From: a virus
Lineage: Duplodnaviria > Heunggongvirae > Uroviricota > Caudoviricetes
Reading direction: 5' to 3' (one strand)
IMG/VR virus record: IMGVR_UViG_2671180547_000008
DNA length: 6,438 bases
Shown here one piece after another: positions 1 through 6,438 of this stretch (within the stretch, counting starts at the first letter, position 1; each line of letters begins with the position of its first letter). The position numbers were made by a program, and so were the translations under genes. The notes beneath the pieces were generated by a model that worked only from the letters and a program-made list of their open reading frames with translations, did not search any database and was not told where the DNA came from.

Positions 1-90
1 ATTTTCTACAATCGTCAGCGTCGTCACTCTCGTCTGGGGAATATCTCCCCGGCAGCCTTCAGGGAAAAATATCATCAGATGGCTGCTTAA
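1..90 (+). CDS. Transposase C-terminal fragment (DDE/integrase-type, partial at window edge)
   Basis: Translation of 1-87 gives IFYNRQRRHSRLGNISPAAFREKYHQMAA, then TAA at 88-90. The YNxxRxHSxLGxxSPxxF pattern is the conserved C-terminal motif of IS3-like DDE transposases. Confidence 0.7.
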   Translation: MFYNRQRRHSRLGNISPAAFREKYHQMAA

Positions 91-133
91 AAAAAGAACA
101 AATGGTAGTGTCCGCTATTGCCAGTACACCTCA
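1..133 (+). mobile_element. Right end of an IS element (IS3-family-like; possibly IS600-like), with the element body lying left of the window
   Basis: Bases 1-133 are the exact reverse complement of 6306-6438, and identity stops at ...ACACCTCA (133), consistent with a TG...CA-type IS terminus. Bases 1-90 encode a transposase C-terminus. The terminal sequence resembles the IS3 terminus as I recall it (GCAATAG.GGACAC). Family assignment is from motif memory only. Confidence 0.7.
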
Positions 134-317
134 GGATAGCGGTCATGTGATGCCGGTTTCCCGGTAACTCAGCACCGGTATCTGAGTCAACGTTTTCTCT
201 ACTGGGTCATTTCCGATACGCCCTGCCTGCTGACAGGCTTTCATCACATCTGAAAATATAGCACCCTGACTGATACTGTAGTACCTAAGGTTCCAGAAAC
301 TGTGATGTATCCGGCAC

Positions 318-345
318 AGAAAAGCCCCTCCGGAGAGGGCTGGAG
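318..345 (-). terminator. Candidate intrinsic terminator downstream of the tRNA genes
   Basis: The minus strand reads GCCCTCTCCGGAGGGGC (GC-rich stem with one bulge, tetraloop) followed by TTTTCTG. It lies about 230 nt 3' of the tRNA-Arg(UCU) end. Confidence 0.3.
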
Positions 346-577
346 AGTGGCGCTATGTGCCATTGCATGATGCCGGGTGCCTCCCGGTGAATTCAGTACC
401 AGCACCTGAATCCGCGATTATCCCATATACCTACTCGCTGATTGCCCCTCCGCACAGGGGGATTCACCATGCCAGTTTCTTTTAACAAACTCCCCGCAAA
501 ACAGACAACTGTCAACCGTCTGAATTGTGAGACATTTAAAAAAAAGGCCCGCAAAAGCGAGCCAGGGAAAATAAGTG

Positions 578-654
578 TGGCGCGTTGTACTGGATTCGAA
601 CCAGTGACCGATTGCTTAGAAGGCAATTGCTCTGTCCGGCTGAGCTAACAACGC
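578..654 (-). tRNA. tRNA-Arg, anticodon UCU (reads the rare AGA codon)
   Basis: The minus-strand sequence GCGTTGTTAGCTCAGCCGGACAGAGCAATTGCCTTCTAAGCAATCGGTCACTGGTTCGAATCCAGTACAACGCGCCA folds as a 77-nt cloverleaf. Acceptor GCGTTGT/ACAACGC, D-stem GCTC/GAGC, anticodon stem ATTGC/GCAAT with loop CTTCTAA, T-arm ACTGG-TTCGAAT-CCAGT, discriminator G and encoded CCA. Confidence 0.9.
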
Positions 655-667
655 ATGATGCAGATAA

Positions 668-744
668 TGGACCGCCATCGGGGACTTGAACCCCGCGCAG
701 CCAGCTTCGAAGGCTGGCGCTCTTTCCTGATGNNNNNNNNNNNN
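668..744 (-). tRNA. tRNA-Arg, anticodon UCG (reads CGA); the 5' end of about 12 nt is hidden in the N-run
   Basis: Visible minus-strand 3' portion: ...GAGCGCCAGCCTTCGAAGCTGGCTGCGCGGGGTTCAAGTCCCCGATGGCGGTCCA. Anticodon stem CCAGC/GCTGG with loop CTTCGAA, T-arm CGGGG-TTCAAGT-CCCCG, acceptor 3' strand ATGGCGG, discriminator T, CCA. The 5' acceptor and D-stem fall in the Ns at 733-760, so the 744 boundary is extrapolated. Confidence 0.7.
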
Positions 745-760
745 NNNNNNNNNNNNNNNN

Positions 761-1733
761 GCCCGAGCGCCAGTGCCGCTTTCACTGTCGAACCCAACCC
801 CATGAAAAAATCTGCAATCAGGTCACCCGGACGACTGCTAGCGCTGATTATCTGCTGCAGCATTTCTGCCGGTTTTTCGCACGGATGTTTCCCGGGATAG
901 AACTGCACCGGTTTATGCGTCCACACATCGGTATACGGCACCTGCACCGTCACGCCAAAATACCGCCGCAGATGTTTATATTCACTCAGCAGCTCCGCAT
1001 ACTGCCGGTTCAGTGAGGTATACGTATCCACCAGCTGGTGGTGGAGCTTTTCCAGTTCACCACGCCGATGCTTCTCTTCTGCCACCCGGGCAAACAGCGC
1101 CTGTAATTTCAGATAATCGCTTTCATTCGGCAACTGCCACTGACCGGCACTGAACCAGTGCGACACCATGTTTTTCTTTCCTGTGGCATCTGCAATCTGT
1201 TTTGCCGTTATCCCCAGGGCAGCTCGCGCATCACGAAAGTAAGAAATCAGCGGGGCCATCACATGCTGTTTCAGTGCACTGCCCTTCGCCGCATACCCGG
1301 CATCTTTCGGACGATACGGCCCCTGATAATGTTCCGCGAACAGAATGCGCTCTGTGGCGGGGAAATACGCCCGCAGGCTTTCCTTGTTGCATCCGTTCCA
1401 GCGTCCGGACGGCTTCGCCCAGATAATATGGTTCAGCACACTGAAGCGTTCACGCATCATGATTTCGATATCAGATGCCAGGCGATGACCACAGAACAGG
1501 TAAAGACTTCCGGCAGGTTTCAGCACCCGCCAGAACTGCGCCAGACACTGGTCCAGCCACTTCAGGTAATCATCGTCGCCCTTCCACTGGTTATCCCAGC
1601 CCTCAGGCTTCACTTTAAAGTACGGCGGGTCCGTGACTATCAGGTCAACAGAATTTTCGGGTAACGACCGGATAAATTCCAGGCAGTCGGCGTTGATTAA
1701 CTCACAACTGGATATTTTTACAGTATTAAGCAT
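761..1733 (-). CDS. Beta-class N6-adenine DNA methyltransferase (phage-type orphan MTase); C-terminus interrupted by the N-run and probably truncated
   Basis: Starts at ATG 1733. DPPY (motif IV) lies near the N-terminus (IVTDPPYF) and the FxGxGST SAM-binding motif I (DFFMGLGSTVKAALALG) near the C-terminus; motif IV before motif I defines the beta class. There is a central HTH-like insert (ITAKQIADATGKKNMVSHWF). The six-frame ORF nominally runs to 645, but only through Ns and across the tRNA, and the post-N translation (IRKERQPSKL...) lacks the expected R-x-IG-x-E continuation. Confidence 0.85.
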
Positions 1734-1869
1734 GGATCATTAAGCCTGTCTCTGATAGGCTCATTCTGCTTTTGCGCAAAGCAGTGGGCCTGAGGTTTGC
1801 TTGTGAACCCAACGCATGAGCAGATGGCTGGTGGGTGCCCCTAACACCCACCAGCCGCCCATTTACCAC

Positions 1870-1897
1870 AAATAAAAAAGCCTTCACTGCGGAAGGC
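1870..1897 (-). terminator. Rho-independent terminator (second terminator in the late leader)
   Basis: Minus-strand stem GCCTTC, loop CGCAGT, stem GAAGGC (plus 1880-1897), followed by TTTTTTATTT (plus 1870-1879 is an A-run). The stop codon of the 65-aa ORF (1884-1886) lies inside the stem. Confidence 0.65.
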
Positions 1898-2081
1898 GTC
1901 TGTAACAACCGAACTGATAGTCTGCCAGACCCGCCATAACCAGCTGGGTCAGTATTAACTGGCAGCGTTCGCGTGAAAGGTAAGTATTCTGCGCTATCTC
2001 CCCGACTGTCGCCGGTTCGGTAACGCTTAATTCATTAAACACCACTCTGGCGGTTTCTGTCATATCCTGCTGTTTTAGCAT
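1884..2081 (-). CDS. Small winged-helix/HTH-like protein (65 aa), uncharacterised
   Basis: ATG at 2081 is preceded by AAGGAA about 7 nt upstream. The segment TVGEIAQNTYLSRERCQLILTQLVMAGLADY resembles an AsnC/MarR-type HTH. It sits between the tR'-like terminator and the second terminator, directly upstream of the MTase. Confidence 0.5.
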   Translation of the reverse strand: MLKQQDMTETARVVFNELSVTEPATVGEIAQNTYLSRERCQLILTQLVMAGLADYQFGCYRRLPQ

Positions 2082-2197
2082 GTCTTTTCCTTTTCCGGTT
2101 AACGTGACACACCAATAACTCTTGTCGAAAAAGCCAGCAAGCTGAAAGACAGGTATTCACCGCCACCAGCGCGTTTACTGTACTGACGCGATTTCAG

Positions 2198-2225
2198 TCA
2201 TAAAAAACCCGCTCGGCGGCGGGTT
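2198..2225 (-). terminator. tR'-like rho-independent terminator downstream of the Q-like gene
   Basis: The minus strand reads AACCCGC-CGCCGA-GCGGGTT (7-bp GC-rich stem) followed by TTTTATG. It lies about 45-65 nt downstream of the predicted PR'-like start. Confidence 0.7.
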
Positions 2226-2272
2226 GTAGAAACTCTTCTAACGTCAGGCATAAAACGCCCATCGTTATAACG

Positions 2273-2300
2273 AATTTACCACAGATTCCGGAAAAATCAA
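2273..2300 (-). promoter_or_regulatory. PR'-like late promoter immediately 3' of the Q-like gene
   Basis: Minus strand has -35 TTGATT (plus 2295-2300), a 16-nt spacer and -10 TAAATT (plus 2273-2278). The -35 directly abuts the stop codon of the Q-like gene (2306-2308), the same geometry as Q/PR' in lambdoid phages. Confidence 0.45.
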
Positions 2301-2305
2301 CCTTG

Positions 2306-3127
2306 TTACCTAGTTACCTTTTTTAACTGCCGCTCAGCCCATGCTTCTTCAATATCAAACCGGGTCACCAGCGCATCATAAAATTTCTTAACTGTTTTTT
2401 CCCATGACGCGCGTGTTATCTGGTTTGTCACCTCGCATATAGCATTAAATGCCTCCGTTGATGGTAGTCTTTCATAGCCACGACCACCACAACGCTGGCA
2501 GTCTCTGATAACAGGCATACCACGTTTTACCGACTCTTCACGATGAATGGCGACACCACGCCCACGGCAATCCTTACAGGCGGTGGAAACCTCACCCTTT
2601 CCGCCACACTCCGGACAGGCAACTTTTACCACCTCCCTGACTTTTTTCCATTCTTCCCAGTAAGACGGATACACACCTTTCGTACACTTTGCCCATACCG
2701 GCGGCTTACCATCCGGATACTGGATCTTGTTTGTAAAAACCTCGCTTTCAATAAATTTTTTTCCGTGACAGCAGGGGCACTGTTTTTTGCTCGCCGCGCT
2801 ACGGGCATAATCTTCAAACGCATACGAAGCCATAATACGCATCACTGCCGGTTTTATTTCTGCCGGGAGTTTTCTTAACGCCGCCACGCGATCACACCGA
2901 CTGAGTGCATATTCTGTCAGCAATTCTGTTGCCCGCTCTCTGTCATTCATACTAATGCCCATTTTCCCAAGGAACGCAGAAACCCCCATCTCAGCCCGAT
3001 TCTGTGTCATGCCCTGCGCGGCCATCACATCAGTGATACTCAGCGCATCTTTCGACGTTGAGGCCGATGCATCAGTCAGGCCGGGGGATTTTGGGGAGTA
3101 GTATTTCGGTAAATCTTCCAGTTTCAT
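2306..3127 (-). CDS. Putative late-gene antiterminator (Q-like, QuuQ-type) with repeated CxxCxGxG zinc-finger motifs
   Basis: 273-aa ORF. Its ATG (3127-3125) overlaps the rusA stop as ATGA. It carries one CPCC and three CxxCxGxG motifs (CPECGGKG, CKDCRGRG, CQRCGGRG). Position after rusA and before a promoter-terminator pair matches Q genes of lambdoid phages. Identity is inferred from synteny and motifs, not alignment. Confidence 0.5.
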   Translation of the reverse strand: MKLEDLPKYYSPKSPGLTDASASTSKDALSITDVMAAQGMTQNRAEMGVSAFLGKMGISMNDRERATELLTEYALSRCDRVAALRKLPAEIKPAVMRIMASYAFEDYARSAASKKQCPCCHGKKFIESEVFTNKIQYPDGKPPVWAKCTKGVYPSYWEEWKKVREVVKVACPECGGKGEVSTACKDCRGRGVAIHREESVKRGMPVIRDCQRCGGRGYERLPSTEAFNAICEVTNQITRASWEKTVKKFYDALVTRFDIEEAWAERQLKKVTR

Positions 3128-3504
3128 TTTTTGACCTGCCCTTCAAGCATTATGGGATAAATCTTCACCCCCAGACGTCCACCAGATACTGGCTGAGCAC
3201 GAACGATATTGATTTCATCAAACTGCTCATCGTCCATTAGCAACCCCGCATGCGTCAGCGCATCCAGCGGCGCTTTCAGAATATTGTCCAGGTCACGGCG
3301 GCGCTTATCCGGTGGTTCTGCAATAATTTTTATTGCCAACCTTCCGGACAGGCTTAATTTCAGCCGCTGCTGGCGAACAATAAGCGCCACTGCCCGGCGA
3401 TAACGCTCCCCGGCTTTTGATACAAAATATGTGCTGCCACGACGACGCCAGTAAGTGTTCACCGTCGGCGGGTAAGGTAAAACAAATTCTATGCGCTCGG
3501 TCAT
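3124..3504 (-). CDS. rusA: RusA-type Holliday junction resolvase (crossover junction endodeoxyribonuclease)
   Basis: The 126-aa product has LPYPPTVNTYWRRRG, DKRRRDLDNILKAPLDALTHAGLLMDDEQ and VSGGRLGVKIY, which match the recalled RusA signature blocks ([48 protein letters not shown]). Its start follows the DUF968 stop directly (TAAATG). Confidence 0.9.
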   Translation of the reverse strand: MTERIEFVLPYPPTVNTYWRRRGSTYFVSKAGERYRRAVALIVRQQRLKLSLSGRLAIKIIAEPPDKRRRDLDNILKAPLDALTHAGLLMDDEQFDEINIVRAQPVSGGRLGVKIYPIMLEGQVKK

Positions 3505-4563
3505 TTATGCTTTCCACTTCAGAACACCCGAATTTCTCGCGTGCATTAAAAAACGAATCAGCAACAACAGCTGACTGCCGTGTTTCTCTTCAAAATCTTT
3601 TACTCCGGCATGTAGTTCGTTACGGCATTTACGGCATAACGGAATAACAAACAAATCATCAGCCTTTGTTCCCATCCCTCCCAGTCCATGACCAATGATG
3701 TGATGCGGATCATCTGCCTGATTGCCACACGTCATGCATTTCTGCGTTTTTACCCAGCGCGTGTATACAGGCATCTCTTCCCGTTGTGATTTCTGGCGCT
3801 GGAGATACTGAGCCGGTGACTCCGGATCAACGGCAATGCTGACCACCGTCTTTTCCTGTGGTGGGTTCTGTTGCTGGTGGACGTGAGGCAGTAACGCAAT
3901 ATTTTTTGTGCGCTGCTTCAGTATGCTGGTGGCTGTCTGCTCTCCCGGTATGATGTCGCTTTCACTGTACACAGAGCGAATTTTTTCCGCACGCAACCCC
4001 AGCGAACGACGTAATACCGCTTCCGGTAGCGCGTCCGCCACCTGATTGCGGACCGCCCACCAGGATAATTCAGCCAGAGATAATTCACGCTCCTGCGTAC
4101 CGCTTATTGCGTGACCGATGACGTCAATCATCCATGCTGACAGGTTTTGATGAGCAAGTTGCTCGAGTGATTCGGATGTCTGGTCACGCAGCTGGTTGTC
4201 GCAGTGCCAGCACAACACCATTGCGCCGGTACCATAACGGTGAATGACGGTTTCGCTGTGATGATAATCGCCGTGTGGCCACTGGCAGGATTTAATATGG
4301 CGCAACAGCCAGTCAGACAATGCACCAGCACCACCAGCAGCACGAATCACCCGTGCGTTACTGAAAAACGGCAGCAATGTTTTGTCTTCCACCAGCGGCT
4401 GGCGAGCGGCAGGAACGACCCCGGACGGCAGATTACGCATGCTTTTTGGTTCCGGCTCCACCAGTATTCTGCCGTTATGGAATGCTGACATTGATTCACG
4501 GCCTGGCTTAACGATAACCAGACCGAGTTCCGGTACCAGAACAGGTCGAAGTAATACCCGCAC
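3505..4563 (-). CDS. DUF968-like prophage protein (YdfU-like) with a C-terminal HNH/zinc-binding-like motif
   Basis: 352-codon ORF starting with GTG at 4563, 4 nt after GGAGG; an alternative ATG at 4491 gives MSAFHNGRIL. The C-terminus has CMTCGNQADDPHHIIGHGLGGMGTKADDLFVIPLCRKCRNELH (CxxC...HH...CxxC...H). Size and position between a small gene and rusA/Q match ydfU in Qin-like prophages as I recall them. Confidence 0.6.
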   Translation of the reverse strand: MRVLLRPVLVPELGLVIVKPGRESMSAFHNGRILVEPEPKSMRNLPSGVVPAARQPLVEDKTLLPFFSNARVIRAAGGAGALSDWLLRHIKSCQWPHGDYHHSETVIHRYGTGAMVLCWHCDNQLRDQTSESLEQLAHQNLSAWMIDVIGHAISGTQERELSLAELSWWAVRNQVADALPEAVLRRSLGLRAEKIRSVYSESDIIPGEQTATSILKQRTKNIALLPHVHQQQNPPQEKTVVSIAVDPESPAQYLQRQKSQREEMPVYTRWVKTQKCMTCGNQADDPHHIIGHGLGGMGTKADDLFVIPLCRKCRNELHAGVKDFEEKHGSQLLLLIRFLMHARNSGVLKWKA

Positions 4564-4564
4564 A

Positions 4565-4920
4565 TTACCTCCAGATCCGTTGCTGGAATGTGCGGGACGG
4601 ACGCGTTGGCCGTTCGGAGTAAGGGAGCCTGACGGAGATTATCCAGTGACGGTAGTCGAGGCTAAGGGCTTTTTTAACCTCGCATCCGCGCCTGCGGTAA
4701 CACTGAATGAGCCATTCGGCCTGTTCTTCAGTGCATGGGGGATGCTGGTACCAATCAGATTTAAATGCGTGAGAGCGCCGCCCGTGCCTGCTGGCAAAGA
4801 CGGCTGAATTATCAGAATTGTGTAGTCTGGAAGGCAGTGGCTGACAATAGCGCCATTCTCAACGCGCACAGTATAGAGGCCATCTTCACTAAAAATTTCA
4901 CGTAATTCTTCGATTTTCAT
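4565..4920 (-). pseudogene. Small nin-region gene with a frame discontinuity (rem-position gene); an intact 93-aa frame runs 4639-4920 but looks degenerate after about 40 aa
   Basis: ATG at 4920 has GGAAGGA 8 nt upstream. Frame 0 reads MKIEELREIFSEDGLYTVRVENGAIVSHCLPDYTILIIQPS, then turns low-complexity (LPAGTGGALTHLNLIGTS...). A second frame with no start codon reads ...TEEQAEWLIQCYRRRGCEVKKALSLDYRHWIISVRLPYSERP... and ends with TAA at 4565-4567, overlapping the DUF968 start region (GGAGGTAATGTG). Confidence 0.4.
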
Positions 4921-5003
4921 CAACAGAATCCTTCCAGATAAATAGCACTCCCCTGTTCGGGGTCCATCCCTCTTCTCCCTGCGCGCTACTTAAGTATTTT
5001 TGA

Positions 5004-5032
5004 TTCTATTCCGGCACCATCTAAAACTTCAA
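5004..5032 (-). promoter_or_regulatory. Candidate sigma70 promoter for the nin-like operon (small gene, DUF968, rusA, Q)
   Basis: Minus strand has -35 TTGAAG (plus 5027-5032), an 18-nt spacer and -10 TAGAAT (plus 5004-5009). It lies between the hok terminator and the RBS of the 4920 gene. Confidence 0.35.
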
Positions 5033-5040
5033 ACGCGTTG

Positions 5041-5071
5041 AAAATAAAAACAAAAACCCGCCGAAGCGGGT
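5041..5071 (-). terminator. Rho-independent terminator of the hok transcript
   Basis: The minus strand reads ACCCGC-TTCG-GCGGGT followed by TTTTGTTTTTATTTT. It lies about 75 nt 3' of the hokD stop. Confidence 0.7.
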
Positions 5072-5140
5072 TAAGTGTGGGTGCATTGAGGATGCCTGCC
5101 CCATCAGAGGTGGCGAGGGATTTCTCCCCCGCCTGGTCTC

Positions 5141-5296
5141 TTACTCCTCAGGTTCGTAAGCTGTGAAGACAGCGACCTCCGTCTGGCCGGTTCGAATTCG
5201 TACCTCGCAGAGGTCTTTCCTCGTTACCAGTGCCGTCACTATGACGGTTAAACAGATGACGATCAGGGCGATTAACATCGCCTTTTGCTGCTTCAT
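5141..5296 (-). CDS. hokD: Hok-family type I toxin (HokD/RelF-like, 51 aa)
   Basis: The product MKQQKAMLIALIVICLTVIVTALVTRKDLCEVRIRTGQTEVAVFTAYEPEE has the Hok single transmembrane helix and the conserved C-terminal pattern (compare Hok ...[26 protein letters not shown]), and matches my recollection of E. coli HokD. An in-frame upstream ATG at 5353 (MNGKSRLASYVPKGKEKQA-) occupies the position of the mok start in the R1 hok/sok leader. Confidence 0.9.
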   Translation of the reverse strand: MKQQKAMLIALIVICLTVIVTALVTRKDLCEVRIRTGQTEVAVFTAYEPEE

Positions 5297-5344
5297 AGCC
5301 TGCTTCTCCTTGCCTTTCGGCACGTAAGAGGCTAACCTAGATTT

Positions 5345-5425
5345 GCCGTTCATAGATTGAGCCTCAGATTAATGTTAAGCGTCTTGCCGGACGCGTAATG
5401 TTAACTGGGGCTTTTCTCTATCTGC
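5345..5425 (+). ncRNA. Candidate Sok-like antisense RNA with its promoter (-35 at 5310-5315, -10 at 5333-5338)
   Basis: The plus strand has TTGCCT, a 17-nt spacer and TAACCT, which aligns by recollection with the R1 sok promoter (TTGCGC, 17 nt, TATCCT). The predicted transcript is antisense to the mok-like start region and ends in a U-rich stretch (GGGGCTTTTCTCTATCTGCCTTTTGG). Exact 5' and 3' ends are not determined. Confidence 0.35.
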
Positions 5426-5472
5426 CTTTTGGTGTTCATGCCTGAGACAGATAGCCTCAAGCACCCGCTGCA

Positions 5473-5501
5473 ATTCTACTTAACTCTCCTTTTCCCGCAA
5501 A
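5473..5501 (-). promoter_or_regulatory. Candidate hok mRNA promoter
   Basis: Minus strand has -35 TTTGCG (plus 5496-5501), a 17-nt spacer and -10 TAGAAT (plus 5473-5478), followed by GCTTGAGGCTATCTG, which resembles the recalled 5' end of R1 hok mRNA (GCGCTTGAGGCTTTCTG). Confidence 0.4.
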
Positions 5502-5507
5502 CCGTTT

Positions 5508-5591
5508 TTATCCCCAGCGGCAAATCGAATACACCACCAGCGCCACCGCCATCGCAATTCCTACCGTTGTTAATGCTTCAGGCCAGGTCAT
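5508..5591 (-). CDS. 27-codon hydrophobic micro-ORF, translationally coupled to the 114-aa ORF
   Basis: Its ATG (5591-5589) overlaps the TGA stop (5590-5588) of the upstream ORF as ATGA. The product [27 protein letters not shown] has an 18-residue hydrophobic core with a basic/aromatic C-terminal cap, as in small membrane peptides. Below the ORF-track length cutoff. No homology evidence. Confidence 0.3.
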
Positions 5592-5932
5592 CGTAAAATA
5601 TCCTCCACGCTTATCAGTCCGTTCCGCTCCAGATAACTCATCGCCTTATCCGGTAATTTGCAGTCTGGCTTCGCTTTCCTCAGTTGCCAGGTTAACTGCT
5701 TTACCAGCATGGTTAACTCATCGACCAGACGCTGATATCCCACTGGTTTGTATTCATGCAATTTACCGGCTGGCTCTGCTGCCAGCGATACCAGTGCGAT
5801 TTCCAGAACAGCAATATCCATCTTATATGTGCGGATGATGTCATGGTCGATTGTGCCCGGTATGCACAGTCTCTGTGCTTCAATAGTCTCCTCTGCGTGA
5901 GCTATTAACTGCTCTCTGGTAAAAGTCGTCAT
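5588..5932 (-). CDS. Hypothetical protein (114 aa), paralogous to the upstream 55-aa ORF
   Basis: Its ATG overlaps the stop of the upstream ORF (ATGA at 5932-5929). The N-terminus MTTFTREQL... and the block [10 protein letters not shown]...EYK match MTTITKERI... and [10 protein letters not shown]...EKY in the 55-aa ORF. Amino-acid composition is protein-like. Confidence 0.55.
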
Positions 5933-6096
5933 GCCGTAGCCCCTTCTTGATATTTTTCAAACCAGAACACAACCGGCTCTGCTTCCAGCGATGCCAGCGC
6001 AATCCGTGCCAGTTCCATTTGTTCACCACGGGTAAGCCCGTTTTCAAGCGGGTTTTTAATGAACAATTCAATACGTTCTTTGGTAATAGTGGTCAT
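5929..6096 (-). CDS. Hypothetical small protein (55 aa), first gene of the coupled trio
   Basis: ATG at 6096 is preceded by a strong SD (TAAGGAG, 6 nt spacer). The product is [55 protein letters not shown] and its stop overlaps the next ATG. Not in the ORF track (under 60 aa). Confidence 0.45.
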
Positions 6097-6106
6097 GTGT
6101 TACTCC

Positions 6107-6305
6107 TTAACCCGCAGTGCTTTCAACTGATGAGGGGAACAAAATCTTTTCATCAAACCCTGCATTCATATCATGAACAGCAACACACCAATCCATCGAC
6201 GAACGATTATCAAGAGCCTCCATGATTTCATCCATGCGGCGTAGGTCATACAGGTAAATGCTTTTATCGCCAATGGTGTAAAAGCCAATTTTTTTCGGTG
6301 ATGGA
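6107..6305 (-). pseudogene. 3' remnant of a gene truncated by the right-hand IS insertion
   Basis: The frame runs from the IS junction to TAA at 6107-6109: ...KKIGFYTIGDKSIYLYDLRRMDEIMEALDNRSSMDWCVAVHDMNAGFDEKILFPSSVESTAG. The track ORF 6107-6337 only finds an ATG inside the IS, so the N-terminus is IS-derived. The SD of the next gene overlaps its stop, so it was once the upstream gene of that operon. Confidence 0.4.
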
Positions 6306-6438
6306 TGAGGTGTACTGGCAATAGCGGACACTACCATTTGTTCTTTTTTTAAGCAGCCATCTGATGATATTTTTCCCTGAAGGCTGCCGGGGAGATATTC
6401 CCCAGACGAGAGTGACGACGCTGACGATTGTAGAAAAT
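6306..6438 (-). mobile_element. Right end of a second, inverted copy of the same IS element, with the element body lying right of the window
   Basis: Exact reverse complement of 1-133. The plus strand begins TGAGGTGTACTGGCAATAGCGGACAC at 6306. Confidence 0.7.
6349..6438 (-). CDS. Transposase C-terminal fragment (partial at window edge), identical to the copy at 1-90
   Basis: Mirror image of 1-90; the stop codon is at 6349-6351 on the minus strand. Confidence 0.7.
   Translation of the reverse strand: MFYNRQRRHSRLGNISPAAFREKYHQMAA

Follow-up and report, generated by a model that had tools for sequence, protein, structure and literature searches.

Does a prophage segment bracketed by two inverted ends of the same insertion sequence (IS) form a mobile unit, or was it enclosed by two IS copies that arrived separately? 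The question is raised by a 6,438-nt stretch of viral DNA (the window, analyzed over its whole length), and our answer is that two independent transpositions of IS600 very probably made the bracket around a nin/Q/methyltransferase/tRNA block that belongs to a degraded lambdoid prophage. A preliminary description, made from the letters of the window, had taken its two ends for perfect reverse complements, each carrying the 3' end of a transposase gene and an IS terminus. Sequence comparison bore this out: bases 1-133 and 6306-6438 are 100% reverse complements forming a 133-nt inverted repeat, and both arms match the final 133 nt of IS600 (IS3 family, 1264 bp) at 100% identity, which identifies the element. 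The last 29 codons and the stop of the IS600 transposase orfB are encoded by bases 1-90 (IFYNRQRRHSRLGNISPAAFREKYHQMAA, followed by the stop codon), and the IS600 terminus (...CACCTCA) falls exactly at window base 133, with the terminus of the other arm exactly at base 6306.

An exact-protein look-up with the chimeric junction ORF gave 795 blocks of the collection, of which the 25 longest contigs were read; 10 loci from these contigs (4.78-5.03 Mb) are shown. The window junctions recur in complete Shigella sonnei chromosomes (records CP060117, UKMCC1015, and CP022457, 2015C-3566), in a prophage remnant adjoining ompW. A full 1264-bp IS600 stands on both sides of the block in eight of the 10 loci, and all four IS600 junctions were verified with exact strings; at locus L004, full copy A (nin side) occupies positions 8769-10032 and full copy B (tRNA side) positions 16398-17661. 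The longer context that the preliminary description had proposed for recovering the elements thus holds both of them, 1264 bp each, as two distinct inverted copies with their right ends inward. The full copies in L004-L013 are 1264 bp long and 99.2-99.9% identical to IS600, and their ends read TGAGGT...ACCTCA, with a TG start and a CA finish; the left and right repeats have the terminal TGAGGT and an internal CGGACACT in common and differ between these. The full-copy transposase in the complete genomes is 385 aa long, or is split into orfA (100 aa) and orfB (272 aa). It contains HTH_Tnp_1 and rve domains and carries the RefSeq annotation 'programmed frameshift', and both the -1 frameshift and the DDE transposase of IS600 are found in complete genomes, as is the 3-bp target-site duplication.

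The stop of both arms after precisely 133 nt, together with the N gap, points to a draft assembly and would fit an artefact, of assembly or of windowing, that derives from one IS copy alone, the outcome that the preliminary description had itself named as fatal to its view. A single IS has one right end, whereas the right end is used at both junctions, and two full copies are read through in complete chromosomes and in a 21.5-kb IMG/VR contig. The two full copies in complete chromosomes exclude such an artefact, to which we give virtually no probability. The symmetric 133-nt truncation most likely reflects short-read contig ends inside a repeat, and the window is presumably a whole contig or scaffold. 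For 325 of the 795 blocks, the longest junction-bearing contig measures 5-10 kb, a size that breakage of short-read assemblies in IS600 would produce.

The window covers part of a decayed, lambda-like S. sonnei prophage that is integrated next to ompW (Table 1). The prophage genes follow the lambdoid order (hok, DUF968, RusA, Q, methyltransferase, tRNAs, SASA esterase, holin), and this order is shared with E. coli TUM10008 (collinear, 97% identity) and with phage records. The genome has three tRNAs, of which the window holds one complete, tRNA-Arg(TCT), because the 28-N run stands for 221 nt; these contain the 5' end of tRNA-Arg(TCG), a CAT-anticodon tRNA (Met/Ile2 type) and the methyltransferase gene's final 86 nt. 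The integrase at the locus is reduced to its last 319 nt, adjoining ompW, and no xis, repressor, recombination or replication genes were found between ompW and copy A. The prophage is defective, as the preliminary description had stated, mainly through the absence from the locus of the 5' part of int and of the immunity and replication genes; the defect does not lie at the left IS, and the late genes persist beyond copy B. PPompW-type EHEC prophages (LC567822.1) share with the remnant the attachment site and the integrase 3' end (~96% over 573 nt) and a homologous hok-rem-ydfU-rusA block (91%), but they have complete int, xis, immunity, replication and morphogenesis genes, which the S. sonnei remnant lacks at the locus. 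The remnant also has a different Q, and its methyltransferase/tRNA/STnc100/SASA late region is like that of TUM10008.

Table 1 Features of the window (positions in nt; L004, L005 and L010 are S. sonnei loci used for comparison).
Feature	Position	Strand	Evidence or remark
3' end of IS600 copy B (tRNA side), right inverted repeat to base 133	1..133	+	
GGA, inner copy of the 3-bp target-site duplication of copy B	134..136	.	L004 vs L005, L010
STnc100-family prophage sRNA, between tRNAs and late genes	312..501	-	Rfam RF02076, 123.6 bits, full length
tRNA-Arg (TCT)	578..654	-	
tRNA-Arg (TCG), 3' 65 nt, remainder under N-run	668..732	-	L004 15787-15863 corresponds to window 668 onward
28-N run replacing 221 nt of real sequence	733..760	.	
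N6/N4 DNA methyltransferase gene, 352 codons in complete genomes, 3' end in N-run	761..1733	-	PF01555
Late-gene antiterminator Q, 273 aa	2306..3127	-	PF03589
RusA Holliday-junction resolvase	3124..3504	-	PF05866
DUF968/YdfU protein	3505..4563	-	PF06147
Junction of 250-bp deletion, rem gene removed	4832..4833	.	Relative to S. sonnei L005, L010
hok/sok type I toxin-antitoxin module	5141..5466	-	PF01848; RF01794, 112.4 bits
Two small nin-region ORFs, 114 and 55 aa	5588..6096	-	No family match (Pfam scan)
3' 199 nt of 87-codon ORF cut by copy A	6107..6305	-	Target triplet GGA at 6303-6305
3' end of IS600 copy A (nin side), right end inward	6306..6438	-	

Copy B represents a simple insertion into intergenic DNA, which left a 3-bp duplication. 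In L004 it is flanked as TCC-IS600-TCC, and L005 and L010 carry the empty site with a single TCC (...CGCTATCCTTCCAGG...); the proposed search for target-site duplications thus ends, for this copy, with a duplication of its own. The insertion lies downstream of the tRNAs and the STnc100 sRNA, and there is no gene at the empty site in L005 and L010. The claim that both flanking genes are cut stands for the gene at 6107-6305 and falls for the left IS. The expected late cargo, described as absent, is merely outside the window: a SASA-family esterase gene and a holin gene come directly after copy B in complete genomes. No stx genes occur at the position of copy B in the empty-site strains (L005 and L010), so none was removed by this IS600. 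We suggest that copy B, the younger of the two and missing from some strains, would have entered by copy-out/paste-in insertion into the stretch that separates the tRNA/STnc100 region from the late genes, the latter continuing intact beyond it.

Copy A is found in every locus examined, and L005 and L010 carry this copy only. The gene next to it, a 264-nt ORF where it is intact (E. coli TUM10008, L002 13976-14239), is down to its 3' 199 nt here, which upholds the reading that it has lost its 5' part; the 76-codon ORF at 6107-6337 is a chimera running into IS600 and gave no match in a Pfam scan. The first 65 nt of the interrupted ORF survive ~3.5 kb away, inverted and fused to the integrase 3' stub. 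This displaced 5' fragment (L004 6543-6614) is preceded by the same GGA, the target triplet being found both at the right-end flank of copy A and on the fragment. The GGA at L004 6543 directly follows integrase sequence ending at PPompW position 573, and the ORF spanning the fusion matches positions 100-169 of 172 of the Phage_integrase profile; DUF977 begins at profile position 13 (Pfam scan). Microhomology was looked for at the integrase/GGA joint and none was found; if an IS ever stood between the integrase stub and the 5' fragment, IEE-type IS excision with flanking deletion would be one possible route to this joint. The two flanks of copy A differ (TTT vs TCC), and in L012 and the IMG/VR contig L018 unrelated DNA lies outside it. 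Copy A would be the older insertion, into the 87-codon nin-region ORF, and its left-end flank would have been rearranged afterwards, when the block from DUF977 to the ORF 5' end was inverted and joined to the 319-nt remainder of the integrase gene. We infer both the mechanism of this rearrangement and the order of events. Something akin to intramolecular transposition may have helped to invert the DUF977 block that lies outside copy A.

The IS600 pair is not a composite transposon, and its inverted geometry is a by-product of IS expansion. The preliminary description had considered the architecture composite-transposon-like and able to mobilize the block, and the same IS does occur twice around a cargo block, each copy being intact with a 385-aa frameshift transposase. 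That the two IS600 copies and the 6.4-kb block were inserted, or can move, as a functional unit is nonetheless highly improbable: the outer flanks (...AATTTT-IS600 and IS600-TCCTTCC...) present TTT on one side and TCC on the other, with no target duplication around the unit, and copy B has its own duplication and is missing from L005 and L010, from which it follows that the pair did not arrive as a unit. Neither multiple sites nor acquisition in one piece came to light; a search of 5426 complete E. coli genomes and of the GTDB species-representative genomes (Shigella is not in either set as such) gave no hit for either junction, and in a whole-window plasmid search no interior match ran on into the IS arms. 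The outer ends are, moreover, both left ends, whereas the circle junction of IS3-family elements normally joins a right and a left end. A single intramolecular transposition, through a replicative event or an IS dimer junction that inverts the enclosed segment, has even less probability. Such events yield inverted IS copies around an inverted segment, and the target triplet GGA (window + strand) is present at both inner flanks, although a common triplet is a coincidence of ~1 in 32 or could reflect target preference. The enclosed block keeps its native orientation with respect to both attL/int and the late genes. Copy B stands between direct 3-bp repeats, and L005 and L010 show its empty site in collinear form; on this duplication and empty site a one-step origin was rejected.

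Two independent insertions, the reading we prefer, leave the question of what the copies do now. Their sole expected activity would be to serve as 1.26-kb homologous repeats for RecA-type recombination, and such use is seen at copy A, where the outer flank differs in two assemblies. It is conceivable, and very unlikely, that recombination between the inverted copies works as a switch, turning the Q-methyltransferase-tRNA block around in part of the cells. The copies are 1264 bp long, 99.8-100% identical and about 6.4 kb apart; copy A has recombined with other loci in L012 and L018; and copies A and B are identical in L004 while differing in other strains, which could reflect gene conversion but may also stem from consensus polishing of repeats. 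Against the switch, the inverted isomer is present in none of the 10 arrangements shown from the ~25 long contigs, nor in L018, all of these assemblies having a single orientation, so that the inversion suggested in the preliminary description finds no counterpart in this sample, although rare isomers may exist beyond it. A shade less probable again is a RecA-dependent, reversible inversion of this segment in some S. sonnei cells, which would couple Q and its promoter to, or uncouple them from, the esterase and holin genes.

The locus resembles known systems to different degrees. IS600 is among the five IS that are expanded in all Shigella, with the highest recent activity in S. sonnei (PMC7373316). 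The Shigella IS600 insertions (Hawkey et al. 2020, PMC7373316) match the present case in the element itself (99-100% identity), in a 3-bp duplication such as that of copy B, in gene interruption, in serving as a recombination substrate and in strain-to-strain presence or absence in S. sonnei; there is no substantial difference, and the locus is one of several hundred IS sites per chromosome. In the defective Stx prophage of Shigella dysenteriae type 1, IS600 lies beside the stx genes (PMC7819885). This prophage is likewise a lambdoid remnant cut down to a Q/late-region block with IS600 adjoining, while the present remnant is without stx and lies at ompW, not at sapC/ychK. McDonough and Butterton reportedly described in 1999 that IS600 copies bracket the stx operon and drive its amplification and deletion. 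The copies here are inverted, not direct, and recombination between them would therefore invert the block, not amplify or delete it. In the composite transposon Tn6330, the ISApl1 copies are direct and the element is bounded by a target duplication. Tn6330 (ISApl1-mcr-1-ISApl1) is presented as a composite transposon made from a copy-out/paste-in IS (PMC5821093), and the megacircle of an IS2-like IS3-family composite element carries one of its two IS copies (PMC6350997). Both systems share with the present locus one IS in two copies around a cargo segment; here, in contrast, the copies are inverted and separately acquired, no outer duplication exists and no second location was found.

IS expansion in Shigella is already well described, and the bracket is an ordinary product of genome decay by IS, with no new mobile element involved. 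The case illustrates how IS600 expansion fragments S. sonnei prophages, matters little beyond bookkeeping and bears on no open question. It does explain short-read contigs of about 6 kb with mirrored IS fragments at their ends; whether a strain has copy B could be used as a lineage marker, and the two 1.26-kb inverted repeats are potential inversion substrates. The left junction is present on five IMG/VR contigs, two of which (L015 and L019) tie it to a different Q region.

Self-comparison of the window showed that bases 1-133 match the reverse complement of 6306-6438 perfectly, as the preliminary description had it, with no other repeats longer than 29 nt in the window. Bases 1-90 translate to the C-terminus of a transposase with its stop codon. 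Thousands of E. coli and Shigella records contain a 100% match to the arm at the 3' end of IS600, which names the element. A full reference IS600 copy (locus L001, 870-2133; 1264 bp, TGAGGTAGCC...CACCTCA) placed the IS terminus exactly at window base 133 and, on the opposite side, at 6306; therefore, all that either window end contains of an IS600 is its final 133 nt, right end inward. Given the symmetric 133-nt ends, the run of Ns that falls within repeated tRNA genes and the mostly 5-10 kb junction contigs, we infer that the window is a short-read scaffold broken inside a multicopy IS.

The ORF at 6107-6337 joins the cut gene to IS sequence, and this chimera therefore served as an exact-match junction probe of the assembly collection, where it is indexed in 795 blocks; the longest carrier contig exceeded 1 Mb in 83 of these and was 5-10 kb in 325. 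The 25 longest carrier contigs were examined, and ten places are shown (contigs of 4.78-5.03 Mb). Two accessions, CP060117 and CP022457, are named in papers as Shigella sonnei UKMCC1015 and S. sonnei 2015C-3566. The window is 99.93-100% identical to the complete-genome loci, and neither IS600 junction occurs in the complete E. coli genomes, plasmids and species-representative genomes searched. In eight of the ten loci shown, the block is bracketed by two full-length IS600 copies with intact transposases, copy A at the nin side and copy B at the tRNA side, and exact-string checks confirmed all four IS junctions in seven long-assembly loci (L004, L006-L009, L011 and L013).

Features of locus L004, used for the layout and listed in order (its + strand corresponds to the window's - strand), and of the window interior
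Feature	Sequence	Coordinates	Strand	Remark
ompW and attachment site	L004			
Last 319 nt of PPompW-type integrase	L004			
GGA and first 65 nt of cut ORF	L004	6543-6614 (65 nt)		inverted
DUF4014, small ORF, IS1, DUF977	L004			DUF977 without about 11 codons
IS600 copy A	L004	8769-10032	+	
Window interior	L004			
IS600 copy B	L004	16398-17661	-	
SASA-family esterase and holin	L004			
STnc100 sRNA	window	312-501	-	Rfam, full-length match, 123.6 bits
tRNA-Arg(TCT)	window	578-654	-	
tRNA-Arg(TCG)	window		-	partial
N6/N4 DNA methyltransferase	window		-	
65-aa ORF	window		-	
Antiterminator Q	window		-	
RusA	window		-	
DUF968/YdfU protein	window		-	
hok/sok	window		-	
Two small ORFs	window		-	
3' 199 nt of 87-codon ORF	window		-	

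The gene order in the window is collinear with lambdoid prophages, and the best complete E. coli match, TUM10008, is 97% identical across 320-6305. The methyltransferase-tRNA arrangement is common to the window and Stx2-phage records. STnc100 lies in the stretch that separates the tRNAs from the late genes, which in Stx phages holds stx. The 28 Ns at 733-760 take the place of 221 nt that all the complete genomes have, among them one tRNA with a CAT anticodon, the 5' end of tRNA-Arg(TCG) and the methyltransferase gene's final 86 nt; since the length is not conserved, the run seems to be a gap left by scaffolding and not bases masked in place. At 4832/4833, a clean 250-bp deletion, with no obvious repeat at its breakpoints, removes the rem gene in the window lineage relative to S. 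sonnei loci L005 and L010.

Copy B is a simple insertion into intergenic DNA with a 3-bp duplication: its flanks read ...CGCTATCC-IS-TCCTTCCAGG..., and the empty site in L005 and L010 is an uninterrupted ...CGCTATCCTTCCAGG... Some S. sonnei strains have this copy and others lack it. No sequence was lost here, and the esterase and holin genes lie directly beyond it; the late cargo taken to be absent is thus only seemingly so, an effect of the window edge. Of the two flanking genes described as cut, the 87-codon ORF is interrupted by copy A, whereas copy B is intergenic. A third IS600 in L005 and L010 (20108-20231), oriented like copy B, cuts the lysis region short behind holin, DUF1327 and a 56-aa ORF. 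Where a strain also has copy B, the two would flank esterase and holin as direct repeats, and recombination could delete these genes. In the IMG/VR contigs L015 and L019, the IS600-GGATAGCGG junction is joined to a Q region of only 94% identity and to duplicated methyltransferase/tRNA modules, suggesting that paralogous prophage remnants have recombined via this IS600 or its flank.

At its right-end junction, copy A still sits where it inserted into the 87-codon ORF, but its left side is rearranged, since it adjoins DUF977 with the flank TTT, not TCC. The 5' fragment of the cut ORF, with the same GGA triplet in front, lies inverted directly after integrase sequence ending at position 573 of PPompW, an EHEC lambdoid prophage at ompW; hence, the DUF977-to-ORF block runs opposite to attL and to the remainder of the prophage. 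The integrase-GGA joint has no microhomology, because PPompW itself continues TCATCC there. No IS is present at the joint of this fusion (L004 6224-6700, outside the window), whose position coincides exactly with the triplet that was once the IS target. The joint might have arisen when inverted IS600 copies recombined and one of them was then lost along with its flank. The int 5' part, xis, and the recombination, immunity and replication genes are absent from this locus, so the prophage is indeed defective. The inverted DUF977-DUF4014 block contains an IS1 (L004 7134-8251) with a partial internal duplication of the transposase region, giving two overlapping InsA/InsB-like ORF sets; the extra segment is missing from L005.

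The IS pair has the geometry of the composite-transposon-like architecture proposed for it, but lacks the defining features. A target-site duplication exists at copy B, whereas the outer flanks of the pair, TTT and TCC, are not duplicates; the two copies were gained at different times; and no IS600-block-IS600 unit was found at any other site in complete E. coli genomes, plasmids or species-representative genomes. Moreover, the outer ends of the putative unit would be two left ends, and in IS3-family elements a right end is normally joined to a left end at the circle junction; the one IS3-family composite considered for comparison forms a circle that includes just one of its pair of IS copies (PMC6350997).

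The preliminary description read the sequence correctly, but what it describes is ordinary IS-driven prophage decay of an already documented kind. All Shigella species share an expansion of five IS, IS600 among them, and Shigella reference chromosomes each have 229-348 IS insertions; recent IS activity is highest in S. sonnei (PMC7373316). In S. dysenteriae 1, IS600 was already known beside the toxin genes of a prophage that, like the one here, is defective and lambdoid (PMC7819885).

Neither the ten places shown from the 25 longest contigs nor the IMG/VR contig L018 has the enclosed block flipped. Beyond the left end of copy A, two independent assemblies, L012 (1-8768) and L018 (8619-10847), share a stretch of unrelated DNA with Dam, resolvase and small ORFs in place of DUF977. 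This indicates a larger rearrangement with its breakpoint in copy A, by recombination of that copy with another locus. Copies A and B differ at positions 126 and/or 980 in L006, L009 and L012; in L004 there is no difference between them, and both have a T551A change private to that locus. This could reflect gene conversion between the copies or repeat homogenisation during assembly polishing.

What the first reader, a model, noticed from the sequence alone, without database searches (positions are those of the whole stretch)
578..1733. Methyltransferase lacks its C-terminal region where two tRNA genes and a 28-nt N-run begin
Motif I (DFFMGLGSTVKAALALG) ends at about 761, and beta-class MTases normally continue for some 30-60 aa beyond it. 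Here the sequence enters an N-run (733-760) and then a tRNA (668-744) with no MTase-like reading frame. Either the gap hides more sequence than 28 nt, or the tRNA cassette was inserted into or recombined with the MTase 3' end, leaving a truncated and possibly inactive enzyme.
Basis: partly seen in the sequence, partly recalled or inferred. Interest (0 to 1): 0.55.

Follow-up and report, generated by a model that had tools for sequence, protein, structure and literature searches.

The report
Assembly gap hides methyltransferase end
The "truncated" phage DNA methyltransferase is almost certainly an illusion: the 28 N's stand in for about 221 unresolved bases that, in every near-identical Shigella/E. 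coli sequence, hold the enzyme's normal last 28 amino acids and a third tRNA gene.

Summary
A 28-N run sits at 733-760. The methyltransferase (MTase) frame on the minus strand (1733 down to 761) stops being readable right after ...DFFMGLGSTVKAALALG. tRNA-Arg(UCU) lies at 578-654, and a 5'-cut tRNA-Arg(UCG) lies at 668-732.

The truncation is very probably not real. Outside the N's, the window matches complete Shigella sonnei chromosomes: 732 of 732 bases on the left and 5676 of 5678 on the right. In all 10 of those chromosomes, window bases 732 and 761 are 221 nt apart. The same holds in all 62 viral and 23 metagenome contigs carrying the same exact flanks. None shows a 14-44 nt spacing.

The hidden 221 nt hold MTase residues 325-352 (RRAIGVELETERFEQTVREVQDLVSQNG) plus the stop, a 40-nt spacer, tRNA-Ile(CAU) ileZ, a 7-nt spacer and the first 12 nt of argN. 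The exact 352-aa protein is on record on 997 contigs.

What is really there is the known lambdoid/Stx-phage late-region module: Q antiterminator, then an M.EcoGII-type beta-class adenine MTase, then ileZ-argN-argO. Here it sits in an IS-riddled S. sonnei prophage remnant. A genuine 193-nt deletion cannot be strictly excluded (about 7%). Interest is low.

The parts
1..133 (+). 3' end of an IS3-family insertion sequence (transposase C-terminus, stop at 88-90). It is an inverted copy of 6306-6438, so the window runs from IS end to IS end.
   Evidence: bases 1-133 match both IS copies in L047; E. coli relatives match only from base 133; 100-aa plus 272-aa ORFs; NCBIfam transpos_IS3, 330 bits.
312..501 (-). 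Rfam STnc100 sRNA match, downstream of the tRNA cluster.
   Evidence: 123.6 bits against a gathering score of 47.
546..563 (-). Terminator-like hairpin plus T-run, immediately after tRNA-Arg(UCU).
578..654 (-). tRNA-Arg(UCU), argO. Intact.
   Evidence: annotated as argO in Stx2a phage AP012536.1.
668..732 (-). 3' 65 nt of tRNA-Arg(UCG), argN. Its 5' 12 nt are lost in the N-run.
   Evidence: L047 8577-8653 corresponds to window 744-668.
733..760 (.). Run of 28 N's: unresolved sequence standing for about 221 nt in all relatives. On the minus strand the hidden bases are 2 nt plus 27 codons plus the stop of the MTase (86 nt), a 40-nt spacer, tRNA-Ile(CAU) ileZ (76 nt), a 7-nt spacer, and the first 12 nt of argN.
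761..1733 (-). Codons 1-324 (plus the first base of codon 325) of a beta-class, M.EcoGII-type prophage DNA adenine methyltransferase. DPPY is at residues 35-38 and F-x-G-x-G (FMGLG) at 309-313.
   Evidence: (DNA identical to the 352-aa S. sonnei gene).
1880..1897 (-). Terminator-like hairpin upstream of the MTase.
1884..2081 (-). 65-aa conserved hypothetical ORF between Q and the MTase.
   Evidence: the same 198-nt ORF occupies this position in E. coli and in the Stx2a phage. No Pfam hit.
2206..2225 (-). Terminator-like hairpin about 80 nt downstream of Q (tR'-like position).
2306..3127 (-). Q-type late antiterminator, 273 aa.
   Evidence: (PF03589, 179 bits).

Best explanation
The N-run at 733-760 is an unresolved assembly or scaffold gap, and its length (28) does not reflect the true distance. 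The real locus has about 221 nt there.

With those bases restored, the gene is an ordinary full-length 352-aa prophage DNA methyltransferase. It is beta-class and belongs to the M.EcoGI/M.EcoGII family. Its stop codon lies 40 nt upstream of the usual ileZ-argN-argO tRNA cluster.

The module sits downstream of the Q antiterminator and behind terminator-like hairpins, in a defective, IS-interrupted lambdoid prophage of Shigella sonnei or a near-identical strain.

Inferred mechanism, by homology:
- The MTase and the tRNAs are late-operon cargo, transcribed only when Q lets RNA polymerase read through the terminators.
- The MTase then methylates adenines in replicating phage DNA, probably with little sequence specificity, which protects progeny from restriction.
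- The tRNAs supply rare Ile and Arg codons.

The gap interpretation and the gene content are shown by comparison. The timing of expression and the specificity are inferred.
For: 1. Apart from the N's, the window is 100% identical over 1-732 and 99.96% over 761-6438 (two SNPs, at 2269 and 5099) to complete S. sonnei chromosomes. The match includes both IS junctions.
2. In all 10 of those chromosomes the two flanks are 221 nt apart.
3. Exact-flank pattern scans found 62 viral contigs, all at a 221-nt spacing as judged by match length; pairwise blast confirmed this for 59 of the 60 that could be paired, the exception being the two-copy contig L115. They also found 23 of 23 metagenome contigs at 221 nt. 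No contig in either collection had a spacing of 14-44 nt.
4. The top 25 E. coli genomes span 1692-1694 nt (about 2147 nt in the two x2-MTase records, H11/H12) for the 1501-nt query, so they too carry 219-222 nt where the window has 28 N's.
5. The hidden 221 nt encode RRAIGVELETERFEQTVREVQDLVSQNG plus the stop, then tRNA-Ile(CAU), then the 5' end of tRNA-Arg(UCG).
6. The restored protein covers Pfam PF01555 positions 1-219 of 221, against 1-203 for the visible part.
7. The exact 352-aa protein, whose first 324 codons are DNA-identical to the window, is on record on 997 contigs and is named as S. sonnei/Shigella.
8. No direct repeat longer than 2 nt lies at the 193-nt offset that a precise deletion would need.
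9. The window runs from IS end to inverted IS end, as a short-read contig would. Most contigs carrying its Q protein are 5-10 kb long.
10. The module Q / 65-aa ORF / 352-aa methylase / ileZ / argN / argO is annotated in Stx2a phages at about 95% identity. The protein is 95% identical to the phage 1720a-02 MTase, which PMC5778455 lists as very similar to M.EcoGII.
Against: - The evidence is comparative. The source assembly and its reads were not available, and the source was found neither in genome contigs nor by exact-protein look-up.
- 28 is not a conventional placeholder length such as 10, 20, 50 or 100. It looks like an estimated gap size, and an estimate that is 193 nt too short is large.
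- If the N's are a length-preserving mask applied by a data provider, the strain would have to carry a real 193-nt deletion.
Confidence: 0.9

Rival explanations
1. The N's replace exactly 28 real bases. This strain then carries a genuine 193-nt deletion that removed MTase residues from about 326 onward, the stop codon, ileZ and possibly the 5' end of argN. That would leave a truncated, inactive MTase lacking the strand after motif I and its conserved acidic residue, or one fused to tRNA-derived codons.
For: - Taken literally, the window shows this.
- The locus is a decaying prophage full of IS insertions, where deletions are common.
- Partial or variant forms of this protein exist in databases, although those listed are marked partial at contig ends.
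Against: - None of 95 sequences with identical flanks has a short spacing, and nothing was found with a 14-44 nt spacing.
- No microhomology exists to mediate such a deletion.
- A rare deletion would have to coincide exactly with the only unresolved stretch in the window.
Confidence: 0.07
2. The tRNA cassette was inserted into, or recombined with, the 3' end of the methyltransferase gene. On this view the tRNA-MTase juxtaposition is itself the lesion.
For: Only the apparent abutment of tRNA sequence and MTase motif I in the window.
Against: - The tRNA cluster is the normal downstream neighbour of an intact MTase in S. sonnei, E. coli, E. albertii and Stx2a phages, at 40-49 nt after the stop codon.
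- Both flanks of the N-run are base-for-base identical to that intact arrangement.
Confidence: 0.02

Closest known systems
Shigella sonnei chromosomal lambdoid prophage remnant (for example strain 53G, HE616528.1; CP104423.1)
   Same: - DNA is 100% / 99.96% identical on the two sides of the N-run, with the same gene order (hok, DUF968, RusA, Q, 65-aa ORF, MTase, tRNAs).
- Most of the ten chromosomes read also carry the same flanking IS3-family insertions.
   Different: The complete genomes have 221 resolved bases where the window has 28 N's. There are also two SNPs, at 2269 and 5099.
M.EcoGI / M.EcoGII, prophage-encoded beta-class non-specific adenine DNA methyltransferases of E. coli O104:H4 (Murray et al. 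2018, PMC5778455)
   Same: - Beta-class order: N-terminal DPPY, central target recognition domain, C-terminal FxGxG.
- Length of about 349-352 aa and a lambdoid prophage location.
- 95% identity to the phage 1720a-02 MTase, which the paper names as very similar to M.EcoGII.
- 99% identity to a 349-aa E. coli form.
   Different: - I did not have the M.EcoGII sequence itself, so direct identity was not computed.
- The S. sonnei allele has Leu instead of Ser between the glycines of motif I (FMGLG against FMGSG).
- Its tail is 352-aa type (…DLVSQNG) rather than 349-aa type (…DLIV).
- Activity and specificity are untested.
Q / DNA methylase / ileZ-argN-argO / stx2AB late-region module of Stx2a-converting phages (for example AP012536.1)
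   Same: Same 65-aa ORF, same 1059-nt methylase gene and same three tRNAs in the same order, about 95% identical in one ungapped piece.
   Different: - There are no stx genes here.
- Downstream of argO are an STnc100-like sRNA region and an IS insertion.
- The Q gene is of a different type: 273 aa with a DnaJ-like zinc-finger region.

Membership tests
Beta-class N6-adenine/N4-cytosine DNA methyltransferase (Pfam PF01555) | Significant match to the family profile. | tested here: met
   Visible 324 aa: 123.7 bits against a cut-off of 26.7. Restored 352 aa: 144.1 bits.
Beta-class N6-adenine/N4-cytosine DNA methyltransferase (Pfam PF01555) | Circular-permuted motif order: catalytic DPPY (motif IV) N-terminal, target recognition domain in the middle, AdoMet-binding FxGxG (motif I) C-terminal. 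| tested here: met
   TDPPYF at residues 34-39 and DFFMGLGST at 307-315 of the window ORF. The PDB alignments match both halves.
Beta-class N6-adenine/N4-cytosine DNA methyltransferase (Pfam PF01555) | Segment after motif I, carrying the conserved acidic residue (…IGxE…), is present. | tested here: inconclusive
   Not readable in the window, where the profile stops at position 203 of 221. Present as RRAIGVELE in every sequence with identical flanks, and it aligns to RDFVGYEIN of PDB 9c3u.
M.EcoGI/M.EcoGII family (non-specific adenine MTase of lambdoid prophages) | Close sequence relationship to M.EcoGII or its named homologues. | tested here: met
   95% identity over 352 aa to the phage 1720a-02 MTase, which PMC5778455 names as very similar to M.EcoGII.
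M.EcoGI/M.EcoGII family (non-specific adenine MTase of lambdoid prophages) | Methylates adenine in any sequence context; silent in the lysogen. | not testable with these tools
   Needs expression plus SMRT/nanopore sequencing or a digestion assay. The Leu in motif I makes activity of this allele uncertain.
ileZ-argN-argO tRNA cluster of lambdoid/Stx phages | Three tRNAs in the order Ile(CAU), Arg(UCG), Arg(UCU), just downstream of the late-region methylase. | tested here: inconclusive
   In the window, argO is intact, 65 of 77 nt of argN are visible, and ileZ is hidden. All three are present in the identical-flank S. sonnei loci, and they are annotated ileZ/argN/argO in AP012536.1.
Assembly or scaffold gap whose N count is not to scale | Flanks of the N-run are collinear with relatives, and relatives consistently have a different, fixed length between them. 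| tested here: met
   221 nt in 10 chromosomes, 62 viral contigs and 23 metagenome contigs. None has a 14-44 nt spacing.
Assembly or scaffold gap whose N count is not to scale | Direct evidence from the source assembly (AGP or gap annotation, or reads spanning the gap). | not testable with these tools
   The source record was not found.

The most novel reading that the evidence does not exclude
The 28 N's are true to length, and this S. sonnei-like strain carries a private 193-nt deletion. That deletion removes ileZ, the MTase stop codon and the enzyme's last 28 residues, inactivating a potentially toxic non-specific adenine methyltransferase in a prophage remnant.

A related point the data leave open: the Ser-to-Leu change between the motif I glycines is carried by the exact S. 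sonnei protein, which is seen on 997 contigs, and it may already have disabled the enzyme.
Probability: 0.07. Interest if true: 0.15.

Novelty: not a real feature. Interest (0 to 1): 0.05.

Why it matters
It matters mainly as a caution. An N-run in a draft assembly is a placeholder, so a gene that "ends" at one should not be called truncated, pseudogenised or fused.

Taken at face value, this window would yield three false calls:
- an MTase pseudogene;
- a missing tRNA-Ile;
- a spurious 362-aa ORF reading through tRNA genes.

The underlying locus is a well-known lambdoid/Stx-phage late-region module (Q, an M.EcoGII-type methylase, ileZ-argN-argO). No new biology follows from the finding itself.

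Tried and rejected
- Looked for the source assembly. A genome-contig scan with the MTase returned relatives at up to 98% identity but not the source. An exact look-up of the X-containing 362-aa ORF found nothing.
- Looked for a real short-spacing allele with exact flanks and 14-44 nt between them. There were no hits in viral contigs or metagenome contigs. Positive controls with 208-236 nt between the flanks gave 62 and 23 hits, all at 221 nt.
- Looked for microhomology that could mediate a precise 193-nt deletion. Nothing longer than 2 nt was found.
- Looked for an internal repeat of the 221-nt segment within the restored locus that might explain the assembly break. None was found at k=15 or k=20. 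One IMG/VR contig (L115) does carry the whole MTase-tRNA module twice. This shows that paralogous copies exist in some strains, but it does not explain this particular gap.
- Literature searches for ileZ/argN/argO returned nothing relevant in the held library. The gene names are instead taken from the GenBank annotation of AP012536.1.
- No E. coli complete genome carries the left IS junction, which pointed to Shigella. That was confirmed through the exact Q protein.

Full report
**1. Observation**

The window contains a single N-run, at 733-760, 28 bases long.

On the minus strand an ATG at 1733 opens a frame whose 324 readable codons end with ...RPGDLIADFFMGLGSTVKAALALG. Base 761 is the first base of codon 325. 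The 324 residues match Pfam PF01555 (N6_N4_Mtase) at 123.7 bits but reach only profile position 203 of 221. The mechanical ORF that reads through the N's (645-1733, 362 aa) continues as translated tRNA DNA.

ARAGORN and Rfam call one tRNA, tRNA-Arg(UCU), at 578-654 on the minus strand. Bases 668-732 are the 3' 65 nt of a second tRNA, tRNA-Arg(UCG), whose 5' 12 nt would fall inside the N-run. The one correction is that only one tRNA is intact in the text, and a third is hidden.

**2. Where the window comes from**

The exact 273-aa Q protein of the window is encoded on complete Shigella sonnei chromosomes, for example HE616528.1 and CP104423.1. Against these, window 1-732 is 100% identical and 761-6438 is 99.96% identical, with two SNPs at 2269 and 5099.

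Window 1-133 and 6306-6438 are inverted copies of the end of an IS3-family element (100-aa plus 272-aa ORFs). The window therefore runs from IS end to IS end, as a short-read contig of an IS-rich genome would. No complete E. coli genome has the left IS junction.

On the minus strand the gene order is hok/sok, DUF968 (352 aa), RusA, Q antiterminator, a 65-aa ORF, the MTase, then the tRNAs. This is the late-regulatory region of a lambdoid prophage.

**3. What lies under the N's**

In all ten S. sonnei chromosomes, window base 732 corresponds to locus position 8589 and base 761 to position 8367. That leaves 221 nt between them, not 28. On the gene strand these 221 nt are made up as follows:

| Segment | Length |
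|---|---|
| 2 nt plus 27 codons plus the stop, completing a 352-aa MTase (...ALALG-RRAIGVELETERFEQTVREVQDLVSQNG*) | 86 nt |
| Spacer | 40 nt |
| tRNA-Ile(CAU), which ARAGORN labels "Met" and GenBank annotates as ileZ | 76 nt |
| Spacer | 7 nt |
| First bases of tRNA-Arg(UCG) | 12 nt |

The restored protein covers PF01555 positions 1-219 of 221. The restored segment aligns with the strand after motif I in solved beta-class enzymes (RRAIGVELE against RDFVGYEIN in PDB 9c3u). From established knowledge of M.RsrI- and PvuII-type structures, this strand carries the acidic residue that contacts the AdoMet ribose. The family therefore does need this tail.

**4. How general the 221-nt spacing is**

- An exact-match scan used 21 nt of left flank and 16 nt of right flank, with 208-236 nt allowed between them. 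It found 62 viral contigs and 23 metagenome contigs, and every match was 258 nt long, which means a 221-nt spacing.
- Pairwise blast confirmed 221 nt in 59 of the 60 viral contigs that could be paired. The exception is a contig carrying two copies of the module.
- The same scan with 14-44 nt between the flanks found nothing in either collection.
- In E. coli, 1717 records cover at least 80% of the 1501-nt query. The top 25 span 1692-1694 nt (about 2147 nt in the two x2-MTase records, H11/H12), so they too hold roughly 220 nt in place of the 28 N's. An explicit alignment with strain EC931 shows 222 nt.
- The exact 352-aa protein, DNA-identical to the window over its first 324 codons, is on record on 997 contigs and is named as S. 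sonnei/Shigella.
- Among 134 family sequences, 126 carry the D-x-F-x-G-x-G-[ST] motif. All but one of these continue 33-44 residues after it, which is 24-35 residues past ...ALALG.

**5. Could it still be a real deletion?**

A length-true N-run would require a 193-nt deletion with both end points inside the 28 unresolved bases.

- I found no direct repeat longer than 2 nt at that offset.
- I found no example of such an allele anywhere.
- N's mark bases the assembler could not resolve. It is unlikely that a rare deletion would coincide exactly with the only unresolved stretch of a contig that is otherwise identical to its relatives.

Against my reading, 28 is not a standard placeholder length. 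It looks like an estimated or partly filled gap, and the estimate would be off by 193 nt. I also could not find the source assembly or its reads.

The last is contradicted by the intact MTase-then-tRNA arrangement in S. sonnei, E. coli, E. albertii and Stx2a phages.

**6. What the module is and how it probably works**

The MTase is beta-class, with DPPY at residues 35-38 and FxGxG at 309-313. It is 99% identical to a 349-aa E. coli prophage enzyme and 95% identical to the MTase of phage 1720a-02. The M.EcoGII paper names the 1720a-02 enzyme as very similar to M.EcoGII, the non-specific adenine MTase that is silent in the lysogen and toxic when expressed (PMC5778455).

In Stx2a phages the same 65-aa ORF, 1059-nt "DNA methylase" gene and ileZ-argN-argO cluster lie between Q and stx2AB, at about 95% DNA identity in one ungapped piece.

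Terminator-like hairpins lie on the gene strand downstream of Q (2206-2225), before the MTase (1880-1897) and after argO (546-563).

The following is inferred, not shown. The MTase and tRNAs are transcribed only under Q-mediated antitermination during lytic growth. The enzyme then broadly methylates adenines in progeny DNA as an anti-restriction measure, and the tRNAs decode rare Ile and Arg codons. In this IS-disrupted S. sonnei remnant the module is probably silent.

**7. Comparison and novelty**

Everything resolved here is already known and annotated. The apparent truncation is not a real feature of the locus. It is a reading artefact of an N-run that is not to scale. Interest is low.

**8. 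Leads that went nowhere**

- The literature searches for ileZ/argN/argO returned nothing relevant.
- The source look-ups failed.
- I found no local repeat that would explain why the assembler broke at this spot.

Noticed in passing
window 797-799 (minus strand; residue 312 of the MTase): The S. sonnei allele has Leu between the two glycines of the AdoMet-binding motif I (FMGLGST). Of 126 family sequences that carry the motif, the other 125 have Ser there (G-S-G). The exact Leu-bearing 352-aa protein is seen on 997 contigs, so it appears widespread in S. sonnei. It might weaken or abolish the activity of an enzyme that is toxic when expressed.
   Followed up: partly
window 312-501 (minus strand): Strong Rfam match to sRNA STnc100 (123.6 bits, full length). 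It lies just downstream of argO, in the position that stx2AB occupies in Stx2a phages.
   Followed up: no
window 1-133 and 6306-6438: The two ends of the window are inverted copies of the same IS3-family IS end (100-aa plus 272-aa transposase ORFs in relatives). The window looks like a complete short-read contig bounded by collapsed IS copies. The restored length would be 6631 nt.
   Followed up: partly
window 5141-5353 and 5291-5466 (minus strand): A hok-family type I toxin ORF (70 aa) with an Rfam sok antitoxin RNA match (112 bits) lies in the prophage early/late junction region.
   Followed up: no
L115 (IMGVR_UViG_2681813267_000008) 4718-4975 and 7089-7346; also E. coli CB7453 (H11/H12): The whole MTase-ileZ-argN-argO module occurs twice, 2371 nt apart, on one contig that also shares the window's IS junction at 100% identity. 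Two E. coli records likewise show "DNA-methyltransferase (x2)". Tandem amplification of this module exists in some strains.
   Followed up: partly
L003, L007, L017, L022, L028, L046 (genome contigs): Enterobacterial prophage MTase loci at 76-98% identity occur in genomes or MAGs labelled Collinsella, Bacillus, Geobacteraceae, Vagococcus and Chryseobacterium. This is most likely contamination or mis-binning in species-representative genomes.
   Followed up: no
P0001 (386 aa, Logan contig of 2026 nt): A variant of the MTase has an internal tandem duplication of about 34 residues (YKHLRRYFGVT...YPGKHPC repeated) just before motif I.
   Followed up: no
window 2269 and 5099: These are the only two differences from six S. 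sonnei complete genomes over 6.4 kb: A against G at 2269 and C against A at 5099. Both are intergenic or of unknown effect.
   Followed up: no

Follow-up and report, generated by a model that had tools for sequence, protein, structure and literature searches.

The ileZ-argN-argO cassette is already known, being named in phage GenBank records and routinely annotated by RefSeq. It is also carried by phages 933W and VT2-Sakai, and the gene names are taken here from the GenBank annotation of Stx2a_F723; a literature search under the names ileZ, argN, and argO yielded nothing usable. In the Stx2 phage Stx2a_F723 (AP012533.1), the genes are annotated in the order Q, ileZ, argN, argO, stx2A, and stx2B, the tRNA genes thus preceding the toxin genes, as the original prediction for the present locus had said of Stx-converting phages. 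A further group of relatives is formed by the stx-negative lambdoid prophages of FDAARGOS_1059, TUM10008, and O121 201805972 and by ten complete genomes (L010–L019), all of which have the same module as the locus described here, at 97–100% identity. The module common to these stx-negative relatives consists of methyltransferase, ileZ, argN, argO, terminator, STnc100, SASA/DUF6645 esterase, holin, and lysozyme.

The DNA analysed here, referred to below as the window, is a stretch of 6,438 nucleotides from a virus (IMGVR_UViG_2671180547_000008). By sequence comparison, positions 578–744 are shown to correspond to argN and argO of an ileZ-argN-argO cassette in the late operon of lambda-like E. 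coli and Shigella prophages, and the host element is an IS-riddled, stx-negative prophage remnant that is probably defective. Window 540–732 matches 282 phage records, chiefly Stx2 phages, at ~94% identity, and the gene lengths and the 13-base and 7-base spacers are alike in Stx2a_F723, from which names and order were taken, so the proposed homology with the cassette of these phages was confirmed. The window differs from its stx-negative relatives in having 28 N in place of 221 bases, and it has an IS600 insertion at 132/133 that is absent from the complete E. coli genomes searched and present in several of the near-identical ones. Of 5426 complete genomes of E. coli, 2424 have a match to window 520–1000, the median number of places per genome being 2 and the maximum 13 and, with the cassette stretch present in nearly half of these genomes, the locus carries small weight as a discovery. 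Its value is corrective: ileZ seemed to be lost, an impression that most likely arises from a 28-N run standing for 221 bases, a cargo slot that seemed empty is occupied by RNA elements of the STnc100 type and by an IS600, and an argument from codon usage is good for AGA, AGG, and CGG and fails for CGA, the bias not being specific to the cassette.

The two arginine tRNA genes

The argO-type gene for tRNA-Arg(UCU) occupies 578–654 on the minus strand, is 77 nt long with an encoded CCA, and is recognised both by ARAGORN and by the Rfam tRNA model (RF00005; 70.1 bits, E=3e-14, gathering score 29). The argN-type gene for tRNA-Arg(UCG) lies at 668–744 on the same strand, separated from argO by a 13-nt spacer (655–667), and 65 nt of it are readable (668–732), the 5' 12 nt (733–744) being N. 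The readable part, 732 down to 668, is CATCAGGAAAGAGCGCCAGCCTTCGAAGCTGGCTGCGCGGGGTTCAAGTCCCCGATGGCGGTCCA and displays the anticodon loop CUUCGAA followed by the T arm, by the 3' strand of the acceptor stem, and by a CCA that is part of the gene; these 65 nt are identical to positions 8589–8653 of the near-identical complete genome L010. In the window itself, argO is the sole tRNA gene found by ARAGORN, and argN is called neither by ARAGORN nor by Rfam because its 5' 12 nt fall inside the N-run at 733–760. In nine near-identical complete genomes, ARAGORN gives tRNA-Arg(tcg) at the matching gene, with 100% identity over the 65 nt, and the full-length argN of L010 reaches 58 bits with the Rfam tRNA model. 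Thus, the original prediction was right about the coordinates and both anticodons, the UCU one being established by ARAGORN and Rfam and the UCG one by reading of the anticodon loop, and prediction of the second gene succeeds in the near-identical genomes, which have sequence in place of the N-run. Both of the tRNA-Arg genes that it announced do exist, on the minus strand (the strand had been left unstated), although only the UCU gene is fully callable in the window, whereas the UCG gene is partly readable. Open reading frames listed mechanically over the tRNA genes (393–626 on the minus strand, and 442–648 and 655–900 on the plus strand) were discarded as artefacts of that listing.

Position A20 and position C35 are identity elements for ArgRS. 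An A at position 20 can be read from the sequence in both D-loops, AGCCGGACA in argO and AUCAGGAAA in argN, and C35 is present in both anticodons, UCU and UCG, so argO and argN appear to carry the identity elements for arginine acceptance. The host gene argU of K-12 shares with argO the anticodon loop CUUCUAA, the D-stem, the T-loop, and the encoded CCA. However, the two are identical at only 56 of 77 bases, and paired changes have altered three of the stems (acceptor, anticodon, and T); argO is therefore of separate descent and was not copied recently from the host. The host counterparts of ileZ are ileX and ileY, which encode tRNA-Ile2 with a CAU anticodon modified to lysidine, and we know of no host equivalent of the UCG anticodon of argN. 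The argO gene of the window differs from that of Stx2a_F723 at one base, position 37, which is A in the window and G in the phage. Position A37 is the usual t6A site in tRNAs for ANN codons. As a side observation, the argO of Stx2a_F723 (L003 3538–3614) has the loop CUUCUGA, whereas CUUCUAA is found in the window, in other stx-negative prophages, and in argU of the host.

The 28-N run and the position of ileZ

Where the window has a run of 28 N (733–760), near-identical complete genomes have 221 bases. This near-identical set comprises the ten complete genomes L010–L019, which were found through the exact Q protein of the window and show 0–3 mismatches with it over 5,678 bases (99.9–100% identity) and 100% identity over window 1–732; one of them, HE616528.1, is presumably Shigella sonnei 53G. 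The left-end IS600 is missing from three of the ten (L014, L017, and L018), whose match begins at base 133 and, in L018, contains a gap of one base, while in L019 an IS copy splits the matching stretch. In all ten genomes and, by alignment, also in E. coli FDAARGOS_1059, the sequences on either side of the N-run are separated by 221 bases. In order, these 221 bases comprise 86 nt from the methyltransferase 3' end, 40 nt of spacer, a tRNA gene of 76 nt with anticodon CAU, a further 7 nt, and the 5' 12 nt of argN, and a promoter-like site, TTGAAG-17-TATTAT, also lies within them. The 12 argN bases that are absent from the window read CCGCCATTAGCT in the near-identical genomes. The tRNA(CAU) corresponds to tRNA-Ile in RefSeq and to ileZ in the Stx2a_F723 record, and ARAGORN labels it as Met because the anticodon alone is read. 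In L010, ileZ scores 72.5 bits with the Rfam tRNA model, the values for ileZ, argN, and argO being 72.5, 58.0, and 70.1 bits, respectively.

The best 40 complete-genome matches to window 520–1000 extend over 668–674 bases for 477–481 query bases, and tRNA-Ile is annotated between the methyltransferase and the Arg tRNA genes in each of these 40. In a sample spread over the whole ranking, it is found there in all 42 matches that have both flanks (under a tRNA-Met label in two), and one more match, H158, annotates that CAU tRNA alone. A direct junction between methyltransferase and argN occurs in none of the best 40 matches and none of the spread sample. The position of ileZ, 7 nt 5' of argN, coincides in the window with the N-run at 733–760. 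The original prediction had stated that the third tRNA of the Stx phages, that for Ile, was not found here; as a statement about biology this is not supported, ileZ being present in the ten near-identical genomes and in every relative examined that has both flanks. Most likely, as judged from these relatives, ileZ is present in the real genome and hidden by the N-run, and its absence would be an assembly artefact. A mis-sized or masked gap is plausible because IS600 copies bound the window on both sides, in the manner of short-read contigs.

The alternative would be a true deletion variant, in which 28 N is the real length and the isolate has lost ileZ together with the promoter and the final 28 methyltransferase codons. 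The N-run does measure 28 bases and the window itself does not fix the real length, but argN needs 12 of these 28 bases, which would leave 16 to connect argN directly with methyltransferase codon 324, a junction that exists in no relative examined. Moreover, the 221 bases are found in all ten complete genomes, which have 0–3 mismatches with the window over 5.7 kb, and the window is bounded by IS600 on both sides, like a short-read contig, all of which makes a deletion of this kind very hard to credit.

Transcriptional context and the downstream slot

The placement of the tRNA genes downstream of Q and PR' in the original prediction was correct, since a Q gene, a PR'-like promoter with the lambda pause motif, and a tR'-like terminator are all located upstream of them. 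The gene for the Q-type antitermination protein, 2306–3127 on the minus strand, encodes 273 aa (Pfam PF03589, 1.6e-53; 'antitermination protein' in RefSeq), whereas Q has 144 aa (a 435-nt gene) in Stx2a_F723. This long Q contains two Antiterm matches and a CXXC zinc-finger-like stretch with a weak, sub-threshold DnaJ_CXXCXGXG match. Six bases past its stop codon starts a PR'-like late promoter with pause element (2258–2300, minus strand), which consists of TTGATT-16-TAAATT (2300–2273) followed, after 6 nt, by AACGATGGG. It was found by alignment with lambda, in which the counterpart after Q is TTGACT-17-TAAATT-6-AACGATGGG, and was not flagged by a consensus promoter scan of the window. The lambda motifs are taken by us to be PR' and the sigma-dependent pause element. 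A hairpin at 2206–2225 on the minus strand, ~40–60 nt past the PR'-like start, resembles the intrinsic terminator tR'.

Between tR' and the cassette, the minus strand carries a 65-codon open reading frame (1884–2081), which is a 'hypothetical protein' in relatives and has no match to a Pfam family, a terminator-like hairpin at the end of this frame (1880–1897), and the gene for an N6/N4 DNA methyltransferase (761–1733; PF01555, 1.4e-35; 'DNA-methyltransferase' in RefSeq). The 3' end of the last gene is lost in the N-run, so that 324 of 352 codons are readable; in L010 it is a 352-aa gene. A 362-aa frame at 645–1733 on the minus strand, which runs through the N-run into the tRNA genes, was rejected as an artefact, the true methyltransferase having 352 aa. 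The prophage rRNA methyltransferase of PMC10810198 was also considered for the window enzyme and dropped, its gp5 being of the MT-A70 family and the window enzyme of the N6_N4_Mtase family (PF01555), and the passages considered mention no link to the tRNA cassette. The cassette is thus located ~1.5 kb downstream of PR' on the same strand, with two terminators between them, and is followed, 14 nt after argO, by an intrinsic-terminator-like hairpin of 7 bp and T8 (546–563, minus strand) that is also found in L002, a related prophage locus.

The cassette of Stx2 phages is like that of the window in gene order, in the 13-nt argN-argO spacer, in the terminator 3' of argO, and in its site downstream of Q, and the hexamers of its ileZ promoter are the same as in the relatives of the window. 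However, in Stx2 phages the cassette is the first element after tR' and ~110 nt of methyltransferase are left, whereas in the window the 65-codon frame and a complete methyltransferase gene come first. In L003 3788–3938 and in L004, both from Stx2 phages, the methyltransferase remnant aligned with L002 6308–6458 has a stop codon and lies 5' of the ileZ promoter.

The evidence for a promoter of the cassette comes from relatives, its site in the window being the N-run. The sole promoter-like match in 2.4 kb of L002 is TTGAAG-17-TATTAT, which ends 9 nt 5' of ileZ; one match against 2.1 expected in this consensus scan is not above chance. Six diverged loci keep both hexamers except for one base of the -35 hexamer (TTGAAG/TTGCAG), the spacer between them being variable. 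In addition, a transcription start for these tRNAs has been reported in EHEC (PMC7547250). Because a promoter-like site precedes ileZ and a hairpin follows argO, the cassette has the appearance of an autonomous unit inside the late operon, with a candidate promoter and a terminator of its own.

On the other side of the cassette, tblastn searches with Stx2A and Stx2B gave no match in the window, in L010–L019, or in related E. coli prophage loci, and recovered the positive control, L003, at 100% identity. No protein-coding cargo is present in the 577 bases between the cassette and the window end, which lies inside IS600. Instead, an STnc100-family RNA element (312–501, minus strand; Rfam RF02076, 123.6 bits, gathering score 47), with its own terminator-like hairpin at 341–323, directly follows the tRNA terminator, in the slot that is used by stxAB in Stx phages. 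A second STnc100 copy (152 bits) is found beyond IS600 in complete genomes, the two elements of L010 being at 8820–9009 and 10553–10764. A third STnc100 match, at window 85–273, scores 21.8 bits, below threshold. The slot in which the STnc100 elements sit is the one where a study of Hfq places prophage 'anti-sRNAs' (PMC4104026).

The right end of an IS600 ('IS3-like element IS600 family transposase' in RefSeq) occupies window 1–133 on the plus strand and separates the cassette from the esterase gene, with the last 29 codons and the stop of an IS3-family transposase readable at 1–90 on that strand. This IS600 end recurs in inverted orientation at 6306–6438, and the window resembles a draft contig with IS repeats at its borders. 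The junction between IS600 and prophage at 132/133 occurs in seven of the ten genomes L010–L019 and in no complete E. coli genome searched; an exact-pattern scan of genome contigs gave no match to it either. Past IS600, the complete genomes contain the second STnc100 copy and then a 617-aa SASA/DUF6645 (sialate-esterase-like) gene and, in L014, L017, and L018, which are without that IS copy, holin and YdfR-type lysis genes come after the esterase gene. The statement in the original prediction that no cargo follows therefore holds for stx and for any protein gene in the remaining 577 bases, but an STnc100 RNA and an IS600 do follow and, in complete genomes, the esterase gene. Both features of the window that looked unusual, the missing Ile tRNA and the missing cargo, most likely stem from an assembly gap and from the end of the window in an IS element.

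In Stx2 phages, stx2AB is placed just past the end of a common block. This block, shared at 92% identity by L002 6020–6458 and L003 (Stx2a_F723) 3501–3938, starts ~110 nt within the 3' part of the methyltransferase gene and ends exactly at the terminator that follows argO; beyond it the content differs, with stx2AB in the Stx2 phage and STnc100 elements in the other, while in the window these elements are accompanied by IS600. Since a dead methyltransferase remnant is retained upstream of ileZ, the comparison suggests that the Stx2 arrangement derives from one like that of the window.

The content of the early region differs among near-identical prophages. Compared with L001 8698–10919 (TUM10008), window 4822–5071 is without ~1.8 kb that contain a helix-turn-helix gene and a hypothetical gene and, in the comparison of the window with L014, L017, and L018, ~250 bases around rem are missing. 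A hok/sok type I toxin-antitoxin locus lies at 5291–5466 on the minus strand (Rfam sok, 112.4 bits), with an open reading frame at 5141–5353 on the same strand; it is annotated as hokD in relatives.

Codon usage, selection, and possible roles of the tRNAs

Codon usage, given here per 1000 codons, was compared with a host baseline consisting of the annotated genes of one E. coli strain, which is not the window's own genome. In the host core (76 genes, 22,333 codons) the values are 1.07 for AGA, 0.90 for AGG, 4.16 for CGA, 4.84 for CGG, and 4.07 for AUA. The eight readable genes of the window have 7.2, 2.9, 2.2, 14.4, and 13.7 for the same five codons and, in a related full prophage, the late genes have 4.8, 5.3, 3.5, 14.6, and 4.7 and the early genes 7.1, 5.8, 5.5, 10.4, and 11.8. 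Thus, AGA, AGG, and CGG are 2–7 times enriched in prophage genes relative to the host core (Fisher p of 1e-4 to 1e-15 in the full related prophage), whereas CGA is unenriched (2.2–5.5 in prophage genes versus 4.2 in the host core) and AUA is enriched solely outside the late genes, which have 4.7 versus 4.1 in the host core. A second prophage of the same genome, without tRNA genes, exhibits a similar enrichment in AGA, AGG, and CGG; enrichment is therefore no predictor of cassette carriage, and the bias is a general property of acquired DNA.

The original prediction had assigned to the two tRNAs the decoding of rare AGA and CGA codons and had proposed a comparison of these codons with the host. 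The AGA half stands, and AGG and CGG are also raised, but CGA is flat, the enriched CGN codon being CGG, and the bias is not specific to carriers of the cassette; the 'CGA' of its title would be better given as 'CGA/CGG, mainly CGG'. The codon data fit a role in broad rare-codon capacity and do not fit a role tailored to the late genes or to a cargo gene.

The tRNA genes are well conserved. In five diverged copies compared with L010 as reference, ileZ differs at 0 of 76 positions, argO at 0–1 of 77, and argN at 1–5 of 77, whereas in the more diverged copies the flanks differ by 14–15% (methyltransferase remnant), 17–20% (promoter region), and 8–38% (downstream flank). The tRNA sequences are also almost invariant between stx-positive and stx-negative contexts. 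Because the remnant, the promoter spacer, and the sequence downstream are kept much less well than the tRNA genes, selection would act on the tRNAs themselves, and the pattern fits functional tRNAs under selection, with argN the least constrained. In L019, an IS4-family element (8641–9976, corresponding to window 681–693; 426-aa ORF, NF033592) is inserted inside the T arm of argN and flanked on both sides by the 13 bases GGGACTTGAACCC, a GGGG-N7-CCCC site, and ARAGORN calls ileZ and argO only. In size and target, this insertion appears to resemble IS186. Since the element splits argN, this tRNA seems dispensable at least in L019.

From the anatomy of the locus and its relatives, the following mechanism can be proposed. 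A sigma-70-type promoter 9 nt 5' of ileZ would direct the transcription of the three tRNAs, with their 7-nt and 13-nt spacers, up to the intrinsic terminator and, with a promoter of their own, the tRNAs would be made in the lysogen. Upon induction, RNA polymerase modified by Q and starting from PR' would read past the terminators at 2225–2206, 1897–1880, and 563–546, and through this Q-dependent read-through the cassette would be transcribed along with the late genes. The mature tRNAs would then decode AGA/AGG (UCU), CGA/CGG (UCG), and AUA (ileZ, modified to lysidine). The benefit could be general for acquired DNA and untied to one cargo gene, because most of these codons are commoner in prophage or acquired genes. 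Taken as a whole, the reading that combines the identity of the cassette, the assembly gap, and a supply of rare-codon tRNAs from an own promoter and from Q-dependent read-through is considered quite likely. Its part on identity is near certain, and its functional part, a supplemented decoding of AGA/AGG, CGA/CGG, and AUA, is somewhat favoured.

A narrower view, contained in the original prediction, is that the tRNAs mainly serve a cargo such as stx, in which case a cassette without cargo and ileZ would be a decaying variant. The position of stx2AB directly after argO in Stx2 phages and the absence of stx from the window and the near-identical genomes agree with this view. However, the 2424 E. 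coli genomes with a match, out of 5426 complete ones, are probably far above the number with stx, the tRNA sequences are almost invariant with or without stx, ileZ is present in the near-identical genomes, and relatives have a candidate promoter and a terminator of the unit's own, so that service to a cargo is very improbable as the main role. Alternatively, the tRNAs could be unused passengers in a conserved block that flanks a site where lambdoid phages exchange accessory genes and that acts as an anchor for recombination. The block shared with Stx2 phages does stop exactly at the terminator after argO, with different content from there on, and includes a non-functional methyltransferase 3' remnant of ~110 nt; but the tRNA genes are far better preserved than this remnant, the spacer of the promoter, and the sequence downstream, which points to selection on the tRNAs themselves, and a passenger role is hardly believable. 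A link with satellites, which integrate into prophage genes (PMC10111431), was considered for their attachment sites and discarded, the passages on tRNA in that source giving no tie to the cassette.

The tRNAs might also be spares against host defence, replacing host tRNAs cut by the anticodon nucleases of defence systems or by colicins and escaping cleavage themselves. In this regard, argO keeps the anticodon loop of argU and differs from it in every stem, the UCG anticodon is, to our knowledge, without a host counterpart, and colicin D cleaves arginine tRNAs. Phage tRNAs rescue cells from tRNA nucleases in recent work: phage 21, which is closely related to lambda, has a tRNA-Thr(UGU) that counters P2 Old (PMC12445682), and two further papers concern phage tRNAs and tRNA nucleases (PMC10264068, PMC11555353). 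However, the literature considered here names no nuclease that acts on tRNA-Arg(UCU), tRNA-Arg(ICG/CCG), or tRNA-Ile2 in lambdoid infection, and the stem differences would be expected just as much if the origin were old and independent. The three anticodons coincide exactly with those classically associated with rare codons, for which decoding is the simpler hypothesis, and a role as anti-defence spares is thus improbable. The general question behind these two functions is codon supply versus escape from tRNA nucleases, on which the locus gives no special handle. Finally, it is conceivable, although doubtful, that the cassette is a domesticated asset of the host, kept intact with its own promoter, which would support rare-codon decoding for acquired AT-rich genes or provide nuclease-resistant Arg and Ile tRNAs against toxins such as colicin D.

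Follow-up and report, generated by a model that had tools for sequence, protein, structure and literature searches.

A conserved winged-helix gene between two predicted terminators, upstream of a structured leader and an M.EcoGI/GII-type methylase gene in a tailed-phage sequence

The question raised by the locus described here is why a gene of only 65 codons should stand between two terminator-like hairpins, immediately in front of a gene for a DNA methylase. The locus lies in a 6,438-nt stretch of a Caudoviricetes virus (IMG/VR record IMGVR_UViG_2671180547_000008); the whole of this stretch was analysed and is called the window below. The minus strand carries all genes of the window. From high to low coordinates there is a block of small phage genes with hok/sok, then a DUF968 gene, rusA and the Q antiterminator gene, after which come the region of the 65-aa ORF and the DNA methylase gene; tRNA genes and an STnc100-like RNA form the lowest block. 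Each end of the window is a 133-nt copy of the IS600 3' end, and the two copies are perfect inverted repeats. For the comparisons, 24 loci from one-genome-per-species contigs, about 230 viral contigs and contigs with distant homologues were used. The features of the locus are collected in Table 1.

Table 1. Features of the locus in the order in which they follow each other on the minus strand; positions are those of the window.
Feature	Position	Strand	Basis
Q antiterminator gene, 273 aa	2306-3127	minus	Pfam PF03589 Antiterm, E 1.6e-53
pR'-like late promoter: -35 TTGATT, 16-nt spacer, extended -10 TGgTAAATT	-35: 2300-2295; -10: 2281-2273	minus	sequence reading
AACGATGGG after the -10	2266-2258	minus	sequence reading
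tR'-like intrinsic terminator	2198-2225	minus	scan and fold
Conserved element CTTGCTGG-N9-CAAGAGTTATTGGTGTGTCAC	2104-2141	minus	alignments
Shine-Dalgarno AAGGA of the ORF, 7-11 nt before the ATG	2088-2092	minus	sequence
65-aa winged-helix ORF, ATG to TGA, stop included	1884-2081	minus	
Second intrinsic terminator: stem GCCTTC/GAAGGC, loop CGCAGU, U-run	1870-1897	minus	scan
Leader hairpin A, about 19 pairs, 4-nt 3' bulge (CAUC)	1816-1862	minus	RNAalifold and pair counts
Leader composite hairpin B	1734-1809	minus	RNAalifold and pair counts
DNA adenine methyltransferase gene, M.EcoGI/GII family	771-1733	minus	Pfam PF01555, DPPY motif

The 65-aa ORF was confirmed as a real, conserved gene. An earlier note on this DNA had made its proposals depend on the conservation of the ORF, and this conservation was found: relatives compared with the window gave pN values of 0.08-0.39 against pS values of 0.62-0.88, with saturated synonymous sites, the median dN/dS was about 0.12, and the third codon positions were 2.5 times more variable than the first or second ones. 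The length varies only between 63 and 68 aa among 104 distinct proteins, and a Shine-Dalgarno-like core precedes the start codon in 87 of 95 distinct start regions. Helix 3 of the product (RCQLILTQLVMAGL) is nearly invariant, yet four to five synonymous codons are used per Leu, Thr and Gly; therefore selection acts on the protein. The shortness of the ORF and the label 'hypothetical protein' in most records could be taken to mean that it is a chance reading frame or an annotation artefact in a terminator-rich spacer. This explanation is refuted by the strong purifying selection at saturated synonymous divergence, by the conserved start, Shine-Dalgarno sequence and length and by the confident fold prediction described below, and practically no weight can be given to it.

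The conserved start of the ORF is M1 with its Shine-Dalgarno sequence. Versions of the protein in the databases reach 94-106 aa, and the PHROG 331 profile begins 34 positions earlier. An N-terminal extension was rejected, the window having an in-frame TGA 29 codons upstream and no start codon between. An upstream ORF beginning at the conserved (A/G)TG of the element that precedes the gene was discarded as well, its frame and length changing between loci.

The structure of the product was predicted with AlphaFold2 from a 23-sequence alignment. A winged helix was obtained with a mean pLDDT of 90.8 and the topology H1-b1-H2-H3-b2-b3 (H4-16, b24, H26-33, H37-49, E53-56, E59-62), in agreement with the wHTH-like product that had been proposed from the sequence. 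Foldseek searches against the PDB and BFVD returned generic winged helices only, every E value being above 1e-3; IclR N-terminal winged-helix domains (TM 0.82), SelB RNA-binding winged helices, MarR/OhrR, O-methyltransferase dimerisation domains and Z-alpha-like domains were among the matches. The Pfam family TrmB (PF01978) stayed below its gathering threshold (18 bits vs 25.6, E 0.0026); TrmB family is also the name that NCBI gives to the protein. When 15 members of the family were scanned, weak matches to DprA_WH (best E 6.3e-06) were seen in 12 of them, and to TrmB (best E 3e-4) likewise in 12. Neither NCBIfam nor PADLOC gave a match, and a sequence search against solved structures returned none below E 0.6. 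The protein was assigned to phrog_331 in PHROGs, thus the family is already catalogued and is uncharacterised. The family is narrow, as 85 representatives were retrieved at E up to 0.001 from 1.84 billion. The protein has a mildly acidic character (median pI 5.4, net charge -1.5), which is unusual in a small nucleic-acid binder and counts against a nucleic-acid-binding role. A zinc-finger motif was looked for in the protein and none was found; there are just two cysteines, C40 and C59, and C59 is not universal. Should the protein bind DNA, the conserved element upstream of its gene and a GCTTT..AAAGC palindrome in the leader of the methylase would be the candidate sites.

The Q gene directly precedes the pR'/tR' unit. 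The pR'-like promoter fell below the threshold of the promoter scan because its score was only 8/12, and the AACGATGGG segment behind it resembles the sigma-70-dependent pause element of lambda pR'. The terminator scan, which covered positions 1600-2500, gave 4 sites vs 1.1 +/- 1.1 in shuffled sequences, and two of these flank the 65-aa ORF on its own strand, at 2225-2206 and 1897-1880, in agreement with the tR'-like and the second terminator of the earlier note. The site at 2225-2206 consists of the stem AACCCGCCGCCGAGCGGGTT followed by TTTTATGACT. Since the late promoter was read upstream of it, this first terminator is taken as the promoter-proximal tR'. If transcription stops here, the predicted product is a pR' RNA of only about 65 nt with its 3' end at 2198-2205. 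Terminators equivalent to tR' were found upstream of the ORF in a Kluyvera locus (L004), in the distant locus L110 and in 152 of 220 distinct loci. Q, a promoter with a promoter-proximal pause signal and a terminator, i.e. the components of a lambda-type unit, are all present, with putative functions for each of them. The Q modules upstream of the ORF differ among loci, being either of the PF03589 or of the PF06530 type. No sigma-70 consensus promoter was found between tR' and the ORF when the window was scanned, and Rfam cmscan at E up to 1 gave only a chance-level match to Trp_leader (E 0.66) in 2199-2305.

The second site, GCCTTCCGCAGTGAAGGC followed by TTTTTTATTT, has the properties of an intrinsic terminator: a stem of 6 bp (4 G-C), a loop of 6 nt, 7 U in 8 and a dG of -8.9. 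It had been claimed that the TGA of the ORF is contained in the stem. The stop codon (UGA, 1886-1884) does overlap the terminator, but it straddles loop and stem, the U being the last base of the loop and GA the first two bases of the 3' arm. A strict hairpin overlapping the stop (at least 5 uninterrupted pairs, at least 3 of them G-C) is present in 155 of 220 distinct related regions vs 20% at random positions inside the ORF. In most enterobacterial lineages the last 2-3 codons make up the 5' arm and the loop contains the stop, often as a GUAA/GUGA tetraloop. The arms vary by lineage and still pair (GCCTTC/GAAGGC, GCCTCCA/TGGGGGC, GCCTCC/GGAGGC, CTCCGC/GCGGAG, CTGCCA/TGGCAG, CCGCCAG/CTGGTGG), so that the hairpin covaries across enterobacterial genera with compensatory changes. 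The last conserved codons of the ORF, Arg CGC and Gln CAG, show zero synonymous variation, as would be expected if they also encoded the 5' arm of the hairpin. With this pattern the suggested structural coupling of the 3' end of the ORF to termination would be compatible.

The conservation of the overlap between hairpin and stop codon holds for most of the regions compared and not for all of them, and it is weaker for the U-tract, where at least 5 of 8 bases are T in only 114 of 220 distinct regions and which is nearly absent in some genera. Providencia-type loci possess neither a stop hairpin nor a terminator between the ORF and the leader. Terminators flank the ORF on both sides in the window, in the Kluyvera locus and in the distant L110. 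In L110-112 the spacer is 73 nt, a canonical terminator lies 24 nt after the stop and the methylase has a normal Shine-Dalgarno sequence; the order ORF, terminator, methylase is preserved there although the sequence is not, and the terminator separating the two genes thus has a second form. A complementarity between CAGUAA in the stop region and UUACUG in the methylase start region was dismissed, as it is lost in other lineages.

In the window the 3' end of the methylase gene is lost in an N-run (733-770), an intact homologue being 349 aa long. Over the ORF and the start of the methylase the window is 95.1% identical to phage 1720a-02, the enzyme of which is very similar to M.EcoGII (349 aa) (PMC5778455). 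The downstream enzyme, a beta-class N6_N4 methylase, is thus assigned to the M.EcoGI/GII family by way of its 1720a-02 relative rather than by an alignment with M.EcoGII. M.EcoGII methylates adenine in any context, is deleterious when expressed, is silent in the lysogen and is fully active alone, i.e. without the small winged-helix protein (PMC5778455).

In 246 of 259 loci the ORF is followed at a distance of 140-180 nt by the start of a methylase of the M.EcoGI/GII type; counted by species the figure is 23 of 24. This agrees with the position directly upstream of the methylase given before; contig ends account for 8 of the 13 loci that have no methylase neighbour. The neighbour is the same irrespective of the upstream Q module. 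The tR' hairpin (at about 2200-2225 of the window) is where the BLAST homology breaks off, so the ORF, the spacer and the methylase travel as one mosaic unit. This module, which belongs to the late operon of lambdoid prophages, had matches in 3137 of 5426 complete E. coli genomes; it was also present in many Stx2 phages, phiP27, 1720a-02, mEp460 and SfV. In phiSTEC1575-Stx2k the ORF is kept and an AraC-family gene replaces the methylase after hairpin A, and in PhiR5_1 the ORF is kept and the methylase is absent. No endonuclease gene was found in the window or in the loci. The tight linkage makes a methylase-connected role of the ORF reasonable, and the gene of the 65-aa protein probably belongs to methylase control. 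Thus the idea of a methylase controller finds support in the linkage, but in the sense of the C proteins it fails, for an Xre-type HTH, a C-box and an endonuclease are all lacking.

The spacer between the ORF and the methylase is about 140 nt long (142-154 nt across loci) and is more conserved than the coding sequence on its two sides, despite the saturated synonymous divergence. In an alignment of 25 sequences 97.4% of the cells were paired, and two-sided changes were seen at 11 of 34 leader pairs vs 3.4 +/- 1.5 in shuffled alignments (0 of 500) and 2-5 in slid controls; the z-score of the fold was -4.9. Compensatory changes occur at 11 of 13 pairs of the inner helix of hairpin A. The basal helix of hairpin B pairs nucleotides -1 to -7 of the methylase AUG, and these pairs covary. 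The methylase start has no Shine-Dalgarno sequence in the window, and a Shine-Dalgarno-like core is missing in 21 of 29 distinct start regions. Because of its conserved G-U pairs the structure is assigned to the sense RNA strand; a reading as antisense RNA or DNA cruciform was rejected, since on the other strand these pairs are A-C mismatches. A 33-aa ORF (1862-1761) inside hairpin A was likewise rejected, as in most loci its frame is closed after 7 codons.

A covariance model built from the alignment matched phiKO2, Yersinia phage P840, VHML, N15 and Vibrio phage ST2-1pr with 31-55 bits, directly upstream of the methylase in all five phages. When these distant matches were added, two-sided changes were counted at 20 of 34 pairs, in an alignment that is fitted by the model and hence favours the structure. 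In N15, phiKO2 and VHML the leader and the methylase are present with no ORF at this place; the leader therefore goes with the methylase and not with the ORF. Rfam (cmscan, E up to 1) gave no sense-strand match in 1728-1900. From the covariation we conclude that the spacer is a conserved structured RNA leader, the base of which is predicted to sequester the start site of the methylase.

A further conserved sequence lies upstream of the ORF. The consensus of this element in the family is CTTGCTG-N10-12-(C/A)AGAGTTAY.TGTRTG. It is found in every lineage at a fixed distance, 30-70 nt before the ORF (about 30 nt before the Shine-Dalgarno sequence), no other non-coding sequence of the module is as conserved, and it is retained in the AT-rich locus L109 and in L110-112, where little else is conserved. 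Judged from its position and conservation, it could be a promoter or an operator. A sigma-70 consensus was absent from the element in every lineage tested; its best sigma-70 reading, TTGCTG-17-TAYNTG, has an invariant G where T-7 is expected, and in the readings as a sigma-70, sigma-32, sigma-E or sigma-54 promoter the spacing or key bases do not fit. Pairing of the element with codons 4-6 or with the start codon in the RNA was also rejected (register shifts only; RNAalifold -1.4 kcal/mol). No C-box-like inverted (palindromic) repeat was found upstream of the ORF. The conservation of the element leaves room for an ORF-specific, Q-independent promoter; contrary to the earlier claim, expression of the ORF would then not be confined to Q-modified transcripts.

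The reading which we prefer, with a rough probability of 45%, is that of a lock made of two terminators with Q-dependent late expression, in which the small protein would be a regulator or an accessory of methylase expression. In the lysogen, polymerase starting from the constitutive late promoter would halt at tR', and polymerase leaking through would meet the second terminator, which overlaps the stop of the ORF. The structured leader lacking a Shine-Dalgarno sequence would further limit the translation of the toxic methylase, and the two terminators and the leader together could act as a lock of several layers by which the methylase is kept silent. Once the prophage is induced, Q-modified polymerase would pass both terminators, and the small protein and the methylase mRNA would be made together. 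The protein would most likely bind nucleic acid and tune the expression or the action of the methylase; it would be dispensable for methylase catalysis. The 5' arm of the second hairpin is coding sequence; ribosomes that complete the ORF should therefore block the formation of the hairpin, and termination should be strongest on untranslated or uncoupled transcripts; this coupling step was deduced from the size of the ribosome footprint. The data show the reality of the gene, its predicted fold, the two terminator-like structures, the synteny and the conserved structured leader, and from the sequence we infer the Q dependence, the termination efficiency and the regulatory activity of the protein.

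Several observations stand against the two-terminator lock. Q-independent transcription could start from the conserved element. The U-tract is poor in many genera and the hairpin is missing in the Providencia-type loci. The methylase and its leader do without the ORF in N15, phiKO2 and VHML, the ORF in turn is kept in phiSTEC1575-Stx2k despite replacement of the methylase and in PhiR5_1 despite its absence, and gp51, the homologue in N15, is encoded outside the late operon.

By sequence analysis alone the rival readings are inseparable. The ORF may be a moron-like autonomous unit, in which the conserved element would be its own weak or activator-dependent promoter and the stop hairpin its terminator. 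In that case the lysogen would contain the protein, which could e.g. repress the methylase or the late region or act on the host, and the terminator would shield the methylase from transcription of the ORF. Such a unit would account for the fixed distance and the conservation of the element, including its survival in L109 and L110-112, and for a terminator after the ORF, which has no obvious use if only Q-modified polymerase transcribes the gene; the order ORF, terminator, methylase survives replacement of the terminator sequence, and the remote homologue N15 gp51 is expressed outside the late operon. Given an element with no sigma-70 consensus in any lineage tested and the Providencia-type loci with no terminator between ORF and leader, we consider an autonomous unit rather unlikely. 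It is quite doubtful, as a broader alternative, that the winged-helix protein, the terminator fused to the stop and the 140-nt covarying leader constitute an undescribed control system for a toxic non-specific methylase. In one version of it the leader would represent a new class of cis-regulatory RNA, for instance a translational lock responding to a ligand or a protein, or an RNase III switch. In lambdoid phages the winged-helix protein would act on it in trans, as an analogue of Mu Com with an unrelated fold.

A mechanism of the Com/Mom kind, where the protein would bind hairpin A or B of the leader and open the structure hiding the methylase start, so that the toxic enzyme would be translated only after the small protein has accumulated, appears improbable to us. 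The arrangement would suit it, a small upstream gene being followed by a toxic DNA-modification gene with an SD-less start within a conserved helix; winged helices binding RNA hairpins exist, the SelB WH domains being among the fold matches, and the invariant helix 3 parallels the near-invariant leader. But the protein is acidic, the leader stands upstream of the methylase in N15, phiKO2, P840, VHML and ST2-1pr with no ORF in the operon, and L110-112 keep the ORF yet have a short spacer, a normal Shine-Dalgarno sequence and no hairpin B. Little likelihood is left for a protein partner, whereby the small acidic winged helix would bind the methylase (as inhibitor/antitoxin or targeting subunit) or a host protein. 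The terminator and 150 nt between the genes are unlike the arrangement of toxin-antitoxin pairs, M.EcoGII does not need the protein for full activity, the ORF survives replacement of the methylase, and the fold matches that include winged-helix dimerisation domains of SAM-dependent methyltransferases at the top of the PDB list are generic, all with E above 1e-3. The net negative charge, the conserved semi-hydrophobic surface of helix 3 (QLILTQLVMAGL), the methyltransferase dimerisation domains among the top PDB matches and the strict linkage to a toxic enzyme nevertheless fit a protein-binding role.

If the protein or the leader gates the methylase, this would explain how temperate phages time the deployment of a genome-wide methylase. 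The silence of M.EcoGII in the lysogen and its toxicity are known, its control is not (PMC5778455). In the literature searched on the Q-stx region, M.EcoGII and N15 no description of the ORF, the stop-fused terminator or the leader was found. In many Stx2 phages the module is situated between Q and the stx genes, so every late transcript of Shiga toxin there must cross it. M.EcoGII, a member of the same family as the downstream enzyme, is a widely used chromatin-footprinting reagent; what makes the locus interesting is mostly the leader RNA, together with its link to a toxic, biotechnologically important methylase.

Among the known systems, lambda late control shares with the locus a Q gene directly upstream, an extended -10 promoter, the AACGATGGG early transcribed segment and a terminator about 60 nt after the start, with late genes next. 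The difference is that the first genes after tR' are here not the lysis genes, which come later; tR' is followed by the winged-helix gene, the stop-fused second terminator, the structured leader and the methylase. Short pR'-tR' RNAs have been described in Stx phages (PMC7547250). The predicted pR' RNA of about 65 nt in the window is a common feature with StxS and lambda 6S RNA, it differs in sequence and in the type of Q, and it is not part of the ORF.

The gp51 proteins of N15 and phiKO2 (75 aa) are remote homologues of the winged-helix protein (hhalign probability 94%, E 1.4e-7, N/DMTE.A motif) and adjoin the same late promoter, terminator, leader and methylase. Their gene, however, immediately precedes the late promoter and is not part of the Q-dependent transcript, and Q is 5 kb away. 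With phage morons the ORF has in common that a single small gene with its own terminator stands between late-operon genes and has mosaic junctions at its borders; it differs from them in having no recognisable sigma-70 promoter and in its strict linkage to one neighbour. The C proteins of restriction-modification systems are also small helix-turn-helix proteins whose genes lie beside that of a DNA methylase and are preceded by a conserved element. They have, however, an Xre-type fold, a C-box and an endonuclease, whereas here the fold is a winged helix, C-box and endonuclease are lacking, and the methylase is an orphan, non-specific enzyme separated from the ORF by a terminator.

In the com-mom operon of phage Mu, the gene of a small protein is located just before a toxic late DNA adenine-modification gene whose start lies in a hairpin. 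The present locus shares with it the small gene upstream of a toxic adenine-modification gene and the start in a hairpin, the methylase leader sequestering the target start in a conserved structure as in Com-type control. Com is a zinc-finger RNA-binding protein, the 65-aa protein is a winged helix with no zinc finger; the com and mom genes overlap, whereas 150 nt and a terminator separate the genes here, and the leader also occurs without the small gene. Taken together, the unit would be best described as a lambda-type late-control cassette to which an extra lock has been added, with a logic that resembles that of Mu com-mom.

The methylase leader is a candidate for a new cis-regulatory RNA. 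Covariation is present in this region of about 140 nt (window 1728-1868), and the same leader was found 5' of the homologous methylases of N15, phiKO2, Yersinia P840, VHML and Vibrio ST2-1pr. The search of Rfam returned no family for it.

Features located in the window and in the related loci L264 (N15) and L266 (phiKO2)
Feature	Location	Strand	Remarks
Structured RNA leader	window 1728-1868	-	~140 nt; directly 5' of methylase start
Leader hairpin A	window 1862-1816	-	
Leader composite hairpin B	window 1809-1734	-	
Non-coding element	window 2104-2141	-	conserved; CTTGCTG-N10-12-(C/A)AGAGTTAY.TGTRTG
N15 gene 51	L264 1006-1233		75-aa product
phiKO2 gp51	L266 703-930		75-aa product
hok/sok toxin-antisense locus	window 5141-5466	-	Pfam HOK_GEF; Rfam sok, 112 bits
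STnc100-family sRNA	window 312-501	-	124 bits; downstream of tRNAs
isrK-like match	window 5051-5132		weak

The module is altered in some of the related loci. In case of phiSTEC1575-Stx2k (L106 1724-2600) the 65-aa winged-helix ORF and the hairpin overlapping its stop codon are retained together with hairpin A in decayed form, while the place of the methylase is taken by a gene of an AraC-family regulator, just 5' of the tRNAs and stx2. In PhiR5_1 (L107) the methylase is wholly absent. In the distant lineage represented by L110-L112 the methylase has a normal Shine-Dalgarno sequence, and the spacer of 73 nt (3196-3268) contains a canonical terminator, AGCUGGUGGC...GUCAUCGGCU followed by U6, the 5' arm of which is similar to the 5' arm of hairpin A.

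The spacing between the conserved non-coding element and the ORF downstream of it is fixed in all lineages, and no match to the sigma-70 consensus was detected in the element. A similar CAGAG(TTA) motif occurs again 15-22 nt 5' of the methylase AUG in many loci. The products of N15 gene 51 and phiKO2 gp51 are remote homologues of the ORF protein (hhalign probability 94%); their genes are situated just 5' of the late promoter, the terminator, the leader and the methylase, and not within the Q-dependent operon.

The prophage fragment of 6.2 kb is flanked by two IS copies in opposite orientation, with the 3' end of IS600, a member of the IS3 family, present in perfect inverted copy at window 1-133 and at 6306-6438. 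The methylase gene is interrupted in its 3' end by an N run (window 733-770). The matching region of the intact relative L001 carries tRNA-Ile and tRNA-Arg genes, and the window is shorter than L001 by about 190 nt here; only tRNA-Arg(tct) (window 578-654) was called.

Homology to other prophages, as seen by BLAST, ends at the tR' hairpin (window about 2200-2225). Some matches are restricted to Q, pR' and tR', others to the ORF and the methylase. Since the homology breaks at this point and the matches cover one side only, the tR' terminator marks a mosaic recombination junction. In the Q protein (273 aa; window 2306-3127, - strand) two stretches match the Antiterm family, and a DnaJ-type CXXCXGXG zinc-finger region was recognized (PF00684, below threshold).

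The region from pR' to tR' (window 2198-2266, - strand) is predicted to yield a short transcript, about 65 nt long. The sole Rfam match in this region was Trp_leader, at chance level (E 0.66). The predicted transcript could act as an sRNA in lysogens; it would be the counterpart, in a different Q/pR' type, of the lambda 6S RNA or of StxS.

Follow-up and report, generated by a model that had tools for sequence, protein, structure and literature searches.

The region that follows the rusA gene in the window, i.e., the whole 6,438-nucleotide stretch analysed here, is very probably the late-gene antitermination cassette of a lambdoid E. coli prophage, made up of a Q gene, a promoter, a pause element and a terminator. 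The original prediction had read a Q antitermination module from a 273-aa protein after rusA with one CPCC and three CxxCxGxG motifs, a sigma70-like promoter abutting the stop codon and a strong terminator about 50 nt further on. All of these parts were recovered in our analysis: the open reading frame runs from 3127 to 2306 and encodes a Q protein of the lambda family, and promoter, pause element and terminator lie behind it. The cassette as such is already known, since E. coli genomes and phage mEp460 carry proteins with 96-97% identity under the annotation antitermination protein Q. The positions of the individual features are given in Table 1.

Table 1. Features of the antitermination cassette and its neighbours in the window.
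Feature	Position	Strand	Basis or remark
DUF968/YdfU-like gene, 352 aa	4563..3505	-	directly before rusA
RusA-family gene, 126 aa	3504..3124	-	directly before Q gene
Q antiterminator gene, lambda Q family	2306..3127	-	273 aa; coordinates include TAA stop 2306-2308
N-terminal segment of Q, residues 1-44	2996..3127	-	putative counterpart, by analogy, of the lambda Q segment that refolds into the torus/nozzle
68-residue insertion, residues 114-181	2585..2788	-	gap between the two lambda-aligned blocks
Zinc-ribbon 'arm', homologous to lambda Q 116-152	2474..2584	-	ligands C184, C187, C210, C213
C-terminal half of Q 'body'	2309..2473	-	aligned to lambda Q 153-207
Late promoter, pR'-like	2273..2300	-	sequence, conserved layout, shuffle test
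Candidate Q-binding element TTTCCGGAATCTGTG in promoter spacer	2280..2294	-	conserved spacer motif
Sigma-dependent pause element AACGAT, -10-like hexamer then GGG	2261..2266	-	identical to lambda pR'
Predicted 5' hairpin of leader RNA, pause element inside	2239..2267	-	RNA fold
Intrinsic terminator, tR'-like, AACCCGCCGCCGAGCGGGTTTTTT	2200..2225	-	terminator scan
First ORF past terminator, 65 aa, PHROG 331	1884..2081	-	ORF list, PHROG match
Second terminator-like hairpin, after 65-aa ORF	1897-1880	-	terminator scan

Profile, sequence and fold all place the 273-aa protein firmly in the lambda Q family. In a Pfam scan it matched PF03589 ('Antitermination protein Q') with 179.2 bits (gathering score 26.7, E=1.6e-53), while PF06530 and PF06323 were both absent from the scan at E<=0.1. 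PF03589 represents the lambda family, PF06530 Q21 and PF06323 Q82 (PMC9388147). PHROG 127, 'anti-termination protein Q-like', matched over the whole length of the protein (E=6e-112), and the best match among solved structures in a sequence search was lambda Q itself (7ubm_Q, E=3.5e-41). Because of these three matches and the missing Q21 and Q82 profiles, we assign the protein to the lambda-type Q proteins. The alignment with lambda Q falls into two blocks that pair residues 1-113 of the query with lambda 1-113 and residues 182-273 with lambda 116-207. The first block is gapless (86 bits), and within it G39 is kept and V6 is replaced by L.

The AlphaFold2 model of the protein (pLDDT 80.9) shows the lambda Q-type helical body with a helix-turn-helix and a zinc-ribbon arm. 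[quoted passage not shown] Confidence is low in residues 1-44, which is expected because this segment is disordered on its own. The corresponding residues 1-44 of lambda Q refold into a torus or nozzle inside the RNA-exit channel (PMC9388147).

The start codon of the Q gene shares an ATGA overlap with the stop codon of the RusA-family gene. Behind the Q stop codon follow, in this order, 5 bases, the -35, the spacer, the -10, CGTTAT, AACGAT, GGG, the hairpin AACCCGCCGCCGAGCGGGTT and a T-run. The -35 hexamer TTGATT (2300-2295) thus starts 5 nt past the TAA stop (2308-2306) and is separated by a 16-nt spacer from the -10 hexamer TAAATT (2278-2273), which is preceded by an extended -10 TGg with the TG at 2281-2280. 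The element AACGATGGG begins 6 nt after the -10, as in lambda pR', and the -10 hexamer is identical to that of lambda as well. A search for the composite pattern TTGAYT-N15-18-TAAATT-N6-AACGATGGG gave a single occurrence in the window and none in 200 shuffled sequences. From this arrangement, transcription would start at about 2266. A scan for consensus promoters, which needs 9 of 12 consensus positions, called 0 sites; we set this result aside because the site matches 8 of 12 positions, one below the threshold, and is conserved in relatives.

This conservation was seen when the DNA after each Q stop codon was read at 43 loci encoding relatives with 43-97% identity, from Escherichia, Klebsiella, Enterobacter, Kluyvera, Pantoea and others. 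The same order was present at 34 loci: a -35 (TTTACT/TTGATT), a 16-nt spacer, a -10 (TAATTT/TAAATT), 6 nt and (C/T)AACGATGG. The pause element is conserved in most relatives. The spacer in related loci contains TTTCC[CG][GT]AA[TA]CTGTG, and the longer pattern TTTCC[CG][GT]AA[TA][CT]TGTG[GT]TAA has a single occurrence, just past the Q gene, in 29 of 48 loci. Beside the most divergent Q proteins (loci L041, L044 and L045) the spacer is a different one, which is the behaviour that a cognate Q-binding element would show. Its position matches that of the lambda QBE and of the Q site annotated in phi80, and the conserved motif TTTCCGGAATCTGTG in the spacer is therefore our candidate for the sequence to which Q would bind. 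Many relatives (L033 at about 3270-3305, L007, L008, L030) carry an additional, perfectly paired hairpin, ATAGCTCAC...GTGAGCTAT, in the gap from the Q stop codon to the -35, and its 3' arm extends into the -35 (GCTATTTACTTTT). This structure resembles a terminator of the Q transcript that overlaps the late promoter. The hairpin is absent from the window, where the -35 begins 5 nt after the stop.

In lambda, the pR' region reads TTGACT-N17-TAAATT-TGACTC-AACGATGGGTTAATTCGCTCGTT. It shares with the window the TAAATT, the 6-nt gap and AACGATGGG, but the spacer sequence is different, and so, therefore, is the binding element. Furthermore, lambda has a -35-like TTGACT just upstream of the pause element, the site of repositioned sigma region 4 (PMC9388147), whereas the window has TTCGTT at this place. 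In the phi80 record, pR' is annotated together with a Q site that lies in the spacer, and a putative terminator is marked 53-81 nt behind the -10. The phi80 pause element is AACGCT, and its spacer motif reads TTCGCGGAA, compared with TTCCGGAA in the window. The Qin cryptic prophage of E. coli K-12 has TAAAAT, 6 nt, AACGATGGGC and then the terminator AACCCGCTGATGAGCGGGTTTT at a similar distance, with another spacer sequence.

The terminator of the window has a stem at 2225-2206 of 7 pairs, 5 of them G-C, followed by T6 (-11.8 kcal/mol). Its hairpin begins 47 nt after the -10, close to the predicted 50 nt; the predicted leader RNA is about 65 nt long. The original prediction had also called this terminator unusually close to its promoter, a view that the comparison with related loci did not bear out. 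In most relatives a strong hairpin is present and its T-run lies 49-71 nt past the pause element, the window value being 59, so that a leader of about 65 nt is typical, and K-12 Qin and phi80 are alike in this respect. The short distance between promoter and terminator is the rule in this clade, and lambda, where the terminator T-run follows about 190 nt after the pause element, is the exception.

With lambda Q as a template (PMC9388147), these elements suggest how the cassette may work; Q binding, the position of the pause, the dependence on NusA and readthrough are all proposed by analogy. Sigma70-RNA polymerase would initiate constitutively at the promoter (2300-2273) with a start at about 2266. 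Sigma region 2 would then rebind the -10-like AACGAT at +1 to +6 and cause a pause at about +16/+17. When Q is missing, transcription would end at the hairpin 2225-2200 and yield the RNA of about 65 nt. When Q is present, its helix-turn-helix body and its zinc-ribbon arm would mediate binding to the spacer element TTTCCGGAATCTGTG; Q would contact the paused polymerase, and, together with NusA, its N-terminal 44 residues would fold into a ring in the RNA-exit channel. This ring would block formation of the terminator hairpin. Polymerase would then read through the first terminator and later ones, e.g., the hairpin at 1897-1880, into the late genes. These would be the 65-aa ORF, the DNA methylase gene and the tRNA gene, to which the comparison with E. 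coli TUM10008 adds the genes for lysis. Our literature search found no experiment on the 273-aa protein or its promoter and, among the papers searched, no functional work on QuuQ/YdfT or the phi80 Q protein.

For the predicted terminated leader, the computed fold consists of a 5' hairpin plus the terminator (-23.3 kcal/mol, z=-2.7). The 5' hairpin, UAACG..GGGCGU...AUGCCU..CGUUA, has the pause element within it, and an AACG(A)...(T)CGTT inverted repeat is also seen in lambda (L002, 1379-1404) and in most related loci. When the AACG.../...CGTT arms were tested across loci, 82% of the cells were paired vs 15-48% with the partner slid. There were only 5 compensatory cells, and 21 of 500 shuffles scored at least as high in covariation (0.131). 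The few compensatory changes include AATGA/TCATT and AACA/TGTT. Covariation support for the 5' hairpin is suggestive only. The hairpin might shield the late mRNA at its 5' end or might simply reflect constraints at the DNA level.

We consider it unlikely that the leader of about 65 nt also acts in trans as a small RNA in the lysogen, in the manner of StxS. A precedent is given by the Shiga-toxin phages, where the terminated pR' transcript StxS binds Hfq and regulates host genes, and short late RNAs have been noted for phages 21, phi80, 82 and P22 (PMC7547250). The leader is predicted to have a hairpin at its 5' end, a single-stranded stretch rich in A/U and a terminator hairpin that carries a U tail, an architecture consistent with such a role. 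However, an Rfam search with the leader (2200-2267) returned no match at E<=0.1, relatives vary in the short segment that separates the 5' hairpin from the terminator, and covariation in the 5' hairpin is weak.

The late-operon reading is also borne out by the wider gene order. A 1.7-kb context query, covering the end of the DUF968 gene, rusA, Q and the downstream ORF, was matched in 3312 of 5426 complete E. coli genomes, in 1430 of them over at least 80% of its length. The best E. coli identity was 96%, and the gene is annotated there as 'antitermination protein'. In E. coli TUM10008 (96%), the order is hokD ... DUF968, rusA, Q, 65-aa ORF and DNA methyltransferase, followed by tRNA-Ile/Arg/Arg, (iraM), an esterase, holin and lysozyme, which is the order of a lambdoid late region and late operon. 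The Q protein of mEp460_ev081 and the E. coli 'antitermination protein' entries are 96-97% identical to the window protein, with few substitutions, and share the DUF968-rusA-Q order, but the modules past the terminator differ.

This difference reflects a mosaic joint. Phage matches break exactly at the terminator AACCCGCCGC(C)GAGCGGGTTTTTT (L049 at about 1490-1520; L050 at about 2830-2855). Some phages match the window as far as the end of the terminator, and others, with other Q genes, match from the terminator onward. Phage vB_EcoS-640R1 has Q, promoter and terminator in common with the window and then diverges; PhiR5_1 has the terminator and the downstream 65-aa ORF in common with it. The Q protein of PhiR5_1 has 126 aa and probably belongs to another family, because its size and the upstream sequence do not align. 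The promoter and the candidate binding element thus travel together with Q, and the terminator forms the module boundary. A boundary at this place fits with Q acting on the polymerase and not on a particular terminator.

The prophage could be defective, and we have weighed the possibility that the cassette has decayed within a cryptic prophage, with Q gene and promoter still recognisable and the switch dead. Related cassettes do occur in cryptic prophages, e.g., Qin of K-12, the best E. coli match is merely 96% identical, and a run of 28 N (masked or unknown bases) at 733-760 makes the intactness of the late region impossible to judge. Against this, the Q open reading frame is intact with all conserved residues and zinc ligands present, promoter, pause element and terminator are intact as well, and Q proteins with 96% identity are found in deposited phage genomes such as mEp460_ev081 and vB_EcoS-640R1. 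A dead switch is therefore quite improbable.

Several further features were noted in the window. The N-run falls within the DNA methyltransferase ORF (645..1733), towards its 3' end, and the listed C-terminus of the methyltransferase and its tRNA overlap are therefore unreliable. Rfam detects the small RNA STnc100 (123.6 bits) just downstream of a tRNA-Arg(TCT) gene; the two lie on the minus strand at 312-501 and 578-654, respectively. This STnc100/tRNA-Arg pair sits in the late region after the methylase; in the closest E. coli relative, this place is taken by three tRNAs (Ile, Arg, Arg). A hok/sok type I toxin-antitoxin locus is located at 5141-5466 (minus strand): the 70-aa ORF 5141..5353 has a Hok-like toxin at its end, sok is matched by Rfam at 5291-5466 with 112 bits, and hokD is annotated at the corresponding place in E. 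coli TUM10008. An Rfam match to isrK at 5051-5132 (minus strand) remained below threshold (25.8 bits vs a gathering score of 50) and is probably due to chance.

The most conspicuous property of the window Q protein is its set of four cysteine motifs, CPCCHGKK at residue 117, CPECGGKG at 171, CKDCRGRG at 184 and CQRCGGRG at 210, in agreement with the motif pattern first described for it. They are kept in nearly all of 120 listed homologues of similar length and 54-97% identity. In the alignment, knuckles 3 and 4 coincide with the arm zinc ligands of lambda Q: C184, C187, C210 and C213 match lambda CRDCHGTG...CGRCKGVG and are invariant columns across 52 homologues. Knuckles 1 and 2 are borne by the insertion of residues 114-181, which is the sole large difference from lambda Q. 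Because motifs 3 and 4 together provide the lambda ligands, a sequential pairing of the motifs (1+2, 3+4) is implied, the 1+2 pair being deduced from the pattern of strands in the model. In DnaJ, the zinc topology is nested and motifs 1+4 and 2+3 are paired.

The label 'DnaJ-type', given to these repeats in the original prediction, is justified at the level of the CxxCxGxG motif and does not extend to the DnaJ cysteine-rich domain. That the protein is a DnaJ-like chaperone or some other zinc-finger protein, with promoter and terminator there by coincidence, is barely conceivable: the matches to PF00684 (30.1 bits) and TIGR02349 (27.9 bits) miss their cut-offs of 32.7 and, by far, 377, respectively, the Foldseek match to DnaJA2 is marginal (E=0.49, probability 0.72), and, although one homologue (P0029) is named 'chaperone protein DnaJ' by its source, the window protein has no J domain, all of it outside the insert aligns to lambda Q, its fold is the lambda Q fold, and its proposed sequential knuckle pairing would be unlike the nested one of DnaJ. 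We therefore rejected a DnaJ relationship on account of the sub-threshold profiles and the missing fold support, the CxxCxGxG motif alone being shared.

Lambda Q (PF03589; 4MO1, 7UBJ-7UBN) shares family and fold with the window protein and is about 40% identical to it, with the N-terminal 113 and C-terminal 92 residues aligned end to end, but lacks the 68-residue insertion that the window protein has between lambda residues 113 and 116. The lambda Q body comprises residues 61-113 and 153-207, and the arm is a zinc ribbon formed by residues 114-152 that swings by about 75 degrees upon DNA binding; lambda Q contacts the beta' zinc-binding domain of RNA polymerase through residues 110-112, 117 and 122-126 (PMC9388147). 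These boundaries place the insertion at the hinge between body and arm, beside the polymerase contact. In the AlphaFold2 model, the insertion is predicted to form a long beta-hairpin (125-136/159-170) with knuckles 1 and 2 at its base. If knuckles 1 and 2 pair as we propose, the model would be read as two zinc ribbons in series, the lambda one and an additional one, and the insertion probably adds a second zinc site at the hinge that is separate from the arm site. Most likely, it would stiffen or lengthen the arm or provide an extra contact near the beta' zinc-binding domain. Since the insertion adjoins the beta'-contacting residues, the loading geometry may differ from that of lambda.

Two examples of the long form come from phi80 and E. 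coli K-12. Phi80 gp17 (late transcription antitermination protein, 269 aa) is a long-form Q with about 41% identity to the window protein, and both have the insert hairpin sequence FxEAxVFTNK...YPxGKPPxW...PSxWE in common, but the third knuckle of gp17 is CxC whereas it is CxxC in the window. E. coli K-12 YdfT/QuuQ (b1559, 250 aa) of the Qin cryptic prophage is 40% identical over the full length and has the same four knuckles. Its gene follows the YdfU/DUF968 gene with no rusA between them, and its insert hairpin is shorter.

Within the family as a whole, a search of 1.84 billion cluster representatives yielded 234 family clusters. The original prediction had taken the protein to be larger and richer in zinc fingers than lambda Q; this is correct and is explained by the 68-residue insertion, but it does not make the protein unusual, as 34 of the 51 near-full-length representatives also have extra knuckles (four CxxC motifs in 10 and three in 24). 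Only 10 of the 51 carry the two CxxC motifs of lambda. The alignment shows that the 'three-motif' proteins have CxC instead of CxxC at knuckle 3, and the length of the insert varies across the family from about 13 aa, with knuckles 1 and 2 adjacent, to about 68 aa. Of the 249 records matched in the phage collection, 131 span the query as a single piece over at least 80% of its length. The long, zinc-richer form is the commoner one in the lambda Q family, and lambda Q is a minimal member. One family representative (P0193) keeps knuckles 2 and 4 and lacks 1 and 3, which suggests that the zinc sites of lambda Q family proteins can be re-paired in evolution.

For the annotation of this prophage, the cassette fixes the start of the late operon and names its switch. 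Its broader importance is small, since this is a textbook system of which near-identical copies are already annotated. The long form is of specialist interest, as the extra zinc ribbon is borne by most members of the family, including QuuQ of E. coli K-12. To our knowledge, all structural and mechanistic work on the lambda Q family has been done with lambda Q, which is without the extra zinc ribbon. Given that the insertion sits at the swinging hinge, long-form Q proteins raise the question of whether the lambda mechanism holds family-wide. We regard as unlikely the combined proposal that the long form loads in a mode different from that of lambda Q by means of the hinge zinc ribbon and that, separately, the leader of about 65 nt is a small RNA directed at the host. 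If this were true, an extra contact could be made with upstream DNA or the beta' zinc-binding domain and could replace the -35-like element and sigma region 4 contact of lambda, and lambda Q, although well studied, would be an atypical and reduced representative of the family.

Follow-up and report, generated by a model that had tools for sequence, protein, structure and literature searches.

A complete hok/mok/sok-type toxin-antitoxin locus around hokD in a lambdoid prophage sequence

We analyzed a 6,438-nucleotide (nt) stretch of tailed-phage DNA (IMG/VR record IMGVR_UViG_2671180547_000008), called the window here, and found that its hokD-like gene belongs to a complete hok/mok/sok type I toxin-antitoxin locus on the minus strand. 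The best explanation of these data, in which we have high confidence, is an intact cassette that belongs to the hokD/hokW subgroup and is carried in the nin region of a lambdoid prophage, where early genes flank it on one side and rem-like, DUF968, RusA, and Q genes on the other. In silico, every element is present, intact, and conserved, and the 5' end of the mRNA has two alternative pairings. This type of locus is already known and annotated, and the copy in the window is at most an allele of hokW/hokD. The result matters little beyond correct annotation: RefSeq names just the 51-amino-acid (aa) "hokD" at such loci and leaves out mok and sok, so the complete form could look new to someone who knows K-12 alone.

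Elements of the locus and their promoters

The original prediction had described a self-contained type I system with its own promoter, an R1-like leader, a mok-position start codon, an antisense promoter, and a strong terminator. Reading the sequence, we found all of these elements within 5041-5501, at a locus that runs on the minus strand, and completeness was upheld by an Rfam match and by alignment with hokW/sokW. The features are as follows.

5500..5045, minus strand: complete hok/mok/sok type I toxin-antitoxin locus, with promoter, 5' leader, mok, hok, 3' fold-back element, and terminator
5473..5500, minus strand: hok/mok mRNA promoter; -35 TTGCGG (5500-5495), 16-nt spacer, -10 TAGAAT (5478-5473), predicted +1 at G5466
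5455..5466, minus strand: tac element, the mRNA 5' end GGGUGCUUGAGG (MFE fold, 61-nt 5'-end fold, Rfam helix 1, and covariation)
5407..5413, minus strand: ucb, or anti-SD box, AAGCCCC (61-nt fold and Rfam consensus structure)
5368..5405, minus strand: Sok-target stem-loop of the mRNA, the opposite strand of which is the Sok terminator hairpin (folds; identical in VT2-Sakai)
5345..5415, plus strand: Sok antisense RNA, about 71 nt (sokW misc_RNA of AP000422 projected by alignment; ends predicted)
5310..5338, plus strand: sok promoter; -35 TTGCCT (5310-5315), 17-nt spacer, -10 TAACCT (5333-5338) (sequence)
5141..5353, minus strand: mok, 70 codons; ATG 5353-5351, SD GAGG 5365-5362; in frame with hok and ending at the same TAA
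5141..5296, minus strand: hok toxin gene, 51 aa; ATG 5296-5294, SD AGGAG 5310-5306 (open reading frame [ORF] list and Pfam)
5079..5091, minus strand: fbi (fold-back inhibition) element CCUCAAUGCACCC, complementary to tac (MFE fold and covariation)
5045..5072, minus strand: intrinsic terminator of the hok mRNA, AACCCGC-TTCG-GCGGGTT and then TTTTGTTTTT (terminator scan; common to K-12 hokD)

The frame at 5296..5141 encodes a small hydrophobic toxin of the Hok/Gef family, of the expected size of about 50 aa, and its product matched Pfam HOK_GEF with an E value of 3e-23 (81.6 bits against a cutoff of 22). The protein is identical to K-12 HokD, with one substitution in the aligned coding sequence, and the same 51 aa are encoded by two K-12-type truncated, relE-flanked loci (L021 and L023). 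The Tyr47 codon of hok lies within a UACG motif (5158..5155, minus strand), the TadA A-to-I editing site, which is nearly invariant over a 35-locus alignment; at the equivalent position 6% of K-12 hokD mRNA is reported to be edited, changing Tyr to Cys (PMC12214031).

Upstream of hok, the Rfam covariance model RF01794 ("sok") recognized the structured mRNA leader, with its tac stem, Sok-target hairpin, and mok TIR. The match covered the full model (positions 1-157) over 176 nt of the window (5466..5291) and scored 112.4 bits against a gathering score of 59 (E = 9.4e-26). On the other strand is a cis-encoded antisense Sok gene whose promoter lies inside mok and whose predicted transcript is complementary to the mok initiation region (AUG and SD). 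Sok is predicted to consist of an approximately 13-nt single-stranded 5' tail over the mok AUG, a long hairpin, and a U-run. The candidate hairpin folds at -31.4 kcal/mol (z = -5.6).

Both promoters are identical to their counterparts in VT2-Sakai. The hok promoter aligned without differences to the region upstream of hokW, and with +1 at G5466, the inferred transcription start, T, A, and T fall at -12, -11, and -7, a geometry that agrees with R1 promoter mutations (PMC9841398). The antisense promoter, predicted as TTGCCT, 17 nt, and TAACCT, is present on the plus strand, one base to the left of the position that could be counted from the text of the original prediction. It points into the mok start region and is the same in hokW-sokW. 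Its -10 hexamer matches the consensus at 3 of 6 positions; in the hokW-sokW study, mutagenic primer YO-421 replaced exactly the complement of TAACCT and antitoxin activity was lost (PMC8621323), so the -10 originally chosen is experimentally validated in a homologue.

A generic sigma-70 consensus scan called neither the hok nor the sok promoter, both being below its thresholds, and promoter support therefore comes from identity with the hokW/sokW promoters and not from consensus strength. The empty scan and the 3-of-6 match of TAACCT are what could be said for promoter-like hexamers and hairpins having arisen by chance around a bare hok ORF. We give that explanation practically no credence, and it is already refuted by the E value of 9.4e-26 over the 176-nt leader, by the feature-for-feature match to an annotated and experimentally dissected locus, and by covariation in the long-range helix described below. 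The features of the locus are far beyond chance.

Folding of the hok mRNA

The leader begins GGGTGCTTGAGGCTATCTG at 5466 and carries the motif GCTTGAGGCTATCTG at 5462-5448; R1/R100-type loci carry GCTTGAGGCTTTCTG, which is identical at 14 of 15 positions, so the resemblance to the R1 leader was correctly predicted. At the other end, the terminator was predicted to be strong, and its 7-bp stem (5072-5055) is indeed G+C rich. A weak similarity to isrK/rsmX at 5051-5137 (Rfam, 25 bits, below gathering) is just the hok 3' untranslated region and terminator.

The predicted full-length mRNA (5466..5050) folds at -169 kcal/mol (z = -7.05). In the minimum-free-energy (MFE) structure, nt 1-12 (GGGUGCUUGAGG) pair with nt 376-388 (CCUCAAUGCACCC, window 5091-5079), a long-range 5'-3' tac-fbi pairing that locks the full-length molecule. 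The partners predicted for tac are fbi in the full-length RNA and ucb in the processed RNA. When the first 61 nt were folded in isolation, GGG.GCUU and AAGCCCC formed a stem enclosing a hairpin (-25.8 kcal/mol, 80% of the ensemble). This tac-ucb stem, which is also helix 1 of the Rfam model, characterizes the translatable form, and it was recovered in the 61-nt and 142-nt folds and in the Rfam structure. The ViennaRNA MFE of the 3'-truncated mRNA had no tac-ucb stem and formed another local 5' hairpin instead. The predicted open conformation thus has the backing of the Rfam model and the 61-nt fold but not of all predictions. In the closed form, ucb may pair with the mok SD region CUGAGGC, as judged by hand from complementarity and from the R1 analogy (PMC9841398).

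We examined covariation in an alignment of 35 loci from Escherichia, Shigella, Photorhabdus, Kluyvera, Pantoea, Citrobacter, and Erwinia, with plasmid and phage copies. When the MFE structure of the window was laid on this alignment, 82.5% of cells were paired, versus 38 to 45% with the partners slid. Double-sided changes were present at 46 pairs, and 0 of 500 shuffles reached the observed value. The tac-fbi helix itself was 91% paired over the 35 loci and included a compensatory pair, UA in 20 and CG in 13.

The mok reading frame

The mok frame maps exactly onto the annotated mokW of AP000422. It is an upstream, overlapping frame with its own SD, and it starts 57 nt before hok, within the 56 to 58 nt characteristic of such frames. 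As predicted, the ATG at 5353 is in frame with hok and opens a 70-codon ORF that shares the hok stop. The placement of R1 mok in another frame was also right, given a 58-nt offset in R1 and in the R100 sequence. R1 numbering puts the AUG of mok at 116-118 and that of hok at 174-176, with a Mok of 70 aa (Le Rhun et al., PMC9841398); many IncF plasmids, R100 (NC_002134) among them, carry the sequence with this 58-nt offset at 100% identity.

The suggestion that an in-frame mok is an unusual arrangement that changes the coupling logic did not hold. K-12 mokC and hokC have a common stop at 16751, mokA and hokA also share theirs, and mokB does not share the hokB stop (RefSeq annotation). The 70-aa mokW and hokW of VT2-Sakai end at one stop, as do mok and hok of phage Rac-SA53. 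We surveyed 44 related loci, taken from one-genome-per-species contigs, plus the window, requiring an SD-preceded mok ATG; these loci are not phylogenetically independent. The in-frame offset of 57 nt was the commonest state, with 33 loci, and one further locus with two candidate mok ATGs was counted as 57. An offset of 58 nt, which gives the +1 frame as in R1 and 55 to 68 codons, was present in 7 loci, and an offset of 56 nt in 4, where mok is a 19-codon ORF whose TGA overlaps the hok ATG. The mok frame is therefore not conserved in the family but varies among offsets of 56, 57, and 58 nt, a pattern that argues against a special new coupling logic.

A locus on an IncFII plasmid (L002, NZ_CP128973.1 32000-33155) encodes a Hok identical to R1 Hok and has the 57-nt in-frame offset. 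Taking it as R1 would put R1 mok in frame, but the numbering in PMC9841398 and a query with the R1/R100-type sequence contradict this and mark L002 as a variant with a 57-nt offset. Compared with the R1/R100 type, it has a 1-nt indel early in mok (TCTGACAACATC versus TCTAGTCCACATC), so that mok is in frame in L002 and in the +1 frame in the R1/R100 type.

Within mok, two stretches behave differently. Codons 2-5 (window 5350..5339, minus strand) are the complement of the Sok 5' tail and vary more across the 45 loci than any other part of the leader, which is elsewhere near-invariant; variants include AACGGCAAATCT, CTGAACACATGT, TCTCACAAATGT, and CATAGCAACATA. This stretch might set the specificity of Sok-hok pairing in genomes with up to 11 copies. 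Codons 7-19 are fixed at the nucleotide level, third positions included, since the sok promoter and the hok SD overlap this stretch, a constraint on DNA or RNA and not on protein.

An in-frame mok implies a 70-aa, N-terminally extended Hok of putative activity. A stronger version would make the extended protein the functional toxin, controlled directly by Sok, with the internal hok start dispensable. With the 57-nt offset, each ribosome that starts at 5353 must indeed give a 70-aa protein containing the whole of Hok, and the in-frame state is the majority in the clade (33 of the 45 loci). We nevertheless consider this version very unlikely. Close relatives have offsets of 58 or 56 nt, codons 2-5 are hypervariable and codons 7-19 are constrained as nucleic acid, and the hok SD (AGGAG) and hok ATG are kept in nearly all surveyed loci. 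In R1, moreover, it is translation of mok that counts and not its product (PMC9841398), a view that the free mok frame supports.

Related loci, distribution, and proposed mode of action

The architecture of the cassette is equal base for base to that of VT2-Sakai (Sakai prophage 5, Sp5; AP000422, NC_000902) and 933W-type phages. The VT2-Sakai annotation, which is years old, has a 213-nt mokW, a 156-nt hokW with the same stop, and the sokW antisense RNA. The window aligned with this locus from end to end, at 89% identity over the mRNA; the mokW start fell at 5353, the hokW start at 5296, the stop at 5141, and sokW at 5345-5415. Both loci lie in lambdoid prophages, and in both mok has 70 codons in frame with hok, Hok has 51 aa, and Sok has 71 nt. 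Conservation extends beyond the promoters to tac, ucb, fbi, the SDs of mok and hok, and the Sok-target hairpin. They differ at mok codons 2-5, the complement of the Sok 5' tail (MNGKS in the window versus MLNTC in mokW), at the Hok C terminus (TAYEPEE versus VDYESEK), and after fbi, where the window has a K-12-type terminator unlike that of hokW. The Sp5 locus maps near H0150-H0158, and that of the window lies between early genes and rem-like/DUF968/rusA/Q.

The hokW-sokW pair is the closest experimentally studied relative and suggests a role in prophage-induced lysis. HokW is toxic and localizes to the inner membrane (Takada et al. 2021, PMC8621323), sokW neutralizes it, partly via RNase III and Hfq, and both RNAs were seen on northern blots. 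After mitomycin C, hokW-sokW gave faster lysis and doubled phage release, and in Sp5 there was a RecA-dependent disappearance of sokW RNA that was left unexplained (PMC8621323).

The K-12 counterpart, hokD (relF) of the Qin prophage, is near-identical over window 5310..4980, which covers the hok SD, coding region, fbi, terminator, and downstream flank, and the downstream neighbors rem, ydfU (DUF968), and Q are the same. Upstream of 5310, MG1655 has relBE, beginning with the end of relE, and hokD comes last in the relBEF operon. The contrast with relBEF drawn in the original prediction is thus real: K-12 homology starts only at the hok SD, and the hok promoter, tac, ucb, Sok target, mok start, and sok gene, all upstream of that point, are absent from K-12 hokD. 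The window, with its full leader, is not of the K-12 type in which hok directly follows relE without its own leader or sok; it is the undisrupted, ancestor-like form of K-12 hokD. This alignment agrees with the literature, in which K-12 hokD is described as inactivated by genomic rearrangement (PMC12214031).

The hok/mok/sok (parB) locus of R1/R100 has the same order and logic: tac and ucb come first, followed by the mok SD, a sok promoter within mok, and then fbi and a terminator. It also shares the leader motif GCTTGAGGCT(T/A)TCTG. The mok AUG is at +114 in the window versus +116 in R1, and the hok AUG at +171 versus +174; the offset of 57 nt keeps mok in frame, whereas 58 nt in R1/R100 puts it in the +1 frame, encoding an unrelated 70-aa peptide. 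The R1 locus is plasmid borne, its tac hairpin is longer and its Sok-target hairpin shorter than in the window, and the sequence of its Hok has diverged much further; HokW, a close relative of the window Hok, has 44% identity to R1 Hok (PMC8621323). K-12 hokC/mokC/sokC (gef) has a tac near-identical to that of the window, a closely similar mok region, and an in-frame mokC of 69 aa with the hokC stop. It is chromosomal and outside any prophage, IS186 interrupts it downstream in K-12, and its Sok-target hairpin is shorter than that of the window.

At least 80% of 4980-5600 was found in 2,253 of 5,426 complete E. coli genomes, often in several copies, which are mostly labeled just "hokD" or "Hok/Gef family protein." The locus is also carried by 78 phage records, among them Stx-converting phages, Rac-SA53, Tritos, and vB_EcoS-689R5 (97.8% identity). 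In E. coli Ch1 it is flanked by replication genes, DUF551, hokD, rem, DUF968, RusA, and Q, a typical lambdoid early/nin arrangement. The neighbors in the window are DUF968, RusA, antiterminator Q, and tRNA-Arg, in the same gene order as in E. coli Ch1 and phage 689R5. Near-identical hokD-type loci were also present on contigs labeled Veillonella, Xanthomonas pisi, Acinetobacter idrijaensis, Haemophilus, Collinsella, and "Scatousia" (L013, L019, L046, L057, L065, and L072). Since these are short contigs or bins of metagenome-assembled genomes, they most likely reflect E. coli or phage contamination or mis-binning rather than true hosts.

Hok toxicity, Sok neutralization, and 3' processing of the mRNA are known for homologues only, namely hokW-sokW (PMC8621323) and R1 (PMC9841398), and it is by analogy with them that we infer transcription, processing, killing, and a biological role for the window allele. 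An intact sequence is no guarantee of activity, since chromosomal hok loci are sometimes inactive though intact. The locus could accordingly be a structurally complete but functionally silent chromosomal relic in a defective prophage, carried passively and contributing nothing to killing or phage biology. The chromosomal loci hokA, hokB, and hokC, although intact, were reported neither to mediate postsegregational killing nor to be activated by rifampicin (summarized in bioRxiv 10.1101/2025.08.07.668861), and K-12 hok loci other than hokB are regarded as inactivated (PMC12214031). We consider a silent relic improbable here. None of the regulatory elements is broken, and both promoters match exactly those of hokW-sokW, which is active in experiments. 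The leader is also highly conserved across thousands of genomes and the 78 phage records, free phage isolates included, a pattern that argues for purifying selection.

For the active cassette that we favor, a mechanism can be proposed by homology with R1 hok/sok and Sp5 hokW-sokW. A stable mRNA of about 420 nt would start at 5466, and pairing of tac at its 5' end with the 3' fbi box would give a closed RNA from which neither mok nor hok is translated. Slow 3' trimming would take off fbi, whereupon the 5' end would pair with ucb and free the mok ribosome-binding site. Ribosomes translating mok would then cross the hok start region and allow Hok synthesis and, with mok in frame, would also yield the 70-aa extended Hok. 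Short-lived Sok (5345-5415) would pair with the mok start region, leading to a translation block and RNase III cleavage. Once Sok is gone, for example because the element is lost or the prophage is induced, the 51-aa membrane toxin would be made.

The hok mRNA is codirectional with all flanking prophage early genes (2306..6337, minus strand). Upon induction, read-through from the early promoter might therefore meet the sok promoter head-on and turn Sok off, while producing hok RNAs with a foreign 5' end that lack the tac-fbi lock. The cassette would then be an induction-timed lysis accessory and not an addiction module, and in this in-frame allele the 70-aa Mok-Hok fusion might act as a second membrane-active isoform. 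We regard this as a speculative and rather unlikely extension of the mechanism; if true, it would explain the RecA-dependent loss of sokW RNA in Sp5.

Several other features of the window were observed. The tRNA-Arg (578..654, minus strand, anticodon TCT) is of a kind typical downstream of Q in lambdoid and Stx phages. Just downstream of it, at 312..501 (minus strand), is a strong Rfam match to the small RNA STnc100 (123.6 bits against a gathering score of 47), adjoined by a weak second copy at 85..273 (minus strand, 21.8 bits). A 362-aa ORF at 645..1733 (minus strand), whose translation looks like a DNA methyltransferase, contains 28 masked N at 733..760. Finally, a 26-codon hydrophobic ORF at 5591..5511 (minus strand) has an ATG that overlaps the stop of the ORF at 5588..5932 and ends 10 nt before the hok -35. 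Its start is also contained in cloning primer YO-432 of the hokW paper and is thus conserved upstream of hokW too.

Follow-up and report, generated by a model that had tools for sequence, protein, structure and literature searches.

Three overlapping small open reading frames upstream of hok in a Qin-like lambdoid prophage: probable exchangeable cassettes ending in a conserved 27-codon micro-ORF

The locus upstream of hok

In the window (the whole stretch of viral DNA analysed here, 6,438 nucleotides), three short open reading frames (ORFs) lie one behind the other on the minus strand, directly upstream of a hok gene (Table 1). A sequence-only reading had described their coordinates, their chaining by ATGA stop/start overlaps (at 5932-5929 between ORF1 and ORF2 and at 5591-5588 between ORF2 and ORF3) and a strong TAAGGAG ribosome-binding site for ORF1; all of these were confirmed from the sequence, the last at 6109-6103. 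The overlaps are not distinctive of the trio, because neighbouring genes of the same operon overlap likewise in an intact prophage, L001. ORF1, ORF2 and ORF3 are all found intact again in many related loci, and this intact recurrence, together with the frame-specific selection on ORF3 described below, means that the three ORFs are more than a product of chance. Gene order in the prophage runs Q, RusA, DUF968, hok, the trio, and then replication and regulatory genes.

Table 1. Features of the hok-proximal part of the window and their positions
Feature	Position	Strand	Remarks
hok/mok	5141-5353	minus	Pfam HOK_GEF, E=3e-23
sok RNA	5291-5466		Rfam RF01794, 112 bits
hok/mok/sok type I toxin-antitoxin locus	5141..5466	minus	adjoins the trio, separate from it
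Spacer, micro-ORF stop to hok/sok RNA model	5467..5507	minus	promoter-like TTGCGG-16 nt-TAGAAT
ORF3 (micro-ORF)	5508..5591	minus	27 aa; one predicted transmembrane helix
ORF2	5588..5932	minus	114 aa; RefSeq WP_000206826, 'hypothetical protein'
Shine-Dalgarno of micro-ORF, GGAGGA	5601..5606	minus	within the ORF2 3' end; 9-nt spacer to ATG
ORF1	5929..6096	minus	55 aa; RefSeq WP_000207997, 'hypothetical protein'
AAGGGG ahead of ORF2	5945-5940	minus	read from sequence
Shine-Dalgarno of ORF1, TAAGGAG	6103..6109	minus	6 nt 5' of the ATG at 6096-6094
87-aa phage gene, 3' part	6107..6305	minus	phrog_1714; intact form WP_000224233
IS3-family insertion	end at 6306; transposase C-terminus 6438-6350		5' end of the 87-aa gene lost to the insertion

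In K-12 Qin the same slot holds relBE, as the sequence-only reading had stated: the order there is ydfT-ydfU-rem-hokD-relE-relB, so that relBE likewise stands directly upstream of hokD, between the replication and regulatory genes and hok-DUF968-Q. Type II toxin-antitoxin pairs are also found nearby in ArgO145 and N15. The resemblance of the trio to relBE is nevertheless one of position, as there is no homology between them and the components of the trio are not co-inherited. On the downstream side, the spacer that follows the micro-ORF stop codon is the beginning of a separate hok cassette, and a block opening with AAACGGTTTGCGGG... co-occurs with hok in at least 50 contexts and is missing from other contexts. 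The promoter-like pair in this spacer may serve the hok mRNA; the assignment stays putative because the consensus scan gave no flag there. That scan, a crude one covering 5100-6438, turned up a single promoter-like site, at 6147-6174 on the plus strand (shuffled sequences: 1.7 expected), and a single terminator-like site, nothing beyond chance.

On its other flank the trio has been interrupted. Identity of the window to L001 stops at 6305, and the 87-aa gene truncated there is present in intact form in both L001 and a second locus, L003. In this window the IS3-family insertion splits the trio from the prophage early promoter, and since the array is cut off in this way the copy of the trio studied here may be silent.

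Modular composition of the two helical proteins

ORF1 and ORF2 had been described as paralogues of no recognisable family, and both statements stand, the first in a modest form. BLASTP aligns ORF1 to the N-terminus of ORF2 at 33% identity over 54 columns (E=1e-5), and matches to PHROGs 660, 60, 3323 and 5117 are common to the two. No characterised family was found for either protein in Pfam, NCBIfam, PADLOC, PDB or fold searches. More specifically, Pfam and NCBIfam returned zero families at E<=1, the NCBIfam ead/Ea22-like and DUF551 (PF04448) models gave no match above cut-off, and PADLOC-DB v2 returned zero families for all four proteins tested at E<=1. A profile search of PDB sequences with the helical proteins gave no match, Foldseek with the ORF2 model retrieved generic helical hairpins only (best E=0.98 in PDB and 0.35 in BFVD), and literature searches returned neither the peptide string nor the WP accessions.

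ORF2 begins with an N-terminal helical hairpin (residues 6-51), which a disordered linker (52-62) connects to a C-terminal helical module (45 aa, within about 63-114) that bears a conserved motif ending EDxLR. Its AlphaFold2 model has a mean pLDDT of 77.7, with a confident hairpin at about 90, and the protein matches phrog_660, a family of unknown function, at E=8.2e-43. In alignments the C-terminal module is the C-terminus of proteins 50-389 aa long whose N-terminal and middle parts vary; searching with ORF2 at E<=1e-3 yields 291 cluster representatives, and carriers of the module include N15 gp45, ST64B Sb32 and H19J orf688. The module terminates hundreds of differently assembled phage proteins. 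N15 gp45 (139 aa) is a full-length relative with both the hairpin and the same C-terminal module, and an annotated, ATGA-overlapped micro-ORF comes directly after it. Other combinations of the same parts occur: the N-terminal module of ORF2 is fused to DUF551 in proteins P0064 and P0066, and P0001 is a natural fusion of the 55-aa and 114-aa proteins (pLDDT 39 in AlphaFold2 without an alignment, too low to be informative). In P0031 the ORF1 hairpin is joined directly to the C-terminal half of ORF2, just what a crossover at the joint common to ORF1 and ORF2 should produce.

ORF1 is assembled from different material at its two ends. Residues 1-41 match the N-termini of proteins named Eaa, DUF550 or DUF551 with an identity of 90% or more, and the protein matches phrog_3323 (E=1.3e-19) and phrog_60 (E=4.3e-18), both of unknown function, as well as PHROG 660. 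Residues 41-55, by another count a 14-aa tail, are common to ORF1 and an HNH endonuclease, and the HNH-endonuclease family phrog_2118 matches ORF1 residues 31-54. The same tail is the C-terminal end of the HNH endonuclease that substitutes for ORF1 elsewhere. Of 81 loci with the same ORF2, about 58 have the 55-aa ORF as its upstream neighbour, about 20 have a 121-aa HNH endonuclease there and 3 a 61-aa variant, and all of these partners end with the same 15-residue tail. Such matches point to ORF1 as a recombination chimera in which an Eaa/DUF550/DUF551-type hairpin module has acquired an HNH-endonuclease 3' tail. It may be a non-functional scar. In an unlikely reading, it could, as a hairpin-only micro-protein, titrate the hairpin-mediated assembly of its larger paralogue, ORF2.

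The architecture recalls that of the early accessory proteins of lambdoid and P22-like phages, namely lambda Ea22, the ead/Ea22-like proteins and Eaa, whose build, a short domain at the N-terminus with a helical or coiled-coil stretch and a C-terminal domain that varies, is modular in the manner of ORF1 and ORF2. The N-terminal module of ORF1 is the N-terminus of proteins named 'Eaa protein', the C-terminal module of ORF2 is carried by ST64B Sb32 under the RefSeq name ead/Ea22-like, and in several phages the gene ahead of the micro-ORF is annotated EaA or Ea22. However, ORF1 and ORF2 have no NCBIfam ead/Ea22-like or Pfam match and no Ea22 C-terminal alpha-beta domain, and they belong to the nin-side array whereas the Ea22 group lies between exo and xis. 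Similarly, the N-terminal hairpin module is common to ORF1, ORF2 and the DUF551 (PF04448) and DUF550 proteins, which in many phages stand directly upstream of the micro-ORF, end in ...HWMPLPEPPQEVNQ and form the same ATGA junction, but no DUF551 or DUF550 domain is present in ORF1 or ORF2.

A conserved 27-codon frame at mosaic junctions

Of 5426 complete E. coli genomes, 1635 (about 30%) carry the micro-ORF, with 3111 copies between them. Its 65 nucleotide and 40 peptide alleles are all 27 codons long. Its hosts include temperate Stx phages, phage-plasmids and the virulent Avunavirus, and it is found in the pL/exo-xis region as well; diverged copies are carried by 933W/VT2-Sakai, VT1-Sakai, WGPS2 and Av-05. 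At least 84 distinct proteins precede it with a stop/start overlap, including the ORF2 family, DUF551 proteins, one ead-like protein and one protein of 131 aa. Downstream, 12 or more unrelated contexts occur, hok being just one of them, and homology ends directly after the micro-ORF stop codon, where these contexts begin. DUF4222 is among the genes that start 4 nt past the stop, and in many other contexts there is no coupled downstream gene and a terminator or the hok promoter comes next. N15 gp45.1 (18 aa, MITTRKCMPAAAVSQETK) was considered as a homologue of ORF3 and rejected, being unrelated in sequence and not hydrophobic.

Conservation of the frame had been proposed as a check on whether the micro-ORF is real, and the outcome favours it: synonymous change is preferred in this frame only, and the ATGA junction recurs. 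The alleles were gathered with a pattern that itself demands an open 27-codon frame, and only the unconstrained codons 8-25 were scored; over these, 97 synonymous and 99 non-synonymous differences (Sd and Nd) at 15.2 synonymous and 38.8 non-synonymous sites give a pN/pS of 0.40. The two other frames, at 1.14 and 1.46, are interrupted by stop codons in 65 of 65 and 62 of 65 alleles. The micro-ORF is thus under frame-specific purifying selection, albeit only moderate. Its length is invariant across copies just 75-80% identical, one allele carries an in-frame 6-nt duplication, and a GGAGG-like Shine-Dalgarno core is present in all 41 distinct 25-mers found upstream of its copies. With its conserved frame, length and start and its synonymous excess in one frame only, ORF3 behaves as a coding gene, and yet it is mostly unannotated in RefSeq/PGAP and in phage records. 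The gene is not uniformly maintained. Among the 81 loci selected through ORF2, 7 have a micro-ORF broken by a frameshift or a nonsense mutation (4 distinct alleles) with ORF1 open in all, and the POCJ13 copy has a stop at codon 3; in view of these disrupted alleles, selection in resident prophages is weak.

The encoded peptide has a single hydrophobic span, as had been predicted, with a 17-residue Kyte-Doolittle maximum of 2.16 at residues 7-23, E5 on the N-terminal side and R25 on the C-terminal side, a distribution of charge that suggests an N-out/C-in helix. In the family consensus the initial M is followed by T, S or N at position 2; W3, P4, E5, A6, G11, Y21, R25 and W26 are conserved, and elsewhere one hydrophobic residue is swapped for another, so that the hydrophobic core, the acidic N-terminal side and the basic C-terminal side are all retained. 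On these features ORF3 would be an early-expressed inner-membrane micro-protein. It does not match HOK_GEF, whereas the neighbouring hok scores E=3e-23, and against Pfam, NCBIfam and PADLOC it yields composition-level matches only, with E>0.01 (DUF883_C at E=0.029 and KdpF at E=0.12, both below cut-off). PHROGs contain no family for five micro-protein alleles or a 45-aa extended form (P0408), and the peptide does not appear in the supplements of two small-ORF studies. A lipoprotein or spanin is unlikely, as no N-terminal lipobox is apparent by eye and the sole cysteine is at position 24. The frame-specific selection and the absence of a stable fold at the micro-ORF (z=+1.22) contradict the idea that the sequence is a conserved RNA element and not a coding one; Rfam has no family across 5508-5600.

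One system or separate cassettes

Proteins such as Hok, Ibs, TisB, ShoB, KdpF and AcrZ are about 20-50 aa long and consist of a single hydrophobic helix with charged ends. ORF3, as a small hydrophobic peptide with a predicted membrane span, is like these type I toxins and small inner-membrane proteins in kind only, there being no sequence relation and no membership of Hok/Gef or another toxin family. It differs from type I toxins in that it appears to be the coupled distal cistron of a phage operon, with a plain Shine-Dalgarno sequence and a stop/start overlap instead of an antisense RNA and a structured, dedicated leader. It is nonetheless this likeness, along with the position of the trio directly upstream of hok in the slot of relBE, that makes it tempting to regard the whole as one addiction, abortive-infection or anti-defence system, in which the peptide would be the effector and the paralogous helical proteins its regulator or antitoxin. 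Type II pairs near the locus in ArgO145 and N15, the tight translational coupling of the three ORFs and the fact that no known function contradicts it all lend this proposal some appeal. The sequence-only reading had advanced it and it is not borne out. Although the trio recurs intact in many loci, conservation as a unit fails at ORF1, which is swapped in others, an HNH endonuclease taking its place in about 25% of loci; and the peptide stands behind 84 proteins with unrelated bodies, far from hok or toxin-antitoxin loci and in virulent phages as well. ORF1, ORF2 and ORF3 do not form the fixed gene set of a type II system or fall within a known toxin or antitoxin family or fold (Pfam, NCBIfam and PADLOC; nothing in PDB or BFVD at E<0.3), and none of the defence-system models of PADLOC-DB v2 is matched. 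Since the parts assort independently, the ATGA overlaps are the rule across the operon and the promoter-like and terminator-like sites of 5100-6438 lie within shuffled expectation, we regard a single system as highly improbable, the most doubtful of the readings considered.

A toxin might instead be sought in the micro-protein alone, as a membrane-damaging depolariser of the Hok, Ibs or TisB type or as a superinfection-exclusion peptide, made early, for which the upstream genes are mere translational carriers. Its size, lone hydrophobic helix and charge layout would suit type I toxins and small exclusion proteins equally, the idea fits a mobile cassette that brings its own Shine-Dalgarno sequence and that temperate and virulent phages alike carry, and frequent disruption in resident prophages is to be expected if leaky expression is costly. 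The sequence is unrelated to Hok, however, with database matches at the level of composition, and neither Rfam nor folding points to a type I-style antisense RNA or a long structured leader, nor is there a dedicated promoter, all of which renders this reading unlikely. In another reading, the 27 codons are no gene at all: the sequence would be conserved for recombination, as a linker where modules meet, or for translational re-initiation, as a pad that sets expression of the gene behind, with the peptide itself irrelevant. The micro-ORF does sit exactly at mosaic junctions, genes such as DUF4222 begin 4 nt behind it, 7 of 81 loci carry disrupting mutations, and annotation has passed it over. 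Against this stand the frame-specific synonymous excess (0.40 versus 1.14 and 1.46), the invariant length at 75-80% identity, the eight conserved residues with hydrophobic-for-hydrophobic changes elsewhere, and the many contexts in which a terminator or the hok promoter follows and there is nothing to couple to; a linker or pad is accordingly very unlikely.

The anatomy of the locus, its mosaicism, its conservation and the selection acting on ORF3 are direct observations, and the reading that we prefer, at a probability of roughly 70%, is that the trio consists of translationally coupled cistrons of a Qin-like lambdoid prophage, each of the three a mosaic cassette that can be exchanged on its own, and does not make up one system. 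The trio would then stand at the promoter-distal end of an accessory 'ea/nin'-type array, between the replication genes and hok-DUF968-rusA-Q. The HNH-derived tail of ORF1 would bring with it the ribosome-binding region of ORF2, and ORF2 would be a minimal member of a modular family in which the conserved end of the hairpin offers a joint for in-frame crossover. ORF3, in turn, would be a self-contained cassette of a Shine-Dalgarno sequence and 27 codons, encoding a single-pass inner-membrane micro-protein and inserted as the last stop/start-overlapped cistron after many different Eaa-type genes.

As to expression timing, membrane topology, target and biochemical role, we infer a sequence of events for the separately exchangeable cassettes. 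The array would be transcribed from the phage early promoter upon infection or induction, coupled translation would yield the micro-protein, and this would insert into the membrane with the acidic N-terminus facing outward and R25 inward. Early in lytic growth its target might be a component of the host membrane, and it would serve there either as a small-protein modulator or as an exclusion-type factor. Ea22 of lambda is tetrameric and favours lysogeny (PMC10834534, PMC7093339), and the helical ORF1 and ORF2 proteins may, by analogy, be oligomerising adaptors. A more ambitious version would give the 27-aa micro-protein a functional role early in the growth of Stx-converting and related coliphages: it could, for instance, be a peptide for superinfection exclusion or anti-defence, or the membrane anchor or partner with which the variable Eaa/DUF551-type proteins are built to operate, and it would have escaped study because annotation pipelines skip the micro-ORF. 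This we consider distinctly unlikely.

If the micro-protein is functional, a gene carried by about a third of complete E. coli genomes is missing from RefSeq annotation, Pfam, NCBIfam and PHROGs, and the same gene also resides in 933W, VT2-Sakai and VT1-Sakai, the reference Shiga-toxin phages. Phenotypes of ea/nin-region deletions in those phages may then stem in part from its loss. The locus also cautions that overlapping small ORFs beside a toxin-antitoxin locus need not form a 'system'. More broadly, it cleanly illustrates the assembly of lambdoid accessory proteins from exchangeable N-terminal, C-terminal and micro-ORF cassettes that meet at short conserved joints.

Locus layout and genomic setting

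The window comes from the Q-proximal side of a Qin-like lambdoid prophage, and its genes read, with rising coordinates, DNA methyltransferase, Q, RusA, DUF968, hok, the trio (ORF1, ORF2 and the micro-ORF, ORF3) and a truncated 87-aa gene. The sequence-only reading had described three minus-strand ORFs chained by two ATGA overlaps, the first with a strong ribosome-binding site, lying upstream of hok in the slot that K-12 gives to relBE. All of this was borne out: the overlaps and the site are present, hok/mok and sok were found downstream, and the statement on K-12 is correct, given that Qin reads ydfT-ydfU-rem-hokD-relE-relB.

Features of the window in order of rising coordinate
Feature	Coordinates	Strand	Remarks
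STnc100 sRNA	312-501	minus	Rfam, 123.6 bits; low-coordinate side of methyltransferase gene
tRNA-Arg(tct)	578-654	minus	same side
DNA methyltransferase	645-1733	minus	28 N (masked bases) at 733-760, an X stretch in translation
Q	2306-3127	minus
RusA	3124-3504	minus
DUF968	3505-4563	minus
94-aa ORF	4639-4923	minus	between hok and DUF968, slot of rem in K-12 Qin
hok/mok			downstream of trio; Pfam HOK_GEF, E=3e-23
sok	5291-5466		downstream of trio; Rfam model
ORF3, 27 aa	5508-5591	minus	GGAGGA ahead of start
ORF2/ORF3 ATGA overlap	5591-5588	minus
ORF2, 114 aa	5588-5932	minus	AAGGGG ahead of start
ORF1/ORF2 ATGA overlap	5932-5929	minus
ORF1, 55 aa	5929-6096	minus	TAAGGAG 6 nt ahead of first ATG
Truncated 87-aa gene	6107-6305	minus	phrog_1714; beyond trio
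IS3-family element	6306-6438	minus	upper end of window; boundary 6306

The IS3-family element, whose transposase C-terminus (...FYNRQRRHSRLGNISPAAFREKYHQMAA) lies at 6438-6350 on the minus strand, has cost the phrog_1714 gene its 5' end, and in this genome it consequently stands between the trio and the early promoter of the prophage. A scan of 5100-6438 gave one promoter-like site (plus, 6147-6174) and one terminator-like site, not above shuffled sequence. In strain WP5-S17-ESBL-10, whose prophage is intact, these genes are followed upstream by DUF4014, DUF977, replication genes, YdaT, Cro and CI, and four-base overlaps are the norm across the operon; there RefSeq labels ORF1 and ORF2 'hypothetical protein' and leaves ORF3 without annotation.

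Modular architecture of ORF1 and ORF2

ORF1 and ORF2 each add a new member to phage families that are known but uncharacterised. The proposed paralogy of ORF1 with the ORF2 N-terminus held (BLASTP E=1e-5, 33% identity, PHROG matches in common), and the suggested homology and structure searches returned PHROGs of unknown function only (phrog_660 for ORF2; phrog_3323 and phrog_60 for ORF1), with no match in Pfam, NCBIfam or PADLOC and nothing significant from Foldseek against PDB and BFVD or a profile search of PDB sequences. In the AlphaFold2 model of ORF2, residues 6-51 form a confident helical hairpin (pLDDT about 90), 52-62 are a disordered linker and 63-113 make up a C-terminal module that is also helical; the pTM of 0.42 is consistent with two independent parts.

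Homology searches point to extreme modularity of these helical proteins. ORF2 is matched by 291 cluster representatives at E<=1e-3, its relatives including N15 gp45, ST64B Sb32 and H19J orf688; its C-terminal 45 residues (ELTMLVKQL...) form the end of proteins 50-389 aa long whose bodies are unrelated, its hairpin is fused to DUF551 domains in two proteins (P0064, P0066), and ORF1 residues 1-41 share at least 90% identity with the N-terminal ends of proteins bearing the name Eaa, DUF550 or DUF551. Among 81 related loci, picked through ORF2 and not through the peptide, about 58 have the 55-aa ORF 5' of ORF2, about 20 have a 121-aa HNH endonuclease there and 3 a 61-aa variant; all three types end in the same 15-residue tail and ATGA. 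Given that this tail is common to the HNH endonuclease and, in ORF1, also matches an HNH-endonuclease PHROG, ORF1 is a chimera of an Eaa-type hairpin and an HNH gene tail, joined at a conserved 10-residue joint; the tail carries the ribosome-binding region of ORF2. A 101-aa relative, P0031, in which the ORF1 hairpin is fused straight to the ORF2 C-half, is what a crossover between the paralogous joints of the two genes should produce. Rare read-through fusions in public data (P0001, P0002, P0011) join ORF1 to ORF2 (167, 168 aa) or ORF2 to the micro-ORF (143 aa).

The micro-ORF as a mobile gene

Comparison of its copies indicates that the micro-ORF is a genuine gene and a mobile one. Diverged copies hold exactly 27 codons and the overlapped start (MNWPEAFTAVGVAIAVAFILYSLFRWG, MTWPDAFAIVGVAMSIALIVFAICRWG, MTWPEAFTTVGVVMAVAFAVYSVCRWG, MSWPEAFTTVGIVMAAALGLYSICRWW and one further masked 27-aa peptide), and 65 nucleotide alleles give 40 peptide alleles. 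Nei-Gojobori counts along a minimum spanning tree gave, for codons 8-25, 97 synonymous changes over 15.2 sites and 99 non-synonymous over 38.8 (pN/pS 0.40), for alleles gathered with an open-frame pattern and scoring restricted to unconstrained codons; the other two frames gave 1.14 and 1.46 and are closed by stops in 65/65 and 62/65 alleles. Each of the 41 different 25-mers found upstream has a GGAGG-like core, and no stable fold of an RNA element was found at the micro-ORF (z=+1.22). Conserved in the micro-protein are a hydrophobic core (residues 7-23), an acidic residue on its N-side and a basic one on its C-side.

The frame is broken by frameshift or nonsense in 7 of the 81 ORF2-selected loci (4 alleles), and in POCJ13 it is interrupted by a stop at codon 3. 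Four loci (L003, just after 3842; L012; L029; L065) carry a diverged allele minus one C at codon 2 (ATGACTGG vs the usual ATGACCTGG), which destroys the start-frame link; of its six remaining differences, four are silent in the peptide frame, and RAST calls a 36-aa protein in the shifted one. As the ORF2 joined to this diverged micro-ORF is 100% identical, a crossover point falls at their junction.

A 90-nt query recovered 3111 copies, with identity as low as ~79%, from the chromosomes and phage-plasmids of 1635 of the 5426 complete E. coli genomes, and also matches 88-94 phage records, among them 933W, VT2-Sakai, VT1-Sakai, Min27, BP-4795 and the virulent Avunavirus Av-05. In virulent Vequintavirinae (Avunavirus: Escherichia phage Av-05, L215 1501-1584, and L216) the micro-ORF occurs with an Eaa-like gene bearing the same N-terminal hairpin, and the two copies differ only synonymously; the cassette is therefore not limited to temperate phages. 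Its 5' neighbour is any of 84 distinct proteins (46-302 aa) with five classes of ending (a masked 14-residue one; DUF551 ...HWMPLPEPPQEVNQ; ...ENDLKNIEQEVNR; ...AAMLKKKGMNQ; ...VIAGIGVEVK), and 3' of its stop the DNA diverges immediately into at least 12 unrelated contexts, including the hok promoter (~55 of 138), a coupled DUF4222 gene, a terminator and toxin-antitoxin-bearing DNA. In N15 (L004 2635-2691) the ORF2 relative gp45 is likewise trailed by an annotated ATGA-overlapped micro-ORF, gp45.1, although this 18-aa product is unrelated in sequence and not hydrophobic.

The exact 27-aa peptides occur in a few GenBank submissions, labelled 'prophage', 'bacteriophage' or 'hypothetical' protein; they are absent from PHROGs, Pfam and NCBIfam, and a literature search turned up nothing on them. 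A 90%-identity protein collection files them under 121-185-aa DUF551 representatives (clusters 1 and 2) without the peptide, which looks like a clustering artefact.

The trio within an early accessory array

A single addiction, abortive-infection or anti-defence module had been proposed. On the comparative evidence the trio does not appear to make up a self-contained module, whether toxin-antitoxin-like or for defence, since its parts match no known system and are not co-inherited. It instead forms the distal end of an early accessory array that is mosaic in make-up. The three components are a hairpin-only chimera, a minimal protein of hairpin plus C-module built in the modular Eaa/Ea22-like way, and a conserved cassette for a predicted membrane micro-protein. 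Ea22, a tetramer that favours lysogeny, is built of a short N-domain, a coiled coil and a variable C-terminal domain (PMC10834534, PMC7093339); by analogy, ORF1 and ORF2 may be oligomerising adaptors during the early programme. The micro-protein would be inserted N-out/C-in in the inner membrane, where it may act on a host membrane component. As a family it is uncharacterised, though of a known kind (small phage membrane proteins), and it is notable for combining high prevalence with absence from standard annotation.
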